This document shows positions 1 through 64,000 of a DNA stretch of 64,000 nucleotides, piece by piece. The translations under genes were made by a program, and so were the position numbers. This stretch comes from an uncultured Clostridia bacterium (GTDB taxonomy: Bacteria > Bacillota > Clostridia > TANB77 > CAG-508). The notes beneath the pieces are model-generated. The model saw nothing but the letters and a program-made list of their open reading frames with translations. It searched no databases and had not been told where the DNA came from. The stretch covers positions 7,837 to 71,836 of the forward strand of contig CANQYS010000001.1 in the NCBI GenBank assembly GCA_947628115.1, given 5' to 3'. How positions within the stretch are numbered: position 1 is the first letter of the stretch; every line of letters starts with the position of its first letter.

Positions 1-17
1 AAAGAAGGTTTTAATTT

Positions 18-2651
18 ATGAGCAAAAAGTATGTTTACCTTTTTAAAGAAGGAAATGCAAATATGCGTGAATTATTAGGTGGTAAAGGTGCTAATTTAGC
101 AGAAATGACAAATTTAGGCTTACCAATTCCACAAGGTTTTACTGTTTCAACAGAAGCTTGTACAGAATATTATAACGATGGTAAAAAAATTAATGAAGAA
201 ATTCAAAGCCAGATTTTTGAAGCATTAAAAAAATTAGAAGAAATGCAAGGCAAAAAATTTGGAGATAATAATGATCCATTACTAGTATCAGTAAGAAGTG
301 GTGCTAGAGCATCAATGCCTGGTATGATGGATACAATATTAAATTTAGGATTAAATGATGTAGCAGTTGAAGGATTCGCCGCAAAAACTGGAAATCCAAG
401 ATTTGCTTATGATTCATATAGAAGATTTATTCAAATGTATTCAGATGTTGTTATGGAAGTTCCAAAGTCTTTCTTTGAGAAAATAATTGATGAAGTAAAA
501 GAATCAAAAGGAGTTCATTACGATACTGAACTTACGACAGACGATTTAAAAGAATTAGTAAAAAGATTTAAAGCTGTATATAAAGAAGCAATGAAAGGTG
601 AAGAATTCCCACAAGATCCAGTAGAACAATTAATGGGTGCAGTTAAAGCTGTATTTAGAAGTTGGGATAATCCAAGAGCTATAGTATATAGAAGAATGAA
701 TGATATACCAGGAGATTGGGGAACAGCTGTAAATGTACAAGCTATGGTATTTGGTAATATGGGAGATACATCTGGAACAGGTGTTGCATTTACAAGAAAT
801 CCATCAACAGGTGAAAAAGGAATATTTGGTGAATACCTAATTAATGCACAAGGTGAAGACGTTGTTGCAGGCGTTAGAACACCACAACCAATTACAAAAC
901 TTGCAGAAGATTTACCAGAATGTTATAAACAATTTATGGAAATAGCAACTAAACTTGAAAATCACTATAGAGATATGCAAGATATGGAATTTACAATCCA
1001 AGAAGGAAAATTATACTTCTTACAAACAAGAAATGGAAAAAGAACAGCTCCAGCAGCTATAAAAATCGCTTGCGATTTAGTTGATGAAGGAATGATAACT
1101 AAAGAAGAAGCAGTTCTTAGAATAGAAGCTAAATCTTTAGACCAATTATTACACCCAACATTTGATAAAGACAGCCTGAAAGCAGGAGAAGTTATAGGGG
1201 AAGCACTTCCAGCATCTCCAGGTGCAGCAGCAGGTAAAGTAGTATTTACAGCTGAAGAAGCTAAAGAATTAGGAAATGGTGGAAAAGGTGAAAGAGTAAT
1301 TCTTGTTCGTTTGGAAACAACACCAGAAGATATTGAAGGTATGGTAGCTGCACAAGGTATACTTACAGTTCGTGGTGGTATGACATCACATGCAGCAGTT
1401 GTTGCTCGTGGTATGGGAACATGCTGTGTATCTGGATGTGGAGATATCAAAATGAATGAAGAAGCAAAAGAATTTGAACTTGGTGGATATACATTCCATG
1501 AAGGTGATTACATTTCATTAGATGGAACAACAGGAAAAATATACAAAGGTGATATAAAAACAGTAGAAGCCAGTGTAAGCGGAAACTTTGGAAGAATAAT
1601 GGGATGGGCAGATGAATTTAGAACTCTAAAAGTTAGAACAAATGCTGATAATCCAAGAGATACAAAAAATGCTGTTAACTTAGGAGCAGAAGGAATAGGA
1701 CTATGTAGAACAGAGCATATGTTCTTCGAAGAAGATAGAATTCCAAAAATCAGAAAAATGATTTTATCAGAAACAGTTGAAGCAAGAGAAGCAGCTTTAA
1801 ATGAATTAATACCATTCCAAAAAGGTGACTTTAAAGCTATGTACAAAGAACTTAAAGGATTACCAATGACAGTACGTTATTTAGATCCACCTTTGCATGA
1901 ATTCTTACCAACAGACGAAGAAGATATAAAAGCATTGGCAAAAGATATGGGTGTTAGTGTTGAACACTTAAAAGCAAAATGTGCAGAATTACATGAATTT
2001 AACCCAATGATGGGACACAGAGGATGCCGTCTTGCTGTTACATATCCAGAAATAGCTAGAATGCAAACAAGAGCATTAATGGAAGCAGCAATAGAAGTTA
2101 AAGCAGAAGATGGATACGATATAGTACCAGAAATAATGATTCCATTAATTGGAGAAAAGAAAGAATTAAAATTTGTTAAAGATATAGTTGTTGAAACAGC
2201 AGAACAAGTTAAAAAAGAAAAAGGATCAGATATGGAATACCATATTGGTACAATGATAGAAATACCAAGAGCAGCATTAACAGCTGATGAAATAGCTGAA
2301 GAAGCAGAATTCTTCTCTTTCGGAACAAATGACTTAACACAAATGACATTTGGTTTCTCAAGAGATGATGCTGGTAAATTCTTAGATTCATATTATAAAG
2401 CAAAAATTTATGAATCAGATCCATTTGCTAAGCTTGACCAAGATGGTGTTGGAAAATTAGTAAAAATGGCAGCTGAAAAGGGAAGAGCAACAAGACCAAA
2501 CATTAAACTTGGTATCTGTGGAGAGCATGGTGGAGAACCATCAAGTGTTGAATTCTGCCACAATGTAGGATTAAACTATGTGTCATGTTCACCATTTAGA
2601 GTTCCAATAGCAAGACTTGCAGCAGCTCAAGCAGCATTAAAAAATAAATAA
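18..2651 (+). CDS. ppdK: pyruvate, phosphate dikinase
   Basis: 877-aa ORF with an ATP-grasp N-terminus (GGKGANLAEM), the phospho-His swivel motif GGMTSHAAVVARG and a PEP-utiliser C-terminal barrel (GICGEHGG). Confidence 0.95.
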   Translation: MSKKYVYLFKEGNANMRELLGGKGANLAEMTNLGLPIPQGFTVSTEACTEYYNDGKKINEEIQSQIFEALKKLEEMQGKKFGDNNDPLLVSVRSGARASMPGMMDTILNLGLNDVAVEGFAAKTGNPRFAYDSYRRFIQMYSDVVMEVPKSFFEKIIDEVKESKGVHYDTELTTDDLKELVKRFKAVYKEAMKGEEFPQDPVEQLMGAVKAVFRSWDNPRAIVYRRMNDIPGDWGTAVNVQAMVFGNMGDTSGTGVAFTRNPSTGEKGIFGEYLINAQGEDVVAGVRTPQPITKLAEDLPECYKQFMEIATKLENHYRDMQDMEFTIQEGKLYFLQTRNGKRTAPAAIKIACDLVDEGMITKEEAVLRIEAKSLDQLLHPTFDKDSLKAGEVIGEALPASPGAAAGKVVFTAEEAKELGNGGKGERVILVRLETTPEDIEGMVAAQGILTVRGGMTSHAAVVARGMGTCCVSGCGDIKMNEEAKEFELGGYTFHEGDYISLDGTTGKIYKGDIKTVEASVSGNFGRIMGWADEFRTLKVRTNADNPRDTKNAVNLGAEGIGLCRTEHMFFEEDRIPKIRKMILSETVEAREAALNELIPFQKGDFKAMYKELKGLPMTVRYLDPPLHEFLPTDEEDIKALAKDMGVSVEHLKAKCAELHEFNPMMGHRGCRLAVTYPEIARMQTRALMEAAIEVKAEDGYDIVPEIMIPLIGEKKELKFVKDIVVETAEQVKKEKGSDMEYHIGTMIEIPRAALTADEIAEEAEFFSFGTNDLTQMTFGFSRDDAGKFLDSYYKAKIYESDPFAKLDQDGVGKLVKMAAEKGRATRPNIKLGICGEHGGEPSSVEFCHNVGLNYVSCSPFRVPIARLAAAQAALKNK

Positions 2652-2660
2652 AATTTATAT

Positions 2661-2696
2661 AAAAAACTACGCATTTTACAATGTGTAGTTTTTTTA
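2661..2696 (+). terminator. rho-independent terminator after ppdK
   Basis: Hairpin CTACGCA/TGTGTAG (one mismatch) followed by a T-run. Confidence 0.55.
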
Positions 2697-2713
2697 ATAT
2701 AATTTAATTAAAT

Positions 2714-2823
2714 AAATTGTAGTTTGTTTGTTTTTCGGTGAATTCAGGACAGTCCCAAAAATCCCCAAAATTGGTGATTTTAAAGGACAGTCCCTAGAAT
2801 TCCCCGAACACAAACTACAATTT
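2714..2823. repeat. 110-bp MITE-like palindromic repeat, copy 1 (family A)
   Basis: Near-identical copies at 62124-62234 (same orientation) and 50309-50419 (inverted). Termini are AAATTGTAGTTTGT / ACAAACTACAATTT, with an internal duplicated GGACAGTCCC core. Confidence 0.9.
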
Positions 2824-2834
2824 AGTGTAAAATA

Positions 2835-3032
2835 TTAATCATTTGAAGAAGAATTGTATAAATCACTTTCATATAAATCATCTATATATACGTCCTTTTC
2901 CTTAGAGCCATCTAAAAATCCGATTCTAGCAATATCATCATGTACTTCTTGTATCCATACAGGTTTTTCATTATAATAAACCTCGTTTAATTGTCTATGA
3001 TTTAAAATTTCATTTATTCTTTGTTTATTCAT
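2835..3032 (-). CDS. sspH: small acid-soluble spore protein, H-type
   Basis: 65-aa ORF. The N-terminal pattern MNKQRINEIL..NEVYYNEKPVWIQEV resembles the SspH family (M..QRA.EI....I.V.Y.G.PV.I). RBS GGAGG lies upstream. Confidence 0.65.
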   Translation of the reverse strand: MNKQRINEILNHRQLNEVYYNEKPVWIQEVHDDIARIGFLDGSKEKDVYIDDLYESDLYNSSSND

Positions 3033-3153
3033 TTTAAACCTCCGTTCACGTTATTAATAACATTATATCCAAAAAAAGTAAAAAAATACTTGATAATATA
3101 TAATTAAAAATATATAATGAAATAAATACATTAGAAAAAAAAGGAGAAAATAC

Positions 3154-4176
3154 ATGAAAGATAAAATAATAAATTTAAAAAATAAGATAATCTCATTTTT
3201 ATTAAAGCATAAAAAAATAAGTATTATCACTTTGATAATAGTTTTAATTATAATTGCAATAATAATATGTGTATTATGTACTAAAACAGAAATAGGAAAT
3301 ACAAATGGTAATTTAAACAATGTTGGATTTACAACTAAAAATGGGAAATGGATATATTACCAAGGATATAATAACAGTATGGTAGATGGAATATACAAAT
3401 CGAACGGAACTAAAACAGAAAAAATATTAGACAATTATGGAATATATTTAAATAATTCTGGTAAATATATATTTTTTGTAGATGCAGAAGATAATAGTAT
3501 AAAGAAAATAAAAAATAATGGTAAAAATATTAAAACAATAGTTGAAGATATTGACATAGATATGATGACTGTTATAGATAATTGGATTTATTATTTTGAC
3601 GATTCCAATTTTTATAAAATTAAAACTAATGGGAAAGATAAAAAAATATTATTAGAAAAGACAATAGAAAATTATCAAATTGTAGGAAATTGGATATATT
3701 ATTCTTATAGAAGTAATGGAAATTATATAATAGCTAAAATGAAAACAAATGGAGAAAATAATACAAAAATAGATGAACAAGCTGGAAAAAATTTCTTTGT
3801 TGATGGAAATAAAATTTATTATATTTATGAACAGCAAAATTCTGAAAATAATAATTATTCATGTGAGATTTATAAACTAAAAACTAATGGCAAAAATAAA
3901 GAAAAAATAGCTGACATAAGTGGAAATGTAAATGTAGATACATCTAACTATTCTGAAAATTTTATGTACTATACTAAAAGAAATGATGATGACAAACTTG
4001 CAATATATAAAATAGATTTAAAACAAATGAATGAAACAAAAATAGTAGATATAAACGGATATAGTACTTATATAAATGTATATAAAAATTGGATTTATTA
4101 TCCAGACCAAAATGATAATGGAGATATACAAATGTTTAAAGTAAAAACAAATGGAGAAAATAAACAAAATATGTAA
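3154..4176 (+). CDS. membrane-anchored beta-propeller repeat protein (DUF5050-like)
   Basis: N-terminal TM helix followed by repeated NWIYY / KTNG..K motifs typical of DUF5050-type propellers. Confidence 0.5.
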   Translation: MKDKIINLKNKIISFLLKHKKISIITLIIVLIIIAIIICVLCTKTEIGNTNGNLNNVGFTTKNGKWIYYQGYNNSMVDGIYKSNGTKTEKILDNYGIYLNNSGKYIFFVDAEDNSIKKIKNNGKNIKTIVEDIDIDMMTVIDNWIYYFDDSNFYKIKTNGKDKKILLEKTIENYQIVGNWIYYSYRSNGNYIIAKMKTNGENNTKIDEQAGKNFFVDGNKIYYIYEQQNSENNNYSCEIYKLKTNGKNKEKIADISGNVNVDTSNYSENFMYYTKRNDDDKLAIYKIDLKQMNETKIVDINGYSTYINVYKNWIYYPDQNDNGDIQMFKVKTNGENKQNM

Positions 4177-4237
4177 AAAATTGGGGTTGCAATAAATGCA
4201 ACCCTAAGTGTTATATAAAATAAATTGGAGGATTTAT

Positions 4238-5878
4238 ATGCAAATTAAATATGACAATACTGTAATAGATGTAAAAAAAGGTACAAAAGTAATAGATTTA
4301 TTTAGTCAGGAAATAAGCAAAAGTAATAATGAAATAATAGCTTGCAAATTTAATAATGAGGTAAAAAGTCTTAATTATGAAATAAATACAGATGGAGAAT
4401 TAGAATTAATAGATATAAAAAATAAAGATGGAATGAGAATATATAAGAGGGGACTGATATATATAGTTTCTAAAGCTTTTAATGAATTATATCCAAAAGC
4501 TTTACTTACAGTTAATTTTCAATTATATCATTCAATGTTATGTGATATAGATAACATAACATTAACAGATGAAATGATACAAAATGTTGATAAACGTGTA
4601 AAAGAAATAATAAATAAAAATATTCCAATTACAAAAAAAATAATACCTAAAGAAGAGGCTGAAGTATTTTATAATAAGGAAAAAACTTTAAAAGGAAGAC
4701 TACAATTAGATTTAAAAGATAAAAAAGAAGTAACTTTGTATTGTTGTGAAGATTATTATAATTATTTTTATGGTGTAATGCCAATTTCTACAGGATGCAT
4801 AAAAGAATATGAAGTATTAAATTACAAAGGAAGAATTTTAATTAGATATCCAAGCAGAAAAAATCCATATATTTTACCTGAATTTATAGAATGTCCTAAG
4901 CTTTTAGAAACACTTGATGAGTATGAAAAAGTTCACAAAATTCTTAATATAAATACTTTATATAAATTGAATAAGCTAATAAAAAAAGGAAATATAAAAG
5001 ACTATATTTTATTAGATGAAGCATTGCATGAGAAAAAAATAGCTAAAATAGCAGATGAAATTTCAAATAGAAAAGAAACAAAAGTAGTACTTATTGCAGG
5101 ACCTTCTTCATCTGGAAAAACTACGTTTGCAAAAAGACTAGAACTAGAATTAAGACTAAATGGACTAAAAACAAAAACAATATCAGTTGATAATTATTTT
5201 GTAGAAAGAGAAGATACGCCAAAAAATGAAAATGGAGAATATGATTTTGAGGCAATAGAAGCAATAGATACAAAGCTTTTAAATAATGATTTAATAAAGT
5301 TATTAAATGGTAAAGAAATAAAAATGCCAACATTTAATTTTCACGAAGGAAAAAAAGAATTTAAGGGAAATACAATGAAACTTGCAGAAGACGAAATTTT
5401 AATAATGGAAGGAATTCATTGTTTAAATGATAAACTTACATTTTTAATACCAAAAGAACAAAAATATAAAATTTATATTAGTTGTTTAACAGTGCTAAAT
5501 ATAGATTATTATAATAGAATTTCAACAACTGACACAAGATTAATAAGAAGAATAGTAAGAGACAATCAATTTAGGGGATATAGCGCTCTGCATACTTTAA
5601 AAATGTGGCCATCTGTAAATAAAGGAGAAGCAAAAAATATATTTACTTATCAAGAAGAAGCTGATGTAATGTTTAATTCATCTTTAATATATGAACTAAG
5701 TGTATTAAAAAATTATGCAATTCCATTATTAAAAGAAATAAAACAACAAGAACCTGAATATTCTGAAGCTAAAAGATTAATATCTATGTTAGAATATTTT
5801 GAAACAATATCGTCAAAATTTATTCTAAAAAATTCTCTCCTTAGAGAATTTATAGGTAATAGTATATTTGATGAATAG
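4238..5878 (+). CDS. uridine kinase-family ATPase with N-terminal TGS-like domain
   Basis: Walker A GPSSSGKTTF and the uridine kinase/PRK fold motif IMEGIH. The ATG at 4238 is preferred because RBS GGAGGA lies 7 nt upstream. Confidence 0.7.
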   Translation: MQIKYDNTVIDVKKGTKVIDLFSQEISKSNNEIIACKFNNEVKSLNYEINTDGELELIDIKNKDGMRIYKRGLIYIVSKAFNELYPKALLTVNFQLYHSMLCDIDNITLTDEMIQNVDKRVKEIINKNIPITKKIIPKEEAEVFYNKEKTLKGRLQLDLKDKKEVTLYCCEDYYNYFYGVMPISTGCIKEYEVLNYKGRILIRYPSRKNPYILPEFIECPKLLETLDEYEKVHKILNINTLYKLNKLIKKGNIKDYILLDEALHEKKIAKIADEISNRKETKVVLIAGPSSSGKTTFAKRLELELRLNGLKTKTISVDNYFVEREDTPKNENGEYDFEAIEAIDTKLLNNDLIKLLNGKEIKMPTFNFHEGKKEFKGNTMKLAEDEILIMEGIHCLNDKLTFLIPKEQKYKIYISCLTVLNIDYYNRISTTDTRLIRRIVRDNQFRGYSALHTLKMWPSVNKGEAKNIFTYQEEADVMFNSSLIYELSVLKNYAIPLLKEIKQQEPEYSEAKRLISMLEYFETISSKFILKNSLLREFIGNSIFDE

Positions 5879-5897
5879 TTTGAGGTGAATAATAACT

Positions 5898-6209
5898 GTG
5901 AAAAAATTTAACGAAATAGATGAAGAATTTATATGTGAAAACTGTGGAAAAAAAGTAGAAAAATTAGGATATTCATGCAGAAATCACTGTAATCATTGTT
6001 TATATTCAAAACATGTAGATATAAATCCTGGAGATAGGCAAGAAGAATGTCAAGGACTATTAGAACCAATAGGGATAGAAATAAATAATAAAAAGGGATA
6101 TGTAATAGTATATAAATGCAAAAAATGTGGGCAAATTAGAAAAAATAAAGCAGCAAAAGATGATAATATGGACATGATAATAAAATTAAGTGCAGAGAAT
6201 TTTTTTTAG
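5898..6209 (+). CDS. RNHCP domain protein (Cys-rich zinc-ribbon)
   Basis: Contains the literal RNHCNHC motif plus CxxC pairs. GTG start after RBS GAGGTG. Confidence 0.65.
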   Translation: MKKFNEIDEEFICENCGKKVEKLGYSCRNHCNHCLYSKHVDINPGDRQEECQGLLEPIGIEINNKKGYVIVYKCKKCGQIRKNKAAKDDNMDMIIKLSAENFF

Positions 6210-6214
6210 GCAGA

Positions 6215-6247
6215 TTTTTTTCCTTTTCCGTCCGGAAAAGGAAAAAA
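6215..6247. repeat. palindromic hairpin TTCCTTTTCCG-TC-CGGAAAAGGAA (family C module)
   Basis: Perfect inverted repeat. The same GTCCGTCCGGAAAAGGAAAAAG module occurs at 49186-49207. Confidence 0.6.
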
Positions 6248-6268
6248 TAATAGGAGGTGATATATAAT

Positions 6269-7168
6269 ATGAAAAGAATATGTGTTATAGGTAGTTGTAA
6301 TATGGATTTGTTTTATAACACAAATAGAATACCAAAACAAGGAGAGACAGTGATTGGTAACAGCTTTTCTGAAGCATGTGGTGGAAAAGGAGCAAATCAA
6401 GCAATTGCAAGTGCTAAATTAGGAGGTATAGTTTCTTTTATAGGTAAAATTGGAAATGATATATATGGCGAAAAATTATTAGATAATTTTAAAAATAACA
6501 ATGTTAATATTAATAATTTAGAAACTTGTAATAAAAATACTGGACTTGCAATAATAGGTAGATGCAATAATGATAATAGAATAGTAATTATACCAGGTGC
6601 TAATAACGAAGTTACAATAGATTTTATAAAGAAAATAGAAGATAAAATACTAGAATTTGATATAATTATATGCCAATTAGAAATTCCAATAAATTCGGTG
6701 GAATACATAGCAAAAATTTGTAAAGAAAGTAATAAAATATTTATACTAAATCCAGCACCTGCTCAGAAATTAAGTAAAAATCTTATAGAAAATTGTACAT
6801 ACATAATACCGAATGAGATAGAAATATTAGAAATTTTTGAAGAAAAAAATGTAGAAAAGATATTACAGGAATATCCACAAAAAGTAATTCTAACTAATGG
6901 AAATAAAGGAGTAGAATATTGTATAAATAATAATATAGTAAATGTTCCAGCAAGAAAAGTAGAAGTACAAGATACAACAGGAGCAGGAGATACTTTTATT
7001 GGGGCATTTGCATATGCGATATCAAATGCATTGGAATTTAATTATGCAATAGAATTTGCAAATACAGCGGCAGCTTTATCTGTTACAAAAATGGGAGCTC
7101 AAAATGGAATGCCAAATTTAAAACAAGTAGAAGAAACAAAAAATGAAATTGATAAAAAAAGGAGGTAG
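6269..7168 (+). CDS. rbsK: ribokinase
   Basis: PfkB-family motifs GGKGANQA and DTTGAGDTF. RBS AGGAGG lies upstream of the ATG at 6269. Confidence 0.8.
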   Translation: MKRICVIGSCNMDLFYNTNRIPKQGETVIGNSFSEACGGKGANQAIASAKLGGIVSFIGKIGNDIYGEKLLDNFKNNNVNINNLETCNKNTGLAIIGRCNNDNRIVIIPGANNEVTIDFIKKIEDKILEFDIIICQLEIPINSVEYIAKICKESNKIFILNPAPAQKLSKNLIENCTYIIPNEIEILEIFEEKNVEKILQEYPQKVILTNGNKGVEYCINNNIVNVPARKVEVQDTTGAGDTFIGAFAYAISNALEFNYAIEFANTAAALSVTKMGAQNGMPNLKQVEETKNEIDKKRR

Positions 7169-7174
7169 TAAACG

Positions 7175-8122
7175 ATGAAAAGTATTGATTTACATATGCA
7201 TACAGAATATTCAGATGGGGAATATAGTGTAGCTGAAGTTTTAAAAGAATGTGAGAATATGGGATTATCTGTTATATCAATTACAGATCATGATGTTGTA
7301 GGAGCATATGAAGAGATGGAAAAAAAACCTGAAACAAGAAAAATATTTTCAGGGAAAATAATTGCAGGAACAGAGCTAAGTTTTAATAAAGACGGATATT
7401 TATTTGATGTATTAGGATATAATATAGATTGGAAAAAAATGCAGAATCTATTAGATAGTAGAATGGATATTGATGAAAAAAAACAAATGCAAGCAACATT
7501 ATTAGAAGAATGGAAACAAGTATGTAAAAAAAAGGGAATAAAATTTGATGAAAGAATAGAAACTACAAATGGAACAAAAATTGAAGCTTTTAATTTATTA
7601 TATTCCGATATTTCAAATTTTGATAAGTATCCAGAAAACAGGAGATTTGCAGAGTATATAGCTAAGAAAAATAGAGCATTTTTTTATAAAAGATATTTTT
7701 CAAACCCTAAAAGTGAATTTTTTGTATATGAATCAAGATTTTCACCAACACTAAAAGAAGCAATTGATATGATACATAAATGCGGAGGAAAAGCATTTTT
7801 AGCACATGCATTTGCATATGGATTAGAAGATACAATAGGTTTTATAAATGATGCTATAAAAGAAGGAATAGATGGTATAGAGCAATACTATTCTACATTT
7901 ACACCTGTGCATGAGAATATAATAAGAGAATTAGCACAAAAGAATTCCTTGTATGTATCAGGAGGAACAGATTTTCATGGACCTAATGTAAAATCAGATA
8001 TAAATATTGGAATAGGAAGAGGAAATATGAATGTTCCAGAATCAATAATTTTTCCTTGGATGCCTAGTAAATGTTTTTTAGATAATAACAAAGATAATAA
8101 AGTAGAAGAAAAAATATTATAA
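7175..8122 (+). CDS. PHP-domain metal-dependent phosphoesterase
   Basis: N-terminal DLHMHTEYSDG and C-terminal GGTDFHG PHP signature motifs. Confidence 0.7.
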   Translation: MKSIDLHMHTEYSDGEYSVAEVLKECENMGLSVISITDHDVVGAYEEMEKKPETRKIFSGKIIAGTELSFNKDGYLFDVLGYNIDWKKMQNLLDSRMDIDEKKQMQATLLEEWKQVCKKKGIKFDERIETTNGTKIEAFNLLYSDISNFDKYPENRRFAEYIAKKNRAFFYKRYFSNPKSEFFVYESRFSPTLKEAIDMIHKCGGKAFLAHAFAYGLEDTIGFINDAIKEGIDGIEQYYSTFTPVHENIIRELAQKNSLYVSGGTDFHGPNVKSDINIGIGRGNMNVPESIIFPWMPSKCFLDNNKDNKVEEKIL

Positions 8123-8140
8123 AAACGAATAAAAAACAAA

Positions 8141-8170
8141 AAGATGATCTATGTAGATAGGTCATCTTTT
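8141..8170. terminator. bidirectional terminator between convergent genes
   Basis: Hairpin AAGATGATCT/AGGTCATCTT flanked by A-runs and T-runs. Confidence 0.5.
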
Positions 8171-8176
8171 ATATTA

Positions 8177-9076
8177 TTATCTTATATTTTGTAAAGCTTC
8201 AATTCTATCATCTATGCTTGGATGTGTAGAAAATAAACCAGCTTTTTTCTTACCATTAGCATTCTTTTTAAAAGGATTTATAATGTACATATTTTCTGTT
8301 GCTTTGTTTGCAAATTTTAATTCGTTAGGATCTTCATCTAATTTTCTTAAAGCTGATATTAATCCATCAGGATTTCTAGTAAATTCTACTGCTGTACTAT
8401 CTGCTAAGAATTCCCTTCTTCTTGAGACAGCCATTTGCATTATTTTTCCAAGTATTGGAGCAAATATTAAAAAGATTAAACCTATCAACATGAGTATGCC
8501 ACTTCCACTATTATCATTATCTTTGTTCCTATTACCTCTATAGATAAAAGTTCTAGTAAAAATATCAGAAAGCATTACTATAAAACCAACCATTACAGTT
8601 ACAACAGCTGAAAGTAATATATCATAATTCTTTATGTGAGCCATTTCATGAGCAATAACACCTTCTAATTCATAATATTCTAATTTATCTAAAAGGCCAG
8701 TAGTTACACAAATAATAGAGTGTTCTGGATTTCTACCTGTTGCAAAAGCATTGGGTTGACTATCATCAACAACATATAATCTTGGCTTATAAGAAAGTCC
8801 AGAGGATATCATAAGTCCATCTAGAATATTAATAATTTTTTTGTGCTCTTCTACAGTTGCAGGTCTTGCATGAGAAACAGATAAAATAATTTTATCACTG
8901 TTATAATATGTTGCCCAACAACTTAGAATAGAAAATAATAGTGAAATAAATATTGCAAATGATGCATCTAAATCAAATGTCATACATAAATAATATAAAA
9001 TTAAAGTTATTATTAAAATAAAACCAGAAACAATAAAACCAGTTTTCATTTTATTTCTTCTAACATCTTCTAACAT
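8177..9076 (-). CDS. htpX: zinc metalloprotease HtpX (M48)
   Basis: TM helices, HEMAHIKNYD zinc motif and C-terminal STHPSIDDRI. The ATG at 9076 is preferred because RBS AGGTGA lies upstream. Confidence 0.85.
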   Translation of the reverse strand: MLEDVRRNKMKTGFIVSGFILIITLILYYLCMTFDLDASFAIFISLLFSILSCWATYYNSDKIILSVSHARPATVEEHKKIINILDGLMISSGLSYKPRLYVVDDSQPNAFATGRNPEHSIICVTTGLLDKLEYYELEGVIAHEMAHIKNYDILLSAVVTVMVGFIVMLSDIFTRTFIYRGNRNKDNDNSGSGILMLIGLIFLIFAPILGKIMQMAVSRRREFLADSTAVEFTRNPDGLISALRKLDEDPNELKFANKATENMYIINPFKKNANGKKKAGLFSTHPSIDDRIEALQNIR

Positions 9077-9404
9077 ATTTATCACCTAATAACATTATAA
9101 CATTATTATAATTTAAATACAAATATAAGTTTAAAAAATTTAATATAATTAGGTATTACAGTTAAGTAAGTAATAGAAAAATACTTCTCCAGCTAACGAA
9201 AATATTCCATGAACGATTTAATATGCCCTGTAATAAAATGTAGTATATGAAAAAAATCTAATGTATAAGTTTTCATATAAAACATCAATGTGAAGGAATT
9301 AATTAAAATTATAAAAATATATTGCAAAATAAATTAATATAAATATATAATTATAAAGTAAAAAATATTTATTAAAGCAATTAATTGCTAAAAATGGAGG
9401 GTAT

Positions 9405-10846
9405 ATGAGAAAAACAAAAATAGTCTGTACTTTAGGACCTGCAACAGATGATCCTGAGGTTTTAAAAGAATTAATGAGAGCTGGAATGAATGTTGGAAGA
9501 GTAAACTTTTCACATGGAAATTATCAAGATCAAGAGGAAAGAATTAATGTATTTAAAAGGATAAGAGGAGAATTAGGATTACCAATACCACTTCTTTTAG
9601 ATACACAAGGCCCAGAAATTAGAATAGGAAAATTTAATAATGATAAAGCTTTTTTAGAAAATGGAAAGACATTTACATTATTAAATGAAGATACTTTGGG
9701 AAATGAAACAAAAGTATCTATAACATATAAAGAACTATATAAGGATGTAGAAATTGGAAGAACCATATTAATAAACGATGGCACTATAGAACTAAAAGTA
9801 AAGGAAATAGTTAATAAAGATATAGTTTGCGAAGTTATACAAGGAGGATATTTAACTAATAGAAAAAGTATTAATGTACCAGATTTAGTTTTAAATTTAC
9901 CAAGTATTACCGAAAAAGATATAGCAGATATAAAATATGGTATTACAGTAGGTTTTGACTATATTGCTGCATCTTTTGTTAGAAAACCAGAAGATGTACT
10001 TGCTATAAAACAAGTATTAAAAGAAAATAACGGAGAACATATAAAAGTCATTTCAAAAATTGAAAATAGAGAGGGAATAAATAATTTTGACAAAATATTA
10101 GAGGTATCAGATGGAATTATGGTAGCAAGAGGAGATCTTGGTGTAGAAATACCTATGGAAGAAGTACCAATATACCAAAAACAATTTATTAAAAAAACAT
10201 ATAAACAAGGAAAACCAGTAATAACTGCAACACAAATGTTAGAGTCTATGATAACAAATCCAAAACCAACTAGAGCAGAAGTAAGTGATATAGCAAATGC
10301 AATATATGATGGAACAAGTTGTATAATGCTTTCACGGAGAAACAGCAACAGGAAATTACCCTGTAGAATGTGTAAAAACAATGGATAAAGTGGCAAAAAA
10401 AATAGAACAATCAGTTAAATATTGGAAGAGATTTAAAAACAGAGAATACAGCTTGGAAGAATTAGATTATAAATTTAATATGAATTATTCAGTATGTACA
10501 CTTGCTGCAAATATAAACGCAAAAGCTATAATTGCATATACAAACACTGGAGATACCTCAAGAATACTATCTAGTTTTGGACCAGAATGTCCAATATTTG
10601 CAATAACAGAAACCGAAACAACATATAGACAACTCCGGAGCAGCATGGAACATTATACCTAAATTATTTCCTCATCAAGAAACAATAGATAAATTGGTAT
10701 ATTTAGGTATAGATACATTAAAAAGAGAAGGAGTATTAAAACATGGAGATAAAGTTGTGATTGCAGGAGGATCAAAAGTAGTAACAGATTTATCAGACCA
10801 AGAAGCTAAAATAAATACGGTAATGGGTGGAATAGTAGAAATATAA
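9405..10846 (+). CDS. pyk: pyruvate kinase; full length requires +1 shifts at CGG 10335 and CGG 10636
   Basis: N-terminus [13 protein letters not shown]. The conserved [19 protein letters not shown] is only obtained by skipping C10335. The C-terminal [11 protein letters not shown]...GDKVVIAGG is only obtained by skipping C10636. Confidence 0.9.
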
Positions 10847-10850
10847 AATA

Positions 10851-10885
10851 AAGTCGGCACTATTTTGTTATAGTGTCGACTTTTA
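10851..10885 (+). terminator. rho-independent terminator after pyk
   Basis: GTCGGCACTAT/ATAGTGTCGAC hairpin followed by TTTT. Confidence 0.6.
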
Positions 10886-10894
10886 AAAAATTTG

Positions 10895-11755
10895 CTAGTG
10901 GTGATTGTAGGAACCTTCGTACATAATATCCATTAAGTGAGATGCGTCGTCACTTTTTCCTTCACCATCAAAGCCTATATAAGCTTTGATGGTACCATTT
11001 TGCATAAGAAAAAGTGGTTGTCCCCACGCATCTGATGATAGACAGTAATTACAATCTATTACTGTAGTTACATTATGTGCTACAGGAAAAATAGTTGATA
11101 AATTTGTGTCTGAATCTAATATTTTAAAACCATATACATCTGTTACAGAATGAAATAAATATATAAATTCTGCTTCAGAATATCCAACATATGATGCACC
11201 TTTAATCACATCAGTACTTGAAATAGCCTTGCCGAATGACCATAAAGTTATTTTATTATCATTAGCGTTATACACTAATGATTTTAAAGGGAAGCGAGAC
11301 ATTATTTCTTCACCATTTACAATATTGTGGTGGATGTACCCAAAATATTTGGTAGGATTCTGCGACGATGACGAAGTAAATCCATACAAATATCCCTTAT
11401 CATTTATAACAAGGAGAAATAATGCTTTTGAATTTTTATCCCGCACAAATACTGGATGAAAATATTTGGAATTGTAGTAATTTACAGTTTTGGATTCTGA
11501 ACTATAATTTTCAAATCCAAAACCAGAAAAATATTCCTCATTGTAACGAAATTTATCATGGTTTTCTTTGTAAAAAGTGAATACCGCATTTTCATCTTGA
11601 ATATCAATTAAAGAAATGTCATTTTTATCAGCAATTTTGGACTCCGATGAGGGTCCTGATGAGAACTCAATTGTGATTGTGGATTTACTATTATTACAAC
11701 CAGCAAAAATCATGATTATAATGACTACAATAGATAATGAAATTATTTTTCTCAT
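10895..11755 (-). CDS. hypothetical lipoprotein
   Basis: Signal peptide with lipobox IFAGC. No recognisable family. Contains an in-frame CGG (11443..11441) apparently read as Arg. Confidence 0.5.
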   Translation of the reverse strand: MRKIISLSIVVIIIMIFAGCNNSKSTITIEFSSGPSSESKIADKNDISLIDIQDENAVFTFYKENHDKFRYNEEYFSGFGFENYSSESKTVNYYNSKYFHPVFVRDKNSKALFLLVINDKGYLYGFTSSSSQNPTKYFGYIHHNIVNGEEIMSRFPLKSLVYNANDNKITLWSFGKAISSTDVIKGASYVGYSEAEFIYLFHSVTDVYGFKILDSDTNLSTIFPVAHNVTTVIDCNYCLSSDAWGQPLFLMQNGTIKAYIGFDGEGKSDDASHLMDIMYEGSYNHH

Positions 11756-12051
11756 ATAAATTTTTCTCCTATTTAAAATTTATAAATTTTCAATGTACTA
11801 GCAAATTCTCTAATTGTAAAAAGGAACTCCTTTTTAATTTTCCTTCTTAAATTCGTATTAATCAGGAACTTACCTTTTGTACAATGGTAATTATAACATG
11901 CTTTAACATAAAATACAAATTTTCGAAATTTAACCTATTATAAAAATATATTGTAAATTGATTAGTATAAATATATAATTATTGTATTTTTTGCACTTTT
12001 TTGTAATATGTATCATAAAATGTAATATATACAAAAAAGGAGGAAATTTGA

Positions 12052-12429
12052 ATGTATAGAAATTATATGCAAGCAAGAACTTGTTGTTCATGCAATTGTT
12101 CATCTAAAAGTAATTCATGCAATAATAACAAAGACAAAGATATAATAGATGATACTTGCGAATGTGTTCAAAACATGATGGATAATAGTGATTCATGTGA
12201 ATGTGGATTTGATGAAGACAATTTATTTCCAAGCAATCCTATGTATGCACAAAGCTATGTACCATGGCAAACAATGGATAAAACATTTACTCCGTGTGTG
12301 GGTTTAAAAATGGGAACAATATTTCCAGAATTAGTTAGTCCATATATGCCAGGACAATCAATGGAAGAAATTGAATATATTAGAAGAACAAATAAAATAG
12401 GAGAGGGGTGCAACAAATATGGAATGTAA
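12052..12429 (+). CDS. cotJA: spore coat-associated protein CotJA
   Basis: Conserved YVPWQ....GTIFPEL motif. Strong RBS AGGAGG. First gene of the cotJABC arrangement. Confidence 0.8.
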   Translation: MYRNYMQARTCCSCNCSSKSNSCNNNKDKDIIDDTCECVQNMMDNSDSCECGFDEDNLFPSNPMYAQSYVPWQTMDKTFTPCVGLKMGTIFPELVSPYMPGQSMEEIEYIRRTNKIGEGCNKYGM

Positions 12430-12718
12430 TGAAGACATTGAAAATAGAAATAATTGTTCAAACAACAATGACAATAGAAGACGTGAAATGATTGAGCAAA
12501 TAAAATGTTTGAATTTTGCAGTAATTGAACTTGGTCTATATTTGGATACACATCCTGAAGATCAAAAAGCATTATGTATGCATAGAGAATATTGCAAACA
12601 GTTAAAAGACTTAAAAGATAAATATCAAAAAATGTATGGGCCACTTTCAATTTATTACCCATGCAACAAATGGAGATGGCTAGAAGAACCATGGCCTTGG
12701 GAAAGGGGGAATTATTAA
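12419..12718 (+). CDS. cotJB: spore coat protein CotJB
   Basis: FAVIELGLYLDTHPEDQKAL...YGPL signature. Overlaps cotJA, and its stop overlaps the cotJC ATG (TAATG). Confidence 0.8.
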   Translation: MECNEDIENRNNCSNNNDNRRREMIEQIKCLNFAVIELGLYLDTHPEDQKALCMHREYCKQLKDLKDKYQKMYGPLSIYYPCNKWRWLEEPWPWERGNY

Positions 12719-12817
12719 TGTGGACCTATAATAAAGTATTAGAATATCCAATAAATATAAAATGTCCAAATCCAAGACTTGCAAAATTTATAATATCACA
12801 ATATGGTGGACCTGATG
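12718..12817 (+). CDS. cotJC: cotJC (manganese-catalase-family spore coat protein), 5' fragment (codons 1-33), interrupted by the element
   Basis: MWTYNKVLEYPINIKCPNPRLAKFIISQYGGPD matches the CotJC N-terminus. The frame then runs into element DNA and stops after 5 codons. The continuation GELAASLRYL is at 23885. Confidence 0.85.
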
Positions 12818-12831
12818 AACAACTGATTTTA
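12805..12831. other. attL junction of the cotJC intervening element
   Basis: The cotJC sequence ends at CCTGATG. The element-side arm CAACTGATTTTA (12820-12831) is the exact inverted complement of 23865-23876. Confidence 0.75.
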
Positions 12832-12880
12832 TGATGCACATCAAATTAATCGCTACCTATAGCCATTTCTAAGCATTTTC

Positions 12881-12985
12881 TATGCCATACCCCGACAAAA
12901 TCATACGCAAAAATCGGAGAGTAAAACTCGTTCGAGTTCTACTCTCCTTGCTTTTTGCATTTTGTCAATTAAGGGGTATGGCATA
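12881..12985. other. long imperfect hairpin (about 105 nt) at the left end of the element
   Basis: Nested arms TATGCCATACCCC/GGGGTATGGCATA, GACAAAAT/ATTTTGTC, GCAAAAA/TTTTTGC and GGAGAGTA/TACTCTCC. Confidence 0.7.
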
Positions 12986-12996
12986 ATATGGCTTTA

Positions 12997-13863
12997 TCAA
13001 GCCCCCAAATTTTCAAGCTGTTCAATTCTCTTTGAGGTATAAGGGTGAGACGCTTTCAGTCGTTCCGTCAGCGTTGCTTTGCCATGAAATGAAATCTTAT
13101 CAATAATATAAAGTGAATTTTTCAACTCCGTTCCATAGCCTATCAAAAAGGCGTATTCATCGGCTAACAATTCGCTGTGTCTGCTGTTTAAAGCAATAAA
13201 AACATCTCCCGAAAAAACGAAAAGGAAAATTGCTGTGTCAAAAAAAAGTCTTGACATAAACAGAACAAAAGAAATAACTACAATCACAATATTTTTACCG
13301 CTCAGCATATTAGAAATTGTCTGAGCGATAAACGCGCATAAACGCAGTACCAGAACAATAACCGTAAAAAATCCGTTGCCGACTGATTTAATAAGCAACG
13401 CCGTTGTATCGCCATTTACAATATGACCGAATTCATGGGCAAGAATACCCTTTAACTCTTCGCGGGTAAATGTTTCCATTGCTCCCCTTGTAACGGCTAT
13501 CGTATGCCGACCCATGGCAAACGCATTAACCGTCATAGTATCCGCTATGTAAAGTTTAATATCCTTATTGAGGTTTGGCGTATATTGCAACGCGTCCACA
13601 TAAACCTCCTCAAATATCGGCAAAAGATAGTCTTTGTCTGTTTGCGTCTGAACAGGTCTTACACCCTCTAAAAGTCTTGCAGTTATTTCACCTAAAGGAG
13701 ATACCGAAAAAGCAACCGATATGCCGTACAACAACACGGCAATAAGCAAGCTTAATAAAACATTTTGAATAAAAATATACAGAATTAAAACAGCAAAAGA
13801 AAAATAGAAAACAAACCAAATCAAATACGCCCAATTTGATTTAAAAAAACCGCCGTTTCTCAT
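12997..13863 (-). CDS. M48-family zinc metallopeptidase (membrane)
   Basis: HEFGHIVNGD zinc motif, several TM helices and C-terminal SHPYTSKRI. The ATG at 13863 is preferred because RBS AAAGGTGG lies upstream. Confidence 0.75.
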   Translation of the reverse strand: MRNGGFFKSNWAYLIWFVFYFSFAVLILYIFIQNVLLSLLIAVLLYGISVAFSVSPLGEITARLLEGVRPVQTQTDKDYLLPIFEEVYVDALQYTPNLNKDIKLYIADTMTVNAFAMGRHTIAVTRGAMETFTREELKGILAHEFGHIVNGDTTALLIKSVGNGFFTVIVLVLRLCAFIAQTISNMLSGKNIVIVVISFVLFMSRLFFDTAIFLFVFSGDVFIALNSRHSELLADEYAFLIGYGTELKNSLYIIDKISFHGKATLTERLKASHPYTSKRIEQLENLGA

Positions 13864-14024
13864 AGAGAACCACCTTTCGCTAATATAGTTTTTCATTTAC
13901 CCCTTAATTCCAGTACAATACGGGTTTTGCGGTTGCTGTCAAGGGCGGTCGCAGACCGTTTATTTTACCCTTGACTGCGAGTGCAAAATCCGTTAAACTT
14001 TTTCAGGGGTAAATGTAAAACGGA

Positions 14025-15416
14025 CTAAAACGGTTTGTTTATTGTTATGTACGAATGAAAATTACTGTCCTTTGACATAAAAATTCCCTCACCTGTTTGA
14101 AGTCGTTTAATATCATCTGGGTGGTAATAAAACTCTCGGACACGTCTTGCACTTCCTAAACCTGTTTCAGAGGTTTCAAATATTCCGTTTTGCTTTAACT
14201 GATATGTAACATCAATTGTCGGCCTTGTTCCCAATACATTCGCCCAATGCTCGGAATTAACGGCGCTGTTCTGTCGGAGAACAATATAATTGTTCGTATT
14301 TTCAATAACCTGTTCTTTAAACGTTTCATTACAGGCAAAATCCAAATCGGATAAACTCTGGGTAGCAAGAATAGAAGTAATATTTGCACTTCTTGACTTA
14401 TTGATTAAATCTATTAAAGCCGTTGAAACATAAGTATTAATCTCATCAAAGATATAAAACGCTCTTTCAAGCCCCGTACCAAAGCACTTATTAACCGCCT
14501 GTTTTGCGTCTATTAAAACCAATCTTCCCATAATCGGCGTAATTTCGGGATAAAGCAACGGATTAAGAATAAACAGTATAACCGCATTTTCTTTTATCGC
14601 CGTATAAACGTCTATCCCGTCATCGGCAAAAATACCGCCGAATTCGCTTTCGGCAATCGTCCCAAACCTTGCCGTTGCACTTCCCGCTATTTTTCCGCTT
14701 ATTTCCGCAATATCAATATTTAAACTATGTTCCGATTTGGATATTTTGCCGACTTTTAAAAGATATGCGCTTAACGCTTTGAAACGCTCAACAGGGATAT
14801 TATCAATAATTGTTTTTAAAGATAATTGCTTGTCCGCTTGTTTTAAAAGCATAATCAGCTTTTGCAAATATCTTTCTGTATTTAATTTATAGTGTTCCTC
14901 GCTCCAATCAGTCATATTAATTAACATGTCCTTGCACATGGTCGGCGTAGCATTTTTGAACGGATTGTATTTTGCAGACTTCTCAGGCTCGGCAAGCGAA
15001 ACAACGTACAATTTCTTTTTCCCTTTGCAAAAACGCTTTGTAACTTCAAGAATAGAACCGTTGCCCATATCGCCCTTTCCGTCAACAATAAGCAAGGGAT
15101 AGTCTTTTTCAATACCATGCTTAATAAAATTGGATAACGCAACAGTTTTTCCGCTACCTGTTGTACCGCATATAAAACAATGCTTACAATCGTCGGGAAT
15201 ATAAACCGCCTTTTTATGGGCAAGTCCTATAAATGTTCCTGTGCAATCCTTTGAAAACGGCGTTTTACTTTTCTTATTCATGCGTTTCAGTTCTTTCCAA
15301 AAATTAAAATGCCTTTTGACTGTTAAATTTCTTCTGATACTTAAAAATATAAAGAAAAATGCAATTAAGATAATACAAGTAAATATATAATCGGCATATT
15401 TGTCAATGCCGTTCAA
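14025..15416 (-). CDS. type IV coupling protein-like ATPase (TraG/TraD/VirD4 superfamily)
   Basis: N-terminal TM helix, Walker A GTTGSGKT and Walker B-like FYIFDEIN. The TTG start overlaps the stop of the upstream gene, suggesting translational coupling. Confidence 0.7.
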   Translation of the reverse strand: MNGIDKYADYIFTCIILIAFFFIFLSIRRNLTVKRHFNFWKELKRMNKKSKTPFSKDCTGTFIGLAHKKAVYIPDDCKHCFICGTTGSGKTVALSNFIKHGIEKDYPLLIVDGKGDMGNGSILEVTKRFCKGKKKLYVVSLAEPEKSAKYNPFKNATPTMCKDMLINMTDWSEEHYKLNTERYLQKLIMLLKQADKQLSLKTIIDNIPVERFKALSAYLLKVGKISKSEHSLNIDIAEISGKIAGSATARFGTIAESEFGGIFADDGIDVYTAIKENAVILFILNPLLYPEITPIMGRLVLIDAKQAVNKCFGTGLERAFYIFDEINTYVSTALIDLINKSRSANITSILATQSLSDLDFACNETFKEQVIENTNNYIVLRQNSAVNSEHWANVLGTRPTIDVTYQLKQNGIFETSETGLGSARRVREFYYHPDDIKRLQTGEGIFMSKDSNFHSYITINKPF

Positions 15417-16066
15417 ATAATTTCATTAAGTCCATTTTTTACCTCCGTAAATTCAATAATTCTTATGTTATGATAATCATTTTTCTTGTTTGCAAGGTAA
15501 GTTGATATTTTAGAATTAAAATCGGGAACAATCCAGAATTGAATATGATAATCCATAAAATCAGAAATGATATTTTTCTCAAATCGTCCCTTTGATTTTA
15601 AATTTAATTCAACCTCAACGCAGAACGATTTTTGACTTTTCTTAAAAACAAAATCGGGTCTGTGTCTGCGTATGCCAAAACCGTCCTGCTTGTGCAATTG
15701 CTTTTCCGTTATCATATCGGAAAAAGCAATTGCATATTTACGATTAAAATATATAGCTGTATCTAATACGGCAATATCATGTATAATTTGTTCTGCTCGT
15801 ATACGCCCCGTCTTATCGGGAACGCCGATTAAAGCTTTTCCCGAAGATGTAAGGGAATAAAGGCTCGGAACGCCGTATAATATTTTTTGTCTTGCTATAT
15901 AATCTGCGCTAAGCAGTTTATTAAGTCTTCTGTCGCATGTCCTAAGAGAGGGAAAACCCGCTAAAACCGTAATATGTCTGCCTGTTACGGCTCGCCACCT
16001 GTAAATTTCATTAAGTATTAAATAGTCGCGTTCAACTAATCTTAGCTTATCCACACTCACCACCAC
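15413..16066 (-). CDS. replication-relaxation family protein (putative relaxase or accessory protein)
   Basis: Winged-helix-like N-terminus LTERDYLILNEIYRWRAVT-type pattern followed by a nuclease-like C-terminus, typical of PF13814 proteins that pair with T4CPs in Firmicutes. Confidence 0.6.
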   Translation of the reverse strand: MVVSVDKLRLVERDYLILNEIYRWRAVTGRHITVLAGFPSLRTCDRRLNKLLSADYIARQKILYGVPSLYSLTSSGKALIGVPDKTGRIRAEQIIHDIAVLDTAIYFNRKYAIAFSDMITEKQLHKQDGFGIRRHRPDFVFKKSQKSFCVEVELNLKSKGRFEKNIISDFMDYHIQFWIVPDFNSKISTYLANKKNDYHNIRIIEFTEVKNGLNEII

Positions 16067-16368
16067 GCAAAAATATGAAACAACATGTATCTTTGTATTA
16101 TTGTATGAGCATAAGAGAAAAATAGAACAATATATAAGTACCTGTGGAATGTATCTGCAATTGCTTATCGTTCACAAATCGAAATGCAATTGCAGAAACA
16201 AAGAAAGAAACAGCCGTTATGATACGGCAATATTGTATACGTAACAACGCATACCGTCAGTTACTGACAGTGCTTTTTCCGTTAGGGCGTGTTACACGGT
16301 TCGGCGAAATTCTGCAAGCGTAACGCTAAAGAATTTCGCCGAACAAAAGCTGAATAAATCCTCACAGG

Positions 16369-16530
16369 TACTATACAACTACAACTTACTACTAACAACA
16401 ACTACTAAACAATCTACTACAACTTACTACTATACTACTAATAATTACTACTAAACGAACTACAACAACAAGCTAAACAAAATAATACAAATATAAAAAA
16501 ATATATAAAATAAAAACATAAAAAAACACA
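16369..16530 (+). other. G-depleted (C/A/T-only) tract with degenerate direct repeats
   Basis: Only 2 G in 162 nt. Contains repeated CTACAACTTACTACTA and TTACTACTAAAC units. There is no ORF on either strand. Confidence 0.8.
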
Positions 16531-16660
16531 GCAACAGCACAACACACGAGATGAGATGTTACTCCATGATGAGAGAGTGAGGTCTCGGGAAATTTGCCGA
16601 GACCTCACTCTCTCGGAGGAACAGCGAAACCGTGTGTTACAGGGCGGTTGCTGTGTTTTT
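16522..16660. other. compound hairpin of about 138 nt (candidate bidirectional terminator, oriT or structured RNA)
   Basis: Outer stem AAAAACACAGCAAC/GTTGCTGTGTTTTT, middle stem AACACACG/CGTGTGTT, and a perfect 18-bp inner stem GAGAGAGTGAGGTCTCGG/CCGAGACCTCACTCTCTC with an 8-nt loop. Confidence 0.8.
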
Positions 16661-16695
16661 CATTTATAATTTTTTATTTTATATGTACCGATGTA

Positions 16696-16734
16696 GAAAG
16701 TACAGTTTTGTATCATCTTGAAAGTACAGTTTTG
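16696..16734 (+). repeat. two 15-bp direct repeats GAAAGTACAGTTTTG
   Basis: Exact copies at 16696-16710 and 16720-16734. A TACCGATGTA motif also recurs at about 16687 and 16808. Confidence 0.8.
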
Positions 16735-16830
16735 ATATAAAAAATCAAGAACAGACAAGCAAGAATACACTTATCCGTTCTAAAGAAATAACATATTGAA
16801 TATCATATACCGATGTAAACAGATATATAC

Positions 16831-16860
16831 TTTTTCGCAAAGTTTCTAACTTTGCGAAAA
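16831..16860. promoter_or_regulatory. lox-like recombination site, left (arms TTTTCGCAAAG/CTTTGCGAAAA, spacer TTTCTAA)
   Basis: 11-13-bp inverted arms flank an asymmetric 7-bp spacer. The partner site at 18218-18250 has the reverse-complement spacer TTAGAAA. Confidence 0.6.
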
Positions 16861-16885
16861 CCAAAAATCGCCGATTTCTGATTTC

Positions 16886-16914
16886 ATATTACACTAAATA
16901 TAATAAAATGTCAA
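16886..16914 (-). promoter_or_regulatory. consensus sigma-A-type promoter facing left (TTGACA-17-TAATAT)
   Basis: On the minus strand, TTGACA (16914..16909), a 17-nt spacer, then TAATAT (16891..16886). It lies about 25 nt inside the left lox-like site. Confidence 0.6.
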
Positions 16915-16997
16915 TAAAATTATCCAAAGCTAAAGAAAAAATAAAGCATATAATTACATAATGAAATAAAATGCCTTTAAAAATAATAGTTTTTATT

Positions 16998-17024
16998 CTA
17001 TTAGGGGTCAAAAATGGGGTCAAA
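16998..17024 (+). repeat. 27-bp direct repeat CTATTAGGGGTCAAAAATGGGGTCAAA, copy 1
   Basis: Exact second copy at 18142-18168. Contains a tandem GGGGTCAAA motif. Confidence 0.9.
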
Positions 17025-17050
17025 AATTTAAGTGAAAGGATAAAAATCAA

Positions 17051-18148
17051 ATGCCGAAAAGAGGGGAAAATATACGCAAACGAAAAGACGGTCGCTGGGA
17101 AGCCCGATATATTACAGAAGACGGAAAACGCAAATCAATATATTCAAAAAGCTATTCCGAATTAAAGCAAAAACTAAGAACAGATACGGAAGAAAAAGCA
17201 CCGACAGAGCCTACCATTGAAACTAATGTAGATACATCTTTTATTAAGATATGCGAACTATGGCTGAAAGAAAAGGAAATCAAAAACAAAAGGTCAACGT
17301 TTGCGAGATACCGAGAAATCATATATAAGCATTTAATACCGTACTTTTCCGATTGTCCGATTTCAAGAGACAGTATTAATACATTCATTATAAACAAATC
17401 AAATACAGAGAATTTACAGGAAAAGACCGTATATGATATTGTAACCGTACTTATGCAAATCATTAAATACGGCGTTAATATGGGACATATACAGGATTTC
17501 AACTATGGCATATCAAGACCGACTATTCACAAAAAAGAACTTGAAGTATTGACGGAAGATGAACAAAAAAAGCTTGTAAATTATATAAAACAGACTGTTA
17601 CCTATGAAAATATAGGTATTCTTTTATCCCTTTATTCAGGATTGAGAATAGGTGAAATATGTGCCTTGAAATGGCAGGACATAGATATTAATTCGGGAAC
17701 AATATCAATAACAAAAACAATGCAAAGAATATCTGTAGCGGATAATAAATCAGATATTAAAACAGCAGTTATTACAGATACTCCGAAAAGTCAGAAATCA
17801 ATCAGAACAATACCCATTCCCGATTTTTTGAAAACGGAACTAAAAAGGCTGTCAAAAAATTGTTTACCCTCCGCCTATGTTCTTACCGCCAGTGAAACGA
17901 AATACACCGAACCGAGAACATACCAGTACAAATTTAAAAAATATCTTGAACAAGCGGGGATAAGAAACATCAATTTTCATGCGTTAAGACATACGTTTGC
18001 GACAAGAGCAATTGAACAAAATATTGATATAAAAGTATTAAGCGAAATTCTCGGACACTCGACAATTAATTTCACATTGGAAAGATATGTACACATCTCT
18101 TTAAGCTTTAAAAAGCAGAATATTGAAAAATTGAATGTTTGCTATTAG
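17051..18148 (+). CDS. tyrosine recombinase / site-specific integrase (Tn916-like, with arm-binding N-terminal domain)
   Basis: N-terminus KRKDGRWEARY (AP2-like arm-binding domain). C-terminus carries ALRHTFATRA....LGHS......RYVH with the catalytic R, H..R and Y. Confidence 0.9.
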   Translation: MPKRGENIRKRKDGRWEARYITEDGKRKSIYSKSYSELKQKLRTDTEEKAPTEPTIETNVDTSFIKICELWLKEKEIKNKRSTFARYREIIYKHLIPYFSDCPISRDSINTFIINKSNTENLQEKTVYDIVTVLMQIIKYGVNMGHIQDFNYGISRPTIHKKELEVLTEDEQKKLVNYIKQTVTYENIGILLSLYSGLRIGEICALKWQDIDINSGTISITKTMQRISVADNKSDIKTAVITDTPKSQKSIRTIPIPDFLKTELKRLSKNCLPSAYVLTASETKYTEPRTYQYKFKKYLEQAGIRNINFHALRHTFATRAIEQNIDIKVLSEILGHSTINFTLERYVHISLSFKKQNIEKLNVCY

Positions 18149-18168
18149 GGGTCAAAAATGGGGTCAAA
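18142..18168 (+). repeat. 27-bp direct repeat, copy 2 (contains the integrase stop codon)
   Basis: Identical to 16998-17024. A third GGGGGTCAAAAGG motif is at 18251-18263. Confidence 0.9.
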
Positions 18169-18186
18169 CCAAAAGGAAAAACGGGC

Positions 18187-18223
18187 GAGAGCAAGCAATA
18201 TAGCCACTTTTGCTCTCTTTTTT
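18187..18223 (+). terminator. rho-independent terminator after the integrase gene
   Basis: GAGAGCAA/TTGCTCTC stem followed by TTTTTT. The T-run is also the left arm of the right lox-like site. Confidence 0.6.
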
Positions 18224-18250
18224 CGCAAAGTTAGAAACTTTGCGAAAAAA
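18218..18250. promoter_or_regulatory. lox-like recombination site, right (spacer TTAGAAA, inverted relative to the left site)
   Basis: Same arms as 16831-16860 with the central 7-bp spacer reverse-complemented. Lies 88 nt upstream of the surface-protein ATG. Confidence 0.6.
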
Positions 18251-18338
18251 GGGGGTCAAAAGGCTTTTATTATTATTCCCATACTTTGCGAAAATTATAC
18301 AATAAATTGTCGAAAATTTTAAGGAGGTACGCAAACAA

Positions 18339-27801: not shown

Positions 27802-28938
27802 ATGGTTAAGAGAGTTGCAATTATAACAAATGGTGGAGACTGTCCAGGGTTAAATGCTGTAATTCGTGCGATAGTTAAAACAGCAGAAACTCACGGGGTT
27901 GAGTGCTATGGATATATAGAGGGATATAAAGGACTTTTAGAAAACAATTATATAAAATTAGAATCAAATGGAAGTGCATCAGGGTTACTTCATAGAGGTG
28001 GAACAATAATTGGTGCATCAAATAGTACAAATTTATTTAACTATCCAGTAGAAGAAAATGGAGAAAAAGTATATAAAGATATGTCTTATAAAGCAGTAGA
28101 AAATGTAAGACAAGCGGGGTTTGATTGCTTATTTACATTGGGTGGAGATGGAACACAAAAATCTGCAAGAGATTTTTCATTAAGAGGATTAAATATAATA
28201 GGTGTTCCCAAAACAATAGATAATGATGTAGCACATTCAGAAATAACATTTGGATATAATACAGCTGTATCTGTTGCAACAGAGGCACTTGATAGATTGC
28301 ATTCAACTGCGGAATCACATCATAGAATAATGACATTAGAGGTTATGGGAAGATATGCAGGATGGATAGCATTAGAATCAGCAATAGCAGGAGGTGCTGA
28401 TGCAGCAATAATTCCAGAAATACCATATGATATAAATAAAATAGTAGAAAAAATAAATAGAAGAAAAGAAGAAGGAAAAAAATTTAGTATAATTGTAGTA
28501 TCAGAGGGGGCTAAACCAAAAGATGGAGAAATGATAATTAAAAAAACATTAAATGATGGAAAAGGGCTTGATAACATAAGACTTGGTGGAATAGGAGAAA
28601 AGCTTGCAAGAGATTTAGAAGAATTAACAGGAATGGTTTCAAGAAACACAGTTCTTGGATATGTACAAAGAGGTGGAACTCCAACTCCATTTGATAGAGT
28701 GCTATCTACAAAATATGGTTCTAAAGCAATGGAACTTGCATTAGAAGAAAAATTTAATGTATTAGTAACGCTGAAAAATGGAAAATTAGATTATGTGCCA
28801 TTAGAAGATGTAGTAGGAGATAATAAAGAAATAGGCGCACGTTCTGGAGGAACAGAAAGTACAAACATAAAAAGAGTAACAATGGATGATGATTTGGTAA
28901 AAGTTGCAAGAGATTTAGACATTTGTTTAGGAGATTAA
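27802..28938 (+). CDS. pfkA: 6-phosphofructokinase
   Basis: RVAIITNGGDCPGLNAVIR, GGDGT, PKTIDND and MGR.AGW motifs. Confidence 0.9.
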   Translation: MVKRVAIITNGGDCPGLNAVIRAIVKTAETHGVECYGYIEGYKGLLENNYIKLESNGSASGLLHRGGTIIGASNSTNLFNYPVEENGEKVYKDMSYKAVENVRQAGFDCLFTLGGDGTQKSARDFSLRGLNIIGVPKTIDNDVAHSEITFGYNTAVSVATEALDRLHSTAESHHRIMTLEVMGRYAGWIALESAIAGGADAAIIPEIPYDINKIVEKINRRKEEGKKFSIIVVSEGAKPKDGEMIIKKTLNDGKGLDNIRLGGIGEKLARDLEELTGMVSRNTVLGYVQRGGTPTPFDRVLSTKYGSKAMELALEEKFNVLVTLKNGKLDYVPLEDVVGDNKEIGARSGGTESTNIKRVTMDDDLVKVARDLDICLGD

Positions 28939-28955
28939 AAATGAAAGGAGAATTT

Positions 28956-30665
28956 ATGGTAGACTTTAAAAAAGAAATTGCAAAATCAATTTCGAAAGTA
29001 ACTAATTTAGATGAAAAAGAGTTAAAAAATTATATAGAAATACCACCAAATAGTGACTTAGGAGATTATGCCTTTCCATGTTTTAAACTTGCAAAGGATT
29101 TAAAAAAAGCACCACCAATAATTGCAAACGATATAAAAGAAAATATTCAGATAGATACAAATATTATTGAAAGAATTGATGTGGTTGGGGGATATTTAAA
29201 TATATTTATTAATAAAAAAACTTTAGTGAAATCTGTTTTAGAAAATGTAGCAAAAAATAAAGAAAAATATGGTTCATCTAATTTGGGAAATAATAAAAAT
29301 GTCGTAATAGAATATTCATCTCCTAATATAGCCAAACCTTTTCATATAGGACATTTACGTACTACAGTAATAGGAGGCGCTTTATATAAAATATATAATT
29401 TCCTAGGATATAATACCATTGGAATAAACTATTTGGGGGATTGGGGACTTCAATTTGGAAAAGTGATGGCAGGTATTTCATTGTGGAAAGATGAATATGA
29501 TTTTAAGAATAACGAAATGGGTAGTATATTAAAAACGTATATAAGATTTAATAAAGAGGAAAAAGAAAAACCAGAACTTACAGAAATGGCAAGAGACTAT
29601 TTTAAAAAATTAGAAAAAGGTGAACCAGAAATTGTAAGACAATGGGAACATATAAGAAATATAAGTATAGATAATTATCAAAAAACATATAAACTATTAA
29701 ATTCAAAATTTGATTCATACAATGGTGAGGCATATTATAATGATAAAATGGAGGATATAATTGAAGAATTACAAAATAAAGGATTGCTAAGAGAGTCTCA
29801 AGGCGCAAAAATAGTAGACTTAGAGGAGTACGATATGCCACCTTGTATAGTTGTTACATCTGCAGGGACAACAATTTATGCAACAAGAGATTTAGCAGCA
29901 CTTAAAGAAAGGATAAATAAATATAATTTTGATAAATTAATTTATGTTGTTGGTAGTGAGCAACAATTACATTTTAAGCAGGTCTTTAAAGTAATGGAAT
30001 TAATGGGATATGGAGAATATATTAAAAAATGTGTTCATGTTCCTTTTGGGCTTGTAGTAGACAAAGATGGAGAAAAAATAGGCTCTAGAAAAGGTAATTC
30101 TGTGTTTTTAGAAGATATATTAAATGAGGCAATAGATAAAGTAAAAAATATAATAAACGAAAAGAATCCCGAACTTGAAGATAAGGATGATATAGCAAAA
30201 AAAGTTGGAGTAGGGGCAATAATATTTAATGACTTGTCAAACAGCAGAATAAAGGATGAAATATTTGATTGGGATATGCTTTTAAATTTTCAAGGAGAAA
30301 CTGGTCCATATATACAATATATTTACGTAAGAACAAAAAGTTTACTTTCAAAAGCGGGATATATTCCAAAAATAGATGAAATAGATTATAGTGTGTTAAA
30401 TGAAATAGAAGCAATAAATACTATAAAACTTTTATATCAGTTTAACGAAGTTATACAAAATGCAGCAGATAAAAATGAGCCATCAATTCTTGCAAGATAT
30501 TTAATAGATTTAAGTCAAAACTTTAGTACATTTTATAATCAACATAAAATAATAACAGAAGAGAAAAATATACAAAATTCAAGATTATTTTTAACTTATG
30601 CTGTTGGAATAGTTTTAAAAACAGGAGTAGAGTTGTTAGGTATGGAGATGCCGGAAAAAATGTAA
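28956..30665 (+). CDS. argS: arginine--tRNA ligase
   Basis: SSPNIAKPFHIGHLR (HIGH motif) and a C-terminal DALR anticodon-binding region. The ATG at 28956 is preferred because RBS AAAGGAG lies upstream. Confidence 0.9.
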   Translation: MVDFKKEIAKSISKVTNLDEKELKNYIEIPPNSDLGDYAFPCFKLAKDLKKAPPIIANDIKENIQIDTNIIERIDVVGGYLNIFINKKTLVKSVLENVAKNKEKYGSSNLGNNKNVVIEYSSPNIAKPFHIGHLRTTVIGGALYKIYNFLGYNTIGINYLGDWGLQFGKVMAGISLWKDEYDFKNNEMGSILKTYIRFNKEEKEKPELTEMARDYFKKLEKGEPEIVRQWEHIRNISIDNYQKTYKLLNSKFDSYNGEAYYNDKMEDIIEELQNKGLLRESQGAKIVDLEEYDMPPCIVVTSAGTTIYATRDLAALKERINKYNFDKLIYVVGSEQQLHFKQVFKVMELMGYGEYIKKCVHVPFGLVVDKDGEKIGSRKGNSVFLEDILNEAIDKVKNIINEKNPELEDKDDIAKKVGVGAIIFNDLSNSRIKDEIFDWDMLLNFQGETGPYIQYIYVRTKSLLSKAGYIPKIDEIDYSVLNEIEAINTIKLLYQFNEVIQNAADKNEPSILARYLIDLSQNFSTFYNQHKIITEEKNIQNSRLFLTYAVGIVLKTGVELLGMEMPEKM

Positions 30666-30677
30666 GGAGGAAAAATT

Positions 30678-31304
30678 ATGAAAGCAATCGAACTAAAACA
30701 TCCATTGGTTGAACATAAATTAGCCATATTAAGAGATAAAAAAACAGGTACAAAAGAATTTAGAGAAATTATATCAGAACTTGCAACAATACTATGTTAC
30801 GAAGCAATGAAAGATGCAAAAATGCAAAAAGCAGAAATTGAAACACCAATACAAAAAATGACGACAAGAAAAATTGATGAAGATAATTATGCGTTTGTTC
30901 CAATTTTAAGAGCAGGAACAGGAATGTTAGATGGAATTATAAGTGTAGTTCCAAATGCAAAAATAGGACATATTGGTATGTATAGAGATGAAGAAACGTT
31001 TAAACCAACAGTATATTTTTTCAAAGTTCCTAAAGATATTGATAAAAGAGAGGTATTAATATTAGATCCAATGCTCGCAACAGGAGGATCTGGATTAGAT
31101 GCAATAGATTTATTAAAACAAAAAGGTGTTAAAAAAATAAAATTTTTATGTATAATTGCTGCGCCAGAGGGAATAAAAGCTATAGAAGAAAAACATCCAG
31201 ATGTACAGATATATACTGCATCAATAGATGAAAAATTAAATGAGAAAGCTTATATAGTGCCAGGACTTGGAGATGCAGGAGATAGAATATTTGGAACAAA
31301 ATAA
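30678..31304 (+). CDS. upp: uracil phosphoribosyltransferase
   Basis: HPLVEHKL..LRDK.T, PILRAG, the PRPP loop LDPMLATGGS and YIVPGLGDAGDR. Confidence 0.95.
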   Translation: MKAIELKHPLVEHKLAILRDKKTGTKEFREIISELATILCYEAMKDAKMQKAEIETPIQKMTTRKIDEDNYAFVPILRAGTGMLDGIISVVPNAKIGHIGMYRDEETFKPTVYFFKVPKDIDKREVLILDPMLATGGSGLDAIDLLKQKGVKKIKFLCIIAAPEGIKAIEEKHPDVQIYTASIDEKLNEKAYIVPGLGDAGDRIFGTK

Positions 31305-31332
31305 AATGTCTTTAAAAGGACATTTTATTTTG
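31303..31332 (+). terminator. rho-independent terminator after upp
   Basis: AAAATGTC/GACATTTT hairpin followed by a T-rich tail. Confidence 0.55.
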
Positions 31333-31431
31333 TTATAGACTAAAAAGGAACAATTCTATATTGACAAATTGCTTACAAGAGAGGTATAATTAATTGTTAT
31401 TATAAGTATTTAAATAAAGGAGTTTTAAATA

Positions 31432-33241
31432 ATGAGCAATAAAAATATTAGAAATGTAGCAATTATAGCGCACGTTGATCACGGAAAAACAACTCTAGTT
31501 GATGCGCTTTTAAGACAAAGTGGCACTTTTAGAGAAAACGAACAAGTACAAGAAAGGGTAATGGATTCTAATGACCTAGAAAAAGAAAGAGGAATCACAA
31601 TTTTAGCTAAAAATACATCTGTAATGTATAATGATATAAAAATAAATATAGTAGATACACCAGGACATGCCGATTTTGGAGGAGAAGTAGAAAGGGTACT
31701 TAAAATGGTAGATGGAGTACTTTTATTAGTTGATGCATTTGAAGGTGCTATGCCTCAAACTAGAGAAGTTCTAAAAAAATCTTTAGCTTTAAATTTAAAA
31801 CCAATAGTAGTTATAAATAAAATAGATAGGCCAGGTTCTAGACCTTTAAAGGTTGTAGATGAAGTTTTAGAACTATTTATAGAACTAGGTGCAAATGACG
31901 AACAATTAGATTTTCCAGTTATATATGCCTCTGCAAAACAAGGAATTGCAAAAATGGATTTAAACGAAGAATCTACAAATATGAAATGTGTATTTGAAAC
32001 AATAATAAATACAATAGAACCTCCAAGATGTGATGAAAATGGTACAATGCAAATGCTTGTTTCTAATATAGATTATGATGAATATGTTGGAAGAATTGCT
32101 GTGGGAAGAGTAGAACGTGGAATTATAAAAGAGGGAATGCCTGTAGTAGTATGCAAAGCTGATAAACAAGAAAATTCTAAAATAGCAAAAGTATCTACAT
32201 ATATGGGGCTAAAAAAAGTAGAAGTTGAAGAAGCTAAGGCTGGGGATATTGTAGAAATATCAGGGATAACAAACATTAATATTGGAGAAACAATTTGTGA
32301 TGTAAATAATCCAGAAAAAATTGACTTTGTAGATATAGATGAACCAACTGTTACAATGACATTTTCAGTAAATAATGGGCCTTTTGCAGGAAGAGAAGGA
32401 GAATTTGTAACTTCAAGACATATAAGAGACAGATTATTTAAAGAATTAGAAAGAAATGTATCTTTAAGAGTAAAAGAAACAGATACCCCAGATTCATATG
32501 AGGTAGCTGGACGCCGGAGAATTACATTTATCGGTGCTTATAGAAACAATGAGAAGAGAAGGATTTGAACTTTTAGTATCTAGACCTAAAGTTATTATTA
32601 AGGAAATAAATGGAGAAAAATGTGAACCAATAGAAAGATTAGTTGTAAATGTGCCAGATGATTGTATTGGTAATGTTATAGAAAAATTAGGAAAGAGAAA
32701 AGCAGAAATGATAAATATGGAACCAGCAGAAGATGGACATACGAAAATAGAATTTAAAATTCCAGCAAGAGGTTTAATAGGGTATAGAACAGAATTTTTA
32801 ACAGATACTAAAGGGGAAGGAACTATGAACCATATATTTGATTCATACGAACCTTATAAAGGAGATGTAGTATCTAGAACAAGAGGAACAATAGTTGCAT
32901 TTGAGGCAGGAAAAGCAATAACATATGGATTATACAATGCACAAGATAAAGGAGATTTATTTATTGGACCTGGAACAGAAGTATATGAAGGAATGATAGT
33001 AGGTTTAAATTCTAGAGGTGAAGATTTAGCAGTAAATGTATGTAAAGAAAAACATTTAACAAATACAAGAGCATCTGGTTCAGATGATGCACTAAGACTA
33101 GTTCCACCAATACAAATGAGCTTAGAAAAAGCAATCGAATTTATACAAGATGATGAATTAGTAGAAGTAACACCAAAAAGTATTAGATTGAGAAAAAAGA
33201 TATTGAATAATAAAGAAAGAGAAAGAGCCGCAAGAAGATAA
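31432..33241 (+). CDS. typA: translational GTPase TypA/BipA; full length requires a +1 shift at CGG 32515
   Basis: IRNVAIIAHVDHGKTTLVD and DTPGHADFGGEVER. The conserved [22 protein letters not shown] is only obtained by skipping C32515. Confidence 0.9.
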
Positions 33242-33261
33242 AAAACTAGGGGGATTAAAAT

Positions 33262-33645
33262 ATGGGTTATTATAAAAAAAATAATTATGCCTTTAATAAA
33301 AGTGGGTTCTATAGGGCAGGAAGGATAACATCTAGTATAAATGTACCAATAAAAGCAGAAGATCCATCTAAAAATGATAGAGAGAATAGGAATAATGTTT
33401 TAAAAAGTATTGAAGAATATATTAGTAAAGGAAAAACGTTAGATGAAGCATTAGAAATTTTATCTTCAGATGAAGTGATAAAAAAACAATTTGAATATCT
33501 AAAAAGAAATGGATTAGACTTAAGAAATACATTTAAGTCATGGTATGAATCGTATAAAAAAAGCTTGAAAAAGCCGATTAATTGGTATACAGGTGGAGGG
33601 AAAAATTTTAATTTAGAAGAAGTTGATAATAATGAGTATAGATAA
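33262..33645 (+). CDS. hypothetical protein
   Basis: 127-aa ORF with RBS GGGGGA. No recognisable motif. Confidence 0.4.
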   Translation: MGYYKKNNYAFNKSGFYRAGRITSSINVPIKAEDPSKNDRENRNNVLKSIEEYISKGKTLDEALEILSSDEVIKKQFEYLKRNGLDLRNTFKSWYESYKKSLKKPINWYTGGGKNFNLEEVDNNEYR

Positions 33646-34213
33646 TATTAAGCAGAATGCTATAAACAAACGTATTCCAATATTAATGGAAGATACATTA
33701 GAAGTAACAAAAAATATATTATTGCAAGTAAAACCTAAAAAAATATTAGAAATAGGAACTGCAACAGGATATTCAGCAATAAATTTTTCTAGTATACTAA
33801 ACAATAACGTATATATAGATACTATTGAATTAGATGAAACAAGAGCAAATGAAGCAATAGAAAATATAAATAATATGAAATTAGAAAAATATATAAATGT
33901 AATTAAAGGAAATGCTGTAGAAATATTACCAACATTAGATGAAAGCTATGATTTAATATTTATAGATGCAGCAAAAGGTAAATATCCAATTTTCCTAAAA
34001 GAAGCAATAAGATTATCTCATAAAGGAAGTATAATTTTAGCTGATAATGTTTTATATAAAGGATATGTTATGAGTAATTACAATAAACACAAGCAAAGAA
34101 CAGCAGTAACACATTTAAGAGAATATATAAAAGAAATAACAGAAAATCCAAATTTAGAAACTAAAATTTTAGAAGTTGGAGATGGATTGGCAATAAGTAA
34201 AGTTTTAAATTGA
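33632..34213 (+). CDS. class I SAM-dependent O-methyltransferase (YrrM/TrmR-like)
   Basis: SAM-binding ILEIGTATGYS and FIDAAKG motifs. Followed by a U32 peptidase, as in the yrrMNO arrangement. Confidence 0.7.
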   Translation: MSIDNIKQNAINKRIPILMEDTLEVTKNILLQVKPKKILEIGTATGYSAINFSSILNNNVYIDTIELDETRANEAIENINNMKLEKYINVIKGNAVEILPTLDESYDLIFIDAAKGKYPIFLKEAIRLSHKGSIILADNVLYKGYVMSNYNKHKQRTAVTHLREYIKEITENPNLETKILEVGDGLAISKVLN

Positions 34214-34345
34214 CTTTTTAACTAAAAAGAGCTATAATAAATATACGCTGGTAATATACTAGCAATGACACTAAGAATATTAGGTGTGAGCAATAGTTCG
34301 TGCTATATAAACTTAGTGTTTATATTTTTAGAAAGGAGGGTGGAA

Positions 34346-34528
34346 ATGAACCCTTCTAAAGAATCTTCCTATCCATATGGGGTATGGATGGAAGGTAACC
34401 ATATTATCATTCTAACAAGAATGATAGATGACCCCAAAATAAAAAAACTCATAGCTGAATATAATATTGAAAGAAAATGGCGCAGCTGTGGTGGGGTAGT
34501 TACTTGCTTTAAAATTAAAGAAGAGTAG
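34346..34528 (+). CDS. small hypothetical protein (60 aa)
   Basis: An ATG after the strong RBS AAGGAGGG. The longer track ORF starting at 34265 lacks an RBS. Confidence 0.3.
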   Translation: MNPSKESSYPYGVWMEGNHIIILTRMIDDPKIKKLIAEYNIERKWRSCGGVVTCFKIKEE

Positions 34529-34617
34529 TAACTATCCTAAAGAGGGTGAACTGTATTAAAGATATAGTTTACTCTCTGATTTTATATTGTTTTGTATAAA
34601 AAATTAGGAGGTATAGA

Positions 34618-35868
34618 GTGAATAGGCCAGAATTATTAGCACCTGCAGGCTCTTATGAAAAAGCAAAAACGGCTTTTTTATATGGCGCAGATGCCGTATA
34701 TATGGGAAGCGCAAAACTTTCTTTGCGTTCTAGAGTAAATGTAGATAATAGTGATTTAATAAAAACTATAGAATATGCACATACTGTTAATAAAAAAGTA
34801 TACGTTGCTTTAAATATATATGCAAGAGATAATATGTATAATGAAATAGAAAATCAGATAAAAGATTTAGCAAAAACAAAAGTAGATGGTCTAATTATTT
34901 CAGATGGAGGAATATTAGAATTAGCAAAAAAAATAGCACCTGAAATACCATTGCATATAAGCACACAGGCAAATGTTACAAGTTATCATACAAGTATGTT
35001 TTGGAAAAAAAATGGAGCAAAAAGAATAATACTTGCAAGAGAATTAGATAAATATGAAATAAAAACAATAAAAGAAAATACAGATTTAGAGATAGAAATG
35101 TTTGTACATGGTGCAATATGTTATAGTTACTCTGGAAGATGCCATTTAAGCGATTTTTTGGCTTCAAGATGTGGAAATTTAGGAGATTGTGCACAAAGTT
35201 GTAGATGGGCATACAATTTATATTTAGAAGAAAAAAATAATCCAGGAAATCTTATGCCAGTTGAAGAAGATAATAATGGTACATATATACTTTCTTCTAA
35301 GGATTTGTGTTTAATAAAAGAATTACCAGAAATAATAGATATGGGAATAGATAGCCTAAAAATAGAGGGAAGGCTAAAAACAGAATATTATTTAGCAACA
35401 GTAATAAATACATATAGAAATGCAATAGATGACTATATTAATAATCCTACAAAATACGATTATACAAAATATATGAATGAATTAGAAAAAACTAAAACGA
35501 GAGGTTTAACAACATTCTTTTTTAATGATAAAAATAACAAAGACTTTCAAGAATACGAAGGAAAACAGTATAATCCAAATTATGAATTTGGTGGAAAAAT
35601 AATAGGAAAAGAAATAAGACTAAGTAATAAAGAAATTAATAATAGTTTTTATATAATAGAAATTCGTAATAGACTACAATTAGAAGATACGCTAGAATTA
35701 TTAATTCCAAATAAATTAGAACCTAAAATATTTACAATAAAAAAAATGTGTGATAGTGATACATTAGAAGAAATAAAATACGTAAATCCTGGCAAAGAAG
35801 GTCAAAGAGTAATTTTGGAAATACCATATATAGCGGAAGATGGATTGATTTTAAGAAGAAAAAAATAA
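34618..35868 (+). CDS. U32-family peptidase (TrhP/YrrO-like, tRNA ho5U pathway)
   Basis: PELLAPAG..E...A...GADAVY and E.FVHGA.C.SYSGRC motifs. Confidence 0.85.
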   Translation: MNRPELLAPAGSYEKAKTAFLYGADAVYMGSAKLSLRSRVNVDNSDLIKTIEYAHTVNKKVYVALNIYARDNMYNEIENQIKDLAKTKVDGLIISDGGILELAKKIAPEIPLHISTQANVTSYHTSMFWKKNGAKRIILARELDKYEIKTIKENTDLEIEMFVHGAICYSYSGRCHLSDFLASRCGNLGDCAQSCRWAYNLYLEEKNNPGNLMPVEEDNNGTYILSSKDLCLIKELPEIIDMGIDSLKIEGRLKTEYYLATVINTYRNAIDDYINNPTKYDYTKYMNELEKTKTRGLTTFFFNDKNNKDFQEYEGKQYNPNYEFGGKIIGKEIRLSNKEINNSFYIIEIRNRLQLEDTLELLIPNKLEPKIFTIKKMCDSDTLEEIKYVNPGKEGQRVILEIPYIAEDGLILRRKK

Positions 35869-35881
35869 TTAAAGAAAGTGA

Positions 35882-36565
35882 GTGATAGCTATTAAAAGAA
35901 CAAAATTATGTGATAGAATTTTACCAACATATACAAAGGGTGAAGAAATTTTTAATATGACATCACATATTATAGGCGCTGTATTTGGTATAGCAGTTAC
36001 AGTACTTTGCATTATAATGTCAGCAGTGCATAAAAATGTATATGGAATTGTTAGTAGTAGTATATATGGTGCTACTATGATAATATTATATACTTTGTCT
36101 AGTATATATCATGGATTATCTCCTAGAGTAATGGGAAAAAAAGTAATGCAAATATTAGATCATTGTACTATATTTTTATTAATAGCAGGATCATATACAC
36201 CATTTGCTCTTTGTACTTTTAGAAGTTATAGCCCAATAATTGGATGGACAATGTTTGGCTTAATTTGGGGAGCAACAGTACTAGGAATAGTTTTAAATGC
36301 AATAGATTTGGAAAGATACAAAAAATTTTCTATGATTTGTTATATACTTATGGGATGGGCTATAATTTTTAGGGCTGATTTATTGCCAAAATTGCTAGAT
36401 ATAAATGGATTAATTTTATTAGTTTCTGGTGGAGTTGCATATACGTTAGGAGCTGTGTTTTATGGAATAGGAAAAAAACATAAATATATGCATTCTGTAT
36501 TTCATTTATTTATATTATTAGGAAGTGTTTTACAGTTTTTTTGCATATTATTTTATGTTTTATGA
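35882..36565 (+). CDS. hemolysin III / PAQR-family membrane protein
   Basis: 7 TM helices, with the SS.YH and H.F..LGS.. signatures. Confidence 0.8.
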   Translation: MIAIKRTKLCDRILPTYTKGEEIFNMTSHIIGAVFGIAVTVLCIIMSAVHKNVYGIVSSSIYGATMIILYTLSSIYHGLSPRVMGKKVMQILDHCTIFLLIAGSYTPFALCTFRSYSPIIGWTMFGLIWGATVLGIVLNAIDLERYKKFSMICYILMGWAIIFRADLLPKLLDINGLILLVSGGVAYTLGAVFYGIGKKHKYMHSVFHLFILLGSVLQFFCILFYVL

Positions 36566-36744
36566 GAAGAGCATGTGGAAGCGAGGAAAAAATTTATTTC
36601 GAAGAAATGTGATTTTTTTCCTCTGTCCTAGAGACTTTGAGGATGTTTGCAATAAATTTGTTTGACCTACAATATATTTTAAACAATATATTGTGTTTTT
36701 TTATGTTTAAATATATAATTAAAAGAAAAATAAGGAGCGGAAAA

Positions 36745-37752
36745 ATGGACGAAACAGAGAATCTATTAATTCCAAATATACAAGATGAAACCGAAGAAAT
36801 TACAGAAGTTTCATTAAGGCCCAAAACGCTAAGAGAATATATTGGACAAACTAAAGTAAAAGAAAATATGAAAATATATATAGAGGCAGCTAAAAAAAGA
36901 AATGAACCGTTAGACCATATTTTATTATATGGACCTCCAGGACTTGGAAAAACAACACTTGCAAGTATTATTTCTAATGAAATGAATACAAATATACGAA
37001 TAACTTCAGGACCTGCAATAGAAAAACCAGGAGATTTAGCTGCACTTTTAACAAATCTTTCTCCAAATGATGTTTTATTTATTGATGAAATACATAGACT
37101 AAATAGAAGCGTAGAAGAAATTTTATATCCTGCTTTGGAAGATTATAATTTGGACATAATAATTGGAAAGGGACCAAGTGCAAGATCTATTAGATTGGAT
37201 TTACCTAAATTTACATTAATAGGTGCAACTACGAGGGCTGGTTCTCTTACAACTCCTTTAAGGGATAGATTTGGAATAGTACATAGATTAGAACTTTATA
37301 ATGTTGAAGAATTAGATACTATTGTAAAAAGATCATCTGAAATTTTAGGTGTAAATATAGACCAAAAGGGTTCGGTAGAAATTGCAAGACGTTCAAGAGG
37401 TACACCTAGAATTGCAAACAGATTGTTAAAAAGAGTAAGAGATTATGCTGCAGTTTTAGGTAATGGAACTATAACAGAAGAGATTGCAAAAATTGCCTTA
37501 GAGAAATTAGAAATAGATGATTTAGGACTAGATAATATAGATAGAAAAATATTAAAAACTATAATACTAAACTATTCTGGAGGACCAGTAGGAATAGAAA
37601 CACTTAGTTCTACAATAGGAGAGGAAGTAGAAACAATAGAAGATGTTTATGAACCATATTTAATGCAAATGGGATTTATAGCAAGAACACCCAGAGGAAG
37701 AATTGCAACACCAAATGCATATAAACATTTAGGATTAGAGATGGGAGAATAA
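36745..37752 (+). CDS. ruvB: Holliday junction branch migration ATPase RuvB
   Basis: LRPK.L.EYIGQ, Walker [10 protein letters not shown] and DEIHRL. The ATG at 36745 follows RBS AAGGAG. The longer ORF starting at 36637 is rejected. Confidence 0.95.
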
Positions 37753-37754
37753 AA

Positions 37755-38792
37755 ATGAAATTATTATTACATACATGTTGTGCACCATGCAGTGTATATT
37801 GCATAGAAACTTTAAGAAATGAAGAAATAGAACCTACCGTATATTGGTATAATCCGAATATACATCCATACAAAGAATACGAAGCAAGAAGAGATTGCCT
37901 AAAAGAATATACAAAATCAATAGGAGTACAAGCCATTTTTGAAGATAATTATGGACTAAAAGAATTTTGCAAAAATGTAATTAGTGATTTAGAAAATAGA
38001 TGTGTAAATTATTGTTATAAAGTAAGACTAGAACAAACAGCAAAATATGCAAAAGAAAATGGATATGATAGTTTTTCCACAACACTTCTTGTAAGCCCAT
38101 ACCAAAATCATGATGCATTAAAAAAATTAGGAGAGAAACTTGCTAAAAAATATGGAATAGAGTTTGTTTATAGAGATTTTAGAGTAGGTTTTAGAGAAGG
38201 ACAAAGAAAAGCAAGAGAACTAGGCTTGTATATGCAAAAATACTGTGGATGCATATTTTCAGAACAACAAATATTTATAACCCACACAAATACAAAGCCA
38301 AATTTACCAGAGGGATTCGAGTTTTTACCAGTTAAAAGAAACATTATGATTAATAAAGAAAAAAATGATAAAAAGCAATATATAAGTTTATTGCTTGAAG
38401 CAGATCCAAGCGAAAAGATGGTAGAGAAATATTTAAAAGACGGAGATTTATTTGTTTTAAAATATAAAGATGATACAGCGTGCATAGCAGTAGTAACAAA
38501 ATTAGATAATGATACAGTAGAATTAAAAAATATAGTAACAAAAGAAGAATTTAGAGGAAAAGGATATGCAAAAAAAATGATAAAATATCTAGCTGATAAT
38601 TATAAGCAAAGATATAAAAAAATGTTAGTTGGAACAACAGAAAATAATATACCATTCTATGTAAAACAGGGATTTGATAAATATGAAAAGACAATTAAGA
38701 ATTTTTTTATAGATAATTATGAAAAAGAAATATGGGATGGAGATTTACATTGCACAGATATGTATTATTATTCTAAAAATTTAAAGAAATAA
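37755..38792 (+). CDS. queH: epoxyqueuosine reductase QueH fused to a C-terminal GNAT acetyltransferase domain
   Basis: The N-terminal LLHTCCAPCS...YWYNPNIHPY..Y and GCIFSE are DUF208/QueH cysteines. The C-terminus carries the GNAT motif FRGKGYAKKMI. Confidence 0.8.
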   Translation: MKLLLHTCCAPCSVYCIETLRNEEIEPTVYWYNPNIHPYKEYEARRDCLKEYTKSIGVQAIFEDNYGLKEFCKNVISDLENRCVNYCYKVRLEQTAKYAKENGYDSFSTTLLVSPYQNHDALKKLGEKLAKKYGIEFVYRDFRVGFREGQRKARELGLYMQKYCGCIFSEQQIFITHTNTKPNLPEGFEFLPVKRNIMINKEKNDKKQYISLLLEADPSEKMVEKYLKDGDLFVLKYKDDTACIAVVTKLDNDTVELKNIVTKEEFRGKGYAKKMIKYLADNYKQRYKKMLVGTTENNIPFYVKQGFDKYEKTIKNFFIDNYEKEIWDGDLHCTDMYYYSKNLKK

Positions 38793-38828
38793 ATGTAATA
38801 AAAAATCTTATGGTAAGGAGTAAAATAT

Positions 38829-39444
38829 ATGTTATTAAAAAATAAATTAGGTTTAAATAATGAAATAGAACTTGCTAAAGAGGGAAGAAAGAATAACAAA
38901 ATTAAAAGCAATAGAATTATTTGAAACTGAAAAATTAGAAAAGTTTGAAGTTGGAACTTTTCAAGGATTATCTCAAATACATAAATGTTTATTTGAAGAA
39001 ATATATGAATTTGCAGGAAAAATAAGGACAGAAAATATTTCAAAGAGTAATTTTAGATTTGCATCAGAGGTTTACTTAGAAGATGCTTTGAAAAAAATTG
39101 ATAATATGCCACAAAGTAATTTTGATGAAATTGTTGATAAATATATTGAAATGAATATTGCTCATCCATTTAGAGAAGGAAACGGAAGAAGTACAAGAAT
39201 TTAGCTTGATATGATTTTAAAAAAAGAAATTGGCAAAGTAATTGATTGGAGCAAAATAGATAAAGAAGATTATTTGTTAGCTATGGAAAGAAGTCCAATT
39301 AAAAATATGGAAATTAAAATTTTATTACAAAATGCATTGACTGATAAAATAAATGATAGAGAAGTTTATATGAAAGGTATTGATGCAAGTTATCATTACG
39401 AAGGATATAATATGTATAAAGTAGAAGATTTAAAAAATAATTAA
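38829..39444 (+). pseudogene. fic: Fic-family (AMPylase) gene, disrupted by a G-run frameshift and an in-frame TAG
   Basis: There is an extra G in GAGGGAAG (38882-38884). TAG (39202-39204) replaces the conserved Trp of [14 protein letters not shown]. The remainder is intact (VIDWSKIDKEDYLLAMERSP). Confidence 0.8.
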
Positions 39445-39525
39445 TGTAGTCATAGAATTGGATATCGATAATAAAAAAATTACATTATTAGAAAGTATAG
39501 TAAAGTAAATAGAGGAGAAAAACAA

Positions 39526-41037
39526 ATGGCAAAAAAGGTTATAAGAGACATTATTATATTTGTAATTATATTTATTATAATGTGTTCAACAATAATAATA
39601 AGAGATTTAAATGATTTAGATGAATTATGGAATTATAATTTTGCAAAAAATATTGCAGAAGGTAGATTACCTTATAAAGATTTTAATATGATTCAAATGC
39701 CTTTATTACCAATAGTATGTAGCATATTTTTAAAAATATTTGGAAATCAGCTTTTTACCATGAGGATATTATCAATATTTTTAAATAGCTTTATTTTATT
39801 TTTTATTTATAAAATAATGAAACTATTGAAATTAAATGAGAATTTAACATATATATTATTGATAGGAATTTACTCAGTATATTATAATTATTTTAGTATA
39901 GATTATAATTTTTCCATATTATTAATAACTTTAATTGGAATATATATAGAATTGTACTTTATTAATAAAAATAAATCTGTTATTATAAGTAATATAAAAA
40001 TTGATTTCGGATTAGGTATATTAATTGGATGTACCATACTATTAAAGCAGACAACAGGATTATTTATCTCACTAATATTTGTATTTTATAAAGTTCTAAT
40101 AGTATTGAAAAAATCAGAAGTAAAAGAAATATTAAAAATAATGGTGGCAAGATTGTTAGGAATTTTTATTCCAATATGTATCATGATAATTTATTTATCA
40201 GTAAACCATATATGGTTAGAATTTATGGATTATGCTATATACGGAATTAAAACATTTAGTAACTATATACCATATACATTTTTATTGAAAAATAGTAAAA
40301 TTAATATAAAATTTTTAAGTATATTAGTTCCAACAATAATAATATATATGTATGTAAGAACAATAATAAAAGAACAAAAAACACAAGAGGATAAAAATAT
40401 TTTTGTACTTTTTTGTTATAGTGTTGCTTCTCTTATAGTAGTATTTCCAATATCAGATATTATACATTTTTTAATAGGAAGTATGCCAGCAATTATTTCA
40501 ATGCTTTATATAATATATTTAGAAATTAAAAAAGTAATAAATAAAGAAAAAAATATAATTTTTATAAAAGAATATGTTAAAGCTTTTAGTGTAATATTAA
40601 CTGTTATCTTTTTTATTACATCAATCACTATAACTATAAATTATTTAAATAATGATAGATTTAGTAAATTAAAACACTACAGGTTTATACCATCTCAAAT
40701 AGATGATGATATTTTAAAAATAGATTCATATATACAAGAAAAAAATTTAGAAAAACAAAATGTATATATTTTAGATGCTACTGCTTGTTTATATATGATA
40801 CCAATAGATAAGTATAATAAAGATTATGATATGTTTTTAAAAGGTAATTTAGGGGCAAAAGGTGAAAAAGGTCAAATAGATAAACTAAAAAATGAAAATA
40901 ATGCATTTATACTTATTTTAAATGATAATTATTCAAGGAATTGGCAAAATCCAGAAAAAGTAAGAAAATATATAATAGACAATTGGAGCAAAATAGATAC
41001 AGTTGGAAACTTTGATGTATATACAAGGAGTACTTAG
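39526..41037 (+). CDS. polytopic membrane protein, probable GT-C-type glycosyltransferase
   Basis: 503 aa with more than 10 TM helices and a soluble C-terminal domain. The architecture resembles the ArnT/PMT family. Confidence 0.4.
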   Translation: MAKKVIRDIIIFVIIFIIMCSTIIIRDLNDLDELWNYNFAKNIAEGRLPYKDFNMIQMPLLPIVCSIFLKIFGNQLFTMRILSIFLNSFILFFIYKIMKLLKLNENLTYILLIGIYSVYYNYFSIDYNFSILLITLIGIYIELYFINKNKSVIISNIKIDFGLGILIGCTILLKQTTGLFISLIFVFYKVLIVLKKSEVKEILKIMVARLLGIFIPICIMIIYLSVNHIWLEFMDYAIYGIKTFSNYIPYTFLLKNSKINIKFLSILVPTIIIYMYVRTIIKEQKTQEDKNIFVLFCYSVASLIVVFPISDIIHFLIGSMPAIISMLYIIYLEIKKVINKEKNIIFIKEYVKAFSVILTVIFFITSITITINYLNNDRFSKLKHYRFIPSQIDDDILKIDSYIQEKNLEKQNVYILDATACLYMIPIDKYNKDYDMFLKGNLGAKGEKGQIDKLKNENNAFILILNDNYSRNWQNPEKVRKYIIDNWSKIDTVGNFDVYTRST

Positions 41038-41147
41038 TATGATTAAAATAATAAAATGATGATATAATTTTTAGCTTTATAAAAAAGTATTCTTACAAAT
41101 AAGCAATAAAGAGCGTGTAAAAGTGTTATGAAAGGGTAAATGAGTAA

Positions 41148-43001
41148 ATGGTAAAAGATGCTAAAATAAATGTAAAAAATAATGAAATAATTAGACAAAT
41201 TAAATATTATATTATAGAATTACTAGAATTTCTTTTATATCCAGCGTTCTTATATGTGCTTTTAGAAAGCATAAAATTTGGTAATATATCAGTGTATTTT
41301 CAATTATTAATAAAATTAATTATTCAATTACCGCAATATATAATTGTTTCTTATTTTATTTTACTTGCAGTAATATTAATATTTAGAGGTATTATAAAAA
41401 GTAATTTTATTGCTAATTGTATTGCAACAATATTATTTACTATTATTACAATAGTATCTTATTATAAATTTGATATATTAGAACAGCCATTTATACCTTA
41501 TGATATTGTTATGGCAAAAAATTTAAATCAAATTACTAAATTTGGATTTAATGGGATTACATATTGTAGCATTTTTTCTATCTGTAATATAATAATACTA
41601 TTAATATTAGATTATTTTATAAACAAATTTATTAAAGATAAAAAAACAGCAGATAATGTGAGATATAACTATAAAAAAATAATTTATTTTGTAGTTGGGA
41701 TTATTATGCTTTATGGGTTTTGTATATCTCCCAATAGATATATAAATAATGGAATAAAAAATGATAATGGAGATGATTACTATTGGATGGGAGCAAATGG
41801 AGTGTTTTTTATTCATCTGGGAGATTTTTATGTAATTAAACCAGAAGGATATACAAAAGAGAATATAATGAGTATAAAAAGTGAATATGAAAGTTCAGTA
41901 GAAAAGAATGAAGAAGAACATCCTAATATTATATTGGTGATGAATGAATCGTTTGCAGATTTAACTAATCTTACTAATACAACATATTCAGAAAATCCAA
42001 TGGAATCAATAAAAAAAATTTATAGTGAAAAAAATTGTAAAACTGGAGAAATTTTATCACCAGTTTTAGGAGGAGGAACATCTTTACCAGAATTTGAACT
42101 CCTAACTGGATTAACTTCTTATTATCTAGAACAACAAATATATCCTTATACTAGTTACATACATAGCGATATGAATTCTATCGTAAGGGAATTCAATAAA
42201 AATGAATATAATACTGTTGGAATACATACCAATACAAAAACTTTTTATAACAGAGAATATGTATATAATTATTTGGGATTTAAAAAAACAATTTTTGCGC
42301 AAGATATAGAAAATCCTGAATATAAGGGAAATTATATATCAGATAATGAAGCTGCAAATCAAATAATAGAACAATTTAATAGTATTGATGGAAAAAAATT
42401 TATATTTGCTTTAACTATGCAAAATCATATGCAATATACAAATAAAAATTATGAATATTACGATATAGAAATACAGTCTAATGTTCTTTCTAATAATGAA
42501 AAATTGGAATTAAAAAATTATACACAAGGAATAAAAGATGCATGTGCAATGTACGATAAATTAGTTACTTATCTAAAAGATGTACAAGAACCTACAGTAT
42601 TAATAATGTTTGGCGATCATTTACCATTACTTGGTGACACATATTGTTCTACACTTAGAAAAAATGGATACACTGATGGTATAGAATATTATAAAACACC
42701 ATATATTATATGGTCAAATTATGATATTGATGAATCAATTGATATACCAGAAATAATAAGTCCATCATATTTAGGATTACTAACCTTAGACATGGCAAAT
42801 ATTAATAATTTATCTTGGTATATGAGACCTTTTAGAGAATTATATTATAGATATCCTGCTATAAATAATAAGTATGCTATAGATAGAGAGGGTAATGTTA
42901 TTGATTTAAATTTATTAAAAAAACAGGAAATAGTAAAAAAATGTGAAATATTACAATATGATGTTTTAATTAAAAAGAAATTTATACCTATAGTTTATTA
43001 A
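41148..43001 (+). CDS. LTA synthase-family sulfatase-fold enzyme (LtaS/MdoB-like)
   Basis: N-terminal TM block followed by a sulfatase domain with NIILVMNESFAD and FGDHLP motifs. Confidence 0.7.
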   Translation: MVKDAKINVKNNEIIRQIKYYIIELLEFLLYPAFLYVLLESIKFGNISVYFQLLIKLIIQLPQYIIVSYFILLAVILIFRGIIKSNFIANCIATILFTIITIVSYYKFDILEQPFIPYDIVMAKNLNQITKFGFNGITYCSIFSICNIIILLILDYFINKFIKDKKTADNVRYNYKKIIYFVVGIIMLYGFCISPNRYINNGIKNDNGDDYYWMGANGVFFIHLGDFYVIKPEGYTKENIMSIKSEYESSVEKNEEEHPNIILVMNESFADLTNLTNTTYSENPMESIKKIYSEKNCKTGEILSPVLGGGTSLPEFELLTGLTSYYLEQQIYPYTSYIHSDMNSIVREFNKNEYNTVGIHTNTKTFYNREYVYNYLGFKKTIFAQDIENPEYKGNYISDNEAANQIIEQFNSIDGKKFIFALTMQNHMQYTNKNYEYYDIEIQSNVLSNNEKLELKNYTQGIKDACAMYDKLVTYLKDVQEPTVLIMFGDHLPLLGDTYCSTLRKNGYTDGIEYYKTPYIIWSNYDIDESIDIPEIISPSYLGLLTLDMANINNLSWYMRPFRELYYRYPAINNKYAIDREGNVIDLNLLKKQEIVKKCEILQYDVLIKKKFIPIVY

Positions 43002-43022
43002 TGCTAAAAATTGGAGGATATA

Positions 43023-44495
43023 ATGAAATTAGTAAAAAAAGATATTATAATTTTTATATTAATTTTTGTAATTGCAATAATTGAATATAATGGATTTTTG
43101 ACAATGCATTATGCTACAGATACATATAATATAATTAATAGAGGATATTCTGAATATGCTATTAAATATTCTTTAAATGATGGTAGACCTATGATGTGTT
43201 TAATATCATTATTAGCAGATTTACTTAATGTACCAATAACATTATACATAATACTTTTAACTTTTTTTGCAATAATAACATCATGTATTTGTGTAGTATT
43301 CTTAAAGAAAATAATATCCAAATATAAAGAACCTATCAATATTTGGAATGAGATAATTTTAACAATAATATGTTATGTTACGATATTCAATTTTATGTAT
43401 TTAGAAAATCTACAATTTGCGGAATGTTTTGTAATGTCTATGAGTCTATTAATTTATATTACGGCAGCATATATTTTAGTACAAGAAAAAAATAAATATA
43501 TTTTGAAATCAATTTTATTAAGTATATTTGGGATAATGTTTTATCAAGGCACTCTTTCTGTTTTTGTTGTTATGACAGTATTATTTTCCATAATAAAAGA
43601 TAATTCAATAATCCTTACTTTAAAAAAATTTTTATTAGCAGGAATTGCATGTATTATAGCAGTTATATTTAATTTAGTACAAATAAAATTATGTGGGTTA
43701 TTTTTGAATATGGAGCAAGTAAGGATGGGATCTATAAAAAATATAATTGTAATGTTACCAATTATATTTAAAAGTTTACCTAAAATAATTTTTTATACTT
43801 GCAATATTTTTCCAACAGGATTATTTTTAGGTTTTATATTAAGTATATTAATAATTTATAATAATGTAGATAAAAAAATAAAAAGTAAAATAAATAATAA
43901 AATTATAATAATTTTATTAATCTCAATAATATTACCTTTTGCACCAAATTTATTTACACAATCTTCATTTGGAGCAGCAAGAATGATGTTTCCAATTGGT
44001 TCACTTATAGGAAATATATTTATACTTCTATATACTAAAACATCAATATTTGAAAACAATAATGTTAGTACAAAAATATTTGAATTTATATTAATTATTT
44101 ATATGTTATTAAATATAATGACTTCAATGTATATAATTTATTGTCATAAAAAAATAGAAAAATTAAACAAAGAAGAATGCAATATAATTAATAGTTTTAT
44201 AACAAAATATGAGCAAAATAATAATATCAAAATAAAAAAAATTGCTATTTGTCACGATAAAAATCCAACATTTTTTTATAATATAATAAATAATTATTCA
44301 TCATTATGCTATAGACCATTAGCATTAGAATGGTCAGATGATGGAAGTATTAATTATTATACAGGTAGAAATTTAGAAGAAATAGATACAACTATAGAAA
44401 TATACAATCAGTATTTTAAAGATAAAGATTGGGATAAATTATCAGAGGAGCAGTTTGTATTTATTGAAGATACAGTGTATTATTGTATTTATTAA
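43023..44495 (+). CDS. polytopic membrane protein (putative glycosyltransferase or polymerase)
   Basis: About 490 aa, many TM helices, RBS GGAGGA. No firm family assignment. Confidence 0.4.
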   Translation: MKLVKKDIIIFILIFVIAIIEYNGFLTMHYATDTYNIINRGYSEYAIKYSLNDGRPMMCLISLLADLLNVPITLYIILLTFFAIITSCICVVFLKKIISKYKEPINIWNEIILTIICYVTIFNFMYLENLQFAECFVMSMSLLIYITAAYILVQEKNKYILKSILLSIFGIMFYQGTLSVFVVMTVLFSIIKDNSIILTLKKFLLAGIACIIAVIFNLVQIKLCGLFLNMEQVRMGSIKNIIVMLPIIFKSLPKIIFYTCNIFPTGLFLGFILSILIIYNNVDKKIKSKINNKIIIILLISIILPFAPNLFTQSSFGAARMMFPIGSLIGNIFILLYTKTSIFENNNVSTKIFEFILIIYMLLNIMTSMYIIYCHKKIEKLNKEECNIINSFITKYEQNNNIKIKKIAICHDKNPTFFYNIINNYSSLCYRPLALEWSDDGSINYYTGRNLEEIDTTIEIYNQYFKDKDWDKLSEEQFVFIEDTVYYCIY

Positions 44496-44551
44496 AAATT
44501 TTTTCTAAAATAATAATATTATATAATTAAAAAATAGGGAGGACACATATT

Positions 44552-47207
44552 TTGGATAAGTTAGTTTTAATTGATGGAAACAGTATAATAAATAGAGCGT
44601 TTTATGGTATTATGGGAAATAAAATGCTAATGACAGAAGATCGGAACGTATACAAATGCAGTGTACGGTTTTTTGAGTATTCTATTTAAAATATTAGAAG
44701 ATATAAATCCAAAATATTTAGCAGTTGCATTTGATTTAAAAGCGCCTACCAAAAGACATGAGATGTATGATAAATATAAAGCAAATAGAAAAGGAATGCC
44801 AGATGAACTGGCAATGCAAATGCCAATATTAAAAGATGTTTTAAATGCAATGAATATTTGTATTATAGAAAAAGAAGGATACGAAGCAGATGACATTCTT
44901 GGAACACTTGCAAAGTGGGGACAAGACCAAAACCTAGATGTAACTGTTTTAACAGGAGATAGAGATAGCTTTCAATTAATAGATAAAAATATAAAAGTAA
45001 GAATTCCTAGAACAAAAATGGGTAAAACAGAAACGGAAGATTATACAGTAGAAAAAATAAAAGAAGAATATGGCTTGGAGCCTTTAGATTTAATAGAAGT
45101 AAAAGGACTTATGGGAGACACATCTGACAATATACCAGGAGTTCCCGGAGTTGGAGAAAAAACTGCAATTAATTTGATAAAAGAGTATAAAACAATAGAC
45201 GGAGTATATGAAAATATAGAAAAACAAAAGGGTAAGTTAAAAGAAAAACTAGAACAAAATAAAGATTTAGCATATTTATCAAGAACACTTGGAACCATAA
45301 ACATAAATAGCCCAATTGAAAAAGATTTGGATATATTAGAAAAAAAAGAGTGGAATAATGAAGAGGTATTACAAATATTTAAAAAGTTAAAATTTAATAG
45401 ATTTATTGATAGATTTAATTTATTAAACTTAAAAAATAATGAAGAAACAGACGAATCTAGTTGCCCGATAAAAATTGAATATCAAACTAATTTAATTGCA
45501 GAGGAAATAAAAAAAATAAAAAAAGAAATTATATCAAAAAAAATAATGTATTATTATTTAGATGATAAAGATTTTGTAATATATTTGGAAAAAAATAATA
45601 AATGTTATTATATAAACAATTTAATGGAATTTAAAGATATTTTTGAAGATAAAAATATTTTAAAATGTGGTTACAAACAAAAAGAAGAATATATTTTATT
45701 ATGGAAAAACAATATAAATGCCCAAAATTTAATGTTTGATATTTCAATAGCTGGATATATATTAAATTCTAATATAAATAAATACACAATAGAATATTTA
45801 TCAAATGAATATTTAAATTTTGATATAGATGAATATTTAAATAGTATAGGAATACCTCAAGAAAAAACAGAACAACTAAATTTATTTAGTGAGGTAAAAG
45901 AAAATGAAGTAGATAAAACATATATATATCCTTATATAATATTTAGACTCTACAATATTTTGACTGAGAAAATGAAACAAGATAATAGTATAAAATTGTT
46001 TGAAAATATAGAAATGCCACTTGTAGAAGTTTTAGCAAGCATGCAATATGAAGGAATATATATAGATAAACAAGAACTTATAAATTTTGGAAAAACACTT
46101 CAAGAAAGAATAGATATTTTAACAAAAGAAATATATGAGCAAGCTGGAGAAGAATTTAATATAAATTCTACAAAACAATTAGGAGAAATATTATTTGAAA
46201 AATTAAAATTAACTGTTAAAAAGAAAACTAAAACTGGATATTCAACAGATGTAGATGTATTAGAAAAAATAAAAAATGAACATCCAATAATTGAAAAAAT
46301 ATTAGAATATAGGCAATTGGTAAAATTAAATTCTACATATGTAGAAGGATTAATACCATATATAGAACAAAAAACAAATAGAATACATTCAAAATTTCAT
46401 CAAACCGTTACAACAACAGGAAGAATTAGTAGCACAGATCCAAACCTTCAAAACATACCTACAAGAATGGAACTTGGCAAACAATTAAGAAAGGTATTCA
46501 AACCAAAAGAAGGTTCAGTATATATAGATGCTGATTATTCACAAATAGAACTCAGAGTTTTAGCACATATTTCACAGGACAAACATATGATAGAAGCATT
46601 TAATAATGATGAAGATATACATGCCCAGGCAGCTTCTAAAGTATTAAATATACCAATTAGTGAAGTAACAAAAGAACAAAGAGCAAGTGCAAAAGCAGTT
46701 AATTTTGGAATAGTATATGGAATTAGTGACTTTGGACTTGGAGAACAACTTGGAATATCAAGAAAAAAAGCAAAGGAATATATAGAACAATATTTAGAAA
46801 AATATAGCGGAATAAAAAAATTTATGACAGATATAGTAGAGGAGACAAAAGAAAAAGGATATGTAGAAACTTTGTATCATAGAAGAAGATATGTTCCAGA
46901 ACTTAAATCTAATAATTACATGGTAAGACAATTTGGAGGAAGAGTTGCAATGAATACTCCAATACAAGGAACAGCAGCTGATATTATGAAAATTGCAATG
47001 ATAAATGTATATAATAAATTAAAAGAAAATAATTTGAAATCTAAAATAATAGTACAAGTACATGATGAATTATTAATTGAGACCTGTTTAGAAGAAAAAG
47101 AAATTGTAAAAGAAATTTTAAAAACTGAAATGGAAAATGTAATAAAATTAGATGTCCCATTAAAGGCAGAAGTAAGTGAGGGATATTCATGGTACGAAGC
47201 CAAATAA
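44552..47207 (+). CDS. polA: DNA polymerase I; full length requires a +1 shift at CGG 44642
   Basis: TTG start after RBS AGGGAGG. MDKLVLIDGNSIINRAFYG...TEDGTYTNAVYGF is only obtained by skipping C44642. The 5'-nuclease and polymerase motifs (DYSQIELR, QVHDEL) are present. Confidence 0.92.
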
Positions 47208-47220
47208 AAAATGAAAATTG

Positions 47221-47375
47221 CCAAAACCAATTAATTGCAAACGTTGTAGGGGCGGGCCTTGTGTCCGCCCGCAAGAAACAAACCAATTGCAAACGTTGTA
47301 GGGGCGGAATCAATTTCCGCCCGAAAAACAATAAATAATTCCGGGCAGATATGGAATCTGCCCCTACTACAATTT
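47221..47375. repeat. tandem GC-rich hairpin repeats (family B: TGTAGGGGCGG...)
   Basis: ATTGCAAACGTTGTAGGGGCGG occurs twice (47234, 47286). The hairpins are GGGCGGGCC..GTCCGCCC, GGGCGGAATCAATTTCCGCCC and GGGCAGATATGGAATCTGCCC. About 70 bp is shared with 59331-59398. Confidence 0.85.
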
Positions 47376-47430
47376 ATAAAAAAGGGCTTAGTAAAATATT
47401 TTAATGCAAAAGATAAAAAAGGAGATAAAT

Positions 47431-47997
47431 TTGAAAAAACTTATAAAATTTTTGACGATATTAATTATTATTTTAATTATCTATTTTATATTATTTAAAA
47501 TAATTGAAATAAATAAAATAGTAATGAAAAAAATATATCCATTAAAATATAGCGAATATATAGAAAAATATTCTAATGAGTATAATATAGATAAATATAT
47601 GGTATATGCAATAATAAAAGCAGAAAGTAACTTCAAAGAAAAAGCAAAATCTAGCAGTAATGCTATAGGACTAATGCAAATAATGGAAAACACAGCAATA
47701 GAAACAGCAAGAAAAATGGAATTAGATATTAGCGAGAAGGATTTATTTAATCCAGAACTAAATATAAAAATAGGACTAAAATATTATGCAAGTTTATTAA
47801 AAAAATATAATAACAATAATTCAATTGCCATTATTGCATATAATGCAGGAATTGGAAATGTAGACAAATGGATAGAAGAAAAAATTATAAAAGATGATGG
47901 ATCCGATTTGGAAAATGTTCCATTTAAGGAAACAAATAATTATGTTAGAAAAATTTTACGAGATTATGAAATATATAAATATTTATATGTAGAGTAA
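47431..47997 (+). CDS. lytic transglycosylase (SLT domain), membrane-anchored
   Basis: AIIKAESNF...AIGLMQI and AYNAG motifs. The TTG at 47431 follows RBS AAGGAG. Confidence 0.8.
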   Translation: MKKLIKFLTILIIILIIYFILFKIIEINKIVMKKIYPLKYSEYIEKYSNEYNIDKYMVYAIIKAESNFKEKAKSSSNAIGLMQIMENTAIETARKMELDISEKDLFNPELNIKIGLKYYASLLKKYNNNNSIAIIAYNAGIGNVDKWIEEKIIKDDGSDLENVPFKETNNYVRKILRDYEIYKYLYVE

Positions 47998-48051
47998 TTT
48001 ATAGTTGTTATAATTTTTAATTTAATATATAATATAAAATATTAATAATAG

Positions 48052-49076
<1,025 letters not shown>

Positions 49077-49214
49077 TTTTTTTCTTTTTTCGGACGGACT
49101 AATTTTAGACTTTTTAAAAATTTAACAATTCCTTCTGTTCAAACATTAGCCAATTAAACTGATTTTCGAAATAATTCTAAAATTAGTCCGTCCGGAAAAG
49201 GAAAAAGAAAAAGG
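49077..49214. repeat. 138-bp element with 19-bp perfect terminal inverted repeats (family C)
   Basis: CGGACGGACTAATTTTAGA (49091-49109) pairs with TCTAAAATTAGTCCGTCCG (49176-49194), flanked by T-rich and A/G-rich runs. Its right end resembles 6215-6247. Confidence 0.8.
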
Positions 49215-49233
49215 AAAAAGATTGGAGTAAGAT

Positions 49234-50310
49234 ATGGAAAAAATAAAAAAGGTGTTATCACATATATTTATAGATGGATTAACAGGAATGGCATGGGGAT
49301 TATTTGCAACATTGATAATTGGACTTATTTTAACACAAATTGGAGGATTTATTTCAAATAGAATAGGACAATTAATAATTATAATTGGCAAAGTCGCTTC
49401 TGCCTTAACCGGTGCTGGTATTGGTATAGGAGTTGCAACTAAATTTAAATCAGGTACATATGTAACAGTTTCTGCTGCAATAACAGGTATGATAGGTGCT
49501 TTTGCAACTAAAATATTGGCTGGAGAAGTCTATACAGAGTCTGGGGCAATTTTATTCGCTGGTCCGGGAGAACCACTAGGTGCATTTATTGCAGCATTAG
49601 TTGGAATAGAAATAGGAAATTTAATAACAGGTAAAACTAAAGTTGATATAATACTTGTACCTCTTGCAACAATTCTTTCTGGAGCAATAGTTGGATTGTT
49701 AATTGGACCAACAATTTCTAATTTTATGACTGCATTGGGTGCACTAATTAATTGGTCTGTTGAAAGACAACCTATTATAATGGGAATTTTAGTTTCTGTA
49801 ATAATGGGTATGATTTTAACTCTTCCAATAAGTTCTGCTGCAATTGCTATAATATTAAATTTAAGTGGACTTGCAGCAGGTGCAGCAACAGTAGGCTGTT
49901 GCGCAAATATGATAGGATTTGCAGTATCCAGTTTTAAAGAAAATAAGTTTGGAGGATTAATTTCACAAGGATTAGGAACTTCTATGTTACAAGTGCCAAA
50001 TATTATGAAAAAGCCTGTGATTTGGCTTCCAGCAATAATTGCAAGTGCAATTTTAGGACCTTTGTCAACAACAGTTTTTAATATGACAAATAATGCTTCG
50101 GGTGCAGGTATGGGAACAGCAGGACTTGTTGGACAATTTATGACATGGGAAACTATGAGCGGGACAGAACAACCTATAGTGTTATTAATAAAAATTCTTT
50201 TATTACATTTTATTTTACCAGGTTTAATTGCATGGATTGTATCTTTTATTTTAAGAAAGAAAAATATAATTAGAGATGGAGATATGAAATTAGAGACGGA
50301 ACAAAAATAA
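49234..50310 (+). CDS. PTS EIIC-like membrane protein (PfoR/COG3641-like)
   Basis: 358 aa, glycine-rich and polytopic. The N-terminal FIDGLTGMAWGLFATLIIG pattern matches this family. Confidence 0.5.
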   Translation: MEKIKKVLSHIFIDGLTGMAWGLFATLIIGLILTQIGGFISNRIGQLIIIIGKVASALTGAGIGIGVATKFKSGTYVTVSAAITGMIGAFATKILAGEVYTESGAILFAGPGEPLGAFIAALVGIEIGNLITGKTKVDIILVPLATILSGAIVGLLIGPTISNFMTALGALINWSVERQPIIMGILVSVIMGMILTLPISSAAIAIILNLSGLAAGAATVGCCANMIGFAVSSFKENKFGGLISQGLGTSMLQVPNIMKKPVIWLPAIIASAILGPLSTTVFNMTNNASGAGMGTAGLVGQFMTWETMSGTEQPIVLLIKILLLHFILPGLIAWIVSFILRKKNIIRDGDMKLETEQK

Positions 50311-50419
50311 ATTGTAGCCTGTGTTCGGGGAATTCTAGGGACTGTCCTTTAAAAATCACCAATTTTGGGGATTTTTGGGACTGTCCTGAATTCACCGAAA
50401 AACAAACAAACTACAATTT
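50309..50419. repeat. family A MITE-like repeat, copy 2 (inverted); overlaps the stop codon of the upstream gene
   Basis: Reverse complement of 2714-2823 with a few substitutions. The TAA at 50308-50310 supplies the first bases of the repeat. Confidence 0.9.
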
Positions 50420-50437
50420 GTCTAATTAATTTATAAA

Positions 50438-51869
50438 CTATTTATTTTCTAACAATTTATTTTTTAAATTCCACAAATTTTGAGATAAATCCACATAATA
50501 TTTGTGTGGATTTTTTATACGTTTTACTTCATTCCAAAGTGTACTTAACTCTTGTTTTGCATTATTTGCAATTGTTTTTAGATCTGGAGAATTGTATACT
50601 AAATTTCCATTATCAAATATTAAGTCTTGTAATGGCCTTACTGTATAATTTTTTAAAGTTTTTTTCTTCCATGGTGAAGTTGGGTCAAATATTGTATAAT
50701 TATCTTTTGGTATTATCTCATCATGCAAGGCAATTAAATCCGCTAAAGCTTTGTTTGTTGTTTTATCATAAAATCTATATACTTTTTTAAATCCAGGATT
50801 TGTAATTTTTATAGTATTATTAGATATTTTTATTTTAGGTATAATTTTACCATCATTTTCTATTGCGACTAATTTATATACACCACCAAAAACAGGATTA
50901 CTTTTTGCAGTAATTAAGTTTTCTCCAACACCAAATAAATCTATTTTAGCACCCTCTTCTAATATTGATGTAATTACATATTCATCAAGAGAATTTGTAC
51001 CACAAATTTTACAATCTTCAAATCCAGCTTCATCTAAAATCACTCTTATTTTTTTAGATAAATAAGATAAGTCTCCACTATCTAATCTTACCGCTTTAGG
51101 TCTATAACCATTTGGAACTAAAACTTCATTAAAAACTTTAATTGCATTTTTAATTCCAGAATTTAAAGTATCATACGTATCTATAAGTAGAGTACAATCA
51201 TTAGGATAATTTTCAGCATAAGCTTTAAATGCTTCATATTCAGAGTCAAAAGCTTGTATAAAACTATGTGCCATTGTTCCACTTGCTGGAACATTAAATT
51301 CTTTAGCTGTATATGTACAAGATGTACCTACGCATCCTCCAATAATTGCGGCTCTTGCCCCATAAACTGCAGCATCAACACTATGAGCACGTCTTGCACC
51401 AAATTCCATAACAGGACGACCGCTTCGCGGCATTTACAATCCTACTTGATTTTGTAGCTATTAATGACTGATGATTAATTAAAAGTAAGAGAGTTGTTTC
51501 TAAAAGTTGTGCTTCTATAAGAGGTGCTTTTACTGTAACTAATGGTTCATTTGGAAATACAACAGTACCTTCTGGAATTGCCCATATATCTCCAGTAAAT
51601 TTAAAAGTTTTAAGATATTCTAAAAAATCATCAGAAAATATATTTTTACTTTTTAAATATTTAATATCTTCATCATCAAAATGTAGATTTTTAACATAAT
51701 CTATAATTTGTTCTAAGCCTGCAAATATAACATATCCACCATTATCAGGAATTTCTCTAAAAAAAACATCAAAATATGCTGTTTTTTTGCTCATATCTTT
51801 AATAAAAAATCCATTCGACATTGTAAATTCATAAAAGTCTGTAACTAATTCTAATTTTCTATTATCCAT
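50438..51869 (-). CDS. pncB: nicotinate phosphoribosyltransferase; full length requires a +1 shift at CGG 51422..51420
   Basis: N-terminus LVTDFYEFTM. RIVNAA(K)GRPVMEFGARRAHS is only obtained by shifting +1 at AAG-CGG-T. Confidence 0.88.
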
Positions 51870-51968
51870 AACAACCTCCATTTGCTAATATTTGAAATAT
51901 ATTATATCATCAATGTCAATAGGAATAGATAAAGGAAAAGCAGCCCTGAAATCAGAGCTGCACTCGCA

Positions 51969-52253
51969 TCAGCAAACTTCTACAAGGAGAACTGTGCGCA
52001 GAAAATGCTTATTTTCTGCAACACTAGAAAAATTGAAGTTTACAACTTCATTATAATTTTCAACGTTTGCAGGAAGAATCTTCGCACATGAAGTTGGTGA
52101 AATTTTTTTAAAAAACTGAACCTCTATGCTTATATCATTTATTTTATGACAAAGATTATACAGGTTAAATTCTTTTTTTAAAACTTCTTTATTCTCCTTA
52201 AGGAATTTCTTAAGAAGCTTGTCTGATTGCCGGGGATGAGATACGTATTTCAT
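51969..52253 (-). CDS. hypothetical protein in a compositionally atypical islet
   Basis: 94-aa ORF with RBS AGGAGG and a terminator hairpin at about 51933-51960. Contains an in-frame CGG (52232..52230). Confidence 0.4.
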   Translation of the reverse strand: MKYVSHPRQSDKLLKKFLKENKEVLKKEFNLYNLCHKINDISIEVQFFKKISPTSCAKILPANVENYNEVVNFNFSSVAENKHFLRTVLLVEVC

Positions 52254-52423
52254 TATTATACGTACCTCCTTTCTGTATTAATTTTGAGATACAAATACAT
52301 TGTATCTTATGTTAATTTTACCATAATTCTTTATAATCGTCAAATTTAGCAGTTGACACTTTAATTTTATGGGAATATAATAACAAAATAAAAAGTATAA
52401 ATTAAAAATAGGAGAGTAAAAAA

Positions 52424-55015
52424 ATGTTAAAATTAGAAAATATTACCAAAGAGTATTTAACTGGCGATTCAAAGGTAGAGGCATTAAAAGGAATAAATGT
52501 AGAATTTAGAAAATCTGAATTTGTTTCTATTCTTGGACCAAGTGGATGTGGTAAAACTACACTGTTAAATATAATTGGAGGATTAGACAGATATACAAAT
52601 GGAGATTTAACAATAAATGGAAAATCTACTAAAGAGTTTAAAGACAGAGATTGGGACACATATAGAAACCATTCTGTAGGTTTTGTTTTCCAAAACTATA
52701 ATTTAATAACACATCAAACAGTTTTATCTAATGTAGAGCTTGCACTTACTTTATCTGGAGTATCAAAAAAAGAAAGAAGAAAAAGAGCAATAGAGGCATT
52801 AGAGAGTGTTGGATTAAAAGATCAGATGAATAAAAAACCAAATCAAATGTCTGGTGGACAAATGCAAAGGGTAGCAATTGCAAGAGCATTAGTTAATAAT
52901 CCAGAAATTATTTTAGCAGATGAACCAACAGGTGCTTTGGATACTAAAACTAGTGTTCAAATAATGGAAATATTAAAAAATATATCAAAAGACAAATTAA
53001 TTATAATGGTAACACATAATCCAGAACTTGCAGAAAAATATTCATCAAGGATTATAAAAGTGTTAGATGGAAAAGTAATTGATGATAGTGACCCATATAA
53101 AGCAGAGAAAACAAAAGAGGAACAAAATAAGAAAAATAAAAAAACATCAATGAACTTTTTTACAGCACTTAATTTAAGCTTAAATAATTTAATGACTAAA
53201 AAGGGAAGAACTTTTTTAACTTCATTTGCTGGTAGTATTGGTATTATAGGAATAGCACTAATTCTTGCTATATCAACAGGAGTTCAGAATTATATAAATA
53301 AAGTAGAAGAAGATACATTATCTTCTTATCCAATTACAATAGAAGAGCAAACAATAGATATGTCTAGCATGATGGAAAGTATGATGGGAGAAACTTCAAA
53401 TAATACATCAGAATACGAGGAAGGTAAAATTTATTCTTCTGATATTATGGATGATATGATTTCTACACTTTCTAATAAAGTAACAAATAATAATTTAAAG
53501 GAATTAAAAAAATATTTAGAAGAAGATAATAATGAAATAAAAAATTATAGTAATAGTATAAATTATAGTTATGATTTAAAAATTAATTTATATAAAGAAG
53601 ATAGCACAAATGGAATAGTAAAAGTAAATCCTAGTACTGTAATGAATGCAATGGGAATGGGAGAAATTGTTGAAGCAAGTAATAATTCATCTATGTCATC
53701 TGTAATGATGTCAAATACAGATGTGTGGATGGAATTATTAGATAATAAAGAGTTACTACAGTCACAATATAATTTGCTTGCAGGTACATGGCCACAAAAT
53801 TATAATGAGGTTGTACTTGTTGTAGATGAAAATAATGAAGTAAGTGATTATACATTATATACTTTAGGATTAAAAGATCAAAAAGAATTAGAGAAAAAGT
53901 TTAAAGCAATGCAAAAAGGAGAACCAGTAGAAGAATCTAAACAAACGTCATACACTTATGATGATTTTCTTAATTTAACATTTAAATTAATACTAAATAC
54001 AGATTACTATACAAAGGAAAATGGTTTATGGCTTGATAAAACAAAAGACGAAGAATATATGAAACAAAAAATAAAAGATGCAGAAGATATAAAAATAGTT
54101 GGAATAATACAAAAAAATCCAAACACAGTTGCAGTTTCTATAACAGAAGGAATAGGTTATACAAAAGAACTAGAAGAATATGTAATAAATAAATCAAATG
54201 AAGCTGAAATTGTAAAAGAACAAAAAGATAAGCCTGATGTTAATATTTTTTCGGGGCTAGAATTTCCAACAGATGATGAAACACAAAGTTTTGATTATGA
54301 TTCACTTACAACAGAACAAAAAATGGCAATGGCAAAATTAAGTGCAGAAGAACTTAGCCAAATGATGGAAGCATATACAGAAAATATGAATTCAAGTTAT
54401 GAAAAAAATTTAGAAAAATTAGGAGCTGTGGATTTAGCTAATCCAACATCAATAAGCATATATCCAAAAGATTTTGCATCAAAGGATAGTATAACAAAAG
54501 CAATTGATGATTATAATCAAAAACAAAAAGATGAAGGAAAGGAAGAAAATGTAATAAATTATACTGATATGGTTGGTATAATGATGAAATCTGTAAATCA
54601 AATTATTAATATTATAAGTTATGTATTAATTGCTTTTGTTGGAATTTCATTAATAGTTTCTTCAATTATGATTGGTATAATAACATATATTTCTGTACTT
54701 GAAAGAACAAAGGAAATTGGTATACTTCGTAGTATAGGTGCATCTAAAAAAGATATTTCAAGAGTATTTAAAGCAGAAACTTTTATTGTTGGATTTATTT
54801 CTGGTTTATTAGGAATAGGAATAACTGTATTGCTTACAATACCAATAAATAACATAATATATAAACTTACAGAAGTGCAAGTTAAAGCAATGGTACCAAC
54901 AGTTGCAGGTATTATACTTGTTATAATTAGTATGTTACTTACAATGATTGCAGGTTTAATACCATCAAAAATGGCAAGTAAGAAAGATCCAGTAGAAGCA
55001 CTAAGAGTAGATTAA
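52424..55015 (+). CDS. fused ABC transporter ATP-binding protein / FtsX-family permease (MacB-like)
   Basis: Walker A GPSGCGKTT, signature MSGGQMQRVAIARA, Walker B ILADEPTGALD, a large extracytoplasmic domain and C-terminal FtsX helices. Confidence 0.85.
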   Translation: MLKLENITKEYLTGDSKVEALKGINVEFRKSEFVSILGPSGCGKTTLLNIIGGLDRYTNGDLTINGKSTKEFKDRDWDTYRNHSVGFVFQNYNLITHQTVLSNVELALTLSGVSKKERRKRAIEALESVGLKDQMNKKPNQMSGGQMQRVAIARALVNNPEIILADEPTGALDTKTSVQIMEILKNISKDKLIIMVTHNPELAEKYSSRIIKVLDGKVIDDSDPYKAEKTKEEQNKKNKKTSMNFFTALNLSLNNLMTKKGRTFLTSFAGSIGIIGIALILAISTGVQNYINKVEEDTLSSYPITIEEQTIDMSSMMESMMGETSNNTSEYEEGKIYSSDIMDDMISTLSNKVTNNNLKELKKYLEEDNNEIKNYSNSINYSYDLKINLYKEDSTNGIVKVNPSTVMNAMGMGEIVEASNNSSMSSVMMSNTDVWMELLDNKELLQSQYNLLAGTWPQNYNEVVLVVDENNEVSDYTLYTLGLKDQKELEKKFKAMQKGEPVEESKQTSYTYDDFLNLTFKLILNTDYYTKENGLWLDKTKDEEYMKQKIKDAEDIKIVGIIQKNPNTVAVSITEGIGYTKELEEYVINKSNEAEIVKEQKDKPDVNIFSGLEFPTDDETQSFDYDSLTTEQKMAMAKLSAEELSQMMEAYTENMNSSYEKNLEKLGAVDLANPTSISIYPKDFASKDSITKAIDDYNQKQKDEGKEENVINYTDMVGIMMKSVNQIINIISYVLIAFVGISLIVSSIMIGIITYISVLERTKEIGILRSIGASKKDISRVFKAETFIVGFISGLLGIGITVLLTIPINNIIYKLTEVQVKAMVPTVAGIILVIISMLLTMIAGLIPSKMASKKDPVEALRVD

Positions 55016-55047
55016 TAAATTTACAAAACACATTAGGGGATGAAATA

Positions 55048-55566
55048 ATGAAAGAAGTATATATATTACTAACACATACAGGAACAGTATTATCAGGAAT
55101 TGTAAAATATTATACTAAGAACAAGTATTCACATATTTCAATAGCATTGGATCACAATTTAAATGAGTTATATTCGTTTGGAAGATTAAATCCATATAAT
55201 CCATTTAAAGCTGGATTTGTGCATGAAGAAATACATGGAGGTACATATGCTAGATTTATAAATACTAAAGCTGCACTATATTCACTTAAAGTAACAGAAG
55301 ATCAATATTTAAAAATTTCATCTATAATATATAACATGAAACAACATAAAGAAAAATATAAATTTAATATATTAGGTCTATTTATGGTTAGCATAAATAA
55401 AAAACATAGAAAAGATAATACCTTTTATTGTGCAGAATTTGTAAAGTATGTATTAAAAGATACATGTAATACTAATGATTTACCGGAAATTATAAAACCA
55501 ATGGATTTTGTAAAATTACAAAATATAAAACTTATATATGAAGGACTGTTAAAGGAATATACATAA
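55048..55566 (+). CDS. hypothetical protein
   Basis: 172-aa ORF with RBS GGGGA. No confident family. Confidence 0.4.
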   Translation: MKEVYILLTHTGTVLSGIVKYYTKNKYSHISIALDHNLNELYSFGRLNPYNPFKAGFVHEEIHGGTYARFINTKAALYSLKVTEDQYLKISSIIYNMKQHKEKYKFNILGLFMVSINKKHRKDNTFYCAEFVKYVLKDTCNTNDLPEIIKPMDFVKLQNIKLIYEGLLKEYT

Positions 55567-55570
55567 ATTG

Positions 55571-55986
55571 GTATTTGGTGTTTGGAATTTGGAATTTTGT
55601 GTAGGAGAGGACTGCATTTATTCACTATTCAATCTTCACTATTCACTAAGAAAATTCAGGACAGTTCCCTTTTTCTAACATTTGCAAACAATAAATTAAA
55701 TACAAATACTGTAGGAGTCGCACCCTAGGGCGACCTGCAAATAGATCGCTCCCAATGGTTAATTTATATTTTAACTCGTTCGTCCCAACTACGCAGACAC
55801 TGTAAAATATAAGATTGCTGACGCTAATCTTCTATTTAACAGTATCTAGCTAGTCGGTCCCCACACAAGCTCACTTCGTAAAATATAAATGAACCATTTC
55901 GCGCTTCTCTATTAGTAGGAGAACGGATGCCCCTACACAAAATTCAAAATTCTAAATGCCAAACACAATTAAACAAACTACAATTT
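55571..55986. repeat. composite non-coding element of about 415 bp with roughly 30-bp terminal inverted repeats
   Basis: GTGTTTGGAATTTGGAATTTTGTGTAGG (55578-55605) pairs with CCTACACAAAATTCAAAATTCTAAATGCCAAACAC (55932-55966). Internal modules resemble families A (ATTCAGGACAGTTCCC, AAACAAACTACAATTT) and B (TGTAGGAGTCGCACCCTAGGGCGACC). Confidence 0.75.
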
Positions 55987-56033
55987 ATAGAGCATAATGT
56001 TATAATTAATATTAAAATAGAAAGGATTAAAAT

Positions 56034-56909
56034 ATGGAACTTATTAAAGTAGGAGAAAGAACGTATTATATAAAAAATGCTACGAATATAGGAATATATA
56101 AAACTGATAATACAAATGTTTATATTATAGATTCAGGAAATGATAAAGAGGCAGGGAAAAAAATACTAAAAATAATTAATGAACAAGGTTGGACTATAAA
56201 AGGAATTATTAATACTCATTCAAATGCAGATCATATAGGTGGAAATAAAGTTATACAGGATAGAACAAATTGTGAAATTTTATGTTTTAATATAGAAAAA
56301 AGTTTTACAGAATTTCCAATATTAGAGCCATCATTCTTATATGGGGGATATCCTTTTAAAGATATAAGAAATAAGTTTTTATTAGCGAAAGAATCAGCAG
56401 TAAAAAATATAGATGGAAATCTTCCAGAGGGATTAGAATATTTTACATTAAAAGGGCATTTTTTTGACATGATTGGAATTAAAACATCTGATAATGTTTA
56501 TTTTTTAGCAGATTCGTTATTTAGCGAAGAAACTATAAATAAATATCATTTGTTTTTTATATATGATGTAAAGGAATATTTAAATACTTTAGAATTCTTA
56601 AGAACTTTAAATGGAAATTTATATATTCCTTCACATTGTGAAGCTACAAATAGTATAGAAAATTTAATAGAACTAAATAAAAATAAAATAAATGAAATAA
56701 TGGATAAAATTTTTAACTTTTGTAAAAATAATATTACATTTGAAGATATTTTAAAATTGATTTTTGATGAATACAAATTAACAATAAATGCAAATCAATT
56801 TGTACTTATTGGAAGTACAATTAAATCATATTTATCTTATTTATATGATAATGATAGAATTGAGTTCATATTTGAAAATAATAAAATGATATGGAAACAA
56901 AAAGAATAA
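56034..56909 (+). CDS. MBL-fold metallo-hydrolase
   Basis: INTHSNADHIGG (a variant of HxHxDH) and a downstream His/Asp ligand pattern. Confidence 0.7.
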   Translation: MELIKVGERTYYIKNATNIGIYKTDNTNVYIIDSGNDKEAGKKILKIINEQGWTIKGIINTHSNADHIGGNKVIQDRTNCEILCFNIEKSFTEFPILEPSFLYGGYPFKDIRNKFLLAKESAVKNIDGNLPEGLEYFTLKGHFFDMIGIKTSDNVYFLADSLFSEETINKYHLFFIYDVKEYLNTLEFLRTLNGNLYIPSHCEATNSIENLIELNKNKINEIMDKIFNFCKNNITFEDILKLIFDEYKLTINANQFVLIGSTIKSYLSYLYDNDRIEFIFENNKMIWKQKE

Positions 56910-56965
56910 TATTACATATTAGATACTAATTCAAAAAGGGTTATAAATAAAGTGGGTGATTACTT

Positions 56966-57922
56966 ATGACTTTATCTATAATATTAATTATTGTGGGATT
57001 TGTTTTACTAATTAAAGGCGCAGATTTTCTAGTTGATGGTGCAAGCAATATAGCAAAAAAATTGCATATACCAGAGATTGTAATTGGATTAACCATAGTA
57101 TCGATAGGAACATCAATGCCAGAACTTTTTGTAAGTATAACATCTGCAATTAATGGATATTCAGATATTGCTATTGGTAATGTTATAGGGAGTAGTATTG
57201 CCAATTTATTATTAATTTTAGGTGTATCATCTATAATAATGTCTGTAAATTTTAAAAGAGAAACAAGATTAATAGAAATACCAATATGCTTGTTTATAAC
57301 AATTGCCTTCTTTATTATTTGTAATTATGAACAAAATGTAACAAGAATTGAAGGAATTGTATTACTTGTAATGTTCATTCTTTTTATCATATATACGATA
57401 ATAATGTCTTTTAAGGGAGAAAAATTTGATAGAGAAAATTATAACGAAGAAGAAAAACAAAAAGACAATAACAAAGATTCAACTTTTAAAAGTATAATAC
57501 TTATAATGTTAGGATTTATAGCTTTAATATTTGGTGGAGATTTAACTGTTGATAATGCTGTTAATATTGCAAAGATTTTAGGATTAAGTGAAAAAATAAT
57601 TAGTATAACTATTCTTGCAATTGGAACATGTTTGCCAGAACTTGTAACCAGTATTTTTGCTGCAATTAAAGGCAAAAGTGATATTGCAATTGGTAATATA
57701 TTAGGTTCTAATATATTTAATATGTTGCTTATAATAGGTATTTCATCATTAATAAAACCAATTATATACAATATTTGTTATAATAAAGATATGATTTTTT
57801 TAATTTTAGTCACTTTTATTTTACTATTATTTACAATCATTAAACCAAAAAATAAAATGACAAGAATAAATGGATTAGTATATTTGATTTTATATATAGT
57901 ATATATAATAAATTTATTTTAA
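56966..57922 (+). CDS. Ca2+/Na+ antiporter (CaCA family, YrbG-like)
   Basis: Duplicated alpha-repeats GTSMPELFVS...GNVIGSSIANLLLILG and GTCLPELVTS...GNILGSNIFNMLLIIG. Confidence 0.85.
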   Translation: MTLSIILIIVGFVLLIKGADFLVDGASNIAKKLHIPEIVIGLTIVSIGTSMPELFVSITSAINGYSDIAIGNVIGSSIANLLLILGVSSIIMSVNFKRETRLIEIPICLFITIAFFIICNYEQNVTRIEGIVLLVMFILFIIYTIIMSFKGEKFDRENYNEEEKQKDNNKDSTFKSIILIMLGFIALIFGGDLTVDNAVNIAKILGLSEKIISITILAIGTCLPELVTSIFAAIKGKSDIAIGNILGSNIFNMLLIIGISSLIKPIIYNICYNKDMIFLILVTFILLLFTIIKPKNKMTRINGLVYLILYIVYIINLF

Positions 57923-58063
57923 AGCCTGCGCCCGTTGTTCTGCACCAAAATTTTGAAAAAATTTTGTGTGAAATGTTTGTAAAGCTTTGTTGAATGGGGA
58001 AAATCTGCGAATTTTCATATTTAATAAAAAGTTAGAGAAATCTAACTTTTTTTGCTATTTATA

Positions 58064-58091
58064 TTGACAAATATAAAATACATAGTATAAT
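58064..58091 (+). promoter_or_regulatory. sigma-A-type promoter of the regulator-suf locus (TTGACA-16-TATAAT)
   Basis: TTGACA at 58064-58069 and TATAAT at 58086-58091. Confidence 0.6.
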
Positions 58092-58107
58092 GTTAGAGTA
58101 CTCTAAC
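58092..58107. promoter_or_regulatory. 16-bp perfect palindrome GTTAGAGTACTCTAAC (candidate operator)
   Basis: Lies immediately downstream of the -10 element and upstream of the DtxR-family gene. A half-site-like GTTAGAG also occurs at 58031. Confidence 0.5.
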
Positions 58108-58118
58108 AAAGGAGATGT

Positions 58119-58595
58119 ATGATTATGCTTACAAAAACTCAAGAAGAATATTTAAAAACTATATATATATTACAAAATGATGAAAAAGGTGCTAGAGTTA
58201 CAGACATAGCAGAAAAATTAAATAAAGCAAAAGCAACAGTAAATTATACTGTTGCAAATTTAAAAGAAAATGGATTAGTTAATTACAAAACATATGGAAA
58301 TATATTTTTAACTGATACAGGAAAAAAATATGCAAAAAAAATTTTAGAGGCGTACGATATTGTATACCTATTTTTAAATAGCATATTAGAAATGGAACCT
58401 GAGAAAGCAAAAAATGAAGCGGAAAAAATGAAAGCCACACTTAATGATGAAACATTAAATATGTTAGCAAAATATACACATAAAACTTTAGGATTATACA
58501 GCTTAGAATGTGGGTATGATATTAACAACGAAAAGTGTAGGTCATGTATAAGAAGAACACGGAACAAAAAAATAAATGAAAGGATAGAATTATGA
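58119..58595 (+). CDS. DtxR/MntR-family metal-dependent transcriptional regulator
   Basis: The wHTH N-terminus QEEYLKTIY.L......RVTDIAEKL... is typical of the DtxR family. The C-terminus is Cys-rich. An in-frame CGG at 58569 lies 8 codons before the stop, and a +1 alternative would stop at 58584. Confidence 0.75.
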   Translation: MIMLTKTQEEYLKTIYILQNDEKGARVTDIAEKLNKAKATVNYTVANLKENGLVNYKTYGNIFLTDTGKKYAKKILEAYDIVYLFLNSILEMEPEKAKNEAEKMKATLNDETLNMLAKYTHKTLGLYSLECGYDINNEKCRSCIRRTRNKKINERIEL

Positions 58596-59335
58596 ACAAC
58601 AATTTATTAGAAATAAAAGATTTATATGTAAAAGCAGAAGAAAAAGAAATTTTGAAAGGTATGAATTTAAAAATAAATAAAGGAGAAATTCATGTAATAA
58701 TGGGACCAAATGGTTCAGGAAAAACAACAACTGCAAATGCTATACTCAATAATCCTAGTTATATAAAAACAAATGGAACAATTACATTCGAGGAGGAAGA
58801 TATAACAAATTCAAAAACAGATGAAATAGCAAGAAAAGGAATTTTTATGTCTTTTCAATTACCAGAGGAAATACCTGGAGTTTCGGTTACTAATTTTTTG
58901 AAATATGCAAAAAATAAAGTTACTGGAAAACCAGTTAAAATATTTGAATTTAAAAATGAACTTAAAAAATATATGGAAGAATTAAATATGAATCCAAGTT
59001 ATATGGAAAGAAGCTTAAATGTTGGATTTTCAGGTGGAGAAAAAAAGAAAAATGAAATTCTTCAACTTTTAGTATTAAATCCAAAACTTGCGATATTAGA
59101 TGAAACCGATTCGGGACTTGATGTAGATGCAATTAAAACAGTATCTAAAGGAATAGAAATATTTAAAAATAAGAAAAACGCAGTTTTGATAATAACACAC
59201 AATACAAAAATTTTAAGCAATTTAAAGCCTGACTATGTACATGTTTTGGTAGATGGAAAAATAGTTAAAACAGGGGACTATAAACTTGCAAAGGAAATAG
59301 AAGAAAATGGATATAGTAAATACAAAAATATGTAG
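58592..59335 (+). CDS. sufC: Fe-S cluster assembly ATPase SufC
   Basis: LEIKDLYV, Walker A GPNGSGKTT, FSGGEKKKNEILQL and LDETDSGLD. Confidence 0.92.
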   Translation: MNNNLLEIKDLYVKAEEKEILKGMNLKINKGEIHVIMGPNGSGKTTTANAILNNPSYIKTNGTITFEEEDITNSKTDEIARKGIFMSFQLPEEIPGVSVTNFLKYAKNKVTGKPVKIFEFKNELKKYMEELNMNPSYMERSLNVGFSGGEKKKNEILQLLVLNPKLAILDETDSGLDVDAIKTVSKGIEIFKNKKNAVLIITHNTKILSNLKPDYVHVLVDGKIVKTGDYKLAKEIEENGYSKYKNM

Positions 59336-59455
59336 GGGCGGAATCAATTTCCGCCCGAAAAACAGATAAATTTCGGGCAGATATGGAATCTGCCTCTACG
59401 AAATATGAAAAACCACATTGCAGTTGTAGGGGCCGCAGCCTTCGGCGACCCGTAA
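59331..59455. repeat. family B GC-rich hairpin repeat between sufC and sufB; overlaps the sufC stop codon
   Basis: TGTAGGGGCGGAATCAATTTCCGCCCGAAAAACA...CGGGCAGATATGGAATCTGCC is shared with 47297-47365. There is an extra module TGTAGGGGCCGCAGCCTTCGGCGACCCG. Confidence 0.85.
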
Positions 59456-59478
59456 AATTAGAATGAAAGGATTTAAAA

Positions 59479-60880
59479 ATGGCAAAAACTAAAATTAAAG
59501 ATATAAATAGAAATATTTATGATATAAAAAATAAAGATGAATATGAATTTAAAATTGAAAAAGGATTAACAGCAGAAATAATAAAAGAAATATCTAAACA
59601 AAAAAATGAACCAGATTGGATGAGAGATTTTAGATTAAAAGCATTAGAAGTATATAACAAATTAGAACTTCCAACTTGGGGACCAGATATTTCTGAACTT
59701 AATATGAATGATATTGCAACATATGTAAAGCCAAAATCAAAATTAAATAGTTCATGGGATGACGTTCCAGAAGATATAAAAAGTACATTTGATAAACTTC
59801 GGAATTCCAGAGGCAGAAAAGGAGTCTTTAGCAGGAGTTGGAGCTCAGTATGATTCAGAAGTAGTTTATCATAGCATGAAAGAAGAACTAATAAAACAAG
59901 GTGTAATATATACAGACATGGAAACAGCAGTAAAAAAATATCCAGGAATTGTTAAAGAACATTTTATGAAATGTGTTCCTATATATGATCATAAATTCGT
60001 AGCATTACATGGCGCTGTTTGGTCTGGTGGTTCTTTTGTATATGTTCCAGAAGGTATAAAAGTAGATATACCGCTTCAAAGTTATTTTAGATTAAACTCA
60101 CCGGAAGCTGGACAATTTGAACATACGTTAATTATAGTAAATGAGGGGGCAAGCCTTCATTTTATAGAAGGATGTAGCGCACCTAAATATAATAAAGTTA
60201 ATTTACATGCTGGATGTGTCGAATTATATGTAAAAGATAATGCACATTTAAGATATTCAACAATAGAAAATTGGTCTAAAAACATGCTTAATTTAAATAC
60301 AAAAAAAGCACTAGTGGGTAAAAATGCTAGCATGGAATGGGTATCTGGATCATTTGGCTCAAAAATTTCTATGTTATATCCTATGAGCATACTAAATGGC
60401 GAAGGGGCAAAAACTGAATTTACTGGAATTTCATTTGCTGGAAAAGGACAAAACTTAGATAATGGATTTAAAGTTGTTCATAACGCACCAAACACATCTA
60501 GTGTTGTAAATAGCAAATCAATTTCAAAAGATGGTGGAAAATGCACTTATAGAGCATTAACTAGAATTAATGAGCAAGCAAAAAATTCAAAAGGCATAGT
60601 ATCTTGTGAATCATTAATGCTTGATGATATTTCTATATCTGATACAATTCCAGTAAATGATGTAAGAACAGAAGACGCAGAGTTTTCACATGAAGCTAAA
60701 ATTGGAAAAATTAGTGATAAAACTATTTTCTATTTAATGAGTAGAGGCATGTCAGAAGAAGATGCAAAAGCAATGATAGTTAGAGGTTTTGCATATCCAA
60801 TATCAAAAGAATTACCAGTAGAATATGCAGTAGAAATGAATAATCTTATAAACTTAGAACTTGAAGGTGCAATAGGATAG
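59479..60880 (+). CDS. sufB: Fe-S cluster assembly scaffold SufB; full length requires a +1 shift at CGG 59800
   Basis: [28 protein letters not shown] is only obtained by skipping C59800. The downstream SufB core (FIEGCSAP, RYSTIENWS) is intact. Confidence 0.9.
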
Positions 60881-61053
60881 TTTGAATAATTATTTCATAA
60901 TTATTCAAACAGTGAAGAATTAATAATGAATAATTAATAATTAATGTATGAAAAATTGCATAAATGCAATTTTTCTTCCTAAATTATTCATCATTCGCTA
61001 TTCATTATCAGTCTTTACACTCATAAACAACTTATTTAAGGAAAGGAAAGGAA

Positions 61054-64000: not shown

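Follow-up and report, generated by a model that had tools for sequence, protein, structure and literature searches.

The segment between positions 16831 and 18249 of the 64,000-nt stretch of DNA that we analyzed (hereafter, the window) is likely to be a self-contained invertible promoter cassette that encodes its own integrase and controls a neighboring surface-protein gene. A tyrosine recombinase gene and an outward-facing promoter are enclosed there by a pair of inverted recombination sites. This anatomy is conserved across a family of related loci, and both orientations occur among the relatives, including a homologous element; from these relatives we infer switching at the window locus. 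The cassette is located on an 11-kb integrative mobilizable element inserted in cotJC. Its features are collected in Table 1. An earlier note on this DNA had covered several of them; the isolated core half-site described below, the GGTCAA direct repeats, the fifth GGGGTCAAA copy and the minus-strand terminator outside the left site are additions to that note.

Table 1. Features of the cassette and its immediate surroundings (window coordinates)
Feature	Position	Strand	Description
Intrinsic-terminator-like hairpin and T-run	16738..16781	-	Just outside left site; terminator scan
Left core site	16831..16860	.	Arms TTTTTCGCAAAG / CTTTGCGAAAA around overlap TTTCTAA; perfect 30-nt inverted repeat with 18220-18249
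Invertible segment, 1359 bp	16861..18219	.	Outward promoter, arm-type repeats, integrase gene and terminator; bounded by core sites
Outward sigma-70-type promoter (predicted)	16886..16914	-	TTGACA-17-TAATAT; promoter scan; predicted start near 16879
Putative arm-type repeat pair 1, CTATTAGGGGTCAAAAATGGGGTCAAA	16998..17024	+	27-53 nt upstream of integrase start codon
Tyrosine recombinase, 365 aa	17051..18148	+	Arm-binding (modeled), core-binding (SAM-like) and catalytic domains
Putative arm-type repeat pair 2	18142..18168	+	Overlaps integrase stop codon; direct orientation relative to pair 1
Integrase terminator-like hairpin, then U6	18175..18224	+	U-run overlaps outer T-run of right site
Right core site	18220..18249	.	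Exact reverse complement of left site; overlap TTAGAAA
Fifth GGGGTCAAA copy	18252..18260	+	Outside cassette, abuts right site
Weak candidate promoter of surface gene	18276..18303	+	TTCCCA-16-TACAAT; promoter scan 9/12; region conserved in L006
Presumed target, 1189-aa secreted/surface protein	18339..21908	+	Signal peptide, DUF11-like repeat, dockerin, CarboxypepD_reg (Pfam)

The earlier note had described inverted sites with reverse-complement spacers, and the repeat finder bore this out: 16831-16860 and 18220-18249 constitute a 30-nt inverted repeat with 100% complementarity and 1359 nt between its arms. When the whole 64-kb window was searched with a 29-nt site pattern, the two core sites were the only matches (0.00 expected from 100 shuffles). 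Each site is in itself a near-perfect palindrome, TTTTCGCAAAGTT-TCT/AGA-AACTTTGCGAAAA. The spacer had been called a 7-bp asymmetric one; in the window sites, the asymmetry is limited to the central 3 nt of the 7-nt center (TTTCTAA / TTAGAAA). The corresponding 7-nt centers of relatives are asymmetric throughout (e.g., TTTACCC / GGGTAAA), which supports reading the center as a 7-nt overlap. Besides the two full sites, both of them intergenic, the window holds an isolated core half-site (ACTTTGCGAAAA, 18283-18294), a third, partial site that falls between the two elements of the weak promoter predicted for the surface gene; this is not the arrangement of a shufflon, in which three or more sites shuffle coding segments. 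No target-site duplication was found around the core sites. The sole Rfam match, a sub-threshold miRNA model on the right core site, was rejected as an artefact of the palindrome.

What kind of enzyme is enclosed by these sites? The open reading frame at 17051-18148 had been taken for a tyrosine recombinase gene, and Pfam agrees: it matches PF00589 (Phage_integrase; E=4.4e-30, 105 bits vs. a cut-off of 27.1) and PF14659 (E=1e-7). The R-K-H-R-H/W-Y catalytic residues that characterize the tyrosine recombinase superfamily (PF00589) are all present: the hexad R199, K246, H310, R313, H336 and Y346 is intact and invariant among 18 homologues. An AF2 model (pLDDT 83) predicts an N-terminal beta-beta-beta-alpha fold (strands 8-10, 16-21 and 27-32; helix 35-48) followed by a disordered linker. 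Foldseek aligned this model over 368 columns to full-length lambda Int (1z1g); the best fold matches were full-length lambda Int and Tn1549 Int, and the best PDB sequence match was Tn1549 Int (E=1e-24). PF02920, the DNA-binding domain of Tn916 Int, scored 19.4 bits (1e-3), below its cut-off of 27. According to Smyshlyaev et al. 2021 (PMC8138268), "complex" IntTn916-like integrases have an N-terminal arm-binding domain of three beta-strands and a helix, followed by a SAM-like core-binding domain. The modeled domain composition places our enzyme in that class, with the arm-binding domain backed by the fold and weakly by the sequence.

Other classes fit less well. Against the NCBIfam models for FimB/FimE-type invertases (NF007370 and NF007371), the integrase scored 26.3 and 29.7 bits (cut-offs 221 and 222, respectively) and thus falls outside both. 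The Resolvase domain of Hin/Gin serine invertases is absent from the cassette's open reading frame by Pfam, and no Xis-like gene was seen within the cassette. Nor does the function of IntTn916-like enzymes, integration and excision between direct cores, describe this one: its cores are inverted, its relatives invert in place, and a serine recombinase lies at the end of the element. That large serine recombinase (22249-23838), the only one nearby, is outside the cassette and directly adjoins the 3' portion of the interrupted cotJC. Since a separate enzyme integrates the element, the tyrosine recombinase would be free to act as a dedicated invertase.

The sequence CTATTAGGGGTCAAAAATGGGGTCAAA is an exact 27-nt direct repeat with one copy on each side of the integrase gene, and the shorter GGGGTCAAA was observed five times vs. 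0.19 expected. Tandem (G/T)GGTCAA repeats occupy equivalent positions in many clades. They are probably the binding sites of the integrase's N-terminal arm-binding domain, and pair 1 may serve in autoregulation of the integrase gene. The distances of the arm sites from the cores are unequal (143 nt vs. 51 nt), and there is the external copy in addition. The latter is also found in L006, and the L054/L074 group likewise has an external copy beside one site. As this copy stays put on inversion, the two states would be structurally unequal.

The minus-strand TTGACA-17-TAATAT promoter that had been placed at 16914..16886 was recovered by our promoter scan. An outward promoter in the same position and orientation, approximately 25-40 nt inside the left site family-wide, scored 9/12 or higher at 65 of 70 family loci, 45 of which scored 10 or higher; a score of at least 10 was reached on the control strand and at the control end in 0-3/70. 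The hairpin just outside the left site is predicted to be very stable (-17.7 kcal/mol, z=-5.2; none of 200 shuffles was equally stable in the RNA fold) and is kept in L006. The integrase terminator mentioned in the earlier note corresponds to a hairpin with a U-run behind the gene; its predicted stability is moderate (-15.4 kcal/mol, z=-2.2), and the L006 counterpart folds at -25.8 kcal/mol (z=-7.5) with a different stem sequence. A strict family-wide terminator scan returned few matches (9 vs. 11 on the control strand), and what we say of terminators after the integrase gene pertains to the window and L006, where they were folded, rather than to the family. The activity of the promoter and of the terminators is predicted from these sequence signals.

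We propose that the cassette would work as follows. The integrase would bind the two core sites, each consisting of 9-12-nt inverted arms around the 7-nt overlap, and its N-terminal domain would probably also engage the tandem repeats that flank its gene. Because the overlaps are reverse complements of each other, strand exchange would invert the 1359-bp segment rather than excise it. The segment would carry a strong promoter that fires outward across the left site. In the window's orientation, which we call "parked," the transcript from this promoter would cross the left site and meet a terminator about 100 nt on, and the surface gene, situated behind the integrase terminator with at most a weak promoter of its own, would be OFF or low. 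In the projected flipped cassette, the promoter occupies 18166-18194 (+ strand), and 25 nt separate the end of its -10 element from the right site; the promoter would read into the surface gene with a leader of approximately 138 nt, turning it ON.

Do such cassettes invert? Five groups of near-identical metagenomic loci, from relatives at 36-41% identity, include both orientations of the cassette, with breakpoints exactly at the sites. L081 and L083 have opposite orientations, the 400-nt windows directly outside both sites being 100% identical and the cassettes 99.9% identical. An outer-arm SNP in this pair remains with the flank, as expected if the exchange happens within the site. L068/L071 and L069/L072 are likewise opposed, with a 4.8-kb flank that is 99.4% identical, and the remaining groups are L066/L067 vs. 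L070, L046 vs. L048/L087, and L054/L060 vs. L057/58/74/75.

A homologous mobile element (L195/L196) was also assembled with the cassette flipped relative to the window. Its proteins are 64% (RR), 72% (TcpA), 60% (M48) and 62% (Int) identical to those of the window, and its layout is surface gene (-), int (+), then RR, TcpA and M48 (+). There, a promoter of perfect sequence (TTGACA-17-TATAAT) points into the surface gene, whose start lies 38 nt beyond the site. The Logan contig L198, present in five samples, spans exactly from site edge to site edge. Because it ends at both edges even though the perfect repeat is just 21 nt long, it indicates an assembly branch at both, i.e., mixed orientations. 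L199, with a perfect repeat of 29 nt, was set aside as a signal of heterogeneity; it is ambiguous, as its repeat length is near the assembler's k-1. Repeated 1618-nt P0076 contigs were rejected as an inversion signature, for they represent a segment common to different flanking contexts.

The inversion proposed earlier is seen at the family level, in the five groups and in L195/L196, whereas the exact element has a single orientation. No flipped copy of the latter was found: the window and the independent assemblies that span the cassette, L001 (= L191), L002 and L192, share one orientation, and look-ups with the exact window integrase, RR and TcpA proteins returned same-orientation contigs only. 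L002 (1492 nt) reaches just 43 and 30 nt past the sites and is uninformative on heterogeneity. In the mobile-element clade as a whole, approximately 40 assembled contigs are parked and only L195/L196 (about six samples) are flipped, counts that reflect consensus assemblies and not switching frequencies. Given this imbalance, switching in the clade may be rare, conditional or directionally biased.

Of 84 related loci (36-85% identity), 70 have the integrase gene between equivalent inverted sites (inverted-repeat score of at least 17), with one repeat approximately 160-300 nt before the gene and the other 60-120 nt after it; most of the loci lacking the repeat are contigs too short to include the flanks. 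As a negative control, we examined 35 more distant phage-type integrases, drawn from IMG/VR relatives and mostly true phage integrases without the cassette architecture; their repeat scores of 8-14 were at chance level. As in invertons, inverted repeats that are recombinase target sites bound the segment. Family sites have 9-nt arms and a 7-nt overlap; the arm-7 nt-arm layout is seen in 30 of 54 distinct sites, and the remaining ones have 5- or 9-nt centers. The arms differ by clade (CGCAAAG, CGTGAAG, CTTGAAG, CGCAGAG, CGTAGAA, CTTCCAT), and the overlap varies between clades with both sites in step (TTTCTAA, TTTATAA, TTTACCC, TTATCCA, TTTCACA). When GTDB genomes were searched with the site pattern, three loci emerged (L003, L004 and L005), of which L003 and L005 are informative; L004 (Kordia) was discarded as an apparent chance palindrome. 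The family is a common one: a metagenome scan yielded at least 534 confirmed relatives, and many assemblies break exactly at the cassette sites. Cassettes were encountered on mobile elements, beside rho (L003), and near a capsule operon (L068) and a helicase gene (L083).

The presumed target in the window had been called a surface protease. The signal peptide, dockerin and CarboxypepD_reg domain agree with the first word; as to the second, no peptidase family was found in the 1189-aa protein by Pfam, NCBIfam or PDB sequence searches. A QSHG...GVCEG motif is visible in it. Relatives have unrelated large surface proteins at the target position (S8 protease+LRR, cadherin-like, WG_beta_rep), and in L068 the outward promoter faces a cpsB/capC capsule operon whose start is 34 nt beyond the site. 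At 43 of 48 distinct loci, a gene begins within 350 nt of the right site on its outer side, often too close to accommodate a promoter of its own; at several, the target gene begins approximately 55-60 nt from the site and has no recognizable promoter. Because the window's surface gene possibly has a weak promoter of its own, the switch may modulate its expression rather than gate it.

We weighed four other accounts of these data. The cassette could be a frozen or effectively one-way relic in the mobile-element clade, the surface gene then being expressed from a promoter of its own or through transcripts that run on from the integrase gene. Every assembly of the exact element that covers the cassette is parked, as are the roughly 40 clade contigs; a candidate promoter exists at 18276-18303, and the integrase terminator is of moderate stability. 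Moreover, the L192 variant carries a 47-nt frameshift deletion in the integrase gene, its orientation being unchanged. A relic would nonetheless be hard to reconcile with a perfect 30-nt repeat, invariant catalytic residues, overlaps that co-vary in both sites inside the clade (window, L011, L007, L023, L012), a homologous element assembled flipped and cassette-only contigs that end at the site edges, which together indicate continuing selection for recombination. We deem a relic unlikely.

Might the switch chiefly control transfer genes instead? In the window, L006, L007, L018, L037 and others, the outward promoter faces the Replic_Relax (RR)-TcpA-M48 operon (minus strand in the window), and inversion would disconnect the promoter from these RR, coupling-protein and M48 genes. 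However, approximately 765 nt separate the left site from the operon, and within them lie both the terminator with z=-5.2 and a further hairpin, predicted at -54.9 kcal/mol. The cassette also occurs in other settings, with a truncated cotJC, a convergent operon's 3' end or a serine recombinase gene to its left. Because this flank varies, the transfer operon is not a constant partner, unlike the surface-protein gene on the other side, and we find such a role for the switch distinctly improbable.

It is very improbable that we are dealing with a small 1.4-kb transposable element that is bounded by terminal inverted repeats and uses its recombinase to move rather than to invert. The many unrelated contexts and the cassette-only contigs in many assemblies could be so explained, but the cores are not flanked by duplicated target sequence, the window has one copy, and opposite orientations between near-identical flanks are direct evidence of inversion in place. 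Tyrosine recombinases acting on inverted sites carry out inversion, not excision. Finally, that the palindromes are repressor operators in an incidentally inverted arrangement is scarcely credible: near-perfect palindromes and an extra half-site inside the promoter predicted for the surface gene would suit operators, but the non-palindromic centers are exact reverse complements at the window locus, at L003 and throughout the 54 distinct family sites, and the orientation polymorphism breaks exactly at the sites, so this account is essentially refuted unless the assemblies are in error.

Returning to the invertible promoter cassette, we tentatively extend the reading to a large family of autonomous "flip cassettes" among Clostridia of the gut and rumen, an extension that we are about as inclined to doubt as to believe, and slightly more so. 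In these, an arm-binding integrase of the lambda/Tn916 type between inverted att cores would invert itself together with an outward promoter, the arm geometry would make switching directional or conditional, and surface proteins, capsule operons and other genes would be gated. Each would resemble a minimal element in its integrated form (core - arm sites - integrase - arm sites - core), except that the two att cores are now inverted. Retention of the arm-binding domain, together with the uneven placement of the arm sites, would lead to directional or conditional switching, which would account for the strong bias toward the parked state. On small mobilizable elements, the gated surface proteins would be hypervariable ones that could be adhesins for mating or colonization. 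No description of such a cassette was found in the literature searched, an absence that is not proof of novelty.

If correct, this reading has several implications. Invertible promoters are a main source of surface variation in gut bacteria, and catalogues of short invertons center on segments a few hundred bases long whose recombinase is encoded elsewhere. A 1.4-kb switch that encodes its own recombinase would escape such catalogues if the default size limits of the tools lie below 1 kb. Arm-binding integrases, now taken as markers of mobile-element integration, could be dedicated invertases, and automated annotation of mobile elements would be affected. Surface proteins borne on mobile elements would be phase-variable, which bears on colonization and conjugative mating. 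The cassette would also be a natural system in which to learn how arm sites give inversion a direction, and the engineering of Firmicutes would gain a compact, portable and self-contained switch.

How does the cassette compare with known systems? In Hin/hix of Salmonella (also Gin, Cin and Pin), the recombinase gene and an outward promoter likewise lie inside the invertible segment, and a gene for a surface structure outside it is linked to the promoter or cut off from it by inversion. Hin, however, belongs to the small serine recombinases and depends on an enhancer bound by Fis, and its promoter is downstream of and co-directional with hin; here, the recombinase is a tyrosine recombinase and the promoter, at the opposite end, is divergent from its gene. 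A review (PMC5903667) describes a recombinase inside its switch as an occasional arrangement, citing Hin. FimB/FimE acting on fimS (E. coli), RecV on cwpV/flgB (Clostridioides difficile) and Tsr/Mpi (Bacteroides) also invert short promoter segments and render surface structures phase-variable. The fimS, RecV and Tsr systems are driven by tyrosine recombinases, as ours would be (Mpi is a serine recombinase), and OFF is often dominant in those switches. These are two-domain "simple" enzymes encoded outside a 150-400-bp switch; in contrast, the present cassette has an arm-binding enzyme inside a 1.4-kb switch, flanked by putative arm-type repeats. Rci of the R64 shufflon is likewise an integrase-clade member recruited for inversions that vary a surface structure of a mobile element. 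It has lost the arm-binding domain (PMC8138268) and acts on multiple sfx sites within coding sequence, whereas here there are two full sites, a promoter is flipped, and the arm-binding domain and putative arm repeats are kept.

The earlier note had likened the sites to loxP and FRT. With Cre/loxP and Flp/FRT, the cassette shares palindromic arms, an asymmetric spacer that sets orientation, and inversion from inverted sites; the likeness does not extend to the enzyme, a three-domain arm-binding integrase with conserved accessory repeats and a 7-nt overlap, for Cre and Flp have 8-bp spacers and need neither accessory sites nor an arm-binding domain. Lambda Int and the Tn916/Tn1549 Int proteins have the same three-domain architecture and 7-nt core overlap, the cassette's separate repeats being candidate arm-type sites, and its layout is like that of a minimal integrated element bounded by attL and attR. 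It differs from the lambda and Tn916 systems in that its cores are inverted rather than direct, its cargo is a promoter only, and a serine recombinase integrates the element on which it resides.

A repeat search of the window recovered a 30-nt inverted repeat whose two copies, at 16831-16860 and 18220-18249, are 100% complementary. This perfect repeat, with its reverse-complement centres TCT and AGA, bears out the inverted site pair that an earlier note had read from the sequence. The left site is itself palindromic (TTTTCGCAAAGTT-TCT-AACTTTGCGAAAA), the right site has identical arms around AGA, and site orientation in the window is set by the three central bases only. The 29-nt site pattern occurs at these two places only within the window (0.00 expected from shuffles). 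The remaining parts of the switch proposed in that note were also located: between the sites, an ORF at 17051-18148 encodes a 365-aa protein with a Phage_integrase domain (E=4e-30); a predicted terminator (hairpin and U6, from RNA folding) lies 3' of it; and a minus-strand, outward-facing TTGACA-17-TAATAT match is found at 16914..16886. The CTATTAGGGGTCAAAAATGGGGTCAAA repeats, the fifth GGGGTCAAA copy (five occurrences of this motif vs. 0.19 expected), the half-site and the left minus-strand terminator had been absent from the note's list. The ENA record annotates a gene at 18158-18322, a 54-aa ORF that crosses the right recombination site and is probably no real gene.

Features of the cassette and of the mobile element that carries it (window coordinates)
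Feature	Coordinates	Strand	Position or property	Source
Putative arm-type direct repeat CTATTAGGGGTCAAAAATGGGGTCAAA, 27 nt	16998-17024		just upstream of integrase start	repeat search
Second copy of CTATTAGGGGTCAAAAATGGGGTCAAA, 27 nt	18142-18168		spans integrase stop codon	repeat search
Fifth GGGGTCAAA copy	18252		outer side of right site, adjoining it	
Isolated core half-site	18283-18294		within spacer of weak promoter-like match before surface gene	
Predicted terminator	16781-16748	minus	directly outside left site; -17.7 kcal/mol, z=-5.2	
cotJA	12052-12429			
cotJB	12419-12718			
cotJC 5' short ORF	12661-12834			
M48 peptidase gene of element	12997-13896	minus		
Large serine recombinase	22249-23838			
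cotJC 3' part (Mn_catalase, profile positions 52-197)	23929-24384		after serine recombinase gene	

We propose that the integrase would bind the core arms while its N-terminal domain contacts the internal arm repeats; core synapsis and exchange across a 7-nt overlap would then invert 16861-18219. In the window (parked) state, the promoter would start transcription near 16879 and read across the left site into the terminator outside it, and the integrase terminator would stand before the surface-protein gene. In the flipped state, the promoter hexamers would fall at 18166-18171 and 18189-18194, and a transcript starting near 18201 would cross the right site and enter the gene at 18339. The distances from arm repeat to core are unequal (143 vs. 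51 nt), which, together with the fixed external GGGGTCAAA copy, makes the two states structurally different. This inequality may bias the direction of switching; that it explains the dominance of the parked state is speculation.

The domain search assigned the integrase an N-terminal SAM-like domain besides Phage_integrase, and the catalytic R-K-H-R-H-Y set is invariant in the homologue alignment. The AlphaFold model (pLDDT 83) has an N-terminal beta-beta-beta-alpha unit at residues 8-48, followed by a disordered linker and then by core-binding and catalytic domains. The best sequence match among solved structures was the Tn1549 integrase (E=1e-24); the best fold matches were full-length lambda integrase (368 aligned columns) and, again, the Tn1549 enzyme. 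In an NCBIfam search every family stayed below its cut-off; 26-30 bits were obtained with the FimB/FimE "tyrosine-type DNA invertase" models, vs. a cut-off of 221. In many clades, tandem (G/T)GGTCAA repeats spaced 11-12 nt apart lie just upstream of the integrase start codon and just past its stop codon, without exception on the integrase strand, and conservation along the protein is highest at its N-terminal residues. These positions and this conservation fit putative arm-type sites bound by an arm-binding domain.

Homologues of the integrase are numerous (7409 proteins at E<=1e-20 among 8000 scored candidates), and many sit on 1.3-1.45 kb contigs. Loci (L-numbers below) were gathered by exact-protein look-ups, by scanning GTDB genomes for the site pattern and by scanning metagenome contigs with a protein profile; the last confirmed at least 534 relatives, of which the best 80 were kept. 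An inverted repeat scoring at least 17 surrounds the integrase gene in 70 of 84 loci, non-independent assemblies included; loci without one are mostly contigs too short to hold the flanks. The left site lies ~160-300 nt before the start codon and the right site 60-120 nt past the stop codon. Our control set comprised 38 IMG/VR loci: in the 35 with more distant, phage-type integrases, the best flanking repeats scored only 8-14 at inconsistent positions, whereas the three that belong to the family scored 23-27.

The family's sites consist of ~9-nt inverted arms and a centre with an odd number of bases: 30 of the 54 distinct sites have 7, and most of the rest 5 or 9, where the palindrome extends or shrinks by chance. 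Arms and centres vary among clades (TTTCTAA, TTTATAA, TTTACCC, TTATCCA and TTTCACA within the window's own), but the left centre is always the exact reverse complement of the right. Such concerted change is predicted if strand exchange across a 7-nt overlap is selected for; an operator model does not predict it. A shorter member (327 aa) lies between rho and an unknown gene in a Lachnospiraceae MAG (L003, 6500-7900); it apparently has neither the N-terminal domain nor GGTCAA repeats, and its sites combine arms identical to the window's with centres TAC / GTA.

Promoters were scanned as the best sigma-70 match, scored out of 12, on the outward strand of the first 110 nt inside the left site. 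The score was at least 9 in 65 of 70 loci and at least 10 in 45, the -10 element usually ending 24-42 nt from the site; in the controls, a score of 10 was reached on the opposite strand of this stretch in 0/70 loci and on the right-end strands in 2/70 and 3/70. Of 48 distinct loci, 43 have a gene that begins no more than 350 nt beyond the right site and reads in the integrase direction. Gene starts confined to the promoter side occur in just three loci; two of these (L068, L083) belong to orientation-polymorphic groups, and their targets are a cpsB/capC capsule operon starting 34 nt from the site and a helicase gene, respectively. In several relatives the right-hand gene starts 55-60 nt from the site, without a recognisable promoter. 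Targets on mobile elements are large surface proteins of unrelated domain composition. In a Faecalibacterium MAG (L005, 1580-2010), a homologous site with its outward promoter faces a signal-peptide gene that starts ~80 nt outside the site, and unrelated DNA takes over the integrase gene after ~45 codons; this locus appears to be a locked-ON remnant.

L171 diverges from L174/L175 at its position 5293, and the window and L006 behave likewise: the cassette and the first part of the leader are kept, and the surface-protein ORFs behind show no relationship (dockerin/CarboxypepD_reg, S8 protease+LRR, cadherin-like, WG_beta_rep). Recombination just downstream of the switch seems to exchange the target genes. 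In the window's surface protein (18339-21908; residues about 230-290 and 480-580), the dockerin is followed by two hydrophobic, transmembrane-like segments and, further on, by a QSHG...GVCEG motif that resembles a His/Cys protease dyad; no match among families or PDB sequences supports its assignment as a protease.

Inversion itself is visible in relatives. With all loci oriented by the integrase gene and 400 nt outside each site compared, five groups contain loci with exchanged flanks, each left flank being the reverse complement of the partner's right flank; whole-locus alignments put the breakpoints exactly at the sites. Segments homologous to the one postulated as invertible occur in both orientations. 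L081 and L083 have cassettes 99.86% identical in the same orientation, and their complete flank alignments are inverted at 99.8-99.9% identity (100% in the 400 nt directly outside each site). Between L068 and L069, the flanks (4.8 kb and 3.2 kb; 98-99% identity) are inverted with respect to a cassette of 1474 nt. One C/T difference in an outer arm goes with the flank rather than the cassette (L081 684-707 / 2116-2139 vs. L083 2814-2837 / 4246-4269), which locates strand exchange within the site. An orientation error by the assembler is an unlikely cause of these groups, as the contigs come from different samples and the k-mers are longer than the repeats.

The clade sharing the window's context comprises about 40 contigs in the window orientation (non-independent assemblies included), with one exception, L195/L196 (homologue P0030, integrase 62% identical). 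Here the order is surface protein (minus), integrase (plus), then Replic_Relax protein, TcpA and M48 peptidase (all plus), with identities to the window of 34% over 509 aa, 64%, 72% and 60% for the surface protein, Replic_Relax, TcpA and M48. The genes are those of the window, but the cassette is turned around with respect to the flanks on either side. The promoter leading out of it, TTGACA-17-TATAAT, is a perfect match, and the surface gene has a ribosome-binding site and a start codon 38 nt outside the site. A Logan contig from five other samples of the same project (L198) runs exactly from outer site edge to outer site edge; the perfect part of its repeat is only 21 nt, shorter than k-1, so the graph would, given the assumed assembler behaviour, branch at both edges, as expected for an orientation mixture. 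L194 (67% identical) ends exactly at the right site's outer edge and only 8 nt past the left site, and its 56 member sequences include no contig longer than 1435 nt.

The cassette is carried on an ~11 kb element (roughly 12.85-23.9 kb) that interrupts the spore-coat gene cotJC. After the 5' ORF of cotJC come minus-strand genes for the M48 peptidase, a TcpA-like coupling protein and a Replic_Relax protein, then the cassette, the surface gene and a large serine recombinase. Relatives' insertions also lie in cotJC (L174, L181-L189), and gene-intervening elements, to which we liken this insertion, are known in other sporulation genes. Integration is most simply assigned to the serine recombinase; on this assignment, the tyrosine recombinase is available for inversion. 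A very stable long hairpin (16540-16650; -54.9 kcal/mol, z=-9.1) separates the Replic_Relax gene from the cassette, and its core, GGTCTCGG...CCGAGACC, is found at the same place in L006, L007 and L195. The hairpin has no Rfam match and is a candidate for an origin of transfer or for another kind of structured element. Degenerate TACTAC/TACAAC-rich tandem repeats occupy AT-rich non-coding DNA upstream of the Replic_Relax gene (16369-16470), also in L006. The cassette's left flank (16683-16734, 16805-16822) holds two direct repeats of GAAAGTACAGTTTTG, 24 nt apart, and two of ATxTACCGATGTAxAxAG, all conserved in L006, which may be regulator binding sites. A second M48-family peptidase gene (8177-9085) lies outside the element.

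Has the window's own cassette become a frozen relic? This is possible: among the assemblies covering its cassette, no flipped copy of the exact element was found, and an integrase frameshift variant (L192) has the same orientation. Its perfect repeat, co-varying overlaps and intact catalytic residues argue otherwise. L192 (ERZ27249041) is identical to window 12982-17924 apart from a 47-nt deletion (window 17437-17483), which reflects either an assembly error or a natural loss of the integrase, with the cassette locked in the parked state. Control of the transfer operon (Replic_Relax, TcpA, M48) by the switch is unlikely to be general, given that the left-hand neighbour differs among arrangements and that a predicted terminator stands in between. 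The view of the 1.4-kb unit as a transposon conflicts with the recombination chemistry and with orientation polymorphisms in place. These polymorphisms also exclude the palindromes being operators.

We found no published description of an integrase flip cassette in the literature searched. Reviews place recombinases "near or inside" invertible regions, with no more specific statement, and a gut-community inverton survey reports Clostridia invertons of ~200 bp whose recombinases lie next to them and does not describe this cassette. The arm-binding domain has been linked to mobile-element integration, and Rci, the shufflon invertase in an integrase subgroup, has lost it (PMC8138268); the cassette integrase, in contrast, has retained it. 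The cassette follows the same logic as Hin, in which the recombinase lies inside the switch, and as fimS and cwpV, in which a tyrosine recombinase inverts a promoter. It shares both its enzyme class and its putative accessory sites, however, with the integrases of lambda and Tn916.
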